Assembly (NCBI GenBank): GCA_963809895.1
Contig: CAWELD010000003.1
Coordinates: forward strand, 2,912,001-2,976,000
Length of the DNA stretch: 64,000 nucleotides
Source of the DNA: an uncultured Gemmatimonadales bacterium
GTDB lineage: Bacteria; Gemmatimonadota; Gemmatimonadetes; Longimicrobiales; Gaopeijiaceae
Direction: 5' to 3'
The notes beneath the pieces are model-generated. The model had not been told where the DNA came from and made no database searches. It worked only from the letters and a program-made list of their open reading frames with translations. Position numbers and translations under genes: made by a program. Below, piece by piece: positions 1 through 64,000 of the stretch (the first letter of the stretch is position 1; every line of letters starts with the position of its first letter).

Positions 1-41
1 CCCCTTCGCGCCGCGGCCGATCTCCGGTAGCTTGTCACGTC

Positions 42-1079
42 ATGGAGATCGGCATCTACACCTTCGCGGAGACCCGGGTCGACCCGGAAACGGGACGACA
101 GCTCGGGGTCCGTGAGCGGATGCGGGACCTGCTGGAGGAGATCGAGCTCGCCGATCAGGTGGGGCTCGACGTGTTCGGCGTGGGCGAGCACCACCGGCCC
201 GACTACGCGGTGTCGGCGCCGGCCGTGGTCCTGGCGGCCGGCGCCGCGCGCACGCACCGCATCCGGCTCACCAGCGCGGTATCGGTATTGAGCTCGGACG
301 ACCCCGTCCGGGTCTTCCAGGATTTCGCCACCCTGGACCTGATCTCCGGCGGCCGGGCCGAGATCATGGCGGGCCGGGGTTCGTTCATCGAGTCCTTCCC
401 GCTCTTCGGGCAGGACCTGGACGACTACGACGAGCTCTTCGCCGAGAAGCTGGAGCTGCTCCTGGAGCTCCGCAGCCACGAGCGTGTCACGTGGAGCGGC
501 AAGCACCGGCCGGCCATCGACGACCGACCGGTGTTTCCGCGGCCCGTACAGGATCCGCTACCGGTGTGGATCGCGGTGGGCGGCAGTCCGGGATCGGTGG
601 TACGAGCGGGCACGCTGGGGCTCCCCATGGCGCTGGCCATCATCGGCGGCGCACCGGCCCGCTTCAAGCCCATGGTGGAGCTCTACCGCGAGGCGGCGGA
701 GCGGGCCGGCCACGATCCGGCGACGCTGCCGCTCAGCATCAACTCCCACGGCTTCATCGCCGACGATGCGGCAGAGGCGGCCGATATCGCTTTTCCGCCC
801 TTCGCCGAGACCATGAGCCGCATCGGCCGGGAGCGGGGCTGGCCGCCCACCACCCGGGCGCAGTTCGACGCCGAGGCCCGGCTCTCGGGCGCCCTCTTCG
901 TGGGCGGCCCGCAGGAGATCATCGACAAGATCCTCTATCAGCACGAGCTCTTCGGCCACCAGCGCTTCCTGATCCAGCTCACCGTGGGCCCCATGCCCCA
1001 CGACCGCGTCATGCGGGCCATCGAGCTGCTGGGAAACGAGGTGGCCCCGGTGGTTCGGCGGGAGACCGCTCAGGAGTAA
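42..1079 (+). CDS. LLM-class (luciferase-like) flavin-dependent oxidoreductase
   Basis: 345 aa ORF with [31 protein letters not shown] and [15 protein letters not shown] motifs typical of the luciferase-like monooxygenase family. Confidence 0.92.
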
Positions 1080-1084
1080 CGAGC

Positions 1085-1121
1085 CGGGGGCCGCGGACGC
1101 GTACCAACGCCGCGGCCCCCG
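1085..1121. terminator. GC-rich hairpin between convergent genes; possible bidirectional terminator
   Basis: CGGGGGCCGCGG-N13-CCGCGGCCCCCG, 12-bp perfect stem; no U-tract. Confidence 0.5.
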
Positions 1122-1147
1122 AGCCGTATCCACCGCCTGGACGAGCG

Positions 1148-4100
1148 TCAGCTGCCGGGCACGCCCCGGCCGGTCGTCCAACGGATTCCCAGCGCGTCCA
1201 TGCGCGCCTCCAGCGCCGGCACTTCCTCCTCCACGGCCTGGCGCAACCCGGGCTCCACGTCGGCGAAGGCCGCCTCCGCGATGTCCAGCTGCTCCCGGTG
1301 CGTGGCCGTCGGCCCGTAGGTCGTGCTCAGGACCCCGCCCAGCACCGTCTGGATGCGTGAGATGATGCCCGGCATGGCGGGCTCCTGTCGGCGTGCCCGG
1401 GTCGGGTCGCCCGCGAGCGCCTCGCGCAGGTCGGTGAGGCGGAGCTCAAGCGCCCGGGCCTGCTCCCGGAGCTCCGGTGTGCCGGCGGGATCGCGGAGCG
1501 CCGCGTTCTTCATGGCCGTCACGCTCTCCATGGCCTCACCCAACGCGCTCATGGCACCCATGACCTGCCGCTGCAGCTCGCCCGCCCGCTGACTGAAGGC
1601 CAGCGTCGCGGCCCGGTCCTGGACCGGCAGCGTGTGCATCCCCAGCGCCTCAACCTGGAAGGGCACGGGATCCACCAGCGGGTGGAACTCGCCGTCCACC
1701 ATGCTGGCGAGCTCCACGGTGAAGCGTCCCGGCACCACCATGGGACCCTGCCCGTCGGAGCGGGAGTTGGCGCTCACCGGCGTGTAGCCCGGGTAGCGCA
1801 GGTCCCAGTTCACCCGGTGCATCCCGCTCGAGGTGGGTCCGGTGACGCGGCGCACCACGTTGCCGTCGGTGTCCCGCACGGTGAGGACGATGGCCGGCGC
1901 CTCCTCCCGGTCCTCGGCCTTGAGTTCCTCCCACGTCGGGTACGGCGTATCCTCGCCCGCCCGCTCCAGCCGGCGCTCCTCGGCGCGCCGCTCGGCCCGC
2001 CTCGTCTGCAGGCCGTCCTCGAGCCAGTAGGTGAAGGTGGCGCCGAACGGCGGGTTGGCATCGGTGTGGAAGTCGGCACCCTGGAAGGCCTGGCCGGGCA
2101 CGCCCAGGGGGGTGTCCTCGATGAACGCCCGGGCGGTCTCGACCGGGAAGATGCGGGCCGCGGCCTCCGACGAGGGCTGCTCCGCCGCCGCCCGCAGCGG
2201 CGTGTAGTCGTCCAGGATCCAGAAGCCCCGTCCGAACGAGGCTGCCACGAGGTCGTTCTCGCGGGTCTGGATCACCAGATCCCGCACGGCGATGGTGGGC
2301 AGGCCTCCGCCGAACTTCACCCAGTGCTGCCCCTCGTCGCGGGTCACCCAGATGCCGAACTCGGTGCCCACGAAGAGGAGCTGGGGATCCTCGGTGTCCT
2401 GGAGCACTGTGTAGATGGATCCGCGCTCCGGCAGATCACCCGTGATGGAGCTCCAGCTCCGGCCGCGGTCCCTGCTGACCAGCAGATAGGGCTTGAAGTC
2501 ACCCATCTTGTGGTTGTTGAAGGCGGCGTAGACGGTGTTGGCGTCGTGCTTGGATGCCTCGATGTCGTTCACGTATGTGCGCTCGGGCACGCCGGGAAAG
2601 CTCGATATCTCACGCCAATTCCCGCCACCGTCCTCACTCACCTGCACCAGCCCGTCGTCGGTGCCCGCGTAGAGCAGGTCGGCCTGGAGCGGCGACTCGC
2701 TCACCGTGGTCAGATTGCCGAACACCGAGGTGGACACGTTCTTGGCCACCGCGTCGACGCTCCACACCCGGTCCATGACCTCCAGCGCGTTGCGATCGAG
2801 CTGACGGGTGAGGTCCGGCGAAATGGCCGTCCAGGTGTCGCCCCGGTCGTCGCTTCTGAAGAGCATCTGAGCGCCGAAATAGAGGCGCTGGGGATTGTGG
2901 GGCGAGATGAGGATCGGCGAGTCCCAGTTCCAGCGCAGCGGGGGGCCATCGGCCGCCTCCTGGGGCTTGATGTCCACCTGCTCGCCGGTGAGACGATCGA
3001 AGCGGATCAGGCCGCCGTACTGCCACTCCGAGTAGACGATGTTCGGATTCGAGGGATCCACGGCCTGGCCGAAGCCGTCGCCGAAGACGGTGGTGAACCA
3101 GTCCGAGTTGCGGATGCCGTGGGTGTTGGTGGTCTGGCTCGGCACCCCGTGCGAGGCGTTGTCCTGGGTGCCCCCGTACACGTAGTAGAAGGGCTCGTCG
3201 TTGCTGACCGCGGTCTTGTAGTACTGGGCCAGCGGCAGGTTGGGGAAGAAGCGGTAGGTGCGGCCGCGGTCGAAGGTCTCGTAGAGTCCGCCGTCGCACC
3301 CGAACAGCATGTGCTCCGGGTCGTCGGGGTCCTGCCAGAAGGCGTGGTTGTCCACGTGCTTGTCGGCTTCGCCGAACGGATGGAAGCTCCGTCCGCCGTC
3401 CTCCGACGTCATGATGTTGGTGTCCAGCGCGTAGATGCGGTCCGGATCCTCGCGGTCGACGTAGATCTCGTTGTAGTACTGCGGGCTGCCCGACACGTAG
3501 TCGCTCTGCCTGGACCAGCTCTCGCCGCCGTCGTCGGAGCGGTAGAATCCCCCCTCGCCTCCGGACAGCTCGATGATGGCGTAGACGACGTCGGGATCCG
3601 ATGGCGCCAGCGCCAGGCCGATGCGGCCCTTGTCACCGCCCGGCAGTCCCTTCTCGATCTTGCGCCAGGTGTCGCCACCATCGGTGCTCTTCCACACCCC
3701 GGAGCCCGGGCCGCCGTCGATGAGCGTCCACACGTGCCGGCGGCGCTGATACGATGCGGCGTACAGCACGTCTGGATCCCGGGGATCCATGAGCAGGTCC
3801 GTGGCGCCGGTGTTCTCGTCGATGGCCAGCACCTGATCCCACGACTCGCCGCCGTCGGTGGTGCGGTAGACGCCTCGCTCGCCCCCGGCGCTCCACAGCG
3901 GACCCTGGGCCGCCACGAAGACGCGGTCGGAATTCGTGGGATCCACCAGGATGCGGGCGATGTGCTCCGAGCTCTCCAGACCCATCTTCTCGAAGGATCC
4001 TCCGCCGTCCAGCGACTTGTAGATGCCGTCGCCGTAGGCCACCGAGCGCTGGGAGTTGTTCTCGCCGGTCCCCACCCACACGGTGGACGGGTTCGAGGGG

Positions 4101-4462
4101 TCCACGGCCACGGTGCCGATGGAATAGGACCCGTAGTGATCGAAGACGGGACGGAAGGTCACCCCTGCGTTGCCCGTCTTCCACACGCCGCCCGAGGCCG
4201 TCGCAACGTACCAGGTGGAGGCATCGGTGGGATCCGTGGCCACCTCCACCACGCGACCGCTCATGAAGGCGCCGCCCAGGTTGCGGAAACGGAGGCCGGA
4301 AACAGCGGCACGAAACAGGTCGGCGCTGGCCGAGTCCGCTTCCTGGGCCGCCACCCGCGGCGGCGCCACGAAGGAGAGCAGTGCCAGAACCGTACACGAG
4401 ATCGAAGCCAGCGCCGCAGAGGCGCGCCGGCGGGAATTGCGGGACAAGACGGTGCGGATCAT
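1148..4462 (-). CDS. Secreted VPS10/BNR (Asp-box) repeat beta-propeller protein, glycosyl-hydrolase-like
   Basis: Signal peptide ending VAA-QE; many Asp-boxes (SLDGGGSF, TTDGGESW, STDGGDTW, SDDGGESW, SEDGGGNW); GGTQDN and RWNWDSPI motifs; start set at MIRTV (4462). Confidence 0.88.
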   Translation of the reverse strand: MIRTVLSRNSRRRASAALASISCTVLALLSFVAPPRVAAQEADSASADLFRAAVSGLRFRNLGGAFMSGRVVEVATDPTDASTWYVATASGGVWKTGNAGVTFRPVFDHYGSYSIGTVAVDPSNPSTVWVGTGENNSQRSVAYGDGIYKSLDGGGSFEKMGLESSEHIARILVDPTNSDRVFVAAQGPLWSAGGERGVYRTTDGGESWDQVLAIDENTGATDLLMDPRDPDVLYAASYQRRRHVWTLIDGGPGSGVWKSTDGGDTWRKIEKGLPGGDKGRIGLALAPSDPDVVYAIIELSGGEGGFYRSDDGGESWSRQSDYVSGSPQYYNEIYVDREDPDRIYALDTNIMTSEDGGRSFHPFGEADKHVDNHAFWQDPDDPEHMLFGCDGGLYETFDRGRTYRFFPNLPLAQYYKTAVSNDEPFYYVYGGTQDNASHGVPSQTTNTHGIRNSDWFTTVFGDGFGQAVDPSNPNIVYSEWQYGGLIRFDRLTGEQVDIKPQEAADGPPLRWNWDSPILISPHNPQRLYFGAQMLFRSDDRGDTWTAISPDLTRQLDRNALEVMDRVWSVDAVAKNVSTSVFGNLTTVSESPLQADLLYAGTDDGLVQVSEDGGGNWREISSFPGVPERTYVNDIEASKHDANTVYAAFNNHKMGDFKPYLLVSRDRGRSWSSITGDLPERGSIYTVLQDTEDPQLLFVGTEFGIWVTRDEGQHWVKFGGGLPTIAVRDLVIQTRENDLVAASFGRGFWILDDYTPLRAAAEQPSSEAAARIFPVETARAFIEDTPLGVPGQAFQGADFHTDANPPFGATFTYWLEDGLQTRRAERRAEERRLERAGEDTPYPTWEELKAEDREEAPAIVLTVRDTDGNVVRRVTGPTSSGMHRVNWDLRYPGYTPVSANSRSDGQGPMVVPGRFTVELASMVDGEFHPLVDPVPFQVEALGMHTLPVQDRAATLAFSQRAGELQRQVMGAMSALGEAMESVTAMKNAALRDPAGTPELREQARALELRLTDLREALAGDPTRARRQEPAMPGIISRIQTVLGGVLSTTYGPTATHREQLDIAEAAFADVEPGLRQAVEEEVPALEARMDALGIRWTTGRGVPGS

Positions 4463-4644
4463 GGGAACCTCGACGGGTAGAGCGCGAACAGCGTGGATCC
4501 CGCGGCAGCCCGCCACGGGCCACCACCCACGGACCATGGCGCGTCGCCGCCGGTTCTGCCAGTCGGGAGAAATCCTCCGGGGGCGTGCCGCCCGCGAAGT
4601 GTTATCGTGAGGGCCACCATCGAGTCCGTTGTCCAGGGGTCCGC

Positions 4645-5340
4645 GTGAGCCGTAGATACAACGACCAGGAAGTCGGCCTGATCCTCCAGAAGGCGCTGGA
4701 GCCCCGGCGCGAGGCCCAGCAACTCGAGGTGGACGGCGGCGGGCTGTCGCTGGACCAGATCAAGGAGATCGCGGCCGAGGTCGGCATCGAGCCGGCGCGC
4801 ATCGAGCTGGCGGCAGCGAGCCTGGTCGAGCCCACGCCGGCATCCCCCAATCTCTACGTGGGCATCCCCACCACCATCCAGTTCCAGACCACCCTCGAGG
4901 GCATCTCCGTGGAGGAGCTGGACCACTCGGAGATCCTGGCCGTGATCCGCGCGGTCATGGGTCGGCACGGGAGGGTGGGCAGCGAGTTCGGCTCGCTGGA
5001 GTGGGAGGCCAAGGATGCTCTCGGCGCGCGCTACGTCTCGCTCATGCCGGCCAAGGAGGGGGTGCGCATCCGGGTCATGGGCAACTTCCGCGACGGCATG
5101 CTGGTCTCGGTGGCCGGGGTCGGGGGCGTGACCTTCGCCGCCTCGTCGGCGGTGCTGGCCTCCTTCCTGGGGCCGTTGGGTCTGCCCGCCGCCGGCGCGC
5201 TGGCGCTGGTCCCACCCCGGTTCTTCTACCGCTGGCGGCGCCGCTCCGAAGACGCCCGCCTGCGCGAAGTGCACGAGCGGCTGGTGGCGCTCCTGGGCGC
5301 GCCACTCACAGAGCCACCCAGATTGCCGGATGGTCCATGA
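4645..5340 (+). CDS. Hypothetical membrane protein
   Basis: GTG start (SRRYNDQEVGLILQKA...GLSLDQIKEIAAEVGI); two C-terminal hydrophobic helices; typical codon usage. Confidence 0.7.
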   Translation: MSRRYNDQEVGLILQKALEPRREAQQLEVDGGGLSLDQIKEIAAEVGIEPARIELAAASLVEPTPASPNLYVGIPTTIQFQTTLEGISVEELDHSEILAVIRAVMGRHGRVGSEFGSLEWEAKDALGARYVSLMPAKEGVRIRVMGNFRDGMLVSVAGVGGVTFAASSAVLASFLGPLGLPAAGALALVPPRFFYRWRRRSEDARLREVHERLVALLGAPLTEPPRLPDGP

Positions 5341-5830
5341 CCGCGAGAAAGCGGAGCATGTCGGCGCGGGCGATGGCCGTGGTGCGGGCGTTGTCCAGCG
5401 GATGGGCGTTCCAGAGGTCGTAGTCCCGGAGGCCCCGGTCCAGCGCCACCTGCACCCTGCGGCCGTGATCGTTGATCACCGCGAAGGGTGACACCGCCCC
5501 GGGAGTGAGGCCCAGGTAGCGCATCAGGCGGCCTTCGCTCCCGAAGGAGAGACGTCCCGACGCCCCCAGCGCATCGGCCAGCGCCTTCAGGTCGACCTCC
5601 CGGTCGTGGAGCGCCACCACCAGCCACATGCGCCCCTTCTTGTCTCTCAGGAAGAGGTTCTTGGTGTGGGCCCCGGGCAGGTCGCCCTTGAGCGCCTGGG
5701 CCTCCTCCACCGTGTAGACCGGGTCGTGCTCGTGGGTCGCGGCCTCGATGCCCATGGCCTCCAGCCGCGACAGAAGCTGGTCCGAGGTCGCGGGCTCGGT
5801 ACCGTCGTCGAGGAGCTGGGCTGAGGTCAT
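5306..5830 (-). CDS. YbaK/ProX-family aminoacyl-tRNA deacylase (ProXp-ala/PrdX-like)
   Basis: HDPVYTVEEA, KNLFLRDKKG, GLTPGAVSPFA and HPLDNARTT motifs. Confidence 0.9.
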   Translation of the reverse strand: MTSAQLLDDGTEPATSDQLLSRLEAMGIEAATHEHDPVYTVEEAQALKGDLPGAHTKNLFLRDKKGRMWLVVALHDREVDLKALADALGASGRLSFGSEGRLMRYLGLTPGAVSPFAVINDHGRRVQVALDRGLRDYDLWNAHPLDNARTTAIARADMLRFLAVMDHPAIWVAL

Positions 5831-5887
5831 GGCGTTGAGGTAGGGGATTCCCGACAGCCGCGCCAGCTCACTCGCCGGGCCTTCAAC

Positions 5888-6607
5888 TCACTCCGGACGC
5901 GTCCCAGTGGCCTCCACCGTGCGCACGTTGGTGGCGTTCTCGAGGATGAGCTTGACGACGAAGCCCTTTCCGGCCTCGATGTCGGTGAGCGAAAAGGAGA
6001 TGTTGAACTGCCCCGAAGCGCCGTCGCTCTGCCCGGTCGGACCGTCGTCGACGTATTCGAGGAGATCGGGTCCTGGTTGCTCCACCACCCGGTAGAGCTC
6101 CGTGCGCCAGGTGTGGGCCTGGGGAGGCGCGGTCCAGGCAAGCGTCACCTCCAAGGCATCCGCGGTCGTGGAGAGGCCCGTCACCGGGAGGAGCCCGGGA
6201 ATCTGAAGCGGAGCGGTGATGAAGACCTTGTCGTTGACGTCATAGGTGAGTTCCAACCGGTAGTCGCCGGGGGTGAGCTCTTCAGGGTGAGCCTCATCGA
6301 CAACGGTAGCCACCCACCCTCCGCTGATCTGATCGAACTCGGCGTCCGCCGTCGTGCGGGTCGAGCCGTCGGGCCAGCTCACGGCGATCCCCTGGATCTC
6401 CTGCACCTCACCGTCGGACACCTCGGATCCGGCGGTGACCCGGAATTCGGGCACGTAGGTCGACTCGGTCCCGACCTGGGTGATGAGATTGCGGGCGCTC
6501 AGGGTGAAGTCTCGGGAACGAGAAGGCCCCGTGGCATCGCCGCAGGCACCGGCGGTCACGATGGCGGCCAGCGCAGCGGCGGAGAATCGTGCACGACGAA
6601 GGTTCAT
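5888..6607 (-). CDS. Hypothetical lipoprotein
   Basis: Lipobox-like IVTAGAC after a basic/hydrophobic leader; beta-rich mature region. Confidence 0.65.
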   Translation of the reverse strand: MNLRRARFSAAALAAIVTAGACGDATGPSRSRDFTLSARNLITQVGTESTYVPEFRVTAGSEVSDGEVQEIQGIAVSWPDGSTRTTADAEFDQISGGWVATVVDEAHPEELTPGDYRLELTYDVNDKVFITAPLQIPGLLPVTGLSTTADALEVTLAWTAPPQAHTWRTELYRVVEQPGPDLLEYVDDGPTGQSDGASGQFNISFSLTDIEAGKGFVVKLILENATNVRTVEATGTRPE

Positions 6608-6741
6608 GTCGGTCTCGGCGTTGTTGGAGGACGCGGGTCACTCCCGAGACGGATCGGCGGCCCCGATTCTGCCGCGGCGGGGGCCGTCCGATATCCCCCG
6701 GGGGGAAGCGCCACCGGCCCGTCTTTCCTAGAATGGTGCCC

Positions 6742-7863
6742 ATGTCCTCGCACGACCGGGCGCGCAGCGCCGCCCAACGATTCCTGGCCAGGGCCGAGGT
6801 CGCCATCGACGGCGACGAGCCCTGGGACCTCCAGGTCCACGACGACAGGTTCTTCCGCCGCGTCCTCGCCGGGGGCTCCCTGGCGCTGGGCGAGTCCTAC
6901 ATGGACGGGTGGTGGGACGTGAAGCGGCTGGACCAGTTCTTCTGCCGCGTGTGCCGGGCAGGACTCGACAAGGCCCTGCGAGGAGACTGGCGCACGCTCC
7001 TGCTGGCGATCACCAGCCGCATCTTCAACCGGCAATCCCACCGGCGCGCGGCCATCGTCGCCCAGGAGCACTACGACCGGGGCAACGACCTCTTCCAGGC
7101 CATGCTGGATCCGCGCATGGTCTACACCTGCGCCTACTGGAAGGACGCCGACAACCTGGCCGACGCCCAGGTGGCCAAGATGGACCTGGTGTGCCGCAAG
7201 CTGGGGCTGGAGCCGGGAGACCGGGTGCTGGACATCGGCTGCGGCTTCGGCTCCTTCGCCCGCTACGCCGCCGAGGAATACGGCGCCGAGGTGGTGGGCA
7301 TCAGCGTCTCGGAAGAGCAGACGAAGTACGCCCGTCAGGAAACCGCCGGGCTGCCCGTGGAGATCCGCATCCAGGACTACCGCGACGTCGAGGGCCACTT
7401 CGACCACGTGGCGTCCATCGGCATGTTCGAGGCCGTGGGCTGGCGCAACTACCGGCCCTACATGGAGAGCGTGCGCCGGGTGATCGCCGACGACGGGCTG
7501 TTCGTGCTGCAGACCTTCGGCAACGACGTCTCGGTGAAGGAGTCCGAGGCCTGGTTCGACAAGTACATCTTCCCCAACGGGATGATTCCGTCGATCGCGC
7601 AGATGGGGAAGGCGGCCGAGGGCCTCTTCACCATCGAGGACTGGCACAATTTCGGCGCCGACTACGACAAGACGCTCATGGCCTGGCACGGCAACATCGA
7701 GGCGGCCTGGGACCGCCTCAAGGGGTACGACGAGCGCTTCCGCCGCATGTGGCGCTACTACCTGCTGTCGCTGGCCGGCGCCTTCCGGGCCCGCACCATC
7801 CAGCTCTGGCAGGTGGTGTTCTCACCCCGCGGGGTGCCCGGGGGTTACGCCACCGTCCGCTGA
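6742..7863 (+). CDS. cfa: Cyclopropane-fatty-acyl-phospholipid synthase
   Basis: LGESYMDGWW, HYDRGNDLF, YTCAYW, VLDIGCGFG, SIGMFEAVG and KYIFPNG motifs. Confidence 0.95.
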   Translation: MSSHDRARSAAQRFLARAEVAIDGDEPWDLQVHDDRFFRRVLAGGSLALGESYMDGWWDVKRLDQFFCRVCRAGLDKALRGDWRTLLLAITSRIFNRQSHRRAAIVAQEHYDRGNDLFQAMLDPRMVYTCAYWKDADNLADAQVAKMDLVCRKLGLEPGDRVLDIGCGFGSFARYAAEEYGAEVVGISVSEEQTKYARQETAGLPVEIRIQDYRDVEGHFDHVASIGMFEAVGWRNYRPYMESVRRVIADDGLFVLQTFGNDVSVKESEAWFDKYIFPNGMIPSIAQMGKAAEGLFTIEDWHNFGADYDKTLMAWHGNIEAAWDRLKGYDERFRRMWRYYLLSLAGAFRARTIQLWQVVFSPRGVPGGYATVR

Positions 7864-10589
7864 CACCACCGGCGCCGGCGGCGCCTTGCCCTTGTCCAGG
7901 AAGGGCACGCCGCCTTCCATCCACGCCGGGGCCGGCGCGTCCATGAGGTAGTGGTCGAAGAACTGCTTCATGCGGATCTGGAAGTCCTTCTGGTTGGCCT
8001 CTTTCGACAGGTGGTGCGGCTCGTCTGGATACGAGAGCAGGATCACCGTCTTGCCCATGCGCCGGGCCGCCGTGTAGAGCTCGAGCCCCTGGTTCCAGTC
8101 CACCGCGCCGTCGGCGGTGCCCTGCAGGATCAGGAAGGGCGTCGTGATGTTCTTCACGTGCTCGATGGGGGATTGGCTGCGCCAGCGCTCCGGGTCGTCC
8201 CAGGGCGTGTCGCCCATGCGGCCCTGGCTCCACTGCAGGATGGGCCCGTTCACCGAGCCCGACTGCTTGTAGAGGATGTTGTTCATGCTCATGAGGTCCG
8301 TGAGCGGAGCTCCGGTGACGATGCACGCGAACATGTCGGTCTGGGTGAGGATGAACGAGGTCTCGTAGCCTCCCCAGGAGTGGCCCTGCAGGCCGATGTG
8401 GTCGGGATCGGCGTAGCCCAGGTCGATGACCTTCTGCGCCGCCGCCGTGACGTCGTCCAGCGCCGAGCTGCCCGGATAGCCGTCGTCGTAGACGATGTCG
8501 GGCATGAGCACCAGGTAGCCGTTGCTGGCGTAGGTGGACATGTGGGGCCGGTCGTCGTACACGGGCTGGCTGAACTCGTGGTGGCGCTGGCTCATCTTCT
8601 CGTAGAAGTAGATGACCATGGGATAGCGCCGACCCTCCTGGTAGCCCGCCGGCAGGGCCAGCGTGGCCTGCAGGTCGTTGCCGCGCTGATCGGTGTAGTC
8701 CACGAGCACACGGCGCCCCCACGCGAAGTCCGCGAGCTGCGGATTGGCGTCGGTGACCTGGCGGGGACTGCGGAGCCGGCCGTCGCTCACCCAGTAGTCG
8801 GGGAACTGCTGGAAGGTCTGACGCGTGAAGACAACCCGGTCGGCGTTCTCGGCCTTGATGAGACCGCCGATCATCTCGTCGCCGAAGAGGAGCGCCTCGG
8901 GATCCCCGCCCGGGCGCGCCCGGTAAGTAGCCGGACTTCTTGGTCCACTCGCCGTAGGCCGACAGCATGGCGCCGTCGGGGTCGGTCCAGTCGGCGTCCC
9001 GGTCCAGGCGCTCCAGCCGGAAGCGGATCTGCTCCCGGCCGCCCATGCCGCCGGTGACGCTCCGGGCCTCGCCACCGGCCAGCGGCACCGCCCACACGTC
9101 GTACTGCGAGTACAGCAGTGCGTCGCCGTCTTCGGTCCAGCCGCCCACCGGATACGCGGGCTGCTCGCCCATGAGATCGTATTCGGCGTTGGAGAAGTCG
9201 ATGCCCGTACGCTCCGACAGGTTCTGATCTTCGAGGGATTGCAGGTCGACGGCGTGCACCGCTCCATCGCGGCTGTAGAGGAGCCACCGGCCGTCGGGCG
9301 AGCTGCCCATGGGCCGGCGCACGGCCTCCGCCATGACGCGCTGCTCGCCGGTGCCGGGATCGATACGCACCAGGTCGGCCCGCCCGTCCTCCACGTCGAC
9401 GATGGAGCGGTAGGGCGCGTCGCGACGGCCGATGGCCCAGCGGCCGTCGTCGGTGAGGTCGACCCGGGGCATGTCTTCGGTGGCCAGGCGCACGAAGCGG
9501 CCGCCGTCGAGGTTGTAGACCGCGGTGTAGGTGAAGCGGCGGTCGCCGGGTGCCTGGCGCATCTGCACCGACTGCACGCGGTCGTCGTGCCAGTGCCAGA
9601 CGTCCACGTTGGCCTGCTCGTCGCCGTTCTCGGCCTCGGGCGCTTCGGGCTCCTGCTCCTTGATGCCCACCACCAGGCGCGCGCCGTCCTTCGTCCAGCG
9701 CGTGTTGGCCAGCTCCGAGAGGACGAATCCCTCGGGGAAGACATCGTCGGTGGCCGGATCCCAGGTGGTCACCGACGGGCTGGCGCCGTCCACGCCCCGG
9801 GCCACCACCAGCACGTTGGCGCGCTGCGCCATGCTGTCGGGCGTCTCGCCGCGCAGGGCGGCCACGTCGGCGCCCGGCCTCGCTCCAGGTGAGGTCGGAG
9901 AAGCGCGCCTGGCCCGTGCTCAGCGGACGGATGCGGCCCTCGGCGGCGTTGACGACGTAGAGGCCGTTGCCCGCCTCGGCCTGGGCATCGACCAGGTAGC
10001 CCAGCGTCGCGCCCGATTCGTCGAAGGCGTACTCGGAAACGTTGCCCAGTGACAGCACCGTGCCGGCCTGCAGGTCCCGGAGCAGGAGGTCGGCGCCGGT
10101 GTGCTCGGCCTCACGGTCGGCCCGCTCGCGGAGGATCGCCAGGAAGCGACCGCCGTCGGAGAAGGCGAACGATGCCACCCCGGGATCCGTCTGCTCGTCG
10201 CCGCTCCGCAGGTCCACCAGATGGAAGGTGTGGGGCACGGGCTTGCGCTGCTGCCGAAGCTTGTCGGCCTCCTCCTCCGGGGGCGCCGTCAGGAAGCCCA
10301 CCCAGCGCCCGTCGTCGGAGAACGCCGCGTCGGAGCCGTTCACACCCTCGTAGACGGCGTCCCCGTCCAGCGACTTCACCCGGAGCGTGGCGTCGCCGTC
10401 GTTGGGCTGGACCGTATACGCCATCCAGGCGCCGTCCGGCGACAACGAGACCCGGTTGATGCGGCTCCAGGGGCCGTAGTCGGCCAGGGTGAGCGGGCGC
10501 TTCTCCTGCGCGTGGGCCGCGGCAGGCAGGAGCAGGAGGACGGCCAGGAGCCGGAGCAGGTCGGCGGTATGGTGATGCTGGCGACGCAT
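7822..10589 (-). pseudogene. S9-family (prolyl oligopeptidase/acylaminoacyl peptidase-like) secreted peptidase split by two frameshifts (~9880, ~8925); probably intact in vivo
   Basis: Signal peptide and propeller in frame 8871..10751; middle in frame 7718..9865; catalytic domain (GHSWGG, GTADGAV, EPHH) in frame 7822..9744. Confidence 0.85.
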
Positions 10590-10768
10590 GAAATCCCTCT
10601 CGGAAGGCGGTGGGCACCGGGCCATGCTGCAGGTCCCGGCCGCCTCGGGCAAGACCACGCGTCTGCCGGCGGCGAGAGCGGCACAGCGGCGGCCCCGGGG
10701 AGTAGTCCAGAGAGCCCGGGCGCTCGCCTTTCGGGCGCACCCGCTGACCACGATTCGATCGACCTGCC

Positions 10769-11641
10769 ATGCCCTTCGATGCCGACGACCTCATCGACCT
10801 GCTCGACCTGGAGCCCATCGAGCACAACATCTACCGGGGCAAGAACCGCGACATCGGCACCGATCGGGTCTACGGTGGCCAGGTCCTGGCCCAGGCGCTG
10901 GTGGCCGCCCAGCGCACGGTGGGCGAGGACCGGCCGGTGCATTCCATGCACGGCTACTTCATCCTGCCCGGCGACCTGTCCGTGCCCGTGGTCTACTTCG
11001 TGGACCGGCTGCGCGACGGCGGATCCTTCACCACCCGGCGGGTGACGGCCATCCAGCACGGACGCGCCATCTTCAACCTGTCGGCATCGTTCCACCGCCA
11101 CGAGGAGGGCCTGGAGCACCAGACCGAGATGCCCGACGTGCCTCCGCCCGAAGAGCTCCCCTCGGAGCTGGACCTCATCCGGGCCGGCGCGGACCGCATC
11201 CCCGAGGAGCTCCGCGACGTGCTCACCCAGGAACGTCCGCTGGACATCCGCGTCGTGGGCGGCGAGAGCCCCTTCGACACCTCGCCTCGGGAGCCCCGGC
11301 GCCGGCTCTGGGTGCGGGCCCGAGGCAGGCTGGGCAATCAGGAGCTGCAACACCGGGCGGTATTGTCCTACGCCTCCGACTACGGCCTCATCGTCACCGC
11401 GCTCCGCCCCCACGGCATGAGCTTCCGCGACCCCCGGGTCATGGTGGCGAGCCTGGACCACTCCATCTGGTTCCACCGCTCCTTCCGGGCCGACGAGTGG
11501 CTCCTGTACGACGTGGAAGGCCCGGTGGCCGCGGGCGGACGCGGCTTCGCACGCGGCACCTACTTCACCCGCGACGGCACGCTGGTGGCGTCGGTGGCTC
11601 AGGAGGGGCTGATGCGGCTGAGGCGGGACCGGAACGCGTAA
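10769..11641 (+). CDS. tesB: Acyl-CoA thioesterase II
   Basis: VYGGQVLAQAL, HSMHGYF, RDGGSFTTRRV, ASLDHSIWFH and SVAQEGL motifs. Confidence 0.95.
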   Translation: MPFDADDLIDLLDLEPIEHNIYRGKNRDIGTDRVYGGQVLAQALVAAQRTVGEDRPVHSMHGYFILPGDLSVPVVYFVDRLRDGGSFTTRRVTAIQHGRAIFNLSASFHRHEEGLEHQTEMPDVPPPEELPSELDLIRAGADRIPEELRDVLTQERPLDIRVVGGESPFDTSPREPRRRLWVRARGRLGNQELQHRAVLSYASDYGLIVTALRPHGMSFRDPRVMVASLDHSIWFHRSFRADEWLLYDVEGPVAAGGRGFARGTYFTRDGTLVASVAQEGLMRLRRDRNA

Positions 11642-11723
11642 CGTCGGAGGTCGGAAACTCGGCCCGACGCGCACACGTACCACAGGGTGTGACAGGCATT
11701 CACTCCAACGGAGAGTCTGCGCC

Positions 11724-12746
11724 GTGCGCTCGCGCCTTCTCACCCTCCTCGTCACCCTCCTGCTATTCGCTCTCCCCTCCCCCGCCGCCGGCCAGGGCGG
11801 GGGCCTCAAGCTCGCCATCGGTGACGTGGGTCTGGGCATCGGCGACGTGCCCCGTCTCGACGGCATCCGTCTCAATTTCCGCGACCGGCACCTGGAGCGG
11901 GTGCGCGGCATCAACGCCACCCTGTGGAACCCGTATGACGAAGCCGACGGAGTCGTGCGCGGACTGGCTCTGGGGCTGCCCCTCACCGGCGCGGCCGAGA
12001 TCTCCGGCATCGCCGTGGGCCTGGGCATCGGTGTGGACCGGGACTTCTCGGGCATCGGCCTGGCTCCGCTGGGGTTCGGGGCGGGCAAGAGGATCCAGGG
12101 CATCGCCGTCGCCGGCATGGGCATCGGCGGCGGCGGCGATCTGGACGGCATCATGATCGGCGGCGTGGGCCTGGGGGTCGGCGGCAACATCCGCGGCATC
12201 GCCATCGGGGGCGTGGGAGCCGGCGGCTCGGGCAACCTCCAGGGGATCGCGGTGGGCGGCATCGGGATCGGTCTGGGCGGAGACGTCACCGGACTCACCG
12301 TCGGCGGCGTGGGCGTGGGCGCCAAGGGAACCGTCCGGGGCATCACCCTGGGCGGCGTCGGCGTGGGCGCCGGCACCGACGTCATCGGGCTGACGCTGGC
12401 CGGCATGGGCGTGGGCGCCGGTGGTGAGCTCAGTGGAGTGACGTTGGCCGGCATGGGGATCGGCGCTCCCGAGATCAGCGGCGTCGCCATCGCCGGGTTC
12501 GGAATCGGGGGCATCGACCTGAGCGGACTGATGATCGCGCCGGCCTTCCTGAAGGTGGAGGACGGCGGCACCATCCGGGGCGTGTCCATCAGCGCGTACC
12601 ACGACATCGACGGCCGTCAGTCGGGGCTGGCCATCGGACTGCTCAACATCGCCAACGAACTGCACGGACTTCAGGTCGGGCTCATCAACATCGCCCGCAA
12701 CAAGCAGTCCTTCCGCGTGCTGCCCTTCTTCAACTACGCGCGCTGA
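11724..12746 (+). CDS. Secreted Gly-rich ~16-aa repeat (beta-solenoid) surface protein, LA_2272-like
   Basis: Signal peptide; tandem GIxxGGxGxGxGGxxx repeats; C-terminal GLQVGLINIA...LPFFN. Confidence 0.75.
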   Translation: MRSRLLTLLVTLLLFALPSPAAGQGGGLKLAIGDVGLGIGDVPRLDGIRLNFRDRHLERVRGINATLWNPYDEADGVVRGLALGLPLTGAAEISGIAVGLGIGVDRDFSGIGLAPLGFGAGKRIQGIAVAGMGIGGGGDLDGIMIGGVGLGVGGNIRGIAIGGVGAGGSGNLQGIAVGGIGIGLGGDVTGLTVGGVGVGAKGTVRGITLGGVGVGAGTDVIGLTLAGMGVGAGGELSGVTLAGMGIGAPEISGVAIAGFGIGGIDLSGLMIAPAFLKVEDGGTIRGVSISAYHDIDGRQSGLAIGLLNIANELHGLQVGLINIARNKQSFRVLPFFNYAR

Positions 12747-12758
12747 GCCGTCGGGCTG

Positions 12759-12803
12759 GGCGGCAGCCCGTGGTCGCCGGAGATCACGCCGCGGGCTGCC
12801 GCC
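12759..12803. terminator. Hairpin between convergent genes
   Basis: GGCGGCAGCCCGTGG ... CCGCGGGCTGCCGCC, ~15-bp stem with one G-U pair. Confidence 0.5.
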
Positions 12804-12812
12804 TGGCAGCGA

Positions 12813-15005
12813 TCACCCTCCCGGATGGTACTCCCGCTCGGTGTGCCCTTCGAGCTGCGGGCGGTAGTAGTAGACCGGGCGCAGGTCGCCGGTGGCGTAG
12901 CGCTCCGCCTCGTCGTTGAAGTGGGGTGAGGCGGGGTCGCCGCTCTCGCCCCCGGCGGTGATGGCGATGGCCCGTACACTGTCCCCGAACTCCACCACCG
13001 CGACGAAGCTGTTGCCGCTGGTGCCGTACCACTTCTTGGTGCCGGGATACGCCCGGGCGCCGAACGAGGCCAGCGAGCCCCAGCGCGACGAGGTGAAGCC
13101 CACGGGAATGCTGGGCGCGTCGTCGTTGAAGGGCTGCACGATGTCGCCGGTGAGGCGCTGGAAGCGGTTGATGTCGCCCCAGGGGGTGCGCCAGTCGCCG
13201 AAATCCTCGGTGAGCTTGTCCGAGGCCGCCGCCAGCGCGTCCAGGCGCTGCTGCGAGGCTGCGTCGCTCGCCGCGTACGCATACATGTCCATGCCGGCCT
13301 GGCGGGCCTCACGCCCCACGCGCTGTAGCAGGTCGGTGCCCCAGAAAACGGCCAGCGAGGTGGGCAGCGACTCCACGCCCCAGCGCAGATCCCAGTCCCG
13401 GAGCAGGGCAATCTGTTCGACCAGGCGGCCCTTCATGGGATCCGATTGGGGGAGCGCGTCCCAGTCCGCGACCAGCGCCGGCACCAGGTCCTCGAAGGCC
13501 GTCAGGTAGCTGTCGAAGGCCGCATCACGCAGCGACTCGACAGTGAAGTCGTGCTTGCCCTCCAGCACGCGCATGGCGTGGATGCCCCGGGGATTCTCAC
13601 CACCCGTCTCCACGTAGCTCGGAAAGTCGGCCTGCTTCGGGCTGTACTCTCCCGAGACCGAGAAGGGCCAGTTGTTGGTGTTCTGGATCCAGCCGTTGGG
13701 GGGATTCAGCACCCCGGGCGTCTCGTCGATGGAGAGCACGTCCCCCCACTCCGTCGCGGGGTTGCTCCCGTCCACCGGCCGCGACCAGTCGAAGCTCGTG
13801 TCGCGCCGGGGGATGAAGTTGGAGTGGAAGTAGGCGATGTTGCCGTCGGCGTCGGCGAACACGGTGTTGTTGGAGGAGTTGGTGTGGAGCTCCATGCTCT
13901 GGCGGAACTCCTGATAGTTCTGCGCCTTGGTCCGGATGTAGGACTGCTCCAGCGCCTTCAAGGGCTCCTGCATGAGGCGCACGGTGATCCACTTGCCGTC
14001 GGCGGCCCGCACCACCGGCCCGTGGTGCGTCCGGTAGACGGTGAACTCCTTTTCGGCCATCCCCGAGTCGGTGCGGTAGGGCACGGTGATGTGCTCTTCG
14101 GTGACCGGCCGCTCCTCGTCGCCGTATGCGTAGACGTAGCCGCCGTCCTTCTCGGTCACCGTCTCGGCGTACTCGTCGATGTTGTCGACCCCGCTGGAGG
14201 TGTGCATCCAGCCGGCGTGCTCGTTGAATCCCTGATAGATGAAGAACTGGCCCCAGGTCACGGCGCCGTAGGCGTCGAGTCCCTCGTTGCTGATGGCGTG
14301 CAGCTCGGAGCGGAAGAAGAAGGAGGTGTGGGGATTGATGAGCAGGAGTGCGTGCCCGTCGGTGGTGTTGGCCGGCGCGATGGCGAAGCCGTTGGAGCCC
14401 GAGGGCTCGCGGAAGCGCGCATCGTCCGCCGCCGACATCTCATCCCCCTGGCTCGCATCGGCATCCCCGTAGAACTCCTCCAGGCCCCGGAGCGACACCC
14501 GCTCGATGTCGCCGCCGATGCTTCCTTCGCTGAAGGTGAGCGCCATCCACGGCTCGAAGTGCGTGATGACCTTGGGCGTGACCTGGGGATTCTCGTGCAG
14601 GTAGTAGTTGAGCCCGTCGGCCCACGCGTCCATGAGAGCCTTGAGCCAGTCCGGGCTGCGGGCGTACATGGCCCGCATCGAGTCGGGATCGATGAAGAGC
14701 TTCATGCGGAGATCGCGGTAGATCTCGCCCTCGCCCTCGGCCTCGGCCAGCCGCCCCATGGCGTTCAGATAGTTCACCTCTACCCGGTTGAAATCGTCTT
14801 CGGCCTGGGCGTAGATGACGCCGAAGACCGCATCGGCGTCGGTGTCGCCGTAGACGTGGGCGATGCCCCAGTCGTCGCGGACGATGGTGACGTTCTGGGC
14901 GCGCTGCTCCCAGCGCTGGACATCGGCGTTGGAGCTGTTGTCAGGAGCGTCCTGGGGCGCGCACGCGGCGGCCGCGACGGCGAGGACGAGCAGGAGCTTC
15001 TTCAT
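12813..15005 (-). CDS. Penicillin acylase family Ntn-hydrolase (glutaryl-7-ACA/AHL acylase-like), lipoprotein
   Basis: Lipobox AAAC; RDDWGIAHVYG, YAQAED, autocleavage G-SNGFAI, LLINPH and GWMHTS motifs. Confidence 0.92.
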   Translation of the reverse strand: MKKLLLVLAVAAAACAPQDAPDNSSNADVQRWEQRAQNVTIVRDDWGIAHVYGDTDADAVFGVIYAQAEDDFNRVEVNYLNAMGRLAEAEGEGEIYRDLRMKLFIDPDSMRAMYARSPDWLKALMDAWADGLNYYLHENPQVTPKVITHFEPWMALTFSEGSIGGDIERVSLRGLEEFYGDADASQGDEMSAADDARFREPSGSNGFAIAPANTTDGHALLLINPHTSFFFRSELHAISNEGLDAYGAVTWGQFFIYQGFNEHAGWMHTSSGVDNIDEYAETVTEKDGGYVYAYGDEERPVTEEHITVPYRTDSGMAEKEFTVYRTHHGPVVRAADGKWITVRLMQEPLKALEQSYIRTKAQNYQEFRQSMELHTNSSNNTVFADADGNIAYFHSNFIPRRDTSFDWSRPVDGSNPATEWGDVLSIDETPGVLNPPNGWIQNTNNWPFSVSGEYSPKQADFPSYVETGGENPRGIHAMRVLEGKHDFTVESLRDAAFDSYLTAFEDLVPALVADWDALPQSDPMKGRLVEQIALLRDWDLRWGVESLPTSLAVFWGTDLLQRVGREARQAGMDMYAYAASDAASQQRLDALAAASDKLTEDFGDWRTPWGDINRFQRLTGDIVQPFNDDAPSIPVGFTSSRWGSLASFGARAYPGTKKWYGTSGNSFVAVVEFGDSVRAIAITAGGESGDPASPHFNDEAERYATGDLRPVYYYRPQLEGHTEREYHPGG

Positions 15006-15148
15006 GGCCGGACCTTCCCCCCGGATGGGACCGAAGTGCGGATGGAACAGGGGCGCATACTAGGCCGGCGCCGGCCCTCGGACCAGTCGGGAGAATCCCG
15101 TCGGCCGTCGGGGAGACGGGTGGCTGCCGGGAAGGTGCGCGACCTCCG

Positions 15149-15736
15149 CTACTCCTCCTGGAGCCGGCGGAAGCGCCGGTACATGCCCACGCGCCAGCGC
15201 AGGATCATGCCGAAGGCGAGGATGAAGAAGACCGCGGCGGTCTGACGGGTCGACAGCAGGTGTCCCACGTAGTCGTGGAGCGCCAGGCGCAGCGCCAGCA
15301 GGCCCAGCAGGATCAAGAGAAAGCCGTTGGAGCGCCGCATCATCACCACCTCGCCCTCCCGCTCCAACGACGAGGTGCGGATCAGCGGGTAGGCCAGCAC
15401 CAGCGCACCCAGCAGGAACGCGGTCAGCGCCCATGTCCAAGGCACCCGCATGGCGGGCATGACGAACATGGCGAAGCCCGTGCTCATCCCCAGTGGCGGG
15501 ACGATGATCTTCCTGGCCGTCACCGGTTTGCGGGTCTCCTGCACGCGCCACGCGATCACGGCCGCCCCACCCACCACGGGGGCGAGAACCGGAAGCATGC
15601 GAACGACGCCGGAGATTGCGGTCATGACAGAAGAAAGATGGGGTGGATCGGGGAAGGCGTCTACACGCGCGGCGGGCAGGCCATCCGCGAGGGGTCGAAG
15701 CGAGGTGGACGGCCCTGTGAGCTGCGAGGTGGTCAT
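15149..15736 (-). CDS. CcdC/DUF1453-family membrane protein
   Basis: KPVTARKIIVPPLGMSTG and FFILAFGMILRWR motifs; ATG overlaps the upstream gene's stop (true start may be further downstream). Confidence 0.8.
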   Translation of the reverse strand: MTTSQLTGPSTSLRPLADGLPAARVDAFPDPPHLSSVMTAISGVVRMLPVLAPVVGGAAVIAWRVQETRKPVTARKIIVPPLGMSTGFAMFVMPAMRVPWTWALTAFLLGALVLAYPLIRTSSLEREGEVVMMRRSNGFLLILLGLLALRLALHDYVGHLLSTRQTAAVFFILAFGMILRWRVGMYRRFRRLQEE

Positions 15737-16665
15737 CGCAGGCTGACCCGCAGGCGAGAGGCCGCACCGGCTCCTCCCCAGGTGCGGGGAGGGGCCGGAC
15801 TGGCTTCCGAGTCCTCGGAGGTCCGGGCCTCGACGAAGGTGATGCGTCGCTGGAGGCGCGTCGCCGACCCGGGGTCGTGCGAGGGCAGGTAGACCATCGG
15901 GCGCGTGCGACCCAGCCGGCGGATACGCGCCAGGGTCAGCGCCGCGGCCCCCGCGCCTCCGCCCAACGAGGACACCCCATCTACGGTCCCCTCTCGCAGA
16001 TGGGTCTCGGTATAGGAGGTATCGCCCGCCAGGAAGACGAGGTGATCGCCCCGGTCGACGACGACCGACAGGTGGCCGCGGGTGTGTCCCGGCGTGGGCA
16101 CGAGACGGACGTCACCGGCCCGGGTCACGGGCACGCTGGCCGGGAACGGCCCCCACGGATCACCCGTGAAGCCGACGCGGCTGGGCTCGAGATCCCGAGG
16201 CCACCGGTGCGGCAGGTATCCGCGCAACCGTCCGGGTAGTCCCGTGGCGTCGCTCAGCTCCTGGGCCGACACCAATACCTCGGACGAGCCGACGTGGTGC
16301 AATCCCCCGGCGTGATCGGTGTGAAGATGGGTCATGACCGTCCAGCGTACGTCGGTCGGGCCGATCCCCAGTCGCCGCAGGGCGGGCCCCAGCTCCTGAT
16401 CGGGCCGAACCTGCTCGCGCAAACCCACCCGGAAGTAGGGGTGCCAGCGCGGAAAGTACCCCGGGCGGGCGGCCAGGGCCGTCTCGCCGGTGTCCACGAC
16501 GATGACGCCCTCGGCATGTTCGATGGCCCAGGCCAGGATGGGAAGCGGCTCGGTCCACGTCCGGTCCATGAGGGTGTTGGCGAAGCGTCCGAGGCCCTGC
16601 CCCACCCCCGAGCGCTGCCGCTCGCGCACCTGAACGGTTCCGGTCTGGATGGCATGGATCTTCAT
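15733..16665 (-). CDS. N-acyl-homoserine-lactonase-family metallo-beta-lactamase-fold hydrolase
   Basis: VVDTG, THLHTDHAGG (HxHxDH), TPGHTRGH, LAGDTSY and LPSHD motifs. Confidence 0.85.
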   Translation of the reverse strand: MKIHAIQTGTVQVRERQRSGVGQGLGRFANTLMDRTWTEPLPILAWAIEHAEGVIVVDTGETALAARPGYFPRWHPYFRVGLREQVRPDQELGPALRRLGIGPTDVRWTVMTHLHTDHAGGLHHVGSSEVLVSAQELSDATGLPGRLRGYLPHRWPRDLEPSRVGFTGDPWGPFPASVPVTRAGDVRLVPTPGHTRGHLSVVVDRGDHLVFLAGDTSYTETHLREGTVDGVSSLGGGAGAAALTLARIRRLGRTRPMVYLPSHDPGSATRLQRRITFVEARTSEDSEASPAPPRTWGGAGAASRLRVSLR

Positions 16666-17297
16666 GAGTCCTCCTTCGAGTCCGCGGCGGTTGCCAGGCC
16701 GCGCAGCATGGTGTCGACGATTCCCTGGGCCAGCTGGTCGTCCAGGGGTCCCCCTGTGACCAGGATGCGGTAGAAGAGCGGGCCGCCGAGGACGTCGAGC
16801 GCCAACTCGAAGTCGGTCCCGGGCCGGAGCTCGCCTCGGGTCACGCCCCGCTCGAGGACCGTGGCGAGTGCCGCACGGCGCTCTCTCAGGAAACCGTCGC
16901 GGACGGCCTGCGCCACCGCGTCGCTCTCGGCCATGGCGGCGATCAAGCCCGGCAGCACGCGGCCCGGGCGCCCCCGGTAGACCTCCACGGCCTGGCGCAT
17001 GAGGATCAACAGGTCCTCGGCGACCTTTCCGGTGTCCGGCACGCGGATGTCCGTGACGAAGTCCTCCACCGCCGCGGCCACCACCTCGGCAGGCGAGCGC
17101 CAGCGCCGATAGAGTGTGGTCTTGCCTACCTCCGCCCTGGCCGCGATGGCCTCCATGGTCAGGCGTCCGAAGCCTCCTTCGGCCAGCAGGTCGAGCACCG
17201 CGTCCAGGAGGGCGCGGTCGGCGCTGGTGCTTCTCGGTCGGCCCGGCCCACGGGTCCCGTCGGTCGAGTCTTCTCGGGCAATCATGTTCGGCTCCAT
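16662..17297 (-). CDS. TetR/AcrR-family transcriptional regulator
   Basis: GPGRPRS...TMEAIAARAEVGKTTLYRRW helix-turn-helix; PDTG C-terminal domain; start set at MEPNM. Confidence 0.92.
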   Translation of the reverse strand: MEPNMIAREDSTDGTRGPGRPRSTSADRALLDAVLDLLAEGGFGRLTMEAIAARAEVGKTTLYRRWRSPAEVVAAAVEDFVTDIRVPDTGKVAEDLLILMRQAVEVYRGRPGRVLPGLIAAMAESDAVAQAVRDGFLRERRAALATVLERGVTRGELRPGTDFELALDVLGGPLFYRILVTGGPLDDQLAQGIVDTMLRGLATAADSKEDS

Positions 17298-17362
17298 TAC
17301 GATACAGCTACGTTGCGTATTCAATCGTAGCAGCGTGGATTACGATACGCAAGTGTAGCGTA
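17298..17362 (-). promoter_or_regulatory. sigma70-type promoter (TTGCGT-N17-TACGAT) with two TetR-like operators TACGATAC-N6-GTAnCGTA
   Basis: -35 at 17352-17347 and -10 at 17329-17324 on the minus strand; imperfect palindromes at 17298-17319 and 17341-17362 in an AT-richer patch. Confidence 0.7.
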
Positions 17363-17510
17363 AAGGAGGACGGCCACACCTGATTCGCCGAGGATCGCGG
17401 CGCGACCGTTGTCGTTGCGTCTCCTCCGCTCGATCCAGCACGGCGTGAGGACAGCAGGGCGCCAGCCGCCTCCTCGGGTGCAGGTCGCATTGCCGCGCAA
17501 GTCTTCGCAC

Positions 17511-17534
17511 GACCGTGCAGATTCTTGCACGGTC
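17511..17534. promoter_or_regulatory. Palindromic upstream activator (enhancer-binding-protein) site
   Basis: GACCGTGCA-GATTCT-TGCACGGTC perfect inverted repeat; weaker copy GCGCA-AGTCTT-CGCAC immediately upstream; ~75 bp before a sigma-54 motif. Confidence 0.65.
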
Positions 17535-17607
17535 ATCTGGTCGTCCTGATCGCCGCCAAGACGCCCAAGACGTTGGCACGCTTGAGGTAACGAGAGCACG
17601 CCATCTG

Positions 17608-17623
17608 TGGCGTGCCCCTTGCT
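17608..17623 (+). promoter_or_regulatory. sigma-54 (-24/-12) promoter
   Basis: TGGCGTGCCCCTTGCT versus consensus TGGCACG-N4-TTGCW; exact GG-N10-GC spacing; 54 nt before the ATG at 17678. Confidence 0.7.
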
Positions 17624-17677
17624 CCTCTCCAGGCCGTGACCCCCTTGAAACGGCCACCGACTCGGAGAGCCACCCGA

Positions 17678-18316
17678 ATGCTGAGCACCCTCGCACTCCT
17701 CGCCTCGCTGACCCTCCCCGCGGGGAGCGCGACCCCACCCGATACGCTGGCGCCGCCGGTTCTGTCGCCGGCGGCCGTGCTGCAGCCTCGGGCCGCCCCC
17801 CTGACCATGGCGGCTCGGCCGGTCTCGCTCGCCTCTCAGATCACTTCGCCCCTCGCCTCCCGGCCCGACGAAGAGCCGCAGCTCATCGAGTACAGCGACG
17901 CGTACTTCACGCGACTCACCATCCACAAGTGGGCCAGCTACCTCACGGTGCCGCTCTTCGTGAGCCAGTACATCGTGGGCCAGAAGCTCATGAACGGTGA
18001 GGGCACGGACCGGCTGCGCAGCATCCACGGCGCCCTCGCCGCGGGCGTGGGCGGGCTCTTCGTGGTGAACACCATTACCGGAGGGCTCAACGCCATCGAG
18101 GCGCGCAAGGATCCCGCGGAGAAGAACCGCCGCACTCTCCACTCGGCGCTCATGCTGTTGGCCGACGCGGGCTTCGTCGCCACCGGCATGCTCGCCAAGG
18201 AGAACGAGGGCCGCGGACTCGCGAACAACAGGACCCACCGGGACGTGGCGCTGGCCTCCATGGCCACGGCCCTCCTGGGCTACGTGATCATGCTCCCCCC
18301 CTTCAGGAAGGACTGA
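17678..18316 (+). CDS. Hypothetical membrane protein with four His-led helices (putative diheme cytochrome b561-like)
   Basis: Signal-like N-terminus and Pro-rich linker, then IHKWAS, IHGALA, LHSALM and THRDVA, each starting a hydrophobic helix. Confidence 0.7.
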   Translation: MLSTLALLASLTLPAGSATPPDTLAPPVLSPAAVLQPRAAPLTMAARPVSLASQITSPLASRPDEEPQLIEYSDAYFTRLTIHKWASYLTVPLFVSQYIVGQKLMNGEGTDRLRSIHGALAAGVGGLFVVNTITGGLNAIEARKDPAEKNRRTLHSALMLLADAGFVATGMLAKENEGRGLANNRTHRDVALASMATALLGYVIMLPPFRKD

Positions 18317-18813
18317 TGCACGCCTTGCTGGACTGGATCGCGTCCGCCACGTCCTGGTGGTCCGATTTCTACGCCGACTCCGGTGCCATGGAGACGGTCG
18401 TGATGTTCCTCCACCTGGGCGGCATGGTCGCCGCAGGTGGTATCGCCTTCACCATGGACCGCGCCGTCATGCGCAGCGCCAACGGCTGGCCGCACCGGGA
18501 CAACCTGGCCCGGGAGATCCACGCGTCCCACGCCGCCGTCATCGGCGGGCTGGTCCTGGTCTTCGCCAGCGGCATCGCCCTCACGCTGTCTGATCCCCGG
18601 ATCTTCCTGACCTCCTGGATCTACTGGGCCAAGATGGTCTCGGTGCTCCTCCTGCTCGGCAACGGGTGGTACCTGAAGCACTGGGGCGAGGTGCTGCTGG
18701 ACGACCCCGAGAGCGAGACCGCCTACCGGGGTCTGCGCCGTGCCGCGCTGCGGAGCGGGGGCCTGTGGGCGCTGGCCCTTCTGGGCGGCGTCGCCATCAC
18801 CATGTACGCATAG
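18316..18813 (+). CDS. Four-helix membrane protein, CopD/HemJ/DUF2214-like
   Basis: FLHLGG in helix 1, ASG in helix 2, YWAKM in helix 3; TGATG coupling to the upstream gene. Confidence 0.7.
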   Translation: MHALLDWIASATSWWSDFYADSGAMETVVMFLHLGGMVAAGGIAFTMDRAVMRSANGWPHRDNLAREIHASHAAVIGGLVLVFASGIALTLSDPRIFLTSWIYWAKMVSVLLLLGNGWYLKHWGEVLLDDPESETAYRGLRRAALRSGGLWALALLGGVAITMYA

Positions 18814-18824
18814 ATCGAAGTCCC

Positions 18825-19361
18825 ATGAGCGAGATGAAGCTGACCACGTTGACGACACCCGACGAGCCCGAGTGCGAGGAATGCGAGACCTGCGTCGGCA
18901 GGCGCGAGTTCTTCCGCATCGGCTTCGGCACCGCGGCGCTGGCCGCCCTCGCCGCGCTGGTCCCCAAGGGGGCCGCGGCCGCCCCGGTGCGCTGGACCCG
19001 GGCCCGATTCACCGGCGGGGCGCTCCGCTACCCCGTGCCCTCGGACGATGGCGTGACCGTCGACCGGGACAACGAAGTCATCCTGGTCCGCTATCAGGGC
19101 CTTGTCGCGGCCTTCGCCCTGTCGTGCCCGCACCAACGCTCGTTGCTCCGCTGGCGCGAGGACGACGGCATCTTCCGCTGCACGAAGCACCACTCGGAGT
19201 ACAGCCCCACCGGGGTGTACGAGAAGGGACGCGCCACCCGGAACATGGACCGCCTGGGGATCTCCCTGGACGGCAGTGAGGTGGTCGTCGACCCCACCAC
19301 CGTCTACCACAGCGACGACGACCCGCAGGGATGGGCGTCGGCCGCCGTGAAGTTGAGCTGA
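18825..19361 (+). CDS. Tat-exported Rieske [2Fe-2S] protein
   Basis: GRREFF twin-arginine signal; CPH...CTKH ligands; CxxCxxC ahead of the Tat motif. Confidence 0.88.
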   Translation: MSEMKLTTLTTPDEPECEECETCVGRREFFRIGFGTAALAALAALVPKGAAAAPVRWTRARFTGGALRYPVPSDDGVTVDRDNEVILVRYQGLVAAFALSCPHQRSLLRWREDDGIFRCTKHHSEYSPTGVYEKGRATRNMDRLGISLDGSEVVVDPTTVYHSDDDPQGWASAAVKLS

Positions 19362-19366
19362 GATCC

Positions 19367-19783
19367 ATGGAACGACGAGACTTCCTGACTCAAAGCACGC
19401 TCCTGAGCGTCGTCGCCGTGCTGGCAGGCGCCTGCAACGGAATCGGCGGCATCACCGGACCGGACCGCAATCTCGACGTCGTGGTGAACCTCGACGACTA
19501 CCCGGCCCTCGACCAGGCAGGCGGCGTAGCGCGCATCAACGGGACCTCCACCCCGGTGGCTCTGGTGAACATGGGCTCGGGGACGTTCGCCGCCTTCTCG
19601 CTGGTGTGCCCGCACCAGGGGAGCACCGTGCAGTGGACGGGCTCGGCTTTCGTGTGCCCGAACCACGGCGCGCGTTTCGCGTCCGACGGCCACTGGACCG
19701 GCGGCCAGCCCACCTCGAACCTGTACGAATACGCGGCCCAGTACGACATGGGCGCCAACACCGTGCACATCACCGGTGCGTGA
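19367..19783 (+). CDS. Tat-exported Rieske [2Fe-2S] lipoprotein
   Basis: ERRDFL Tat motif, LAGAC lipobox, CPHQG...CPNHGARF. Confidence 0.9.
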   Translation: MERRDFLTQSTLLSVVAVLAGACNGIGGITGPDRNLDVVVNLDDYPALDQAGGVARINGTSTPVALVNMGSGTFAAFSLVCPHQGSTVQWTGSAFVCPNHGARFASDGHWTGGQPTSNLYEYAAQYDMGANTVHITGA

Positions 19784-19791
19784 GCTCCAGG

Positions 19792-21120
19792 CTAGATCCC
19801 GAGCTTCTCGATCTTGTAGAAAAGCGTGCGCACGCTGATACCGAGCAGGCGCGCGGCCTGAGCCTTGTTGTCGCCGGTGCGCTCCAGCGCGGCGCGAATG
19901 GCGTCGCGCTCGGCCCGGGCAACCACCTCGCCCAGGGGCTCCACACCGCCCGCCGACTCTGGCGGCGACGACGCCTCAACTGCCGGGAGGCTCACGTCCT
20001 GGACGTCCCCGTCCTCCGACATCAGCACGGACCGCTCCAGAACGTTCTTCAGCTCACGCACGTTCCCGGGCCAGGCATGGCTCTTCAGGCGCTCCAGCGC
20101 CGCGGGCGAGAGGCGGGCTCGCACGCCCAGGCGCTCGGCGAACTCCGCCAACATCGTACGAGCCAGCGCTTCGACGTCGGTGGGCCGCTCGCGGAGCGGG
20201 GGGATGTGGATGGGGAAGACGTTGATGCGGTAGTAGAGGTCCTCGCGGAAGCGTCCTTCGCGCACCGCCTGGGCGAGATCCTCATGCGTCGCAGCGACGA
20301 CGCGCACGTCGACCTTCCGGGGCGTGTTCGATCCCAGACGCTCCACGACGCCCTCCTGGAGGACCCGCAGCAGCTTGGGCTGAAGGGTCGAGGGCATGTC
20401 ACCGATCTCGTCGAGAAAGAGCGTACCACCGTCGGCCACCTCGAACTTGCCCGGGCGATCCTTGACGGCGCCCGTATAGGCGCCTCGCTGGGCCCCGAAC
20501 AGCTCGGCCTCCAGGAGCTCGCCGGGTATCGCGGCACAGTTCACGGCCACGAACGGATGATCGCGCCGGGCGGACCGCTGGTGGAGCAGGCGAGCCACCA
20601 CTTCCTTGCCGACCCCGGTCTCTCCCGTGACCAGCACCGTGGTGGGAGCGTCGGCGACCTGTCCCACCAGCGAGAGGACCTCCCGCATGGCAGGGCTCTC
20701 GGCCACGACGCCCGCCGCGTCCGACGTGTCCGTCGCGGCAGCCGCGCGGCCTCCCGGTCGGGCTTCCAACGCACCGGCCACCAGCGACTCGAGCTCGTCC
20801 ACGCTGAAGGGCTTGAGCACGTAGTCGTAGGCGCCGGCCTTGATGGCCTCCACCGCGGTCTCGACGGTGCCGAACGCCGTGATGAGGATCACAGGCGTCC
20901 CCGGACGTCGGGTCCGGAGATCGGCGAGAAGCTCCATCCCGGAACGTCCCGGCAGCTGAAGGTCCGTGACCACCACATCCACCGACTGCTCGGACAGGAG
21001 CTCGGCGGCGTCCTCCGCGGTCGAAGCCGTGAGCACGTCGTAGCCCCGGTCCCCCAACGCCATCTCCACGATGCGTCGGATGTGCGGCTCGTCGTCGACG
21101 ACGAGGACCCTTTCACTCAT
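19792..21120 (-). CDS. NtrC-family sigma-54-dependent response regulator
   Basis: Receiver (VLVVDDE, TDLQLP, KPF); AAA+ (GETGVGKE, ELFG..GAYTGA, LFLDEIG, WPGNVREL); Fis-type HTH. Confidence 0.95.
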   Translation of the reverse strand: MSERVLVVDDEPHIRRIVEMALGDRGYDVLTASTAEDAAELLSEQSVDVVVTDLQLPGRSGMELLADLRTRRPGTPVILITAFGTVETAVEAIKAGAYDYVLKPFSVDELESLVAGALEARPGGRAAAATDTSDAAGVVAESPAMREVLSLVGQVADAPTTVLVTGETGVGKEVVARLLHQRSARRDHPFVAVNCAAIPGELLEAELFGAQRGAYTGAVKDRPGKFEVADGGTLFLDEIGDMPSTLQPKLLRVLQEGVVERLGSNTPRKVDVRVVAATHEDLAQAVREGRFREDLYYRINVFPIHIPPLRERPTDVEALARTMLAEFAERLGVRARLSPAALERLKSHAWPGNVRELKNVLERSVLMSEDGDVQDVSLPAVEASSPPESAGGVEPLGEVVARAERDAIRAALERTGDNKAQAARLLGISVRTLFYKIEKLGI

Positions 21121-22820
21121 CGCTGCTCCGGACCTGCAATGGGGAGGGTCACACGCATGCACGTGCCCTCGCCCGGTGTGCTCTCCACCTCGATCCGCCC
21201 CCCATGAGCCTCGACCAACTGCCGCACGATGGGAAGGCCCAGCCCGTTCCCGGCCCGATGCGTCGTGATCAATGGCTTCCAGATCTCCTCCAGCATGTCG
21301 GCGGGAATGCCCTCCCCGTCATCCTCCACCTCCATCACCGCCAGACTCCCATGGGTATTCGTACGCACCACCACGTGCCCCCCAGCGGCGCAGGCCCGGG
21401 TCGCGTTGGTGACGAGATTGACGACCACCTGTCGCAGAAGGTCCGGATCGGCCTCCAACGGAGCCGACTCGCCCTCGAGTCGGAGATCCACGCCCTTCTC
21501 CACGGCCTCGGCGTCCAGCGCCTCGATGGCGCCCCGGGCGACGTCGCGCAGGTCCGTCTGCTGGAGCACCGGCGCGGACTGTCGACCGAAGACCAGGAGG
21601 TCGTCCACCAGGCGGGCGAGCCGTTCCACTTCGGCCTCGAGCATCTCGCTCACCTCACGCTCTCGCGATCCGGCACCCGGTGCGCGAGCCAGAATCTCCG
21701 TGCCGGCGCGCAGCACGGCCAGCGGCGTCCGGATCTCGTGGGCCAGGCTCTTGGTGAGCATGCCCACCGCCGCCAGCGACTCGGCCCGGGCCAGCTCGGT
21801 GCGGGCCTCCTCGAGACGGGTGACCATGCTGGAGATGGCCTCGGCGAGAACCCGTACCTCCGACGGAGCCCACGACGAGGCCGCGGGGATGGGTTCGGGA
21901 TGTCGCGGGTCCAGATCCCGAGCAGCCCGGGTGAGACGGGCCAGCGAGAGCGTCGCGCTCCGGGTCACGAGCAGTGCGGCCGGCAGCGCCAGCACCAGGA
22001 AGAGCAACGCCAACGTAGCGAGTTGACGACCCGCCTGATGCAACGCGCGGGTCACCTCCGCCCGGGCGCGGCCCACCGACACCACCATCGGTCCCGCGAC
22101 GGTGCGTCCTGTGTGACTCGCCCAGATGTAGGCGTCGTCGGGTCCGTCCAATCCCTCGCCCCGGGCGAGCAGGGTCCCGTCGTCGAGGGTGAGCCGCGTG
22201 GTGGCCAGCTCCAGGGGGATCGCGGACGTGAGGAAGGGACGGAGCGGAGTCCACACCACGATGCGCCCCAGGACGCTCTCGTCCACGGCGGAATGCACGT
22301 CGGCGGAGGAGATCACCGATCCCCCGTCGCCGGGCACGAGACGAATCCCGGGTACCGCCGCCACGATCGCATCCTGCACGTCGGCGGGAAGCGGCGGCCC
22401 CTCTCCGCCCAGACGCGCCGGATCGGACGCCGACAGGATCGTGCCGTTGCGCGCGGCCACCGCTCGGGTGCCGTTCCCCAGCGCGTCGGCCAGGTCGGCC
22501 AGCGACTGCGACACCCGCTTGTCGACGTCGTCCACGGCCAGGTCCTGGGAGGTTTCCAGGGTGGCCCACAGGTCCACGAGACGGCTCCGCTCGGCCAGCG
22601 CGCCTTCGAGACGATCCGCCGCCACGGTGGCCTCGACGGACAGGGTCGCGTCGGTCTCGGCTACCAGGCGCTCCTCGCCGGCGCCATATTCGCGCAGGAC
22701 GACCGCCACCGTGGCCAGGACCATGAACGCAGCCAACAGGAGGGCGAGACGTCCGGCCAACGACCCGGGCAGCAGCCCGACCGCGCGTCCTGCACCCTGA
22801 GAGGATTCCGACCGTTGCAC
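21117..22820 (-). CDS. Membrane sensor histidine kinase (periplasmic sensor, HAMP, HisKA, HATPase)
   Basis: Two TM helices; LAHEIRTPL H-box, NLVTNA, DDGEGIP, GNGLGL; start uncertain (GTG ~22820); the upstream part of ORF 21117..24362 is an antisense shadow. Confidence 0.88.
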   Translation of the reverse strand: MQRSESSQGAGRAVGLLPGSLAGRLALLLAAFMVLATVAVVLREYGAGEERLVAETDATLSVEATVAADRLEGALAERSRLVDLWATLETSQDLAVDDVDKRVSQSLADLADALGNGTRAVAARNGTILSASDPARLGGEGPPLPADVQDAIVAAVPGIRLVPGDGGSVISSADVHSAVDESVLGRIVVWTPLRPFLTSAIPLELATTRLTLDDGTLLARGEGLDGPDDAYIWASHTGRTVAGPMVVSVGRARAEVTRALHQAGRQLATLALLFLVLALPAALLVTRSATLSLARLTRAARDLDPRHPEPIPAASSWAPSEVRVLAEAISSMVTRLEEARTELARAESLAAVGMLTKSLAHEIRTPLAVLRAGTEILARAPGAGSREREVSEMLEAEVERLARLVDDLLVFGRQSAPVLQQTDLRDVARGAIEALDAEAVEKGVDLRLEGESAPLEADPDLLRQVVVNLVTNATRACAAGGHVVVRTNTHGSLAVMEVEDDGEGIPADMLEEIWKPLITTHRAGNGLGLPIVRQLVEAHGGRIEVESTPGEGTCMRVTLPIAGPEQR

Positions 22821-22853
22821 CGAAGCTTCTCGCTCTTCCCCGCCCTCGGGCGT

Positions 22854-23981
22854 TTGGTTCGACGGGCCCTGACCGTGGCGTTGGCCCTGGGTGCCCTGTC
22901 GGGTGCCGCGGCGCCCGCCCGGGCCCAGCTTCCGGCGCCGCCGGTGGTGGGGACCGACTTCTTCCAGTTCGGGGGCTACGCCGGGCTCACCGTCACCCGG
23001 CCCGAACATCCGGAAGGGGTCGAGAATGTCGATGTCAGCGAGCTCGTGGCCGCCCTCATGGCCTGGGGGCAGCTTTCCCCCAGGGCAAGCTATCTGGTCG
23101 AGCTGGACATGGCCAAGCGCACCACCGAGACCTGGACCGGACGTGAGTCCGATCGGCGGCTGGACCCCGTGCGCCTCTACCTGGAGTACTCGGCCAGCGA
23201 TCTGCTGCGGGTGCGGGTCGGACGCTTCCTCACCCCTGTCGGTCAGTGGAACGAGCGGCACGCCGAGCCTCTCACGTGGACGCCCACGCGCCCACTGACC
23301 ACCTATCGTCCCTTCGCGAAGAGCCTCACCGGACTGCTGCTCGCGGGCGAGGGCTCGGTGGCGGGGCACGACGCGGGCTATGCCCTGTTCTGGGCACCGT
23401 CCGCGTCCTGGGACCGGCGCTTCTACGACGAGGAGGAGAGTGGGTTCGCCCAGGCCCTTGGAGCTCGGGTGGCCGTCGAAGCCCATCGTGGGCTGACGCT
23501 GGGCCTGAGCGCGGCGCGCATCCGACGCTCGCAGCCCCGCGACCCGGACACCGAGCTCACCGGCGAGCGGGCCGCCGTCGTCGTCTTCCCCGCGCCGACC
23601 ATCCCCCGACTCGCAACGCAGGAGACGGACGAGTGGGAGGAGGAAGAGGAGCCCCGGGCCCTGTTCGGCGCCGACCTCCGCTGGATCCGACCGAACGTGG
23701 AGCTCACCGCGGAAGGCGCCTGGATCCCATCGGTCGACGGAGAGCCCACCGAGCGCGGGATCTTCGGCCAGGGCGCCGTACGCGTACGAGGTCCGGTATG
23801 GGCCGTCGGACGGGCCGAGACCTACACCCCCGTAGACGGCACCACCGTGCACGTGGGATACGCCGGACTCACCGTTCGGGCAGGTCCCCATTTCGTGATG
23901 AAGTTCGGCCGCCAGTTCTCGAAGCGACCCTCGACCCGGATCCCGGACGGATGGTTCCTGTCCTTCTCGTCGCTCTTCTGA
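22854..23981 (+). CDS. Outer-membrane beta-barrel (porin-like) protein
   Basis: Signal peptide ending PARA-Q; RLYLEY, RVRVGRFLTPVGQWN; amphipathic strands; C-terminal FLSFSSLF; start (TTG) uncertain. Confidence 0.75.
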   Translation: MVRRALTVALALGALSGAAAPARAQLPAPPVVGTDFFQFGGYAGLTVTRPEHPEGVENVDVSELVAALMAWGQLSPRASYLVELDMAKRTTETWTGRESDRRLDPVRLYLEYSASDLLRVRVGRFLTPVGQWNERHAEPLTWTPTRPLTTYRPFAKSLTGLLLAGEGSVAGHDAGYALFWAPSASWDRRFYDEEESGFAQALGARVAVEAHRGLTLGLSAARIRRSQPRDPDTELTGERAAVVVFPAPTIPRLATQETDEWEEEEEPRALFGADLRWIRPNVELTAEGAWIPSVDGEPTERGIFGQGAVRVRGPVWAVGRAETYTPVDGTTVHVGYAGLTVRAGPHFVMKFGRQFSKRPSTRIPDGWFLSFSSLF

Positions 23982-24553
23982 GCGGGGCGGGGGCGCGCCC
24001 CACCCCCCGGGCCCAGGAGGCGCCGGAGCCGGTGTGCGTGGTGGCGCACCTGCCCGAGGGTGTGGAGGCGGATCACGTGACGGAGGAGCTCGTCCGGCGG
24101 CTCTTCCTCGTCCGCCAGCGCTTCTGGCCCGACGGCAGTGCGGCGCATCCGGTGAACCTACCGGCGGCCTCGCCGGTCCGGGACCGGTTCTCGCGCGCGA
24201 TCTTCGGCGAGACCGTGCAGGAGATGGTGCCCTACTGGAACGACCGCTACTTCCACGGGACCCGCCCTCCGCCCACGGTGGCCTCGGAGGCCGCCGTGCT
24301 CCTCTACCTGGATCGCACGTCCGGAGGGATCGGCTACGTGCAGGCGTCGGCCGCCGAGGCACTGCCGACGAGCGTCACGCGGCTCTTCTGTACGTCCCCC
24401 CGGGGGGCGAGCGCCTCCGGCGGGTCATTCCGGAACCGGAGTCTCGACGATGACCCGACCTCGCATCGTCGGGTGAAACGAACACAGGTACGCCCTGGAA
24501 CCGGGACTCCCCGCAATCCACCGCCAATGTCGGCCCGGATCCAGACGGGGTGA
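23951..24553 (+). CDS. Small PstS-like periplasmic binding protein
   Basis: Signal peptide; VVAH...LVRRLFL...WPDG...PVNLP...YW...PP..VASEAAVL..LDRTSGGIGYV signature; 3' end overlaps the convergent gene. Confidence 0.75.
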   Translation: MVPVLLVALLSGAGARPTPRAQEAPEPVCVVAHLPEGVEADHVTEELVRRLFLVRQRFWPDGSAAHPVNLPAASPVRDRFSRAIFGETVQEMVPYWNDRYFHGTRPPPTVASEAAVLLYLDRTSGGIGYVQASAAEALPTSVTRLFCTSPRGASASGGSFRNRSLDDDPTSHRRVKRTQVRPGTGTPRNPPPMSARIQTG

Positions 24554-24763
24554 GGTCCAGGCAGAATCGGCGGCCGTGACGGTGTGCGGGATCACGTCGT
24601 CATTGGTCCACTCCACGGTATCGCCCGGAAGCACCCGGATTTCCGCCGGCCTGAAGGCCATCCCCCGGATCTCCACGCTGCGCGTCACCGGCGTGCGCGG
24701 TGGCCCCGGCCCACCGCATGCGAGAACGTACGGGATCGCGAACAGGAAGCGAGCGCTGCGCAT
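24425..24763 (-). CDS. Cupredoxin (amicyanin/plastocyanin-like) lipoprotein
   Basis: VLAC lipobox; GDTVEWTNDD..PHTV; type-1 Cu ligands CSFHPTM. Confidence 0.88.
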   Translation of the reverse strand: MRSARFLFAIPYVLACGGPGPPRTPVTRSVEIRGMAFRPAEIRVLPGDTVEWTNDDVIPHTVTAADSAWTSPRLDPGRHWRWIAGSPGSRAYLCSFHPTMRGRVIVETPVPE

Positions 24764-24769
24764 GCGAGC

Positions 24770-25297
24770 TCAGCCGTTGGGAAGCGCGGCGAGAACGCCC
24801 CGCGCCTGCTCCAGATGGGCCCGCAGCGCCGGCAGCACTCCCTCCAGGAGCTCTCGCAACTCGTCGTTGGAGGTGGCCGGTACGAGCGTGTCCGCCACGG
24901 TGGCGATCACCGCCTCGTGATAGCTGACCTCGTTCTCCATGTATGCCCGGTCGAATGCGGCACCTTCCAGCCGTGCCAACCTCTGACGGGTCGCTTGCGC
25001 TCCCTTGGCCAGGCCCCGGCTCGTGTCGTTGTCCACGGGCTCGACACCGAGGCGGCCGGCGAGGGCAGCGGCCTGATCGATGACGGCCTGATGGTCCCGA
25101 ACCATCGTTTCCGCGAACTGCCGCACGGCCTGGTTTTCGGAGCGTTCCAGAGCCTGTTCGGCCGCCGTGATGTCCAACCGGTTCGCGGTCACGGCGATGT
25201 GCGCGATCTCGGCATCGCTCAGTCGGACCGGCATGGGCGCCGCATCGGTGATGGGGAATATCGAGAGAAGCACGACGGTGGCGAAGAGCGTGGTCAT
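24770..25297 (-). CDS. DUF4142 (ferritin-like) exported protein
   Basis: LSDAEIAHIAVTAN..DI, VRQFAETMVRDH, FDRAYMENEVSYH and HLEQA motifs. Confidence 0.85.
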   Translation of the reverse strand: MTTLFATVVLLSIFPITDAAPMPVRLSDAEIAHIAVTANRLDITAAEQALERSENQAVRQFAETMVRDHQAVIDQAAALAGRLGVEPVDNDTSRGLAKGAQATRQRLARLEGAAFDRAYMENEVSYHEAVIATVADTLVPATSNDELRELLEGVLPALRAHLEQARGVLAALPNG

Positions 25298-25452
25298 CCT
25301 CGGTCCTCCTGGGTTCGAGATGGGCGGTGTCGCCTGAGTCGAGAAGAAAAAGAATGAGGTTAACATAGTTTGTCAATGAGTTTCTTGTGTTACTGTGAAA
25401 TCCTCGGCCCTTGTCGGCGCTACGTGAGACCTCCCTGGGACTGCGCCCGGAC

Positions 25453-26091
25453 CTACGCGTCCTGCGCGTCCGCAAACGTGACCTCGAACGCGCACTGCGC
25501 TCGCCGTCCCCGCTCACAGACCTCGCGCACACGCCCTCCAGTGGTCTCACGAACCAGGGCCTCCACCAGGCCGCAGGCCCGCGCATCCTGGCGCGTCACG
25601 GCGGAGAGTGGACATGCGGAGCCACGAAGGGTCCACATTCCGTCCCGGTGGCGAACCTCCACGCTTCCGCCCAGCGCCCGCAGTGCGGCCGCCGCCTGGG
25701 TGACGCGTGCCTCGGGGCTTCCCGACCCTGGGGTGGCCGCCTCGACGCCCACGTCGTCCAGGAGCTCGCGGAGTCCCGACGACCCCAGCCTCGTCTCGAC
25801 GGCGTCCATGAGACGCTCCAGAACGAAGGCGTACGCTTTGGGAAAGAGCTCGTCGGCCTCCTGGGTGACGGAGTAGGTGGCCGCCGGCTTTCCTCCGGTA
25901 TCCCGGCGGACGCCGGTTTGGAGGACCAACCCGTCCCGCTCCAGCGCAGCCATGTGTCCACGGATGGCGTTGGGTGTCACTCCCACCTCCTCGGCCACCT
26001 CCTGAATCGTGCGATCGCCGCGTTGGAGGAGCTGCATCACCTGCAGACGAGTATCGCCCGCGAGTCGCTCGAGCCAGTCCGGTGCCACCAT
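25453..26091 (-). CDS. ArsR/SufR-like (COG2345) HTH regulator with Cys metal/Fe-S motif
   Basis: HTH TIQEVAEEVGVTPNAIRGHMAALERDGLV; GGKPAATY; LFPKAY; ACPL...AC...C...CAF. Confidence 0.85.
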   Translation of the reverse strand: MVAPDWLERLAGDTRLQVMQLLQRGDRTIQEVAEEVGVTPNAIRGHMAALERDGLVLQTGVRRDTGGKPAATYSVTQEADELFPKAYAFVLERLMDAVETRLGSSGLRELLDDVGVEAATPGSGSPEARVTQAAAALRALGGSVEVRHRDGMWTLRGSACPLSAVTRQDARACGLVEALVRETTGGRVREVCERGRRAQCAFEVTFADAQDA

Positions 26092-26314
26092 GAGTCCCAC
26101 TCCACCAGAGAAAACGGTAAACGAAGGATAAACTGGGCTTTCCTTCCAGTTCCCTCTCCCGTTCCCGGTACGGGCTTCTACGGACCACCGCCGGGGCACA
26201 TCCCGACACGGATCTCCAGCCGCGTCCCACAGCCTGCGCCCCCGGCGATGGCTTAGGCTTACGCTACCAGACGGCTGCGAATCGAACGAAGCGCCCCGAA
26301 CCCCCGAGGTCGAC

Positions 26315-27539
26315 ATGCGTCACGGACGTCCCCCTGGTCATCCCCACGGCCACTCCTCCTCCAGGACGGGTCCCCTCGGGATGACGCTCGACTTCGACCA
26401 GGCGCCCTTCCTGGTCATCTGGGAGACCACCCAGGCCTGTGACCTGGCGTGCAAGCACTGTCGGGCCGAGGCCCAGCCGCTGCCGCCACCCGACGAGCTG
26501 ACCACGGCCGAGGCAAAGAAGCTACTGGAGGACGTGCGGCGCTTCGGCCCCATCATCTTCGTCTTCTCCGGCGGTGACGCGCTGAAGCGGCCCGACATCG
26601 TGGAGCTGACCCGCTACGGCACCGAGCTGGGACTGCGCATGGCCATCACGCCGGCCACCACGCCGCTGTGCTCCGAGGAGAAGCTGCGCGAGCTCCACGA
26701 GGCCGGGATGGCCCGGCTGGCGGTGAGCCTGGACGGCTCCGACGTCGGCGGTCCACGACGAGTTCCGCAGGTGCAGGGTTCGTTCGACCACGGACTCCGG
26801 ATCCTGCGCACCGCCCGGGAGATCGGCATGTCCACCCAGGTGAACACGGTCGTCGCCCGCCACAACGTGAACGACTTCCGCGTGATGGCCGAGCTGCTCT
26901 CGGAGCTCGGGATCGTCTTCTGGGAGGTCTTCTTCCTCGATCCCCATGGGGCGCGCGCGCCCGGAGGACGTGGCCGGCGCAGAGGCTTTCGAGCGCGTGT
27001 TCAACGAGCTCTACGACTGCCAAGAGGTGCCGTTCGACATCAAGGCCACGGCCGCGCCCCAATACTCGCGCGTGGTGCTCCAGCGGAAGGTCGCGGAGCG
27101 GCGAGAAGGGATGCGGGACGGAGGCGTCGGACGTGCTCACCGACGGTGTCGGCCCACTCCCTGAGCGACGGCATCGGCCGGGCCCGGGGCGTGAACGACG
27201 GCGACGGCTTCATGTTCGTGAGCCACGTCGGGCGACATCTTCCCGTCGGGCTTCCTCCCCATGTCGGCGGGCAACGTCCGCACCCACGACCTGGTGGACA
27301 TCTACCGCAACGCTCCGCTCTTCCGGCAGCTCCGCGACCGGTCAGCTCTCAAGGGCAAGTGCGCGGTCTGCGAGTACCTGCGCGTGTGCGGGGGGAGCCG
27401 GGCGCGGGCCTACGCGGTCACCGGCGATCCCCTGGAGGCCGAGCCCTTCTGCGCCCACATCCCGAAGCGGTACCAGCGGATGGTGGAGGCCGGTGAGGCC
27501 GAGCCGGTGGATCCGTACTTCGCCAGCGAGGGCTCTTGA
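26315..27539 (+). pseudogene. Radical SAM/SPASM protein (TIGR04053/AhbD-like) with several frameshifts
   Basis: IWETTQACDLACKHCRA (CxxxCxxC), FSGGDAL, VNDGDGFMFVSH; SPASM KGKCAVCEYLRVCGGSRARAY...EPFC lies in another frame. Confidence 0.85.
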
Positions 27540-27599
27540 TCGGGGGATAGCGCCTCGATCCATGGAGGGAGGGCGACGTGAGAACGGCGCCACCCGTGC

Positions 27600-27946
27600 C
27601 GTCGCAGGCGCTTCAGCAGGTAGCGCCGCAAGGCACCGCGTTGTTGCGCTCGGTGTCGCGGGCTGCGTATACGAGCGTCGCCGGCCCTTCCCTGACGGCG
27701 TCGAGAAGCGTCACGAGGCCGTCGGGATCGCCATCCAACTCGGCGTGGTATCGCCGGAGTAGTTCGTCCCAGCGCTCCGGGTCCCGGTCGTACCAGCGCT
27801 GCGGACGTCGTTCGGTGCGACGTAGCCGAGCTACGCCTCGCTCGCTCGCCTTCCCTGCTCACTCCCGCGGCCAGAGTCGGTCCACCAGGAAGCGCCGGCC
27901 AACGTCGTCGGGCGGCGCGTCGTGACCCGCCGGACCAGGTTCGCAT
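27600..27946 (-). pseudogene. DUF488/YeaO-family protein, frameshifted, absent from the ORF track
   Basis: Manual minus-strand translation gives GRRFLVDRLWPR...RWYDRDPERWDELLRRYHAELD...TLVYAARDTERNNAV. Confidence 0.8.
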
Positions 27947-29232
27947 GGAACCTCGCCCCGGGCTCAGGAACCCGCGGACCCCCGGGCCGAGCCCCCGCCA
28001 GGCGCTCCGCAGTCCGTCGCGCCTCCGCCAGCCGCCCGGGAATCCCGGGCCGCCCATCCAGTTCGCCGCGACGTGAAGCCGCTTGGGAGGCCCAGCCCTG
28101 CAGGGCGCCCCAGGACCCGTCCCAGGCGGGCATGACCTCGCGCTCGACGGCGAGGGGCCGCGCGTCGTACCCGGTGCAGGTCCGGAACTCATCGACCGCG
28201 AGGCGGGCCAGCTCGGTGTCGGGCAGTTCGACGACTTCCGGGCGGCGCCGCCCAGGTATGCCGTGTACACGTTCCGTCGGCCGAACATGGAGTGGTTGTA
28301 CGTGACGCCCCGGAGCGCGAGGTGCTCCGTGAAGGCGACCTGAAAGCCGAGTCCCTCGAGGTCCGTCTCGGCGTCGAGATGCACCACCGCCAGCGGGTTG
28401 TAGTGGAGGGACCGAAGCGCGCCGGCGGCGTCCGGCGCGACGGAATCCAGCAGGGTCGCCACGGCCGGCGCCGGAGCGGTGAACACCACCTGCTCGGCGT
28501 CCAGAGGCCGCCATCGACCTCGAGGCACCCGCCCGTGCGCTCCGCTCGCGGGCCTCGCACGGGCGCACCGAGACGCACGCCTCACCCAGAGATCGCGCGA
28601 GGGCGTTCGGCAGGGTCTGCATGCCCTCCCGGAACGACAGGGCCGGCGGGGGCACGATGCGCCCGCCGCGCCGCAACAGAGGAAGCACGAGACTCCGGCG
28701 AATACCGAACTCGCGTCAGCACGTGTCCCAGTGACAGCCCGACCACCATGTCCGCGGGATCGGAGCCGTAGAGGCCTCCGTAGAGGGGCGCTACGAGCGT
28801 CTCGTAGATCTCCCGTCCGACCTTCCGCGTGAAGTAGCGGGCTACGCGTTCCCCGGGATCGGCACCGGAGGTGAGGGGCTCGAGGGCGAGGCGCAGCTTC
28901 GCCATGGGGCTCACGATGTCCGAGCGCAGGAAGTCGCCCGCCGAGAACGGAACGCGCCGTAAGCGCTTCTTCCGGTACACGAACAGGCCCAGCCCGGAGG
29001 GTGCGATGAGCGCCTCTCCCTCCAGCTCGAGATCCTCCACCAGATCGCGGAGTCCGGACGTCAGGCGTGTACGTTGCGGTCCCCACTCCAGCACGCGATC
29101 CTCGACGCGTGCGCTCCGGATGACACCGCCGGGCCGGTCGGAAGCCTCCAGGACCACGAAGTCCACCTGCCGGCGACTCAGCTCCCATCCCAGAACGAGC
29201 CCGGTGATCCCTCCCCCCACGACGGCGATCAT
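27947..29232 (-). pseudogene. hemY: HemY-type FAD-dependent (co)protoporphyrinogen oxidase, frameshifted
   Basis: IAVVGGGITG, LEASDRPGGVIRS, EWGPQ, PLYGGLYGSDP, SFREGMQTLP and GFQ segments across several frames; 3' end approximate. Confidence 0.85.
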
Positions 29233-30326
29233 GCTTCTGCGCGGTGCTCGCCCGGCTCGCGGGGGTGACGTACGGGCGGGGGCAGGTCTCGCGCCCCGTT
29301 GGTGCACCACGTGTCGTCCAGTGGGCAACAGCGGCACGCGGAAAGTACCCCGGGACGCGTCGGGTCCTCGGCCATCGCCTGGCTCACCAGGTCCGCCAGG
29401 AAGCGCGGAAAGCGTGGATCGTCGTGCGGCACGGGGACGCGGTGCATCTCCTTGCCGAGGCTCTCGACGAAGGCTCCGAGTTCGTGATCGAGCTCCGCCA
29501 GCGTTTCGGATTGCTCGTGCATGAACGAGATCGGCACCACCACGAGCCGCCGTTCCGGGCGACGGCGAACGGCGTCGTCGTTGTCAGGCTGTGTCCATCG
29601 GATGCGGCGGTTGGTGTGATTCTGGAAGCCGACCTCGTATCGGTCGGCGCGCAGTGCGTGGGCGATGTCACGGCAGTGCTCGTAGACGTAGCGATCGTAC
29701 CTGTTCCCGTCGGACAGGTAGCGCACCGGTGTGCCGTGGACGGAGAAGTACAGGAGCGTGTCCGGATCGCTCAGGTCGAGGCCGCCGCTCGCCAGGAAGG
29801 ACCTCAGGTGCTCGACGAGCATGCTCCGATAGGCGGGGTGGTGATGCCAGCCTGCGATCCCGACGAAGCGCGGCGTCCACCCGACCTCATCGAGGGCCGC
29901 GCGCACGTCACGGAGCGCGGCGGCGGTCGTGGAATGCCCGCACATGGGATAGACCGGAAGCGCCACCAGCGTGTCGACGCCGTCGGCTCTGGCCTCCGCC
30001 ACCTTCTCCTGGATGGAGGGCTCGGTGAACTGGAAGGCGGAGTAGACGCGCGCGTCTCGACCCCGTGACCGCAGCTCCGTCTCCAGTGCGTGGGCCTGGG
30101 CATCGGCCTGGCCGTTGAGGGGTGAGCCTCCGATGGCGGCGTAGTCGCTTACCAGACCGGGTGCCCTGTCCGCCGCGAGCTGCCGGGCGCGCGAGACCGC
30201 CGCCGCGTCGGCGTGGCCTTCCAGGCTCGCGTTCTGGAGGAAGATCCTCTCCAGGTAGGGGCGCGCCTTCTCGAGGGTCGCCTCGTCGGGCTCACCGAAA
30301 TTCAGGATCAGGACTCCGATGGACAC
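29229..30326 (-). CDS. hemH: Ferrochelatase with Cys-rich C-terminal extension
   Basis: GVLILNFGEP, IGGSPL, LPVYP, FSVHGTP, WTQP, PISFMHEQSETLAELD; tail CRCCPLDDTWC. Confidence 0.92.
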   Translation of the reverse strand: MSIGVLILNFGEPDEATLEKARPYLERIFLQNASLEGHADAAAVSRARQLAADRAPGLVSDYAAIGGSPLNGQADAQAHALETELRSRGRDARVYSAFQFTEPSIQEKVAEARADGVDTLVALPVYPMCGHSTTAAALRDVRAALDEVGWTPRFVGIAGWHHHPAYRSMLVEHLRSFLASGGLDLSDPDTLLYFSVHGTPVRYLSDGNRYDRYVYEHCRDIAHALRADRYEVGFQNHTNRRIRWTQPDNDDAVRRRPERRLVVVPISFMHEQSETLAELDHELGAFVESLGKEMHRVPVPHDDPRFPRFLADLVSQAMAEDPTRPGVLSACRCCPLDDTWCTNGARDLPPPVRHPREPGEHRAEA

Positions 30327-30374
30327 GTCACGGGCTCCGGTGGGGTGGGTGCGCAGGGCCTCGTGGAGGTGGGG

Positions 30375-31418
30375 TCAACCCGCTTTGCGAAGCGACTGTT
30401 CGTGTACGCGGTCGACCAGGAAGGCCACCTGGTCGGGATCCGTCGTGCGGTGGATTCCGTGTCCCAGGTTGAACACGTGGGCGGCGGCGCCGGAGCCTTC
30501 CTTCAGCACGTCGTCCACGGCGGCGGCCAGCTCGCTGCGGGGAGCGAACAGCGCCGCCGGGTCGAGATTGCCCTGGACCACCACATCTTCGCCCAGATCC
30601 TGCACGGCCCTGGACAGGGGGAGCGTCCAGTCGATGCCCACCACGTCGGCGTCGAGCTCCCGCACATCGGAGAGCAGGGTCGCGCCGGCATTCGCGAAGT
30701 AGATGACCGGACGGTCCACCTGCGCACGGATGGCCGCGACGGTGTCCTTCAGAACCGGGAGAACGTGGCGGCGGTAGCTCTGCGGGCCGAGGAGTCCCGC
30801 CCAGGAGTCGAAGAGCATGAGGGCGTCGGCGCCCGCCCTCGCCTGGGCGACGAGATAGGCCGCCATGGACGTTCCGAGGAGGCGCAGCAGGCGGTTGGCG
30901 GTCTCCGGCTCGGCGTGCAGGAAGGCACGAGCCGTGGCGAAGTCCTTGGATCCGCTCCCTTCGACGAGATAACAGAAGAGCGTGAAGGGCGCCCCGGCGA
31001 AGCCGATGAGGGCGGCGTCGCGACGGAGCTCGGCCCGCACCAGGCGCAGCGCCTCCATGACGAAGCCCGCGCTCTCTTCGGGCACGAGCGCCCGGAGAGC
31101 TTCCACGTCGCTTGCGGAGCGGATGGGCCGGTCCAGGACCGGCCCCGGCGCGAAGTCCAGGCCCACTCCCATTCCCTCCAGGGGCGTCATGATGTCGCTG
31201 AAGAGGATGGCGGCGTCCAACGGGAAGCGCTCCACGGGTTGGAGCGTGATGCGTGCCGCGACGTCGGGGGTCTTGGTGGCGGTGAGGAAGTCGACGTGCT
31301 CGCGCAGCTTGCGGTACTCCGGCAGGTATCGCCCCGCCTGCCGCATGATCCAGACGGGTGGGCGCGGTCCACGGATCCCCCGACAGGCCTGCTCGAAGAG
31401 CGTCTTGGGCTCAGGCAT
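30375..31418 (-). CDS. hemE: Uroporphyrinogen decarboxylase
   Basis: [45 protein letters not shown] and FNLGHG motifs. Confidence 0.96.
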
Positions 31419-32698
31419 CGGGGAAATCTTCTTCCGTCATGACGTCCTCGGCGGCGTCCAGGGTACGCTCGACGTCCTCGGGGGTGTGCGCGAACGACCA
31501 GAACCACGCCTCGAAGGGGCTGGGCGGCAGGTGGATGCCCCGGTTCAGAAGCCCATGGAAGAGGGCCGTGAACCGCTCCCGGCTCGCCGCCGAGGCCGAG
31601 GGCCAGTCGATCACCGGTGTCTCGGAGAAGAAGAGCGACCCCATGCCACCCACACGGTTCCACCGCAGCGGGATTCCGAGCCGACGGCCCAGGTCCGAGA
31701 AGCCCTCGTCGAAGGCCCTGCCGAGGGCTTCCAGGTGCTCGTACACGGCCCGACTCCTCGTCGATGTATCGGAGCGTCGCCAGGCCTGCCGCCACGGCCA
31801 GCGGGTTGCCCGAGAGCGTGCCCGCCTGGTAGACGGGACCGTCGGGGGCGATCTGGCGCATGAGGTCGGCCCTGCCCCCGTACGCACCCACCGGAAGGCC
31901 TCCGCCGATGACCTTGCCGAGGGTCGTGAGGTCCGGCGTGATTCCGTAGCGTCCCTGTGCTCCCTGGGGGCCGACGCGGAAGCCCGTCATGACTTCGTCG
32001 AAGACCAGGAGCGCACCGTGCTCGTGGCACAGGGCCCGGAGGCCTGCGAGGAAGCCGTCGACGGGAGGGATGCACCCCATGTTGCCCGCGACGGGCTCGA
32101 CGAAGACGGCCGCGATCTCCCCCGGTGCGCGCTGAAGAGGGCCTCCACCCCGGCGAGATCGTTGTAGTCCGCCACCAGTGTGTCCGAGGCCGCTCCGGCC
32201 GTCACGCCGGGGCTGGACGGCGTACCCAGGGTGGCCGCGCCCGAGCCGGCCTCCACCAGGAAGCTGTCCGCGTGCCCGTGGTACCCGCCCCGGAACTTCA
32301 CGACCCGGTCGCGACCTGTGGCCGCCCGCGCCAGGCGGAGCGCGCTCATGGTGGCTTCGGTGCCCGAGCTCACGAGGCGAACCACCTCGAGGCCGGGCAC
32401 CCGGGCGACGAGCGTCTCCGCGAGGAGCACCTCGCCTTCCGTGGGGGCTCCGTACGACGTGCCGGCCTCCACGGCGTCGAGGAGCGCCCGCGACACCGCG
32501 GGGTGGGCGTGGCCGAGGAGCATCACGCCCCAGGAGCCCACGTAGTCGAGGTAGCGGTTGCCGTCCACGTCGTACAGGAACGCGCCGCCGGCGGAACGGA
32601 TGAAGCGGGGTCCCCCCCACGCCTTTGAAGGCGCGCACGGGGCTGTTGACTCCACCGGGGATGACCTTGGCTCCTGAGCTCTTCGAGGCGGTGGTGGT
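31411..32698 (-). pseudogene. hemL: Glutamate-1-semialdehyde 2,1-aminomutase, frameshifted; 5' end lost in the poly-G run
   Basis: [69 protein letters not shown] and PPSPFEAWF over several frames. Confidence 0.9.
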
Positions 32699-33385
<687 letters not shown>

Positions 33386-33389
<4 letters not shown>

Positions 33390-34298
33390 GGGCCCAAGCA
33401 GCGCTGCGGTGACGGCCCCGTCCAGTCTCCGGCCTCCAGCAGCGTGGTCACCCCAAACTCCCGGAGGATGACTTCGGCGCAGCGCTCGCCGACGGCATCG
33501 GCCTCCGTGACGGAGCCGGACGTTTCCCGGTCAGCCGTCACCCGGCGTGATCACGGAGGTGCGGAGCGTGAGCCCTCGGCCGTACCGATGCGATACAGCC
33601 CACCGGGGCCTGACAGCCCGCGCCCAGTCTGCGCAGACACGCTCGCTCCGCGTCTCCGAAGCGCGTCCACGGTGGTCCAGCGCTGGCCGCCCCGGCGCGC
33701 ACGTACTGGCGCTGATCTTCGCAGATGGGGCAGGACGTCGGGAGCGGAACTCGGTGATTCGCGCCCCCATCCCCAGTCGCAGCAGTCCGGCCGCCGCGAG
33801 CACGGCGGCATCGACGCGGCCCTCGTCCACCGCCTTCAGCCTCGTCGGCACGTTCCCTCGCAGGTCTTCCAGCACGAGGTCGGGACGGGCGAGCCCCAGG
33901 AAGCTCTTGCGGCGTACGCTGGCTGTGCCGATCCGGCTGCCGCCGGGGAGATCGGCGAAGCCCACGCCGGCGCTGCCGACCAGGACGTCGCGAGGGTCTT
34001 CTCGCGCAAGGACCGCCCCCAACCCGAGGCCAGGCGGAAACACCGTTGCCAGATCCTTGCAGGAGTGGACGGCGATGTCCACCCGATCGGTCAGGAGGGC
34101 ATCTTCGATCTCCTTCGTGAAGAAGGACTGGCCCACGTTTGGTCCCAGGGGCAGGTCCACGATGCGATCGCCTGAGGTCGTGATCTCCACGATCTCGACT
34201 CCGAGCCCCGGATTCGCGTCCAGGAGACGCGTCCGGACCTGACGTGCCTGCACCAGCGCCAGACGGGAGCCCCGCGTGCCGAGACGGATCCGGCTCAC
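33386..34298 (-). pseudogene. hemC: Hydroxymethylbilane synthase; C-terminal third garbled by indels after ~33745
   Basis: IRLGTRGSRLALVQ, TSGDRI, FTKEIE, DIAVHSCKD, REDPRD, GTASVRR, LRGNVPTRL and VLAAAGL motifs. Confidence 0.9.
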
Positions 34299-35596
34299 GA
34301 CGCCCGCTCCGTGCCGAGAATCACGGGCTCTCCGTCCGAGGCGACGCCGAAGAGAGCCTCGGCGGCCCGGAGCACACCCCGACCTTCCACCGTCCGGACG
34401 TCGGCTTCTCTGAGCGCACGCGTGGGCTCGTGCAGGAGCGTCCGCGCCAACGACCGCGCGAAGCGCTGCAGGGTCTCGCGCTGCTCGGGCTCCAGGCCCC
34501 GGGCGTGACGGCGAGCCGCCTCTCGTGCCTGCTCGAGCACGCGCTCACTCACGGCTCGTACTACCGGAGCTGCGGCGCGGGCTCGGGCCCAACGCACGAA
34601 GCGATCGACCTCCTCGGCGACGACGGCTCTGGCCACTGGAACCTGTGCCGCCCTGGTCTGCCGAACGGCCGCAACGCGCTCGTGAACCGCCTGCAGGTCG
34701 AGCACCTCGACGCCCACGAACTGTGCGAGCCGAGGATCGATCACGCGCGGATGGGAAAGATCCACGACGTACCGACGTGCGGGTGCGGCGGCCTGCCAAG
34801 CGGACGCCGTGTCGCAGTCTACCAGGTAGTCCGGCGATGCGGCGGCGCCCACCAGCAGGTCCGTGTCCCGCAGGAGCCGCGGGAGCTCGGCGAGCGCGTG
34901 CGATGTGCCCGTGCCGAGCTCACGTACGAGCTGCCGGGCTCGCTCGGGGGTACGGTTGACGATGCGCAGCCGGGAGACGCCCGCCTTCACCAGGAGCCGT
35001 GCGACCAGCCCGGCCGTGTCTCCGGCACCCACGACCACGGCCCTGCGATCCTCCAGGGTCCCGCCGCGCCTTCGAACGAGGTCCAGGGCGGCGCTGGCGA
35101 TGGAAGCGGCGCCCCGACCGATCTCCGTCTCCGTTCGTACACGCTTGCCCGTGGACACGGCCATCTCGATGAGTCGATGCAGGACGGGCCCCAGGGTGTC
35201 GGCCGCATCGGGCTCGGGAAGCATATCCCTCACCTGACCCAGGATCTGGGCCTCGCCCTGCACGACCGAATCCAGGCCCGCCGCCACCGCGAACAGATGA
35301 TCCGCCACCGCTTCGGCACCCGTGCGAAAGTACGAGTGACGCGCGAGCTCCCGGACGGGCAACCCCGTCTCCCGGGACGTGAACCGCCCCAGGACCGCCC
35401 GCACGCTCTCGGGCTCGTCGGCCACGCCGTACACCTCGAAACGACCGCACGTCACCAGGGCCGCGCCCTCGGCGAGGTGGCCTTTCCGCGTCATACGACC
35501 CAGGACGGTGAGGAGCCGGTCCGGATCCACATGCATGCGCTCCCGCAGGGGCGTGGACGCCGTGCTGTGGCTGGTGCCGAGGAGGAAGAGCTCCAT
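34295..35596 (-). CDS. hemA: Glutamyl-tRNA reductase
   Basis: GTSHSTA..LRE, TCGRFEVY, HLFAVAAGLDS..GEAQILGQV, GKRVRTET, VGAG, NRT and LLHEP motifs. Confidence 0.93.
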   Translation of the reverse strand: MELFLLGTSHSTASTPLRERMHVDPDRLLTVLGRMTRKGHLAEGAALVTCGRFEVYGVADEPESVRAVLGRFTSRETGLPVRELARHSYFRTGAEAVADHLFAVAAGLDSVVQGEAQILGQVRDMLPEPDAADTLGPVLHRLIEMAVSTGKRVRTETEIGRGAASIASAALDLVRRRGGTLEDRRAVVVGAGDTAGLVARLLVKAGVSRLRIVNRTPERARQLVRELGTGTSHALAELPRLLRDTDLLVGAAASPDYLVDCDTASAWQAAAPARRYVVDLSHPRVIDPRLAQFVGVEVLDLQAVHERVAAVRQTRAAQVPVARAVVAEEVDRFVRWARARAAAPVVRAVSERVLEQAREAARRHARGLEPEQRETLQRFARSLARTLLHEPTRALREADVRTVEGRGVLRAAEALFGVASDGEPVILGTERAS

Positions 35597-35611
35597 GTGC
35601 GATCGCGTGAC

Positions 35612-37338
<1,727 letters not shown>

Positions 37339-37455
37339 GGATGCGTCGACCTTTCAAGCTTGTGACTCCGCGAGAACGCCACAATTGGGGATTCTACTGG
37401 CGAGGCATCCGTAGTTTCACCGAGTCCGGGAGAGAGCTTCGACCCTCAATGCAGC

Positions 37456-38460
37456 GTGACCGCGCGACCCGCTTCGCACGCCGCCTCGAGGGTGCTAGCT
37501 TCCAGCCGGAGCCGGCGACGCCCCACGACCGGATCGACTCCCTTGGACGAAACCTTCCACCGCGGCATTCGCTCGGCCCAGGCCGGCCTGCTGGTCAACA
37601 CGCTGCTGGCCATCACGAAGTTTCTGGCCGGCCTGCTGGGCAACAGCTACGCCCTCATCGCCGACGCGGTGGAGTCCACGGCGGACATCTTCTCGTCGCT
37701 GATCGTCTGGGGCGGGCTGCAGGTCGCGCGCCGGGATGCCGACGAGCTGTACCCCTTCGGCTATGGGAAAGCAGAGTCCCTCGCGGCGTCGGCGGTGTCG
37801 CTCATGTTGTTGGGCGCGGCGGTGGCCATCTCCGTCGAATCCATCGGGGAGATCCGCACGCCCCATCACGCGCCGGCCCCCTGGACCCTGGCGGTCCTGG
37901 TCGCGGTGATGCTCGTGAAATGGCTTCTGTCGAAGAGGGTTCACGCGGTGGGCGTCGGCATCGGCAGCACGGCGGTGCAGGCCGACGCGGGCCATCACCT
38001 GAGTGACGCCCTCACCTCGGCCGCGGCCTTCGTCGGGATCTCCATCGCCCTCATCGGCGGACCGGGCTGGGAGCAGGCCGACGACTGGGGAGCGCTGGCC
38101 GCCTCCCTGGTCATCGCCTACAACGGCGTCAAGCTGCTGCGGCCTGCCGTCCACGACCTCATGGACCGGATTCCCGCCGAAGCCGTGGTGCGGCGGCTGG
38201 AGGATGCCGCCCGGGGCGTGCCCGACGTGCTGGACATCGAGAAGACGGCGGTGAGGAAGTCGGGGCTGGTCTACCGGGTGACGCTGCATGTGCAGACCCA
38301 TCCCGAGATGTCGCTGGAGGACGCGCACATCCTGAGTGGCAAGGTGAAGACCGCCATCATGGCCGCCGAGCCCCAGGTGTCGTCGGTCCTGATCCACATG
38401 GAGCCCTACGATCCCCCCGACGCCGACCCCTCACGCGATGAGCCGCCCTCAGCCCCCTGA
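37456..38460 (+). CDS. Cation diffusion facilitator (FieF-like) transporter
   Basis: SYALIADAVESTAD, YPFGYGKAE, ADAGHHLSD, LHV and VLIHMEP motifs. Confidence 0.92.
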   Translation: MTARPASHAASRVLASSRSRRRPTTGSTPLDETFHRGIRSAQAGLLVNTLLAITKFLAGLLGNSYALIADAVESTADIFSSLIVWGGLQVARRDADELYPFGYGKAESLAASAVSLMLLGAAVAISVESIGEIRTPHHAPAPWTLAVLVAVMLVKWLLSKRVHAVGVGIGSTAVQADAGHHLSDALTSAAAFVGISIALIGGPGWEQADDWGALAASLVIAYNGVKLLRPAVHDLMDRIPAEAVVRRLEDAARGVPDVLDIEKTAVRKSGLVYRVTLHVQTHPEMSLEDAHILSGKVKTAIMAAEPQVSSVLIHMEPYDPPDADPSRDEPPSAP

Positions 38461-39391
38461 CCCGGCCTCACGCGAGAGCGCCTTCCATCGCTCGGGCATG
38501 GTCACCAGGCTCGCCGGGTCCACGCTGGTGCGCCCGTAGCGCACGACCCAGTGGAGGTGGGGACCGGTCACCCGTCCGGTGGCACCCACCAGCCCGATGG
38601 GTGTCCCTGCCTGCACCGTATCGCCCACGGCCACGAGCTGCTTGCTCAGGTGGAAGTAACCGCTGAGGAGCCCGCCGCCGTGGTTGAGGTAGACGATGTT
38701 GCCCGCAAGCAGGAACGAATCCACCAGCGCCACCACGCCGCGAGTCGCCGCACGCACCGTGTCGCCGGGATCGCCGTCCAGGTCGAGGCCCATGTGGCGG
38801 CTCGAGATCTGGCCGTTGAACTCGCGCCCGCCGCCGAACTCGCTGGTGACCCGGGCGTTGCGGGGCAACCTGACGTCATCGGTCCACAGCCGGGGCGTCC
38901 GGTGCGCCTGCCGTGATACCTCCGCAGCCTTGGCCTGGTCACGGGCCAGCCGAGCGGCTGCCGCCGAGTCCAGCGGCGAGCCGAACTCCGGGGCCACCGT
39001 GAGCTTCTCGTGGGTGAAGGTCCCCGTGGCCACGGGAACATCGGCCTCGGCCCGCTGCTCCCCGACCCCCGCCGAGGTCACCGTCACCGTTACCGCCAGG
39101 CTGCCCGTGGCGTCGACAGGCACGGGCGCCAGGCTCTCCCAGGCCCCGTCGGCGGTGCGGACGAAATGGAGCTCCTCACCGGCCACCCGGCCCGCCACCG
39201 TCGCCGCCTCCGATCCGTCAGCGAGCTCCACGCGCACCACGAAGAGCTGGCCCTGACGCGGGTGCTCGGGGCTCCACCGCAGGGCGGGCGGCGCCGGGGG
39301 TGCCGCAGCGCGCCGAGACGCCGCAGGACGAGGCGGCGGCGCCCACGACCAGCACCAGAGTGGCGGACAAGGCCAGGGATCGCATGATCAT
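38449..39391 (-). CDS. M23-family metallopeptidase lipoprotein (one probable frameshift ~39255)
   Basis: HMGLD, NHGGG..SGYFHLS, GATGRVTGPHLHW; the lipoprotein leader (MIMRSLALS...ASSC) lies in another frame. Confidence 0.85.
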
Positions 39392-39538
39392 GCTCGACAG
39401 TACGCGTACGGTCCCGGTGAGCCAAGCGGAGACGGGCGACACGCGGAGCGTACGGGAGCCGTCGGTGTACGCCCGCGAGCCTACCGCTCGGAGCGGGAGG
39501 GCACCTCGCAGACCCCGAACCCATCCACGGGAGGATCG

Positions 39539-40417
39539 ATGCGCGTCGCATTTCTCGGACTCGGGAGCATGGGCCTCCCCATGGCCCGCAATCTCGCCCG
39601 CTCGGACCACGACCTGGTGGTCTGGAACCGCACGCGGGCCAAGGCCGAGGACGTGGCGGGGGCGCAGGTGGCCGATTCTCCCGAGGCGGCCGCCGAGGGC
39701 GCCGACCTCGTGCTGACCATGCTGTCCGGCGACGACGCGGTGGAGGCGGTGATGTTCGGCGACGAAGGAGCGGCCGCGAGCATGCGAGAGGGAGCCGTGC
39801 ACGCATCCATGAGCACCATCAGCGTCGAGTACTCCCGCCACCTGGCTCAAGCCCACGGTGAGCGCGAGCAACGGTACGTCGCGGCGCCGGTCTTCGGCCG
39901 GCCCGACATGGCCGCGAGCGCCGCACTCCGCATCGTGGCCGCCGGACGGCCCGCTGCCATCGACGCCTGCCGCCCGGCCTTCGACGTGCTCGGCCAGGCC
40001 GTCATCGAGGTGGGCTCCGAGCCGGAGAAGGCCAACGTGGTGAAGCTCACCGGCAACTTCATGCTCGCCTCCGCCATCGAGGCCATGGCCGAGGCCTACA
40101 CCCTGGTGCGCTCCTACGGCGTCGACGTGGAGCTCTTCCACCAGACCATGGCGCAGGGCCTGTTCGCGTCTCCCATCTACCAGGGGTACGGAGGGATGAT
40201 CGCCAGGCAGGAGTACGAACCGGCGGGCTTCGCGCTGCGCCACGGACTCAAGGACGTGCGCTTCGCCCTGCGCGCCGCAGACGACAACCAGGTGCCCATG
40301 CCCTTCGCCAGCGCCGTGCACGACCGACTGCTCTCCGGCGCCGCCCGCGGATGGAGCGACTCGGACTGGGCCGCCCTGGGAAGGGTGGCCGCCGCCGACT
40401 CGGGCCAGGAGGGCTGA
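39539..40417 (+). CDS. NAD(P)-dependent beta-hydroxyacid dehydrogenase (3-hydroxyisobutyrate dehydrogenase family)
   Basis: VAFLGLGSMGLPMARN, WNRT, MSTIS, APVFGRP, KLTGNF and LKD motifs. Confidence 0.92.
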   Translation: MRVAFLGLGSMGLPMARNLARSDHDLVVWNRTRAKAEDVAGAQVADSPEAAAEGADLVLTMLSGDDAVEAVMFGDEGAAASMREGAVHASMSTISVEYSRHLAQAHGEREQRYVAAPVFGRPDMAASAALRIVAAGRPAAIDACRPAFDVLGQAVIEVGSEPEKANVVKLTGNFMLASAIEAMAEAYTLVRSYGVDVELFHQTMAQGLFASPIYQGYGGMIARQEYEPAGFALRHGLKDVRFALRAADDNQVPMPFASAVHDRLLSGAARGWSDSDWAALGRVAAADSGQEG

Positions 40418-40435
40418 GACACGCCGCGGCGCCGT

Positions 40436-43108
40436 CTACTCCCTCAGCGCGGTGGCCGGATCGATGCGGGTCGCCCGCGCGGCGGGAAGCCAGCACGCCG
40501 CCATGGCCACCGACGCCAGGAGCCCGGCGGTCGCCGCGTAGATCCACGGATCCAGGGGATCCACGCCGAAGAGGAGTCCCCGGGTCACGCCGCTGAGCGC
40601 GGCGGCGGCCAGGAGACCGAGGGTGACGGCGAGGAGCACGAGGCGGAGTCCCTGCCCCAGCACGTGGCGGCGCACGTCACCGGGCGCCTGCCCCAGCGCC
40701 ATGCGCACCCCGATCTCCCGCACCCGGCGGCTCACCACGAAGGACAGCACGCCGTAGATCCCCACCGACGCCAGCACGAGGGCGGCCACGCCGAAGAAGG
40801 TCATGAGCGTCAGGGCGAGCCGCGTCGGAGCCAGCGATTCCCGGGCCAGGTCGCGCAGGGTGACCAGGTCCTCGATGGGCGTCCCGGGGGCGAGCCGCTT
40901 CACGACGGCGCGCACGGAGGGGGCCAACGCGGCAGGATCGCCCGAGGACCGCACCACGACGCTGAAGCGCGCGGACCCCGAGAGCGGGAAGTAGATCTGG
41001 GTGAGCACGGCCCTGGACAGGTCGTGGAGGCGCAGGTGCTCCACCACGCCCACGACCTGCGCGTAGCGGATGTTCTCGGGGAAGTCGTCGGAATTCACCT
41101 GCAGGCGCCGGCCCACGGGGTCGAGGTCGCCGAATGCCGTCCGCGCCAGCCGGTCGTCGATGATGATGCGACCTCCCGCTCTTGCGTCGGCCGTGGTGAA
41201 GTCTCGTCCCGCCATCAGGCGCGCGCCCATGGCGTCGAAGAAGCCCGGCGAGATGAAGCGCTGGTCGGCCGTGACGCTCTCCCAGTTGGACGCGGTCTCC
41301 TCGTCGTAGGCGTACGGCTGGAGGGAACCCGAGCCCGTGAGGGGGAGTTGATCCACCTCCGCAACTCCCAAGACCGAAGGCAGCGCCTCGAGCGCGTCGC
41401 CGAGCTCCCGCCGGAAGGCATCCCGGGCTTCCCCGTCGGGGAAGGCGGCGATGGGCAGCGAGAGCCTGAAGGTCAATCGGCCGTCCAGGGCGTAGCCCGG
41501 ATCCACGCGCGTCAGCTCCCGGAAGCTCTGGACCATGAGCGCGGTGCCCACCAGGAGCACCAGACTGGCGGCGATCTCGGCGACCACCAACCCATTCCTG
41601 AGACGACGGCTGGCACGGTCCTCCCCGCCCCGCGAGAACCCGTGCAGCGTCCCTCCCGGGTCACGACGGGCAGCGCGCAGTCCCGGCACCAGCCCGAACA
41701 CCAGGGCGCTCGTCGCCGCAGCCGCCACCGCGAAGCCCAGGACCCGCAGATCGATGCCTACGTTCTCCAGCCTCGGCACGCTGCCCGCGCCCAGGCGTGC
41801 CAGCAGCTCCAGTCCCCCGGCGGACAGCGCCACGCCGAACACGGCTCCCAGGCCCGCGAGCAAGGCGCTCTCCACCAGCACCAGACGCACGAGCCCCCAC
41901 CGCCCGGCGCCGAGCGCCGCCCGTAGATCCAGCTCGGCCGACCGTACCTGACCCCGGACCGTGACGAGATTGGCCACGTTCGCGCACGCGATCAGGAGCA
42001 CGAATCCCACGGCACCGAAGAGGAGCATGAGCGTCTGGCGCGCCCCCTTCACCACGTCGTCGAGGAGGGGCACCACCCGGGCCTCGAGCTTCGACGCGGC
42101 GTGCACGGGGTTCTCGGCCCGGAGCTGCGCGGCCATGGCGTCGAGCTCGTCCTGAGCCTGTTCGAAGGTCGCGCCCTGGCGGATCCTCCCGAACCCGGTG
42201 AAGGCCGTGAAGTTACGGGCCTGGAGCCGGGCCGGGTCGATCCGCAGCGGCGTCCAGATCTCCGCGTCGCGCAGCAGAAACGCCTCGGCCGGGAGCTGGA
42301 GGTGGAAGCCCTCCGGCAGCACGCCCACCACCTCCATGCTGGTCCCCGCGACCGGAATCAGCCGCCCGATGATGGACGGATCGGCGCCGAAGCGCCGCTC
42401 CCAGATGCGGTGGCTCAGGATCACCACCCAGGCGGCACCGGGCTGGTCCTCCTGGGCCGTGAAGGTGCGACCCAGCACCGGCGCGACGCCGAAGAAGTCG
42501 AAGAAGCCGGCCTCCACGGCACCCACGTCGACGACCTCGGGATCGTCGGCCCCGCCCAGAATCCACTCCCGGCCCGACGCCAGGGTGAAATCCTCGAAGA
42601 CCTGACTGCGGGCGCGGTAGTCGTAGAGGTCCAGCGGGTGGAGCGCCGGCAGGTTCTGGGCGCCGTCTCCGAACTCGTGCCAGAGGAGCCCGATGCGGTC
42701 GGCGGCACGGTACGGCAGCGGCCTGAGCAATACGCCGTTCACCACCGAGAAGATCGTGGTGTTGGCCCCGATTCCCAGCGCCAACGTGAGCACGGCCACC
42801 AACGTGAAGCCCGGACGCCGAGCCAGCGCCCGCACGCCGAAAACCAGATCCTGCCAGAGCCCACCCGTCATCGTCCACCCTCCCCTCGTCCACGTTCGGC
42901 GCAGCCCCGCGGCGCGCAGCGCCAGCCCCCGACGCAGCACGTCCAGGGTCGCTCCCGTGAGAATTCGCGCGCGGGTCACCGGGCCCGCCCCCTGGAGCTC
43001 GTCTGCCAGCAGCGCCGCCATCTCGTCGGCGTGGCGCCGCCGGAACTCCCGGGGCAGGACCCGGGCCGCCAGTCGCCACACGGCGGGCGCCCGCCCTGTC
43101 CGGCCCAT
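40436..43108 (-). CDS. ADOP-type duplicated MacB/FtsX ABC permease
   Basis: [63 protein letters not shown] and RATRIDP motifs. Confidence 0.92.
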
Positions 43109-43440
43109 CAGGCCTCGCCCAGCCGCCGGCGGGCGGTGCCCGCGATCGCCGCCAGTCGTCGCGCCTCGTCGGCCAGTGCCTTCCGACCCGCAGGCGTGAT
43201 CCGGTAGTAGCGTCGACGCTCGCTCACGCCCGCCGGCCGCTCGCCACCTTCGAGCTCCTCGATCCATCCTTCGTCCGCCAGCGCGTCCAGCGTGCCGTAC
43301 AGCGTCGCCGGCCACAGGTGCAGGGCACCGTTCGTCTGCTTCTGCACGTCTCGCACGATCCCCGACCCGTGCAGGTCGCGTCCGGCCAGGGCGGTGAGGA
43401 TGTGGAAACGGTGGGGCGAGAGGATGTCGGAGTCGGTCAT
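43108..43440 (-). CDS. PadR-family transcriptional regulator
   Basis: [41 protein letters not shown]-coupled to the permease. Confidence 0.92.
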
Positions 43441-43450
43441 GGCGCCTCAT

Positions 43451-43479
43451 ATGCTATGATTGCATATAATACGACACAA
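43451..43479 (-). promoter_or_regulatory. sigma70-type promoter for the leftward padR operon
   Basis: TTGTGT-N17-TAGCAT on the minus strand in an AT-rich patch, followed by GAGG and ATG. Confidence 0.55.
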
Positions 43480-43554
43480 TAGCACGGAGGATTTCGCCGG
43501 GGCAAGCCGGGCACCGGAGCGGGGCCGCTCCGACCCGGCACGAACCCGTGTCCC

Positions 43555-43598
43555 TTGACTATTGACCATTTGTCACTAATCATGACTCATGGTCAATA
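43555..43598 (+). promoter_or_regulatory. Promoter/operator of the rightward padR: TTGACT-N17-AATCAT with two TGAC-N5-GTCA boxes
   Basis: Boxes at 43563-43575 and 43583-43595; perfect IR TATTGACCAT...ATGGTCAATA overlapping the start codon. Confidence 0.7.
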
Positions 43599-43960
43599 AC
43601 GAGACGGTCTCCGAGCGACTTCCCCTGAATCCCGACGTCTTCCAGATCCTGCTGGCGCTGGAGGACCGGGAACGCCATGGCTACGCGATCCTGAAGGAGA
43701 TCGAGCGCGCGACCGAGGGTGGGCTCACCCTCTCTCCCTCGCCGTTCTACCGGAAGCTCAAGCGCATGGAGGAAGACGGGCTCCTGGCGGAGGCCGACGA
43801 ACGGCCCGACCCGGAGTTGGACGACGAGCGGCGCCGGTACTATCGCCTTACGAGGCTGGGCCGGGAGATCCTGGAGGCGGAGGCGCTCCGCATCGTTCAG
43901 TTGGCCGGAGAGGAACGCCTCGTCCGCCTCGCTCGAGCCCGTGCCTCGGGCGCCGGGTGA
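43589..43960 (+). CDS. PadR-family transcriptional regulator
   Basis: FQILLALEDRERHGYAI and DDERRRYYRLTRLG motifs. Confidence 0.92.
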   Translation: MVNNETVSERLPLNPDVFQILLALEDRERHGYAILKEIERATEGGLTLSPSPFYRKLKRMEEDGLLAEADERPDPELDDERRRYYRLTRLGREILEAEALRIVQLAGEERLVRLARARASGAG

Positions 43961-46617
43961 TCCTGCGTCTGGCGGGTCTCTGGCTCCGGGGGCTGGTGGC
44001 GCTCTACCCGCCGGGCTTTCGCACCGCCGTCGGGGGCGAGCTCTCACGCCTGCTGCGTGACCAGGCCAGGGATGCGCACCGACGGGGCCCGGGTGCGCTG
44101 GGGTGGTACGTGACACGGGAAACCATCGTGTGTCTCCGGGATGCGGTCCTGGAGTGGCACGCTGCGCTCATGGAGACCGCGAACGGTGAATCGGGAGGTG
44201 GGGTGATGCGGTGGGAAAGCTGGCTACACGATCTGCGGTTGTCGGTCCGGGGACTGCTGAGGCGCCCGGGATACTCGGTCCCGGTGCTCCTGACGCTGGC
44301 GCTGGGGATCGGCGCGAGCACGGCCATGTTCGACGTTCTCCACGGCGTCGTGCTGGCTCCCCTGCCCTATCCCCACCCGGACCGCCTCGTGGAGGTCTTT
44401 CCGGCGGACCCGGATCGCGGGGTACTCTACGTGCCGTTCTCGCTCCCGGACGTGCAGGACTGGGAGGAGCGCTCGCGGACACTGGCGGCCATGGGGGGCT
44501 ACACCACGCTGCCGTCAGACCTGATCCTCACCGGTGGCGCCGACGCCGTCGAGGTGCCCACGGCCTTCGTGACGCCGGGGTTCTTCACGGCGCTCGGCAC
44601 CGAGCCGCAGTTGGGCCGGACCTTCCGCCCGGCCGACGACGACGGGGACAACCGCGTGGTGGTGGTGAGCCACGGATTCTGGCAGCGCCGCTTCGGCAGC
44701 GACCCCTCGGCGGTCGGCCGCACGTTGGAGCTGTCGGGCGGGAGCTACCGGGTCGTGGGGGTGATGCCGCCCGAAGTGGCGTTCCCCGATCCGGACGTCG
44801 ACGTGTGGGTGCTCCTGTCCACCATCCCGGCGTCATCGATCCCACTCCAGATCCGGGGTGTGCGCCTGCTTCAGGCCATCGCACGCCTGGCTCCGGGCGT
44901 GACGCTGGACGATGCCAGGGGCGAGCTGTCGAGCATCGCCGCCGACCTCGCCGCGACCTATCCCGACTCCAACGAGCGCGTGCCAGGGGCCACGGTGCGC
45001 CCCCTCCGTGAGGGCCTGGTGGGCGATGTCGCGGGGGCTCTGAGGCTCCTCATGGCGGCCGGGGCCGTCATCCTCCTCATCATGTGCGCGAACCTGGCCA
45101 ACCTCGCCCTGGTGAGGGAGACCCGCAGGGCGCCCGACATGGCCGTGCGCAGCGCCCTCGGCGCCAGCCGGCGGCAGCGCGTGATGGGGGTCCTGACGGA
45201 GAACCTCGTGCTCGCGGTGGTCGGGGGAGCGTTGGGTCTGGCCCTGGCGGTCTGGGGCACCGACCTGCTCATGGCCCGGAGCGCCCAAACGCTCCCCCGG
45301 GCCGGCGAGGTGGGGCTCGACTGGACGGTCGGGGGCTTCGCGCTGCTGGTTTCGCTGGCGGCGGGATTCGCCTTCGCCCTGATTCCGGGCCTCCGGGCCG
45401 GGGGCACCGACCTCTCCCTGGCGCTCCGCGAGGGTGGGCAGCGCGCCACGGGTCGGGGGGGTGGCGCACTGGTGGCATCGCAGGTCGCCCTGGCGGTGGT
45501 CCTCCTCGTGGGCGCAGGGCTCCTCGCCCGCAGCCTGGCGGCGCTGGGCCGGGTGGATCCCGGCTTCGATCCGGAGGGGCTCGTGGTGGCCGCCATCAAC
45601 TTCCCCTCGTCCCGATACCCGGACCGACCGGCCTACCTGGCGCGTTACGACGCGACGCTCGAGGGCCTCCAGGCCCTTCCCGGTGTGGCGAGCGCGGCCT
45701 CCATCCGGCGCTTCCCCTTCCGTGGAGAGGGCGAAGCGATGCGCTGGAGGGTGCCGGACGATCCGCAGAGCCCTGAAGACGGGCTCGAGGGCTCACTGCT
45801 GCAGGTGAGCTCGGGAATCTTCGCCACCCTGGACGTTCCCTTCCTCGAGGGCGGCACGTTCTCGGCGATCGACGATCGGGACGGGCGCTCCGTGGTGGTC
45901 GTGAACCGGACCCTCGCCCGCGCCGCCTTCGGGTCGGGGCCGGCGGTCGGACGCTACGTGGACATCGGCCTCGAGGAGCCGCTGGAAGTGGTGGGCGTCG
46001 TGGACGATCTCCGCCAGCAGAGCCTGGTGGACGAAGTTCCGCCGACCTTCTATGTGCCCGAGCACTTGAACCCACGCCGCGGCGCCGCCTTCGTCCTGCG
46101 CACGTCGGACGGAGTCGAGGGCGTGCTCCGAGGCGTGCGCGACCTGGTCCGGACTCAGGACCCCGACCAGCCCATCACCGAGCTCACCACCGCGTCGGCG
46201 GTCCTGAGCCGCGAGCTCGCCCGTCCGCGCTTCTTCGCGCTCCTGCTCACGCTCTTCGCCGTCCTGGCACTGGCACTGTGCGCCGTGGGCGTGTACGGCG
46301 TCGTCTCCTTCGGCGTGTCGCGCCGGCGGCGCGAGATGGGGATTCGCATGGCGGTGGGAGCCAGCGGCCGCGATGTGGTGGTGGAGGTCGTGCGCGGAGG
46401 ACTGAGGCCCCTGCTCGTGGGGATCGTCGCCGGTGGTGCCGTGGCCCTGTTCGCGGTCCGGAGCATGGAGGCGCTGTTGTACGGGGTGGGGCTCTACGAC
46501 CCTCTCGCCTACGCGACCGGCGTGCTGATCATCGGTGCCGTGGGCCTGGCGGCATGCTCCATCCCGGCGCTGCGAGCCGCGCGTACGCGCCCCGTGGAGG
46601 TTCTGACGGAAGCGTAG
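43957..46617 (+). CDS. ADOP-type duplicated MacB/FtsX ABC permease
   Basis: [51 protein letters not shown] overlap with padR. Confidence 0.92.
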   Translation: MILRLAGLWLRGLVALYPPGFRTAVGGELSRLLRDQARDAHRRGPGALGWYVTRETIVCLRDAVLEWHAALMETANGESGGGVMRWESWLHDLRLSVRGLLRRPGYSVPVLLTLALGIGASTAMFDVLHGVVLAPLPYPHPDRLVEVFPADPDRGVLYVPFSLPDVQDWEERSRTLAAMGGYTTLPSDLILTGGADAVEVPTAFVTPGFFTALGTEPQLGRTFRPADDDGDNRVVVVSHGFWQRRFGSDPSAVGRTLELSGGSYRVVGVMPPEVAFPDPDVDVWVLLSTIPASSIPLQIRGVRLLQAIARLAPGVTLDDARGELSSIAADLAATYPDSNERVPGATVRPLREGLVGDVAGALRLLMAAGAVILLIMCANLANLALVRETRRAPDMAVRSALGASRRQRVMGVLTENLVLAVVGGALGLALAVWGTDLLMARSAQTLPRAGEVGLDWTVGGFALLVSLAAGFAFALIPGLRAGGTDLSLALREGGQRATGRGGGALVASQVALAVVLLVGAGLLARSLAALGRVDPGFDPEGLVVAAINFPSSRYPDRPAYLARYDATLEGLQALPGVASAASIRRFPFRGEGEAMRWRVPDDPQSPEDGLEGSLLQVSSGIFATLDVPFLEGGTFSAIDDRDGRSVVVVNRTLARAAFGSGPAVGRYVDIGLEEPLEVVGVVDDLRQQSLVDEVPPTFYVPEHLNPRRGAAFVLRTSDGVEGVLRGVRDLVRTQDPDQPITELTTASAVLSRELARPRFFALLLTLFAVLALALCAVGVYGVVSFGVSRRRREMGIRMAVGASGRDVVVEVVRGGLRPLLVGIVAGGAVALFAVRSMEALLYGVGLYDPLAYATGVLIIGAVGLAACSIPALRAARTRPVEVLTEA

Positions 46618-46702
46618 GCGCTCGTATGCGGTCGGTGACGTTGCGGCTCACGGCGGGACGGGCCAGGATGCGGGGCGTGGCCCACGCACTCCGGGAGAGC
46701 CC

Positions 46703-49381
46703 ATGAATCGCGCCCTCATCGTCGCACTCCTCGGTCTGGCCAGCGCTGTGGGCTGCACGTCGCCACGCACTCCCGCTCCCGCAGACGCCCAGACGGTACG
46801 GCCCGGGGGGACGCCCGCCGGCGCACCTCCGGCCTACCGGAACCTCTCGCTGCCGGTGGAGGCACGCGCACGGGATCTGGTGGGACGCATGACCCTCGAG
46901 GAGAAGGTCTCCCAGACCCGCTATGACGCGCCGGCGATCGCCCGTCTGGAAATCCCCGCCTACAACTGGTGGAGCGAGGCGCTCCACGGCGTGGCCCGGG
47001 CCGGCAAGGCCACGGTCTTTCCGCAGGCCATCGGACTGGCGGCGACCTTCGACGACTCCCTGGTCCTCGCCGTCGCGCGTGCCACCGCCGACGAAGCTCG
47101 CGCGAAACACGCCGCGTTCGTGAGCCGGGGGCTTCGGGACATCAACCAGGGGCTCACCTTCTTCACCCCCAACATCAACATCTTCCGGGATCCCCGCTGG
47201 GGGCGCGGCCAGGAGACCTTCGGCGAGGACCCCTTCCTCACCGCGCGCATGGGCGTGGCCTTCGTGCGCGGCCTGCAGGGGGACGACCCGCGCTGGCTCG
47301 AGACCCTGGCCACGGCGAAGCACTACGCCGTGCACAACGGGCCCGAGCCCGAGCGGCACGAGATGAACATGGAGCCCAGTGAGCAGGACCTGTGGGCCAC
47401 CTACCTGCCGGCGTTCCAGGCCACGGTGCAGGAAGCCGGGGTGGCGTCGGTCATGTGCGCCTACAGCGCCTTCCGGGGTCTGCCGGACTGCGCGAACGAT
47501 GCCCTGCTGGGAGACATCCTGCGAGATCGCTGGGGCTTCCGGGGCTACGTGGTGAGCGATTGCTGGGCGCTGAACGACTTCTACAAGACCCACGGCTTCA
47601 CGCGAACGCAGGTGGAGGCCGCGGCGCTGGCGCTCAGGGCGGGCACGGATCTGAACTGTGGGGATTCCTATCCGAAGCTCGTCGACGCGGTCCGGAGCGG
47701 GCTCGTGGACGAGGGCGCGGTGGATCGGGCCGTGGTGCGCCTCATGGAGGCCCGGCTCCGTCTGGGCCTCTTCCAGGAGCCCGGCGCCCTGCCCTGGGAC
47801 ACGATCCCCTACGATGTCGTGGCCGGGCCTCGCCATGGCGCCCTGGCGCTGGAGGCGGCGCGCAAGTCCCTGGTGCTCCTCAAGAACGACGGAGTGCTCC
47901 CCTTCGAGGGCGATCCCGGTACCGTCGCCGTGCTGGGACCCGACGCCCGGGCCTACGACGTGCTGGTCAGCGAGTACAACGGGACGCCGCGGTCGCCGAG
48001 TTATCCCGTGGACGCCATCCGCGCCCGTGCAGAAGCCGCAGGCGGGCGGGTGCTCTTCGCGGAAGGGAGCGAGCTCGCCCGGGGAGTGCCGCGGCTCACC
48101 ACGATCCCGTCCAGCGCGCTCACACCCGCCAGTGGCCCCGGCGGCGGACTCCGGGGCGAGTACTTCGCAGGTGCCGCCTTCGACAGCGGTCCCCATCTCA
48201 CCCGCCTGGACTCCGTGGTGGACTTCACCTGGCTCGACGACACGCCCGTCAGCGGTCTCCTGGCCGATACGTTCTCGGTTCGCTGGGCCGGATTCCTCAC
48301 CCCACCCGAGTCGGGAGACTATCGGATCGGCCTGACGGCGATGACCGGCGCCCGGATGTGGTTCCAGGACACGCTCAGGCTCGAGTTCCAGGACCGCTTC
48401 GTGCCCCCCACGCGGTCTTTCGACGCGCACCTCGAAGCGGGCATGTCGTATCGCCTCCGCATCGAGTACCGGAACTCGGGTCCCAATCCCGAGGCCCATC
48501 TGGAATGGACCCGGCTCGACCGGGACAGGCGCGCGGAGGCGCTGGCGGCCGTGCGTGCCGCGGACCGGGTCGTCCTGGTGCTGGGCCTGTCCCCGAACCT
48601 GGAGGGTGAGGAGAACGACGTGGGCGTGCCGGGCTTTCAGGGCGGAGACCGGACCACGCTGTCGTTGCCGGCCCCTCAGGAGGAGCTGCTCCGCGACGTA
48701 GTGACGTTGGGCAAGCCCACCGTGCTGGTGTTGGCCTCGGGAAGCGCGCTGGCCGTGCCGTGGGCGGCGGAGAACGTCGATGCGATCCTGCAGGCGTGGT
48801 ACCCGGGTGAGGCCGGAGGCCGGGCCATCGCCGACGTTCTCTTCGGCGATGCGGTACCGGCAGGCCGGCTACCGGTGACCCTGTACCGATCCGTGGAGGA
48901 TCTCCCAGACTTCGCCGACTACTCCATGGATGGTCGCACGTATCGGTACTTCCGGGGCGAGCCGCTCTACCCGTTCGGCTACGGGCTCAGCTACACGACG
49001 TTCGGCTATTCGGGGCTGCGGGTTCCCGACACTCTTTCCGGCAACCCGTCCGACACGCTGTGGGTGGACGTCACGAATTCCGGCAACCGCGCCGCCGACG
49101 AGGTCGTACAGCTCTACGTGGAGCATCCCGACGCGCCCTTCCGCGTACCGGTTCGGGAGCTCAGGGGCTTCCGCCGCGTCCATCTCGCGCCGGGAGACAC
49201 CCGAACCGTCGGCTTCGCGCTGGACCGGTCGGTGCTCGGCGTGGTCGATCCCCAGGGCCGCAGCGTCGTGCTCCAGGGTGACGTGATCCTGTCCGTCGGC
49301 GGACAACAGCCCGGGCAGGAGGGGCGGCTGCGCGCTTCGACCACTCAGGTGTTGAGCGCCAGAGCCCGGGTGACGCGCTGA
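46703..49381 (+). CDS. GH3 beta-xylosidase/glucosidase with PA14 insert and Fn3-like domain, lipoprotein
   Basis: WWSEALHG, NIFRDPRWGRGQET, KHYAVH, VMCAY, nucleophile VVSDCWA, PA14 FSVRWAG, YPFGYGLSY. Confidence 0.93.
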   Translation: MNRALIVALLGLASAVGCTSPRTPAPADAQTVRPGGTPAGAPPAYRNLSLPVEARARDLVGRMTLEEKVSQTRYDAPAIARLEIPAYNWWSEALHGVARAGKATVFPQAIGLAATFDDSLVLAVARATADEARAKHAAFVSRGLRDINQGLTFFTPNINIFRDPRWGRGQETFGEDPFLTARMGVAFVRGLQGDDPRWLETLATAKHYAVHNGPEPERHEMNMEPSEQDLWATYLPAFQATVQEAGVASVMCAYSAFRGLPDCANDALLGDILRDRWGFRGYVVSDCWALNDFYKTHGFTRTQVEAAALALRAGTDLNCGDSYPKLVDAVRSGLVDEGAVDRAVVRLMEARLRLGLFQEPGALPWDTIPYDVVAGPRHGALALEAARKSLVLLKNDGVLPFEGDPGTVAVLGPDARAYDVLVSEYNGTPRSPSYPVDAIRARAEAAGGRVLFAEGSELARGVPRLTTIPSSALTPASGPGGGLRGEYFAGAAFDSGPHLTRLDSVVDFTWLDDTPVSGLLADTFSVRWAGFLTPPESGDYRIGLTAMTGARMWFQDTLRLEFQDRFVPPTRSFDAHLEAGMSYRLRIEYRNSGPNPEAHLEWTRLDRDRRAEALAAVRAADRVVLVLGLSPNLEGEENDVGVPGFQGGDRTTLSLPAPQEELLRDVVTLGKPTVLVLASGSALAVPWAAENVDAILQAWYPGEAGGRAIADVLFGDAVPAGRLPVTLYRSVEDLPDFADYSMDGRTYRYFRGEPLYPFGYGLSYTTFGYSGLRVPDTLSGNPSDTLWVDVTNSGNRAADEVVQLYVEHPDAPFRVPVRELRGFRRVHLAPGDTRTVGFALDRSVLGVVDPQGRSVVLQGDVILSVGGQQPGQEGRLRASTTQVLSARARVTR

Positions 49382-49593
49382 CGCAGGCGCAGCCTCCGCC
49401 ACCGGCTCCAGACCCCGCCACTGGTCGAAGAGATCGTCGCGAAAGGCCAGGCGCTCCGGCCCTGCGAGTCATGGACCTCCGAGCGTATTTCAGATAGCGT
49501 TCGGGACCTTACCGGTCGGCCCCGCGGCTTCGGCCTCCGGACGCGGCGGCGGCCGAGCCCGCTACACCGGTTTCGACCGTCAAGGAGAGGATC

Positions 49594-52500
49594 ATGCTTC
49601 CGTCCCGTTCGAGGGCGAGCATCGTACTATACCTGCTGGCGCTGGCTACCCTGCTCTCCGCGGCGCCCGCCGCGGCCCAGACGAAGCTCCTGCGCTTCCC
49701 CGACATCCACGGCGACCGCGTCGTGTTCACCTACGCCGGCGACCTGTGGACCGCGTCGGCCGACGGGGGCACGGCCACCCGCCTCACCGCGCATCCGGGA
49801 CTGGAGCTGTTCGCCAGGTTCTCGCCCGACGGTCGCTGGATCGCCTTCACGGGCCAGTACGACGGCGACGAGCAGGTCTACGTGATTCCCGCCAGCGGCG
49901 GCGAGCCCCGGCAACTCACCTTCTACCCGGCGCAGGGTCCGCTTCCTCCCCGCTGGGGCTACGACAACCAGGTGTACGGGTGGACCCCCGACGGCACCGC
50001 GGTCCTCTTCCGCACGCTGCGCGACGGCTGGGACCTGGGCGACAACCGTCTGTACACGGTGCCCGCCGACGGTGGACTGCCCACGTCGCTACCCATGCCC
50101 CAATCGGGAGCCGGCGACCTGTCCCCCGACGGCCGGCGCATCGTCTACTCGCCGCTCTTCCGGGATTTTCGCGCCTGGAAGCGCTATCAGGGTGGATGGG
50201 CGGAGGACCTGTGGGTGTTCGACCTGGCCACCCACGATGCGCGCAACATCACCAACAACGTTCGCACCGACCGCGACCCCATGTGGATCGGGGACCGCAT
50301 CTACTTCGCCTCCGATCGCGACGACAAGCTCAACCTCTACTCGGTGGCCACCGACGGCAGCGACCTGCAGCAACTCACGCACGAGACCACCTGGGACGTG
50401 CGTTGGCCCAGCGCCGACGAGAACGGCCGGATCGTCTACGAGCTGGGGGGTGCGCTGCACGTGCTGGACACGGGCTCCGGCGCGGACCGGACCCTGGAGA
50501 TCACGGTCCCCGATGACCAGCTGGCAGCCCGGCCCCATCACGAGGCGCTCGCAGGCTACATCGAGGATGCAGGGCTGAGCCCGGACGGGAAACGGGCAGT
50601 CTTCGTGGCTCGTGGCGATATCTTCACGGCCCCTCAGGAGTACGGGCCGACACGCAACCTGACCCACAGCTCGTCGGCACACGACAAAGGCGCCCGCTGG
50701 TCTCCCGATGGCAGCAAGATCGCCTTCATCTCGGACATGAGCGGCGAGGAGGAGCTCTACCTCATCGACCAGGACGGGAGTGGGGAGCCGGAACGCCTGA
50801 CCACCGACGGATCCATGATGCGCTACACCCCCACCTGGTCGCCCGACGGCTCCCGTCTGGCGTTCTCGGACAAGGACGGTCGGCTCTGGTCACTGGAGGT
50901 GGCCAACCACCGGCTGACGCAGGTGGCCCGGGACTCGGCGGGGAGCGTGAGCGACCAGACGTGGTCACCGGATAGCCGCTGGCTGACCTTCAGCCTCTCT
51001 CATCCCAGCGGATTCCGCTCGGTGTACGTGTGGAACGTCGAGGACGGCTCGCTGCATGCAGTGACCGACCCGCTCTCCAATTCGTACGAGCCCGTGTTCG
51101 GGACCGAGGGCCACTACCTCTTCTTCCTGAGCGACCGGGAGTACGCACCGCAGGTCAGCACCCTGGAGTGGGACTACGCCACGGACCGCACCACCGGCAT
51201 CTTCGCCCTCGCCCTGAACACCGATGCGCCGGCGCTCTTCCCGCCCCGGAGCGACGAGGCGAACCAAGACGATCAGGCCAGCGGTGGCGCCACAGCCACC
51301 GAAGGCGACCAGGCGGAAGCCCAGGATTCGGGCCAGGCCCACGTCAACATCGACTTCGACGGCATCGGCGCGCGCATCATCCGCGTACCGGTCACCCCGG
51401 ACAACTACAGCGGCCTCAACGCCGTGAAGGGCAACCTGCTGTACATGAAGACCGGCCCGTTTTTCTACGGCCGCTCGTCGGGCCAGCAGCCCGACCTGAT
51501 GATCTTCAACCTGAAGGACCGCAAGGCCACGACCCTCGCGGCAGGCGCGGCGGGCTACACCGTGTCACCGGACGGGAGCAAGCTCCTGGTCATCCAGGGA
51601 GGAGCGTTCCGGCTCCTCGATCCCAGGCCCGGTGCCAGCTCCACGCAGAGCGTGTCCACCGACGGCCTGCAGGCGGAGATCGATCCGCGGCAGGAGTGGG
51701 CGGAGATCTTCGACGAGGTGTGGCGCCGGTTCCGGGACTTCTTCTACGTGCCGAACATGAACGGCTACGACTGGCAGGCCATTCGCGACCGGTACGAACC
51801 GTTGCTTCAGTACGTCGGCCACCGCTCGGACCTGGACTACATCCTCAACGAGATGATCGCCGAGCTGAGCAACTCCCACACCTACATCGCCGGCGGTGAC
51901 TACGAGATCCCGGACCGACCCGACGTCGCGCTACCCGGCGCCCGTTTCGAACTCGATTCCGCCACTGGACGCTATCGCATCGCCAAGATCTTCGAGGGCG
52001 ACAACGCCGAGCCCACGTACCGCTCGCCCCTCACCCAGGTGGGGGTGGACGCCCATGTCGGCGACTATGTCCTGGCCATCGACGGACGGGAGCTCACCGC
52101 CTCGGACAACCCGTACGACCTGCTGCAGTACAAGGGCGGCCATGCCGTAACCCTGTCGCTCAACGACCGCCCCACCACGGAGGGCGCCCGCCAGGTGACG
52201 TACGATCCTGTCTCGAGCGAGACCAAGCTGGTCTACAAGGCATGGGTGGACGCCAACCGGCGCAGGGTCGATGAGATGACCGACGGTCGGATCGGATATC
52301 TCCACGTCCCCGACATGGGGGCCGACGGTTTGAGCGAGTTCATCAAGTGGTATTACCCGCAGGTGCGGAAGGAAGGGCTCATCATCGACGACCGGGGCAA
52401 CGGAGGCGGCAACGTCTCCTCCATGCTCATCGAGCGCCTGAGCCGCACGCTCCTGGCCGCCGGCTACTCACGCAACAGCGACTACCCCAGCACGTACCCC

Positions 52501-52914
52501 CGGGGCCCGGTCTTCTACGGCTCGTTGGTGACCCTGCTCAACGAGACCTCGGCCTCCGACGGCGACATCTTCCCGGCCATGTTCAAACAGGCCGGCCTCG
52601 GCCCCCTCATCGGCAAGCGCTCCTGGGGCGGCGTCACCGGGATCACGAGCCACGGTCCCCTCATCGACGGTGGCACGGTGAACGTGCCCGAATTCGGCTT
52701 CGTCAGCGTCGACGGACAGTGGGTCATCGAAGGCCACGGCGTGGAGCCGGACATCGAGGTCGACAACGACCCCGCCTCGGTGCTCGAGGGGCGGGATCCC
52801 CAGCTCGAGCGCGCGGTCCAGGAGATCCTGCGCATGATCCAGGAAAACCCCAAGGAGCTGCCCTCACGCCCGGCGCCGCCGGTGCGGGCGCCCGGAGGCG
52901 GCGGCGGCCGATAG
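49594..52914 (+). CDS. Tricorn-like S41 protease (PD40 propellers, PDZ, S41)
   Basis: LLRFPDIHGD, RYQGG, FSPDG repeats, GYLHVPDM, DDRGNGGG, catalytic ASDGD, RSWGG, EGHGVEPDI. Confidence 0.95.
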   Translation: MLPSRSRASIVLYLLALATLLSAAPAAAQTKLLRFPDIHGDRVVFTYAGDLWTASADGGTATRLTAHPGLELFARFSPDGRWIAFTGQYDGDEQVYVIPASGGEPRQLTFYPAQGPLPPRWGYDNQVYGWTPDGTAVLFRTLRDGWDLGDNRLYTVPADGGLPTSLPMPQSGAGDLSPDGRRIVYSPLFRDFRAWKRYQGGWAEDLWVFDLATHDARNITNNVRTDRDPMWIGDRIYFASDRDDKLNLYSVATDGSDLQQLTHETTWDVRWPSADENGRIVYELGGALHVLDTGSGADRTLEITVPDDQLAARPHHEALAGYIEDAGLSPDGKRAVFVARGDIFTAPQEYGPTRNLTHSSSAHDKGARWSPDGSKIAFISDMSGEEELYLIDQDGSGEPERLTTDGSMMRYTPTWSPDGSRLAFSDKDGRLWSLEVANHRLTQVARDSAGSVSDQTWSPDSRWLTFSLSHPSGFRSVYVWNVEDGSLHAVTDPLSNSYEPVFGTEGHYLFFLSDREYAPQVSTLEWDYATDRTTGIFALALNTDAPALFPPRSDEANQDDQASGGATATEGDQAEAQDSGQAHVNIDFDGIGARIIRVPVTPDNYSGLNAVKGNLLYMKTGPFFYGRSSGQQPDLMIFNLKDRKATTLAAGAAGYTVSPDGSKLLVIQGGAFRLLDPRPGASSTQSVSTDGLQAEIDPRQEWAEIFDEVWRRFRDFFYVPNMNGYDWQAIRDRYEPLLQYVGHRSDLDYILNEMIAELSNSHTYIAGGDYEIPDRPDVALPGARFELDSATGRYRIAKIFEGDNAEPTYRSPLTQVGVDAHVGDYVLAIDGRELTASDNPYDLLQYKGGHAVTLSLNDRPTTEGARQVTYDPVSSETKLVYKAWVDANRRRVDEMTDGRIGYLHVPDMGADGLSEFIKWYYPQVRKEGLIIDDRGNGGGNVSSMLIERLSRTLLAAGYSRNSDYPSTYPRGPVFYGSLVTLLNETSASDGDIFPAMFKQAGLGPLIGKRSWGGVTGITSHGPLIDGGTVNVPEFGFVSVDGQWVIEGHGVEPDIEVDNDPASVLEGRDPQLERAVQEILRMIQENPKELPSRPAPPVRAPGGGGGR

Positions 52915-53041
52915 CGGAATCCCCGAGACCGACGCACTCGGGGAGCCCATGACCGAGGTCCGGGGCGAGAGCGGCCGCACGGGATCCCTCCGGAACCAGT
53001 AGCGCCATCGGCTTCGCGAGGCGCGGCATCCCCTCGCTGCG

Positions 53042-53070
53042 TGAGACGCCTCTGAGACGCGTGTGAGACG
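53042..53070 (+). promoter_or_regulatory. Three TGAGACG heptamer direct repeats at an 11-bp period
   Basis: Copies at 53042, 53053 and 53064, ending 64 nt before the ATG at 53135. Confidence 0.55.
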
Positions 53071-53134
53071 GCCTCGCACCAGTTGCATTGGGGACGAGCG
53101 ACCCATCCGGTTCCTTCTCGGAGCGAGGCGAGGC

Positions 53135-54517
53135 ATGCCCAATCACAAAGGCCTGGTGGAGATCCAGGACAGTGCGAACAACCCGACCATCGTTCTCGAC
53201 GGGGAGACCGGCGATGTGGTCGCTGGCGGCTCCGGCCAGGACGGGCTCCTGGTGGCTAGCGACGGCGCGGGCAACGAGCGAGTTCGAGTGGACGGGTCGA
53301 CGGGAACGGTGGAGGTGCTCTCGCCGAGCGGCGATCCGGTGGTCCTCGTGGACGGCACCGAAGGAGACGTGGTCATCTACCGCATGGTCGGGGGCGCCAA
53401 CCGCGAGGCTCTCCGCTTCGATGCCAGCTCCGCCGCCCTCACCCTGGGGGCACAGGACTGCGAAGGCGACCTGCTGATACGGGATCAGGCCGGACGAACG
53501 GTCCTCCGTTTCGATGCCTCTTCGTCGGCCCTGTACGTGGGCGCGGAGGGGAACGAAGGCGACATCGTGGTCCGGAACGGCAACGGAGACTATGCCTTCC
53601 AGGTGGACGGCAACACCGGCAACCTGTGGGTTCGCCGCCGGATCGGCCGAACGCTCCGCAACGTGCTCCACTTCGATGCCGTCCACGCCGCGCTCTACAT
53701 CGGGTGTCAGGGCAACGAAGGCGACCTCATCATCCAGGACGGAGGAGGCCGGGACGTCTTCCGTTTCGATTCCAACCGGGCGGCCCTCTACCTGGGCCAG
53801 ACCGGCAACGAGGGCGATCTCATCGTGCGCGACGGTGGAGGCAGACAGGTCTTCCACTTCGACTCCAGCCATGCCGCTCTCTATCTCGGGGCCGACGGGA
53901 ACGAGGGGGACCTGATCATCCGGGACGGTGATGGACGGGACGTCTTCCGATTCGACGCCAACTACGCGCTTCTCGACGTCGGCGCGGCCGGGAACGAGGG
54001 CGACATCCGGGTCCGGGACAACGACGGAGACGTGCGTATCCACCTGGACGGCAACTCCGGAGACATCAAGCTCCTGGGCGCCGACTGTGCCGAGGACTTC
54101 GAGGTCGACACGCCCGACGCGGCCGAAGACGGAACGGTCCTGGTCATCAACGACGACGGGCGCCTGGAGCCCAGCGCCCACGCCTACGATCGGCGGGTGG
54201 CAGGCGTGATCTCGGGAGCCGGGGGCTACCGCCCCGGACTGATCCTCGACCGGAAACCCGGCCAGGGCGCGAACGGACGGTCCGACACCGCACCTCCGGG
54301 ACGACGTCCCATCGCCCTCACCGGCAAGGTCTTCTGCTGGGTGGACGCCGCTTACGGACCCATCGGTGTGGGCGACCTTCTCACGACTTCGGACACCCCC
54401 GGCCACGCCATGCGCGCCGCCGATCCCCTGAGGGCCTTCGGTGCCGTCATCGGGAAGGCGCTCGGCCGCCTGGAGCGTGGGCGTGGCCTGGTGCCGGTCC
54501 TGGTCGCTCTCCAATAG
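53135..54517 (+). CDS. Tail-fibre/spike-like repeat protein with C-terminal peptidase-G2-like intramolecular chaperone domain
   Basis: Six ~31-aa repeats FDxxxAALYxGxxGNEGDLIxRDxxGRxVxx; then GADCAEDF...VAGVISGAG...PIALTGKV...GDLLTTS...GAVIGKAL; no signal peptide; GAGG RBS. Confidence 0.7.
   Translation: MPNHKGLVEIQDSANNPTIVLDGETGDVVAGGSGQDGLLVASDGAGNERVRVDGSTGTVEVLSPSGDPVVLVDGTEGDVVIYRMVGGANREALRFDASSAALTLGAQDCEGDLLIRDQAGRTVLRFDASSSALYVGAEGNEGDIVVRNGNGDYAFQVDGNTGNLWVRRRIGRTLRNVLHFDAVHAALYIGCQGNEGDLIIQDGGGRDVFRFDSNRAALYLGQTGNEGDLIVRDGGGRQVFHFDSSHAALYLGADGNEGDLIIRDGDGRDVFRFDANYALLDVGAAGNEGDIRVRDNDGDVRIHLDGNSGDIKLLGADCAEDFEVDTPDAAEDGTVLVINDDGRLEPSAHAYDRRVAGVISGAGGYRPGLILDRKPGQGANGRSDTAPPGRRPIALTGKVFCWVDAAYGPIGVGDLLTTSDTPGHAMRAADPLRAFGAVIGKALGRLERGRGLVPVLVALQ
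53417..54043 (+). repeat. Intragenic degenerate 93-bp tandem repeats
   Basis: Recurring TTCGA(T/C)...GG(C/G)AACGA(A/G)GGCGA(C/T); one unit carries a ~23-aa insertion. Confidence 0.85.
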
Positions 54518-54528
54518 GAGCCGGAGAC

Positions 54529-55248
54529 ATGGCATCGATTCGTAGCCTGGCCGCCTGCATGGGGCTCTCCGGAGACCTCTCCGTTCTCGGAGACCTCTTC
54601 GGGTTCTTCCGGCGACAGGTGCCCCCCGATCCCACCGGGGCTGCCACCCAGGTCTCGCTCAAGACCCAACTCCAACGCCTGGGCGGACGCCATCACCACC
54701 TCAACGTCATCGCCGTCGGCGTCGATCAGTTCACGGACAGCGACGACATCCAGGTGGACTACGCCATCTACCGTCTGAGGACGATCTGGAGCCAGGTGTC
54801 GTTGGGTGTGGGTCGAATCCAGCATTGGGGTGTGGATACCGCCGATGCGGGGGGGCTGGACACACCCACGTCCAAGGGCGATCTGGAAGACATCACCGAC
54901 AGCTGGACCGTCGCCAACGACGGCATCGACATGTTCATCCCCCACAACATGAACATCCCCAGCGACGGAGGAATCATCCTGGGCCGGTCGGCCATCGACG
55001 GCCCCTGCGAGGACAAGGACGACAAGGGGATGAACGGGTCCACCGCCGGGCTGTGGGGTAGTGAGCAGACGGCGCGCACCTTCGCCCACGAGCTGGGCCA
55101 CTACCTGGGCCTCGAACACAAGAATGGGAGCCCGAGCAATCTGATGTGCCAGAGTGGCAAGGCCAGCAGTACGCGCAATTCGGTGAACCTCACCAGTGGC
55201 CAGGGAAGTGACATGCGCGACCACTGCCTGGTCCGAGGGGGATGCTGA
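54529..55248 (+). CDS. Metzincin zinc metallopeptidase (M43/M10-like) without signal peptide
   Basis: TFAHELGHYLGLEH (HExxHxxGxxH) plus Met-turn NLMC; AGGAG RBS. Confidence 0.85.
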   Translation: MASIRSLAACMGLSGDLSVLGDLFGFFRRQVPPDPTGAATQVSLKTQLQRLGGRHHHLNVIAVGVDQFTDSDDIQVDYAIYRLRTIWSQVSLGVGRIQHWGVDTADAGGLDTPTSKGDLEDITDSWTVANDGIDMFIPHNMNIPSDGGIILGRSAIDGPCEDKDDKGMNGSTAGLWGSEQTARTFAHELGHYLGLEHKNGSPSNLMCQSGKASSTRNSVNLTSGQGSDMRDHCLVRGGC

Positions 55249-56270
55249 TGATGACACGGAAGCCGACCCACGGTGGCGGTGACTTTCTGCACGCGGAAGC
55301 CTACGAGCTCGAGGAGCTCCGTTCCGCCGTGTTCCAGGGCTCGGATCGCCTGCCCCGTCCGCTGGCCCTGGGGCTGCTCGCCCGCAAGGCCTATCCCGAA
55401 AAGACCGACGACTTCGCGCGACTGCTCATGAACGACGATGAGCCTCCGGGCCTCCGTAAGGTGGCCGCCCACGAGTTGGCCCGCATGGACGCGCCCGAGG
55501 CCACGACCCTGCTTCGGGAAGCGCTCTCGGTCCGCGACCCGCTGGTGAAGCAGGACGTGATCGCGGCGCTGGCCCGGGTGGGCGGCGACGAGGAGTTGAA
55601 GGCGGTGCGTGGCTTCCGCGACCGCAAGACGGGAGACGTCGCTCGATCCGCGCAGTGGACGTCGCAACTGTTGACCTACCTGACCGGCGCCCGGGGGAAC
55701 GGTGTGCCGATGCCGCCGCGACGCACCTGGCGGCCGGCCGATGAACGGCGAGCCCAGCCCGTCGAGGTCGCGAAGGCGCGCGGCAAGCGCCTCGAGGCCG
55801 CTCTGGACGGGGCGCGTCAGGCGATCCCGGCGGCCGGGCTGAGCCCGGAGGGGGGCCTGGCCCTGACGTGCGGGGACCGAGAGATGGTGCTCCTGCTGCG
55901 AGAGGGAATCTCGCAGGGTGGTGCCCAGGCCTTGCGGGACTCCCGAACCGTGGCGGCGGTGATCACCGAGCGCCACACCCTCGAAGACGAGAGCTGGGAG
56001 ATCCGCTTCCTCGTCCTCACCGAACCCTCGGACGACGAGACCGCGCTACGGGTCCTGGTGTGCACGCCCCGCGGCGTCGTGCGCTTCGTGGGAACGCTCG
56101 CCCTGAAGGGCGACACCCCAGGAGCCTTCGAGCTCGTGGGCGTCGACGGGCCCGGCGCCATCCCCCTCCTGGCGGACGGGGTGTTGGACGAGGGCGTCGT
56201 CCGCTTCGACCGGCTCCTGGCGGAGCAGCGCACCCGGCCCGGAAGTGGACGCGGGGTGCGGAAGCGCTGA
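55248..56270 (+). CDS. HEAT-repeat-containing hypothetical protein
   Basis: LRKVAAHELARM..ATTLLREAL..DPLVKQDVIAALARVG HEAT/PBS-lyase-like repeats; TGATG coupling; beta-rich C-terminal half. Confidence 0.7.
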   Translation: MMTRKPTHGGGDFLHAEAYELEELRSAVFQGSDRLPRPLALGLLARKAYPEKTDDFARLLMNDDEPPGLRKVAAHELARMDAPEATTLLREALSVRDPLVKQDVIAALARVGGDEELKAVRGFRDRKTGDVARSAQWTSQLLTYLTGARGNGVPMPPRRTWRPADERRAQPVEVAKARGKRLEAALDGARQAIPAAGLSPEGGLALTCGDREMVLLLREGISQGGAQALRDSRTVAAVITERHTLEDESWEIRFLVLTEPSDDETALRVLVCTPRGVVRFVGTLALKGDTPGAFELVGVDGPGAIPLLADGVLDEGVVRFDRLLAEQRTRPGSGRGVRKR

Positions 56271-56364
56271 ACCATTCCGACGCCCGGGTGACTCGCGGCG
56301 CATCCTTCCCTTACATTGGCGCTCGCGGAGCCGCACGGCAGCATCCCTCTCACCCGGGCGTCCC

Positions 56365-58019
56365 GTGGCATCCAACTCCGTCCATCTGGATCGGGGCCGA
56401 CGCGCCTTCGAACAGCGATCGTGGGAGCTCGCCCACGACGCCCTGCGGGCAGCGCACGACGCCGGTCCGCTGGCGCCCGCCGACCTCTGGCGCCTCGCGC
56501 TCACCGCGTACCTGCTCGGTCTCGCCGAGGAGTTCGTCGACACCGCGCAGGAGGCCTACAAGGCATGCCTGCTGGAGGAGGACGGCCCCGCGGCCGCCCG
56601 CTGCGCCTTCTGGCTCGGATTCCACCTCGCCAATCGCGGCGACATCGCCCAGGCCAGCGGCTGGTTCGGCCGAGCGGGACGTCTGCTGGACGAGTTCGGG
56701 GGCGAACATCCGGAGCGCGGCTACCTTCTCATTCCCGCCGGATATCGGCGCTTCGTGGAGGGCGCCTACGAGGACTCGGCGACCATCGCGGCGCAGGCGC
56801 TGCGACATCGGACGACGTTTCGGCGAAGCGGATCTGGTCGCGCTGGCTCTGCACCTCCAGGGTCGTGCACGCCTGCGGCAGGCCCGGATCGACGAGGGCC
56901 TGGCGCTGCTGGACGAGGCCATGGTGGACGTGTCCACCGGTGAGCTCTCGCCACAGACCACCGGCCTCGTCTACTGCAGCGTGATCGGCGCATGCCGGGA
57001 AGTCCAGGCGCTGGGACGCGCTCACGAGTGGACCGCGGCCCTCAGCGAATGGTGCGAAGCTCAGCCGGACATGGTCGCGTACACGGGCGAGTGCCGGGTC
57101 TACCGGGCCGAGATCCTCCGCCTGCGCGGCGAGTGGCGCGATGCCATGAACGAGGCCAGGCGCGCCTCGGACCGGTTCGCCAAGGGCTCGGAGCCCGCAT
57201 CCGCGGGATCTGCCCTCTACCAGCAGGGGGAGATCCATCGCCTGCGCGGCGCGTTCGCCGCCGCGGAGGAAGCCTACAAGGCGGCCAGCCTCGAAGGTCG
57301 GGAGCCTCAGCCGGGGCTGGCGCTCCTGCGGCTGGCCCAGGGCGACGACGAGTCGGCCCTGGCCGCCATCCGGCGTGCGTTGGCAGGAACGCGCGAGCCG
57401 CGGCGGCGTGTGGCGCTCCTGCCGGCCGCCATCGAGATCCTGCTCGACGCCGGCGAGATCGCGGAGGCCCGAACCGTTCAGGACGAGCTCCGTCGGGATC
57501 GCCGACGCGTGCGCGCCGGGACTGGTGGGTGCCACGGTGCTGCAGATGGAGGGTGCCATCGCGCTGCGGGCCGGCGACGCCGACGGTGCCTTGGCACCTC
57601 TGCGCCGCGCCTGGAAGGCGTGGCGCTCCATCAACGCGCCCTACGAGGCAGCGCGCACCCGGGTGCTGCTGGGTCGGGCTTGCCTGGAGATGGGCGATCA
57701 GGACACGGCCGCAATGGAGATGGAGGCGGCCCGAGCGACCTTCGAGCGACTGGGCGCCACGCCCGATCTCGCCCGACTCGACGCGCTCACCCGGCAGCGA
57801 CGACCTGCCCCCCGTCACGGCCTCACATCGCGGGAGCTCGAGGTCCTCTCCCTCGTGGCGACGGGGCGGACCAACCGCGCCATCGGCCAGGAGCTGAGCA
57901 TCAGCGAGAAGACCGTCGCGCGCCACCTCGCCAACATCTTCACGAAGTTGGACGTTTCCTCGCGCACCGCCGCCACGGCCTACGCGTACGAGCACGGCCT
58001 CCTGGAGCCGTCTACATAG
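56365..58019 (+). pseudogene. TPR + LuxR-type HTH regulator with two frameshifts (~56800, ~57495)
   Basis: [42 protein letters not shown]-terminal [37 protein letters not shown]. Confidence 0.88.
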
Positions 58020-58059
58020 AACGACCCATGCGCCGCACGTTCCGAAAAATGGGTGATTC
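58019..58059. promoter_or_regulatory. Imperfect inverted repeat upstream of the monooxygenase; candidate LuxR-type operator
   Basis: GAACGACCCAT-N19-ATGGGTGATTC (9/11 match). Confidence 0.45.
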
Positions 58060-58161
58060 GCCCGAAGCGGCGGCCGGGAGAGCCTTCGTAGCGTAGACGT
58101 GGACCTGCGGCAGCGGACCGAGCAGAACCGCAGGCGCACATCGGCAGCGCGAGGAGGCAGC

Positions 58162-59322
58162 ATGTACGACCCACCCCAACGAATCGAGACGCTGGTGATC
58201 GGCGCGGGACAGGCCGGACTCTCGGTGGGATACCATCTGTCGAGGCTCGACCGCCCCTTCCTGATCCTCGACGGCCGCGACCGGATCGGCGATGCGTGGC
58301 GGGAGCGTTGGGATTCCCTCCGGCTGTTCACCCCCGCACGGTTCGACGGTCTCGATGGGATGCCGTTCCCTGCCCCACCCTTCCATTTCCCGACCAAGGA
58401 CGAGATGGCGGACTACCTGGAGGCGTACGCGTCGCGCTTCAGGCTCCCCGTGCAGACCGGCGTCAGGGTGGAACGCCTCTCACGGCGGGGGGATCACTTC
58501 CTGGTGGAGGCCGGCGAGGAATCCTGGAAGGCGGACAACGTCGTGGTGGCGATGGCGAACTATCAGGAGCCCCGGACCCCCGACTTCGCCCGGGAGCTCG
58601 ACCCCGACATCGTGCAGTTGCATTCCGCCGCGTATCGCAATCCCGGGCAGCTCGCCGAGGGTCCAGTGCTCCTGGTGGGTGCCGGCAACTCGGCTTCCGA
58701 GATCGCACGCGAGCTGGCGCCGCTTCACGAGGTCTGGATGTCGGGGCGGAACACCGGGGAGCTTCCTTTCCGCGTCGCCGGCTGGGTGGGGCGGGCCGGG
58801 ATGGTCAAGCTGGTCCTGCGCGTGCTCTTCCATCGTGTGCTCACGGTCCGCACTCCCATGGGCCGCGCCATGCGCAAGAAGGTGCTCCACAAGGGGGGAC
58901 CCCTCATCCGGGTGAAGATGCGCGATCTGAAGCGACAGGGCGTCAAGCGCGGGCCACGCGTGCGGAGCGTCGAAGACGGGAAGCCCATGCTGGACGACGG
59001 CAGGGTCCTGGACGTGGCCAACGTCATCTGGTGCACCGGCTACCGGCCGGGGTTCGACTGGATCGACCTCCCGGTCTTCGAGGGCGAGGATCCCCGTCAG
59101 GAAAGCGGCGTCGTGCCCGAACAACCCGGGCTCTACTTCGTGGGACTCCACTTCCTGCATGCGCTGTCGTCGAGCATGATCCACGGCGTGGGTCGAGACG
59201 CGCAGCGTGTGGCGGCCGCCATCGCGGCGGGGGCCAGGCGCGAGGGCCTCAGCGAAGGGCGCGGGTCGGCTCCGTCGCCCGCACCAGCCGAGCGGGAGCC
59301 CATGCCGCAGCCACGGCCGTGA
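58162..59322 (+). CDS. Flavin-containing monooxygenase (CzcO/FMO-like)
   Basis: VIGAGQAG, IGDAWRERWDSLRLFTP, QLHSAAYRNP, VGAGNSA and IWCTGY motifs; GAGGAGG RBS. Confidence 0.9.
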   Translation: MYDPPQRIETLVIGAGQAGLSVGYHLSRLDRPFLILDGRDRIGDAWRERWDSLRLFTPARFDGLDGMPFPAPPFHFPTKDEMADYLEAYASRFRLPVQTGVRVERLSRRGDHFLVEAGEESWKADNVVVAMANYQEPRTPDFARELDPDIVQLHSAAYRNPGQLAEGPVLLVGAGNSASEIARELAPLHEVWMSGRNTGELPFRVAGWVGRAGMVKLVLRVLFHRVLTVRTPMGRAMRKKVLHKGGPLIRVKMRDLKRQGVKRGPRVRSVEDGKPMLDDGRVLDVANVIWCTGYRPGFDWIDLPVFEGEDPRQESGVVPEQPGLYFVGLHFLHALSSSMIHGVGRDAQRVAAAIAAGARREGLSEGRGSAPSPAPAEREPMPQPRP

Positions 59323-61846
59323 CCAGGAGAAGCCCGGCGAACGCCGCCAGGGCGAGGGGATCGGCGGGGTCCACCCCGGGCAGCACGCTGTCCAGGTACC
59401 GATGCAGCGGCCAGTAGACGAGCAGGCCCAGCGCCGCACCGGCTCCGACGGTGGCGAAGGTGCCCGCGAGCACGCGACCCACGAGTCGTCCGACGGGCGC
59501 TCCCAGCGCCATGCGAACACCCATCTCGTGATGCCTCAACCGGGCCTCGTACAGCAAGGTTCCCGCCAGCCCCGCGCACGCCAGCACCAGCGCAGCGGCC
59601 GCGAAGAAGGCCAGAACGAGGGCGAAGAACCGGAACCGCGCCCAGGATTCCCCCATCACGTCCGTCATGGGCCGCAGGTCGTCCACCACGGCACGGGGCG
59701 CCACTTCCGCCACCGCCGATCGCACCACTTCCATGGCGGGTGGCGCGGCCGCGCGCAGCACGAAGGTCAGCCCCGACGCCCACGCGCCCCGGGGGGCGTA
59801 CGGAAGGTAGAATTCCGGCTCCACGGGCTGATCGGCCCCCCAATGGTGCACATCGGCGATGACACCCACCACGCGCAGATCGATGGATGCGAAGCGTAGC
59901 GGACGGTCCACCGCGTCTCCGTCCGGGAAGAGCTGCTCCGCGGCGGTTTCGTTCAGCACGATGGGCACGACACCGTCGGAGCGGTCCCCGGCGCCGAAAC
60001 CACCGCCCGCCACGAAGTCGATGCCCAACGCCCCGAAGTAGCCGGGCACCACCGGATCGACCCAGGCGCGGTCGATCTCCCGGTCGCGGTCGACGAGCTC
60101 GCCGAGCCAGCAGCAGCGGTTGCCTCCGCTGATCTGGAAGGGCACGGTGAGCCCGGCCCCCACCACCGACACCCCCGGCAGCGCAGCGAGCCGGTCGCGA
60201 ACACGCGCGGCGTTCACGGCGCGTTCGTCTTCCGTGGCATCGCGCCCGACATTGATGCCCACGGCGTAGGCGTTCTCGGGCACGAATCCGGGATCCAGCG
60301 ACATGAGGCCGGTGAGACCACGGATCACCGCGAGGGAGCCGACGAGCAGCAACGAGGCCATGGCCGCTTCGCCGACCACCAGCCAGCGGCCTCCCATCGC
60401 GCGGGTGCGCCCGCGACTTCCGGCCTGCGCTCGGCGCAGAAGCGATGCCGGTGCGACCCGCGCTCCACGCCAGGCCGGCACCAGGCCCGCCACCACCCCG
60501 GTGACCATCGCCATGGCGAGCCCGACCCCGGCCATCGGCAGGTTCAAGGCCACATGGTCCATCCCCGGCAGGCGCCCCGGCTCGAGCGCCTTCACGGCGT
60601 CCACGCCCAGCACGGCCAGCACCAGCCCCAGCAGCCCTCCGCCCAGCGCCAGCAGCACCGCCTCCGCGAGAAGCTGGGCCACGATGGCCGTGTGGCCCCC
60701 TCCCAACGCCCGCCGCGCCGCGAACTCGCCCTGGCGGGCCTCACCCCGGGCCAGCAGCAAGCTGCCCGCATTGCCGCAAGCCACCAGCAGCAGGAGCGTC
60801 GCCCCCGCCAGGAGCACCAGGAGCGGCCCCCGGGCATCACCGTTGGTGGCCTCCGCCAGCGTCTCCGGTGAAAAAGTGCGCCGAGGTGAGCCGTCGTCTT
60901 CGGCGTAGGTATCGGGGAACTCCCGCGCGAAGTCCCGGGCGCGCTCCAGCAGTTGTGCGGCCGCGTCGTCGAGGCTCGCCCCGGGCGCCAGCCGACCCAC
61001 CACGTTGAAGCTGCGGTCGTGGCGGGTCAGGTCGGGATCCGTGGGATCCACCGGTACCCACAGCTCCACGCCACCCCCCGTCAGCGCGACGGGCGCCTGG
61101 AAGTCCGGCGCCAGAATCCCCACGACCTCCACCGGCGCACCGTCCACGGACACCGTCGAGCCCACCAGGTCGGGATCGGCGCCCCAGCGCCGCTCCCAGG
61201 CGTCGTGGCCGACGACCGCCACCCTCCGGCCTTCGCGGTATTCAGCGCCGGACGGCAGGCGCCCCCGCTCCGCCCGCGCGCCCAGGAGCTCCAGAAGATG
61301 CTCACTCACGCGCGCCCCTTCGATGTCCCGGGGCACGTCGTCGGTCAGGGTGAAGGTCTGTCCGGAGGCTGCGGCCAGAGTCTCGAAGGCCGGCACCGTC
61401 CGGGTCCAGTCCTGGAAGTCGGGCCAACTGTGCGCGCCGTCCTGCACCACGGCCAGCCGGTCCGGCTGAGGATACGGAAGACGACGCAACAGCACGCCGT
61501 CCACCACGGACAGCACGGTGAGCGTAGCCCCCAGACCCAGCGCCAACAGCCCCACCACCCCGGCGTTGACGCCCCGATCGCGCACCACCGAGCGAACTGC
61601 CTGCCGGACCGCGTTCCCCATCCCCATGCCGCCCCCCCGCCCCCACCACTCCTCCACGGCTCCCCTGAGCACCCCGATCCATCCTCGCCACGCCACGCCC
61701 AGCGCGGCGGCGGATCCACCGCGTGCACGTGCGTCACGCACGGTGCGTCGAAAGAGCGCCACGCTCTCCTCGCCGTGCTCCCTCCGGAAGCTCCGGGGCA
61801 GCAGCAGGAGGAGGGCTCGGTAGACCCACGCCGCCAGGCGGGTCAT
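59249..61846 (-). CDS. ADOP-type duplicated MacB/FtsX ABC permease (divergent)
   Basis: LLALGLGA..VVDGVLL..LPYPQPDRL, LLLVACGNAGSLL, RHHEMGVRMALG; ATGA overlap with padR. Confidence 0.88.
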   Translation of the reverse strand: MTRLAAWVYRALLLLLPRSFRREHGEESVALFRRTVRDARARGGSAAALGVAWRGWIGVLRGAVEEWWGRGGGMGMGNAVRQAVRSVVRDRGVNAGVVGLLALGLGATLTVLSVVDGVLLRRLPYPQPDRLAVVQDGAHSWPDFQDWTRTVPAFETLAAASGQTFTLTDDVPRDIEGARVSEHLLELLGARAERGRLPSGAEYREGRRVAVVGHDAWERRWGADPDLVGSTVSVDGAPVEVVGILAPDFQAPVALTGGGVELWVPVDPTDPDLTRHDRSFNVVGRLAPGASLDDAAAQLLERARDFAREFPDTYAEDDGSPRRTFSPETLAEATNGDARGPLLVLLAGATLLLLVACGNAGSLLLARGEARQGEFAARRALGGGHTAIVAQLLAEAVLLALGGGLLGLVLAVLGVDAVKALEPGRLPGMDHVALNLPMAGVGLAMAMVTGVVAGLVPAWRGARVAPASLLRRAQAGSRGRTRAMGGRWLVVGEAAMASLLLVGSLAVIRGLTGLMSLDPGFVPENAYAVGINVGRDATEDERAVNAARVRDRLAALPGVSVVGAGLTVPFQISGGNRCCWLGELVDRDREIDRAWVDPVVPGYFGALGIDFVAGGGFGAGDRSDGVVPIVLNETAAEQLFPDGDAVDRPLRFASIDLRVVGVIADVHHWGADQPVEPEFYLPYAPRGAWASGLTFVLRAAAPPAMEVVRSAVAEVAPRAVVDDLRPMTDVMGESWARFRFFALVLAFFAAAALVLACAGLAGTLLYEARLRHHEMGVRMALGAPVGRLVGRVLAGTFATVGAGAALGLLVYWPLHRYLDSVLPGVDPADPLALAAFAGLLLVTAVAAAWAPARLVRATEPTRALR

Positions 61847-62202
61847 CCCAACACCGCCTCGCCTTCCTGGATCAGGTGCGCCTCCCGGGCCACCGCCGTG
61901 AGCCGGGCCAGGCGAGCCGCTTCGGCCGCGACCACGGCCCGCCCCAGCTCCGTGAGCTCGAAGTAGCGCCGCTGCTCGAGGGGAGCGTCGGGGTCCTGGG
62001 GCCGATCCGCCTCGTCCACGATTCCGTCGCGCCGCAGGCGCTTCAGCGACCGATAGAGATTCGCCGGGTCGAGTCCCACCTCGTCGCCCACACGGTCTCG
62101 AACGGCACCCAGGATGCCGTACCCGTGCAAGGGACCCTCCACCAATGCCAGAAGGATGAGGAAGTCGCGCGGACTCAACGGAAGATGCTCGAGAGGTTTC
62201 AT
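61843..62202 (-). CDS. PadR-family transcriptional regulator
   Basis: FLILLALVEGPLHGYGI, PANLYRSL and RRYFELTELG motifs. Confidence 0.92.
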   Translation of the reverse strand: MKPLEHLPLSPRDFLILLALVEGPLHGYGILGAVRDRVGDEVGLDPANLYRSLKRLRRDGIVDEADRPQDPDAPLEQRRYFELTELGRAVVAAEAARLARLTAVAREAHLIQEGEAVLG

Positions 62203-62210
62203 GGTCAGCC

Positions 62211-62239
62211 AGGATAGAGTGTCGATTGACCAGTGTCAA
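62211..62239 (-). promoter_or_regulatory. sigma70 promoter TTGACA-N17-TATCCT with overlapping palindrome TTGAC-N4-GTCAA
   Basis: -35 at 62239-62234 and -10 at 62216-62211; ATG only 8 nt after the -10, so near-leaderless. Confidence 0.7.
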
Positions 62240-62331
62240 GTGACTGTGGTAGATCGACGATGGCGCGCTTGCGTCGGCCTCGGTGGCCCGGTTCTTTGGG
62301 AGCCCTGTGGATACCCCGTCCGGAGGGCAGG

Positions 62332-64000
62332 ATGAAGATCGCCGTTCGCCGTCTCGTCGCCGCCGCCGTCTGCCTCAGCGCCTGCGCTCCCGCCTATCCC
62401 CCACCGCCCGAGTCCCGAGTGGCGACGGTGGTGGATACGCTGCACGGCGTGGCGTTCGCCGACGATTATCGGTGGCTCGAGGACCAGGACGCTCCGGAAA
62501 CCCGCGCCTGGATCGCGGCCCAGAACACCTACGCGGAGCAGATCGTGGGCGAGCCGGCGCTGCGGGAGCGCCTCCGTGCCCGCCTGCGCGAGCTGGTGGA
62601 TCGCGACGACGTGGGCACCGCCCGCCGCGCCGGCGACTACGAGTACTTCTCCATGGTCCGCGAAGGTGAGGAGATGGGCCGGGTCTACCGCCGACCGACC
62701 CAGGACGGCGCCGCGCTCGACGAACCCTCCGTGGACGGGGACTACGAGGTGGTACTGGATCCCGCGGACTTCGACCCGGACTACCGGGTCACGGTTTCCA
62801 TGGGCGATTTCTCTCCGGACGGCCGCTACATGATGTACACCGTGCGCCAGGGCGGCGCCGACGAGATCGCGGTGCACGTGCGTGACCTGCTCACCGGCCA
62901 GGACCTGCCCGACAGCCTCCCCGACGCGCTGTACGGGGGATTGGAATGGGACGACGACGGCCAGGGCTACACCTACGTCCACCGGGACCGATACCAGGGT
63001 CCGCGGATCCGTCACCATGCGCTGGGCGCCGGCCCGGCCGACGACGAGTTGGTCTGGGGCGAGGGCTATCCCCCGACCACCTTCGTCGGCATGAACGACA
63101 CGCCGGATGGCCGCTGGCGCCTCTACAACGTCAACTTCGGCTGGGCGCGGGCCGACTGGTTCATCCAGGACGCGCGCATCGGGCGGCTCCATCCGACCGC
63201 TGGTCGCGGGAATCCCGGCGCACTTTCAGGTCCGCTACCGCCAGGGGCGCCTGTACGTCCTCACCGATTGGAACGCCTCCAACTACCGCCTCATGGTGGC
63301 GGACCCCGAACAGTCCGACCCGGCGTCGTGGACCGAGCTGATTCCCGAGGCCGACGACCTGCTCGAAGGCTACACCTTCATCGGTGACCGCATCTACGCC
63401 ACCTACCTCCACGACGTGGCGGACCGCATCCGCGTCTTCGAGACCGACGGGACGCCCGCAGGTGACATCGAGGTACCGGACAACTCGAGCGTGACCATCC
63501 GTGGAGCCGACGACGGACAGGCCGAGCTCACCGTCAGCGGATATCTCCGCCCTTCACGCACCTGGACCCTCGATCTCGCCGACGGCACGCGCACGCTCAC
63601 CGACTCTTCCGAGGTCCCCTTCGACACCGCGGGAGTCATGGTCACGAAAACCTTCTTCACCTCGGCCGACGGCACGCGGGCCCCCATGTACGTCATGCAC
63701 CGCCGGGGTCTGGTGCTCGACGGCACCAATCCCACCATCCTGAACGGCTATGGCGGGTTCAACGTCGCCATCAAGCCCGGCTTCTCCGCCAACGCCGCGG
63801 CCTGGGTGGAGATGGGTGGGGTCTACGCCGTCGCGACGCTCCGGGGCGGCAACGAATACGGCGAGGAATGGCACCGGGCGGGCATGCTGGAGAACAAGCC
63901 CAACGTCTTCGCCGACTTCATCGCCGCCGCCGAGCACCTGATCGCCGAGGGCTACACCGACCCGGACCACCTGGGGATCTCCGGAGCCAGCAACGGAGGC
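62332..64000 (+). CDS. Prolyl oligopeptidase (S9A) lipoprotein; frameshift ~63175; runs off the window end
   Basis: LSAC lipobox, DDYRWLED, WIAAQN, FSPDG; after the frame change GYGGFN, LRGGNEYGEEWH, KPNVFADF and catalytic GASNGG at the window edge. Confidence 0.9.

Follow-up and report, generated by a model that had tools for sequence, protein, structure and literature searches.

A fibre-like protein, a tagged metzincin and a HEAT-repeat partner form a recurrent operon across bacterial phyla

Domain D4 of the phi29 protein gp12 directs trimer assembly, and beta-tulips act as trimeric interaction modules, according to the available text of bioRxiv 10.1101/216911. In gp38 of T-even phages, three Trp residues fill three symmetric pockets (PMC6851490, available sections). 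The Bdellovibrio MAT fibres are trimeric, have signal peptides followed by a common N-terminal beta domain, and end in tips of an S74 or adhesive kind (available text of PMC10769870), and HEAT repeats are listed among the immunity proteins of polymorphic toxin systems in the available part of PMC3482391. Here we describe an operon that resembles each of these systems in part. It lies in a 64,000-nucleotide stretch of DNA from an uncultured Gemmatimonadales bacterium (the window).

The operon comprises three intact ORFs on the forward strand: gene 1 (53135..54517, 460 aa) encodes an all-beta fibre-like protein, gene 2 (54529..55248, 239 aa) a signal-less reprolysin-like metzincin and gene 3 (55248..56270, 340 aa; second in-frame ATG at 55242) a HEAT protein. 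Each is present once in the host genome. The first-pass annotation had called the genes tightly coupled and free of signal peptides, and both claims hold up. An 11-nt gap separates genes 1 and 2, with an AGGAG that overlaps the stop codon of gene 1 and a GGAG immediately 5′ of the ATG, and genes 2 and 3 are joined by TGATG; a crude hydrophobicity test (not SignalP) found that none of the three proteins has 11 uncharged residues in a row among its first 40, whereas four of four control proteins of the window score 2.6–3.0. No sigma-70-like promoter or clear terminator was found at the locus, and none of the three proteins had a match above cut-off in PHROGs or NCBIfam. One metatranscriptome contains 0.10 of the words, and short contigs match parts of genes 1–3, one of them spanning the gene 2/3 junction; these contigs do not show transcription.

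The monomer model of gene 1 is all beta (pLDDT 70; residues 362–395 at low confidence), and of 8000 candidates scored, 3473 are relatives at E ≤ 0.001. Its shaft (53399..54037, residues about 89–301) consists of the six predicted 31-aa beta repeats, which start at residues 89, 120, 174, 205, 236 and 267, one step being 54 aa; a looser seventh unit begins at residue 55. The conserved last rung, G-D-[IV]-x-L-x-[NG]-A (54050..54082), lies 5′ of the predicted cleavage site, and its G306, G309, D310, L313 and A316 are invariant in 24 of 24 rows. This rung is retained in cellular fibres and replaced in long viral G2 fibres (L054–L070), and would form the fibre tip should the chaperone be cut off. 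The hydrophobicity threshold for a signal peptide is reached by one of 111 gene 1 relatives. An RHS/teneurin identity was dropped, as the Foldseek matches in the PDB (TM 0.10–0.13, rmsd 30–43) are beta-hairpin look-alikes, and sequence searches of solved structures returned designed beta-propellers only.

Gene 1's C-terminal beta-tulip domain (54083..54514) had been read as a G2-like chaperone, a view that its fold match and the family matches of relatives support. The fold class is a direct observation: model residues 318–458 align with chain residues 693–854 of the phi29 gp12 fragment 3gqh (VIA Z 8.7, rmsd 3.3, 101 aligned). The PF11962 cut-off is exceeded by relatives P0107 and P0108; five of seven other relatives match below it, and gene 1 itself has no match. 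ADCAE occupies residues 316–320, and neither D317 nor E320 varies in any of 115 rows. In gp12 the cleavage-site Asp is D692 and the catalytic Glu is E695, three residues on; the register with D317 and E320 is taken from where the alignment begins (318 to 693). The residue preceding the cleavage Asp, Ser in gp12, is Ala in gene 1. Other fold matches of the domain are the phi29 gp8.5 base (Z 10.3) and a group of capsid decoration proteins (Z 7–10), the latter as good as the match to gp12 or better.

Gene 2 carries HELGHYLGLEH at residues 187–197, where H187, E188 and H191 are invariant in 115 of 115 rows, and a Met-turn whose Met206 is the same in all 17 aligned relatives (together residues 187–206, 55087..55146). 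With HExxHxxGxxH, the Met-turn and matches to Reprolysin_5 and Reprolysin_3 that reach the Pfam cut-off, it can be assigned by sequence to the reprolysin-like M12 metzincins. No Sec signal or propeptide for export was found in gene 2, nor any hydrophobic stretch. A lipoprotein reading of LAAC (residues 7–10) was rejected; it lies too early for a lipobox, and a charged residue occurs within the six positions preceding the Cys in 114 of 119 relatives.

The first 52 residues of gene 2 (54529..54684) form an N-terminal tag with S-[LIV]-[RK] pseudo-repeats at S3, S18 and S43, plus Cys10. Each of the three repeats resembles the other two (mean z 1.7–3.2), and a tag profile built from 23 non-metzincin proteins ranks gene 2 first of 6062 host ORF starts; it is the only tagged ORF among them and adjoins the sole fibre gene. 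Across 1.84 billion proteins the tag is present in 139 clusters, and it also heads unrelated enzymes encoded downstream of fibre genes (galactose-oxidase-like, M64, C25, C70, GDPD, FN3 and PKD). Because the same tag precedes so many unrelated enzymes right behind fibre genes, it probably mounts enzymes on the fibre. Neither Pfam nor NCBIfam has a family for tag or fibre. This tag of about 50 residues is undescribed, and the first-pass annotation mentions neither it nor its link to fibres, its exchangeable cargo, the three types of fibre or the coupling of the HEAT gene to the protease. Phosphoesterase domains also occur among the tag-bearing cargo.

The linkage of tag and fibre is directly observed. 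A fibre gene lies upstream of all 28 tagged proteases (25 of the G2 type, 3 of a second type) and of none of the six untagged ones; in held-out metagenome loci the figures are 13 of 14 and 0 of 2, with four loci not scorable. A single clade for the six untagged proteases is rejected (p-AU 0.033), and one isolate genome has both an untagged protease without a fibre (L080) and a tagged protease behind a G2 fibre (L122). Three untagged proteases have other N-terminal domains in the place of the tag (FG-GAP, HhH and one unassigned). Every one of the 33 non-seed tag matches of at least 12 bits falls in the 4 kb that follow a fibre gene downstream (657 ORFs among 6439 in 134 loci; L122, on the minus strand, was read by hand), but the tag–fibre counts overstate independence, because the seeds were chosen by eye and the loci include close kin. 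Frameshifted or truncated loci (L007, L073, L076, L128, L136, L139, L152 and L154) and duplicates (L071 and L087) were left out of these counts, and weak HExxH-only loci (L090–L119 and L155–L172) were not counted as family members.

The tag-linked fibres end in G2, S74 (L144) or coiled-coil domains, and their N-ends and shafts are also unrelated, so that no single conserved docking surface is evident behind one type of tag. A G2 match with this query occurs in none of five genomes carrying the second fibre type. At least two tagged genes follow one fibre in operons L002, L004, L086 and L045, which would exceed the simultaneous load of one tip. At L150 the tag is present with no fibre within 478 bases upstream, and the viral G2 fibres L054–L070 have no tagged neighbour.

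Gene 2 has five cysteines. Cys10 and the terminal Cys come and go as a pair: both occur in 27 of 28 tagged proteases, neither in L050 and L122, and the terminal Cys is found in none of six untagged proteases. P0365 has the tag Cys only. The pairing of cysteines suggests that the protease works outside the cytoplasm although it has no signal peptide. As the untagged proteases keep C160/C233 and likewise have no signal peptide, release would not depend on tag or fibre.

Gene 3 combines HEAT repeats (residues 21–146; HEAT_2 at 61–135, E 3.7e-14) with an alpha/beta C-terminal domain (173–325) in a model of pLDDT 91.6, and fold searches returned HEAT proteins only, the C-terminal domain being barely covered. 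Its relatives were taken from the loci, as word-based searches gave one or none. Atlas searches with the tag and with the gene 3 C-terminal domain produced no hit that could be used, which is uninformative. A HEAT gene stands behind the protease gene in 33 of 34 cases, the sole miss being at a contig end, and in 17 of 20 held-out loci; it occurs in none of 31 cellular fibre loci that lack a gene 2-type protease, and no HEAT partner was found for most other cargo types. It thus travels with the protease and not with the fibre, as a protease-specific partner. The HEAT repeats, like the zinc-binding motif, Met-turn and several cysteines of gene 2, had been recognized in the first-pass annotation and are corroborated here.

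Gene content and motif conservation, both read directly, extend well beyond the host. The three-gene operon recurs in 24 other genomes of six phyla, plus one further genome, with a patchy spread, which makes it the conserved module that a neighbourhood check had been proposed to reveal. The combination of fibre and tagged enzyme occurs in methanogenic archaea as well as in six or more bacterial phyla. Most neighbours of module loci are housekeeping genes. In a PHROGs scan of the 42 called ORFs of the window, no tail, capsid, integrase or packaging gene was found, in agreement with the earlier claim that phage and mobility genes are absent; the sole structural-category match is of a peptidase type (ORF 38452–39240). 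One eCIS-core gene lies within L083, and TIR and STAND genes adjoin L004 and L011.

We propose that the operon is one case of a modular system of fibre and tagged enzyme in cells, with a G2-chaperoned trimer, docking through the tag and a HEAT inhibitor, a reading that we rate slightly below an even chance. Gene 1 would fold as a homotrimeric beta fibre aided by its G2-type C-terminal chaperone, which, by inference from gp12, probably self-cleaves at A316|D317. The three tag pseudo-repeats could then seat one enzyme molecule on the three-fold fibre, much as the gp38 attachment domain caps gp37, with the fibre giving reach or target binding, the tagged domain giving activity, and the cargo being exchangeable. 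Because the protease appears to need disulfides, it would act once out of the cytoplasm, most likely by way of lysis or another signal-free route, and the HEAT protein would bind it in the producer as an inhibitor or folding partner. The likeliest use would be attack on the surface of other cells, or its digestion. More broadly, and on balance doubtfully, bacteria and archaea may possess a widespread, machine-free form of delivery, in which a domesticated phage fibre trimer takes any tagged enzyme and leaves by a signal-free exit, the enzyme then being activated by oxidation while the HEAT inhibitor protects the producer.

The tag could instead be a sorting or export signal for a machine encoded elsewhere, with fibre and enzyme as separate co-exported cargo. 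Its N-terminal position on unrelated signal-less enzymes and its indifference to fibre type would suit such a signal, as would a T6SS TssC gene about 435 kb from the operon in the host, a contractile sheath gene (PF04984) in 16 of 38 genomes bearing module loci and the eCIS-core gene of L083. However, a T6SS sheath gene occurs in only 6 of the 38 (PF05943 may miss the T6SS of Bacteroidota), PF04984 has no match in the host genome (95% complete), and the isolate genomes G006, G024 and G025 have neither sheath marker. No secretion-machine gene was found among 108 neighbours of 20 loci, no exporter is a conserved neighbour, no eCIS sheath, tube or baseplate gene was found among locus neighbours, and no VgrG, PAAR or adaptor gene was found linked to the loci. 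The tag is also lost together with the fibre, and in the host the only tagged ORF sits beside the only fibre. We consider an export signal unlikely, and the suggestion that the module is detached cargo of an injection system is not supported as a rule.

The range of cargo raises the question of whether the module, instead of being a weapon, serves as a matrix or for feeding, with fibres tethering hydrolases and oxidases outside the cell and the HEAT protein acting as a folding chaperone. Galactose-oxidase-like, FN3, PKD and phosphoesterase domains would be at home there, and most cargo types do without a HEAT partner. A tether of this kind sits poorly with parts that have neither signal peptide nor anchor, and with a highly scattered distribution (0 of 19 genomes of the same genus) and a gene tree in which phyla are intermingled, patterns that are usual for conflict genes; we judge it rather improbable.

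Use inside the cell has a still smaller probability. A fibre that senses or mimics a phage part and so frees the protease from its HEAT inhibitor would account for the absent export signals, the inhibitor-like partner and the TIR and STAND neighbours, but the two co-varying Cys pairs point to an oxidizing compartment, neighbours are mostly housekeeping genes, and oxidase, FN3 and PKD cargo fit such a switch poorly. Nor do we put much weight on a beta-tulip that stays uncut and, in the manner of the gp8.5 base, attaches the fibre to a shell of the HK97 type (phage, GTA or encapsulin), which would make the module a decoration of particles. The gp8.5 base and capsid decoration proteins are the top fold matches and beta-tulips are trimeric interaction modules (bioRxiv 10.1101/216911, available text), yet the domain lies at the C-terminus and opens with an invariant D-x-A-E that is in register with gp12, S74 and coiled-coil fibres substitute for it, and capsid genes are absent nearby, making this very improbable. 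A decayed prophage fragment, to which the phage-type architecture of gene 1 and its likeness to phage fibres might point, is already refuted by conservation outside prophages: the three intact ORFs are conserved across six phyla, no phage genes lie nearby, and viral contigs hold no full-length protease of the gene 2 family, only six short HExxH matches.

Searches of the literature, mostly outside subscription papers and supplements, returned no description of the module. The gene module defined by the tag connects a varying set of enzymes with fibre-like proteins that lack annotation and number in the thousands. If, as we propose, the tag docks on the trimer, cells took over a phage fibre-plus-cap design for mounting enzymes, and its 50 residues would offer an easy means of attaching a single protein to a trimeric fibre; as a sorting signal, the tag would instead point to a new signal-free route of export.

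Polymorphic toxin systems offer one parallel, as they too have a constant N-terminal module, an exchangeable peptidase or other enzyme and a downstream partner gene; in the available text of PMC3482391, however, the toxin paired with HEAT proteins is Tox-REase-7, metallopeptidase toxins are carried on RHS, and the leading domains are known secretion domains. The operon shows none of these three features, and no known trafficking domain or secretion system was found, tag and fibre having no Pfam or NCBIfam family. The T-even gp37(3)–gp38 pair of phage S16 likewise has a beta fibre followed by a gene with a small N-terminal domain of three equivalent elements, but no sequence link is shown: the tag uses S-[LIV]-[RK], the cargo is an enzyme, there is no virion, and docking would be by analogy. 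Bdellovibrio MATs are, like gene 1, cellular fibres of a phage-like mosaic kind, and some of them include a chaperone that cleaves itself; unlike them, gene 1 has no signal peptide, and a tagged enzyme or HEAT partner is not described for MATs in the available text of PMC10769870. In contrast to phi29 gp12 (PF11962), gene 1 is a cellular stand-alone protein with no virion anchor, another shaft and Ala before the Asp, and tagged enzymes follow it, but the two share a C-terminal beta-tulip, a D-x-A-E at the start of that domain and a beta-rich shaft before it.

Re-reading of the sequence bore out the three ORFs of the first-pass annotation, with their spacings, repeats and motifs: a fibre-like protein (gene 1, 53135–54517, + strand, 460 amino acids), a metzincin protease (gene 2, 54529–55248, +, 239 amino acids) and a HEAT protein (gene 3, 55248–56270, +, 340 amino acids). 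Its statement that phage and mobility genes are absent also held, with no phage structural or mobility family among the 42 ORFs called in the window. Each gene is present once in the host genome (95% complete), with GC3 values of 0.83, 0.83 and 0.87 for genes 1–3 versus 0.85–0.89 in three neighbours. By names assigned from sequence, a tricorn-like protease and a regulator flank the operon. A perfect 13-nt inverted repeat with a 58-nt spacer lies directly 3′ of gene 3 (56279–56291 and 56350–56362). A LuxR-type regulator gene (56245–58019) is apparently broken across three frames, possibly by assembly frameshifts, and similar breaks occur in haem-synthesis genes at about 26000–36700; GC reaches 0.80, with strong G skew (0.35), at 32000–35000.

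The monomer model of gene 1 is all beta, and in fold comparisons residues 316–460 align to beta-tulip proteins, the best being the phi29 gp8.5 base (Z 10.3), followed by two capsid decoration proteins (Z 10.0 and 9.8). A C-terminal fragment of phi29 gp12 aligns with Z 8.7, chain position 693 standing opposite model residue 318. All 115 aligned rows keep D317 and E320, in agreement with gp12 D692 and the catalytic E695. Two close relatives of gene 1 pass the cut-off of PF11962, the family of the peptidase G2 self-cleaving chaperone, and the gp12 C-terminal domain is described as directing trimer assembly (bioRxiv 10.1101/216911; PMC4690869). Together, these features lead us to read gene 1's C-terminal domain as a G2-type chaperone, the identity first suggested from the sequence, with putative trimer formation and cleavage. 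This domain and the ten preceding residues are kept across gene 1 relatives; shafts and N-ends are wholly different.

Gene 2 opens with a tag of about 50 residues, comprising three x-S-[LIV]-[RK]-x-x-hydrophobic units of possibly helical residue pattern, and a similar stretch opens genes located behind gene 1-type fibres. When a matrix is made from any single unit, the remaining two reach the 95.7–99.5th percentile. With a profile made exclusively of 23 non-metzincin examples, chosen by eye, gene 2 ranks first of 6,062 host ORF starts (17.6 bits; next, 8.7), and 24 of 24 metzincin starts exceed the 99th percentile of background. Searched against 1.84 billion proteins, a 35-row profile matched 139 clusters (E ≤ 0.001), nearly all of them within the first 70 residues and a few weak rows being unrelated repeats; 98 have the gene 2 protease domain. 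Other tagged cargo includes galactose-oxidase-like, FN3, PKD, M64, C25 and C70-like proteins, GDPD with PLAT, metallophosphoesterase, pentapeptide proteins and unassigned domains. Neither Pfam nor NCBIfam has a family that covers the tag. Some proteins have a C-terminal tag (loci L022:5844–7718, L027 and L028 at about 10600–10840; proteins P0296 and P0347), and L022 encodes a galactose-oxidase-like protein tagged at both ends.

Tag and fibre are closely linked. Among 34 family proteases, all 28 with a tag are preceded in their operon by a fibre gene. In 25 cases this fibre is G2-type, and in 3 it belongs to a second type, marked by short beta repeats and a coiled-coil pattern at the C-terminus. 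None of the 6 untagged proteases has a recognizable fibre gene upstream. These six represent three changes on the protease tree, and a single clade of all six, one on a long branch, is rejected (p-AU 0.033). One genome holds both arrangements. In a held-out set of 20 metagenome loci, 4 of them not scorable, a fibre accompanies 13 of 14 tagged proteases (9 G2, 3 second type and 1 with an S74 chaperone) and neither of 2 untagged ones; the exception, L150, has no fibre in the 478 bases upstream. All 33 non-seed tag matches among 6,439 ORFs lie a short way downstream of a fibre. Two observations speak against a simple docking model: one and the same type of tag stands behind fibres without a common end domain, and some operons have several tagged genes.

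The second small fibre family (L072:7494–7997, L074, L077, L127 and L146:3214–3972) has no Pfam match; it combines repeated R-A-L-V-H-D beta units with the coiled-coil pattern and precedes a tagged protease in every case seen. The L146 fibre joins these units to a gene 1-type repeat. An S74-chaperone fibre without a signal peptide (L144:998–2017), its N-end similar to that of the L029 G2 fibre, lies upstream of a tagged protease and a HEAT gene. A gene for 162–169 amino acids without a Pfam match separates fibre and tagged gene in one cyanobacterium and one methanogen, whose fibre shafts are unrelated (L008:1946–2434 and L039:6765–7274).

C160 and C233 of gene 2 are invariant in 115 rows, and their equivalents are the only two cysteines of the untagged L079 protease. 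C10 and the terminal cysteine are gained and lost jointly across relatives: by script count, 47 of 55 full-length representatives have both; in 5 more the second cysteine lies 5–11 residues from the end, in two both are missing, and one keeps the first alone. This paired pattern points to two predicted disulfides and a probably oxidizing workplace, despite the protease having no detected signal peptide. Untagged proteases likewise have C160 and C233 and no signal peptide, from which we infer that they are released independently of the fibre.

The gene 3 model (pLDDT 91.6) comprises HEAT repeats and an alpha/beta C-domain, and its fold matches are HEAT proteins only; several relatives keep the HEAT part alone (L009, L010, L012, L020, L083 and L085). 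Scored with a profile built from the very loci counted, a HEAT gene lies behind the protease in 33 of 34 cases and 17 of 20 held-out ones, fibre present or not, but is missing at every one of the 31 cellular fibre loci whose cargo is of another kind. This linkage makes gene 3 a protease partner. Its likeliest role, by analogy with HEAT proteins listed among immunity proteins in PMC3482391, would be that of an inhibitor. Signal-less protease–HEAT pairs with neither fibre nor tag (L079, L080, L081, L145 and L147) may be two-gene toxin–inhibitor units.

With one genome scanned per species, gene 2 was found at 7 loci, gene 1 at 43 and a gene 2 alignment at 49. The three-gene neighbourhood is conserved: profiles recognize genes 1–3, in this order, at 24 distinct loci belonging to Actinomycetota, Acidobacteriota, Gemmatimonadota, Bacteroidota, Cyanobacteriota and Pseudomonadota. 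Phyla are intermixed in the protease tree, and only 1 of 40 host relatives, and none of 19 from the host's own genus, carries the protease, together with both other genes. Two Porticoccaceae loci have a gene for a signal-less NAL1-like trypsin behind the three genes (L019:3105–4151 and L024:10869–11876). Among 108 neighbouring ORFs (20 loci), those matched by Pfam are mostly housekeeping, and tail, capsid, baseplate and T6SS genes are lacking; TIR or STAND genes adjoin L004 and L011. Viral contigs contain G2-like fibres but no full-length protease of the gene 2 family. Three viral-collection contigs (L051–L053) have cellular-type G2 fibres (56–58% identity) followed by untagged genes.

We favour, at slightly under an even chance, a mechanism in which a G2 chaperone would fold a trimeric fibre and then leave, the three-repeat tag would seat one enzyme on that fibre, the HEAT protein would restrain the protease up to release and oxidation, and the target would lie outside the producer. 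The proposed seating is modelled on gp37, whose three pockets are filled by three tryptophans of gp38 (PMC6851490). That the tag is an export signal is a minority possibility, at about one chance in five. A matrix or feeding device is somewhat less probable again, and we consider an intracellular defence switch improbable. Capsid decoration is more doubtful still, and a prophage remnant is very improbable.

Beyond the favoured mechanism, we compared the module with known systems. A sheath gene occurs in 16 of 38 locus-bearing genomes and the T6SS gene TssC in 6 of 38, many of these genomes being incomplete MAGs; one eCIS-core gene, at L083, is among the 108 neighbours. The host genome has two TssC-like genes (G000:C3:3400724–3403427). 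Membership tests placed the module outside eCIS, T6SS and MAT fibres, and it contains no known trafficking domain. Literature searches, judged from their listings, returned no description of a fibre and tagged-enzyme module, and the individual parts have known kin. We class the module as one that joins a phage fibre-cap design with polymorphic enzyme–partner logic.
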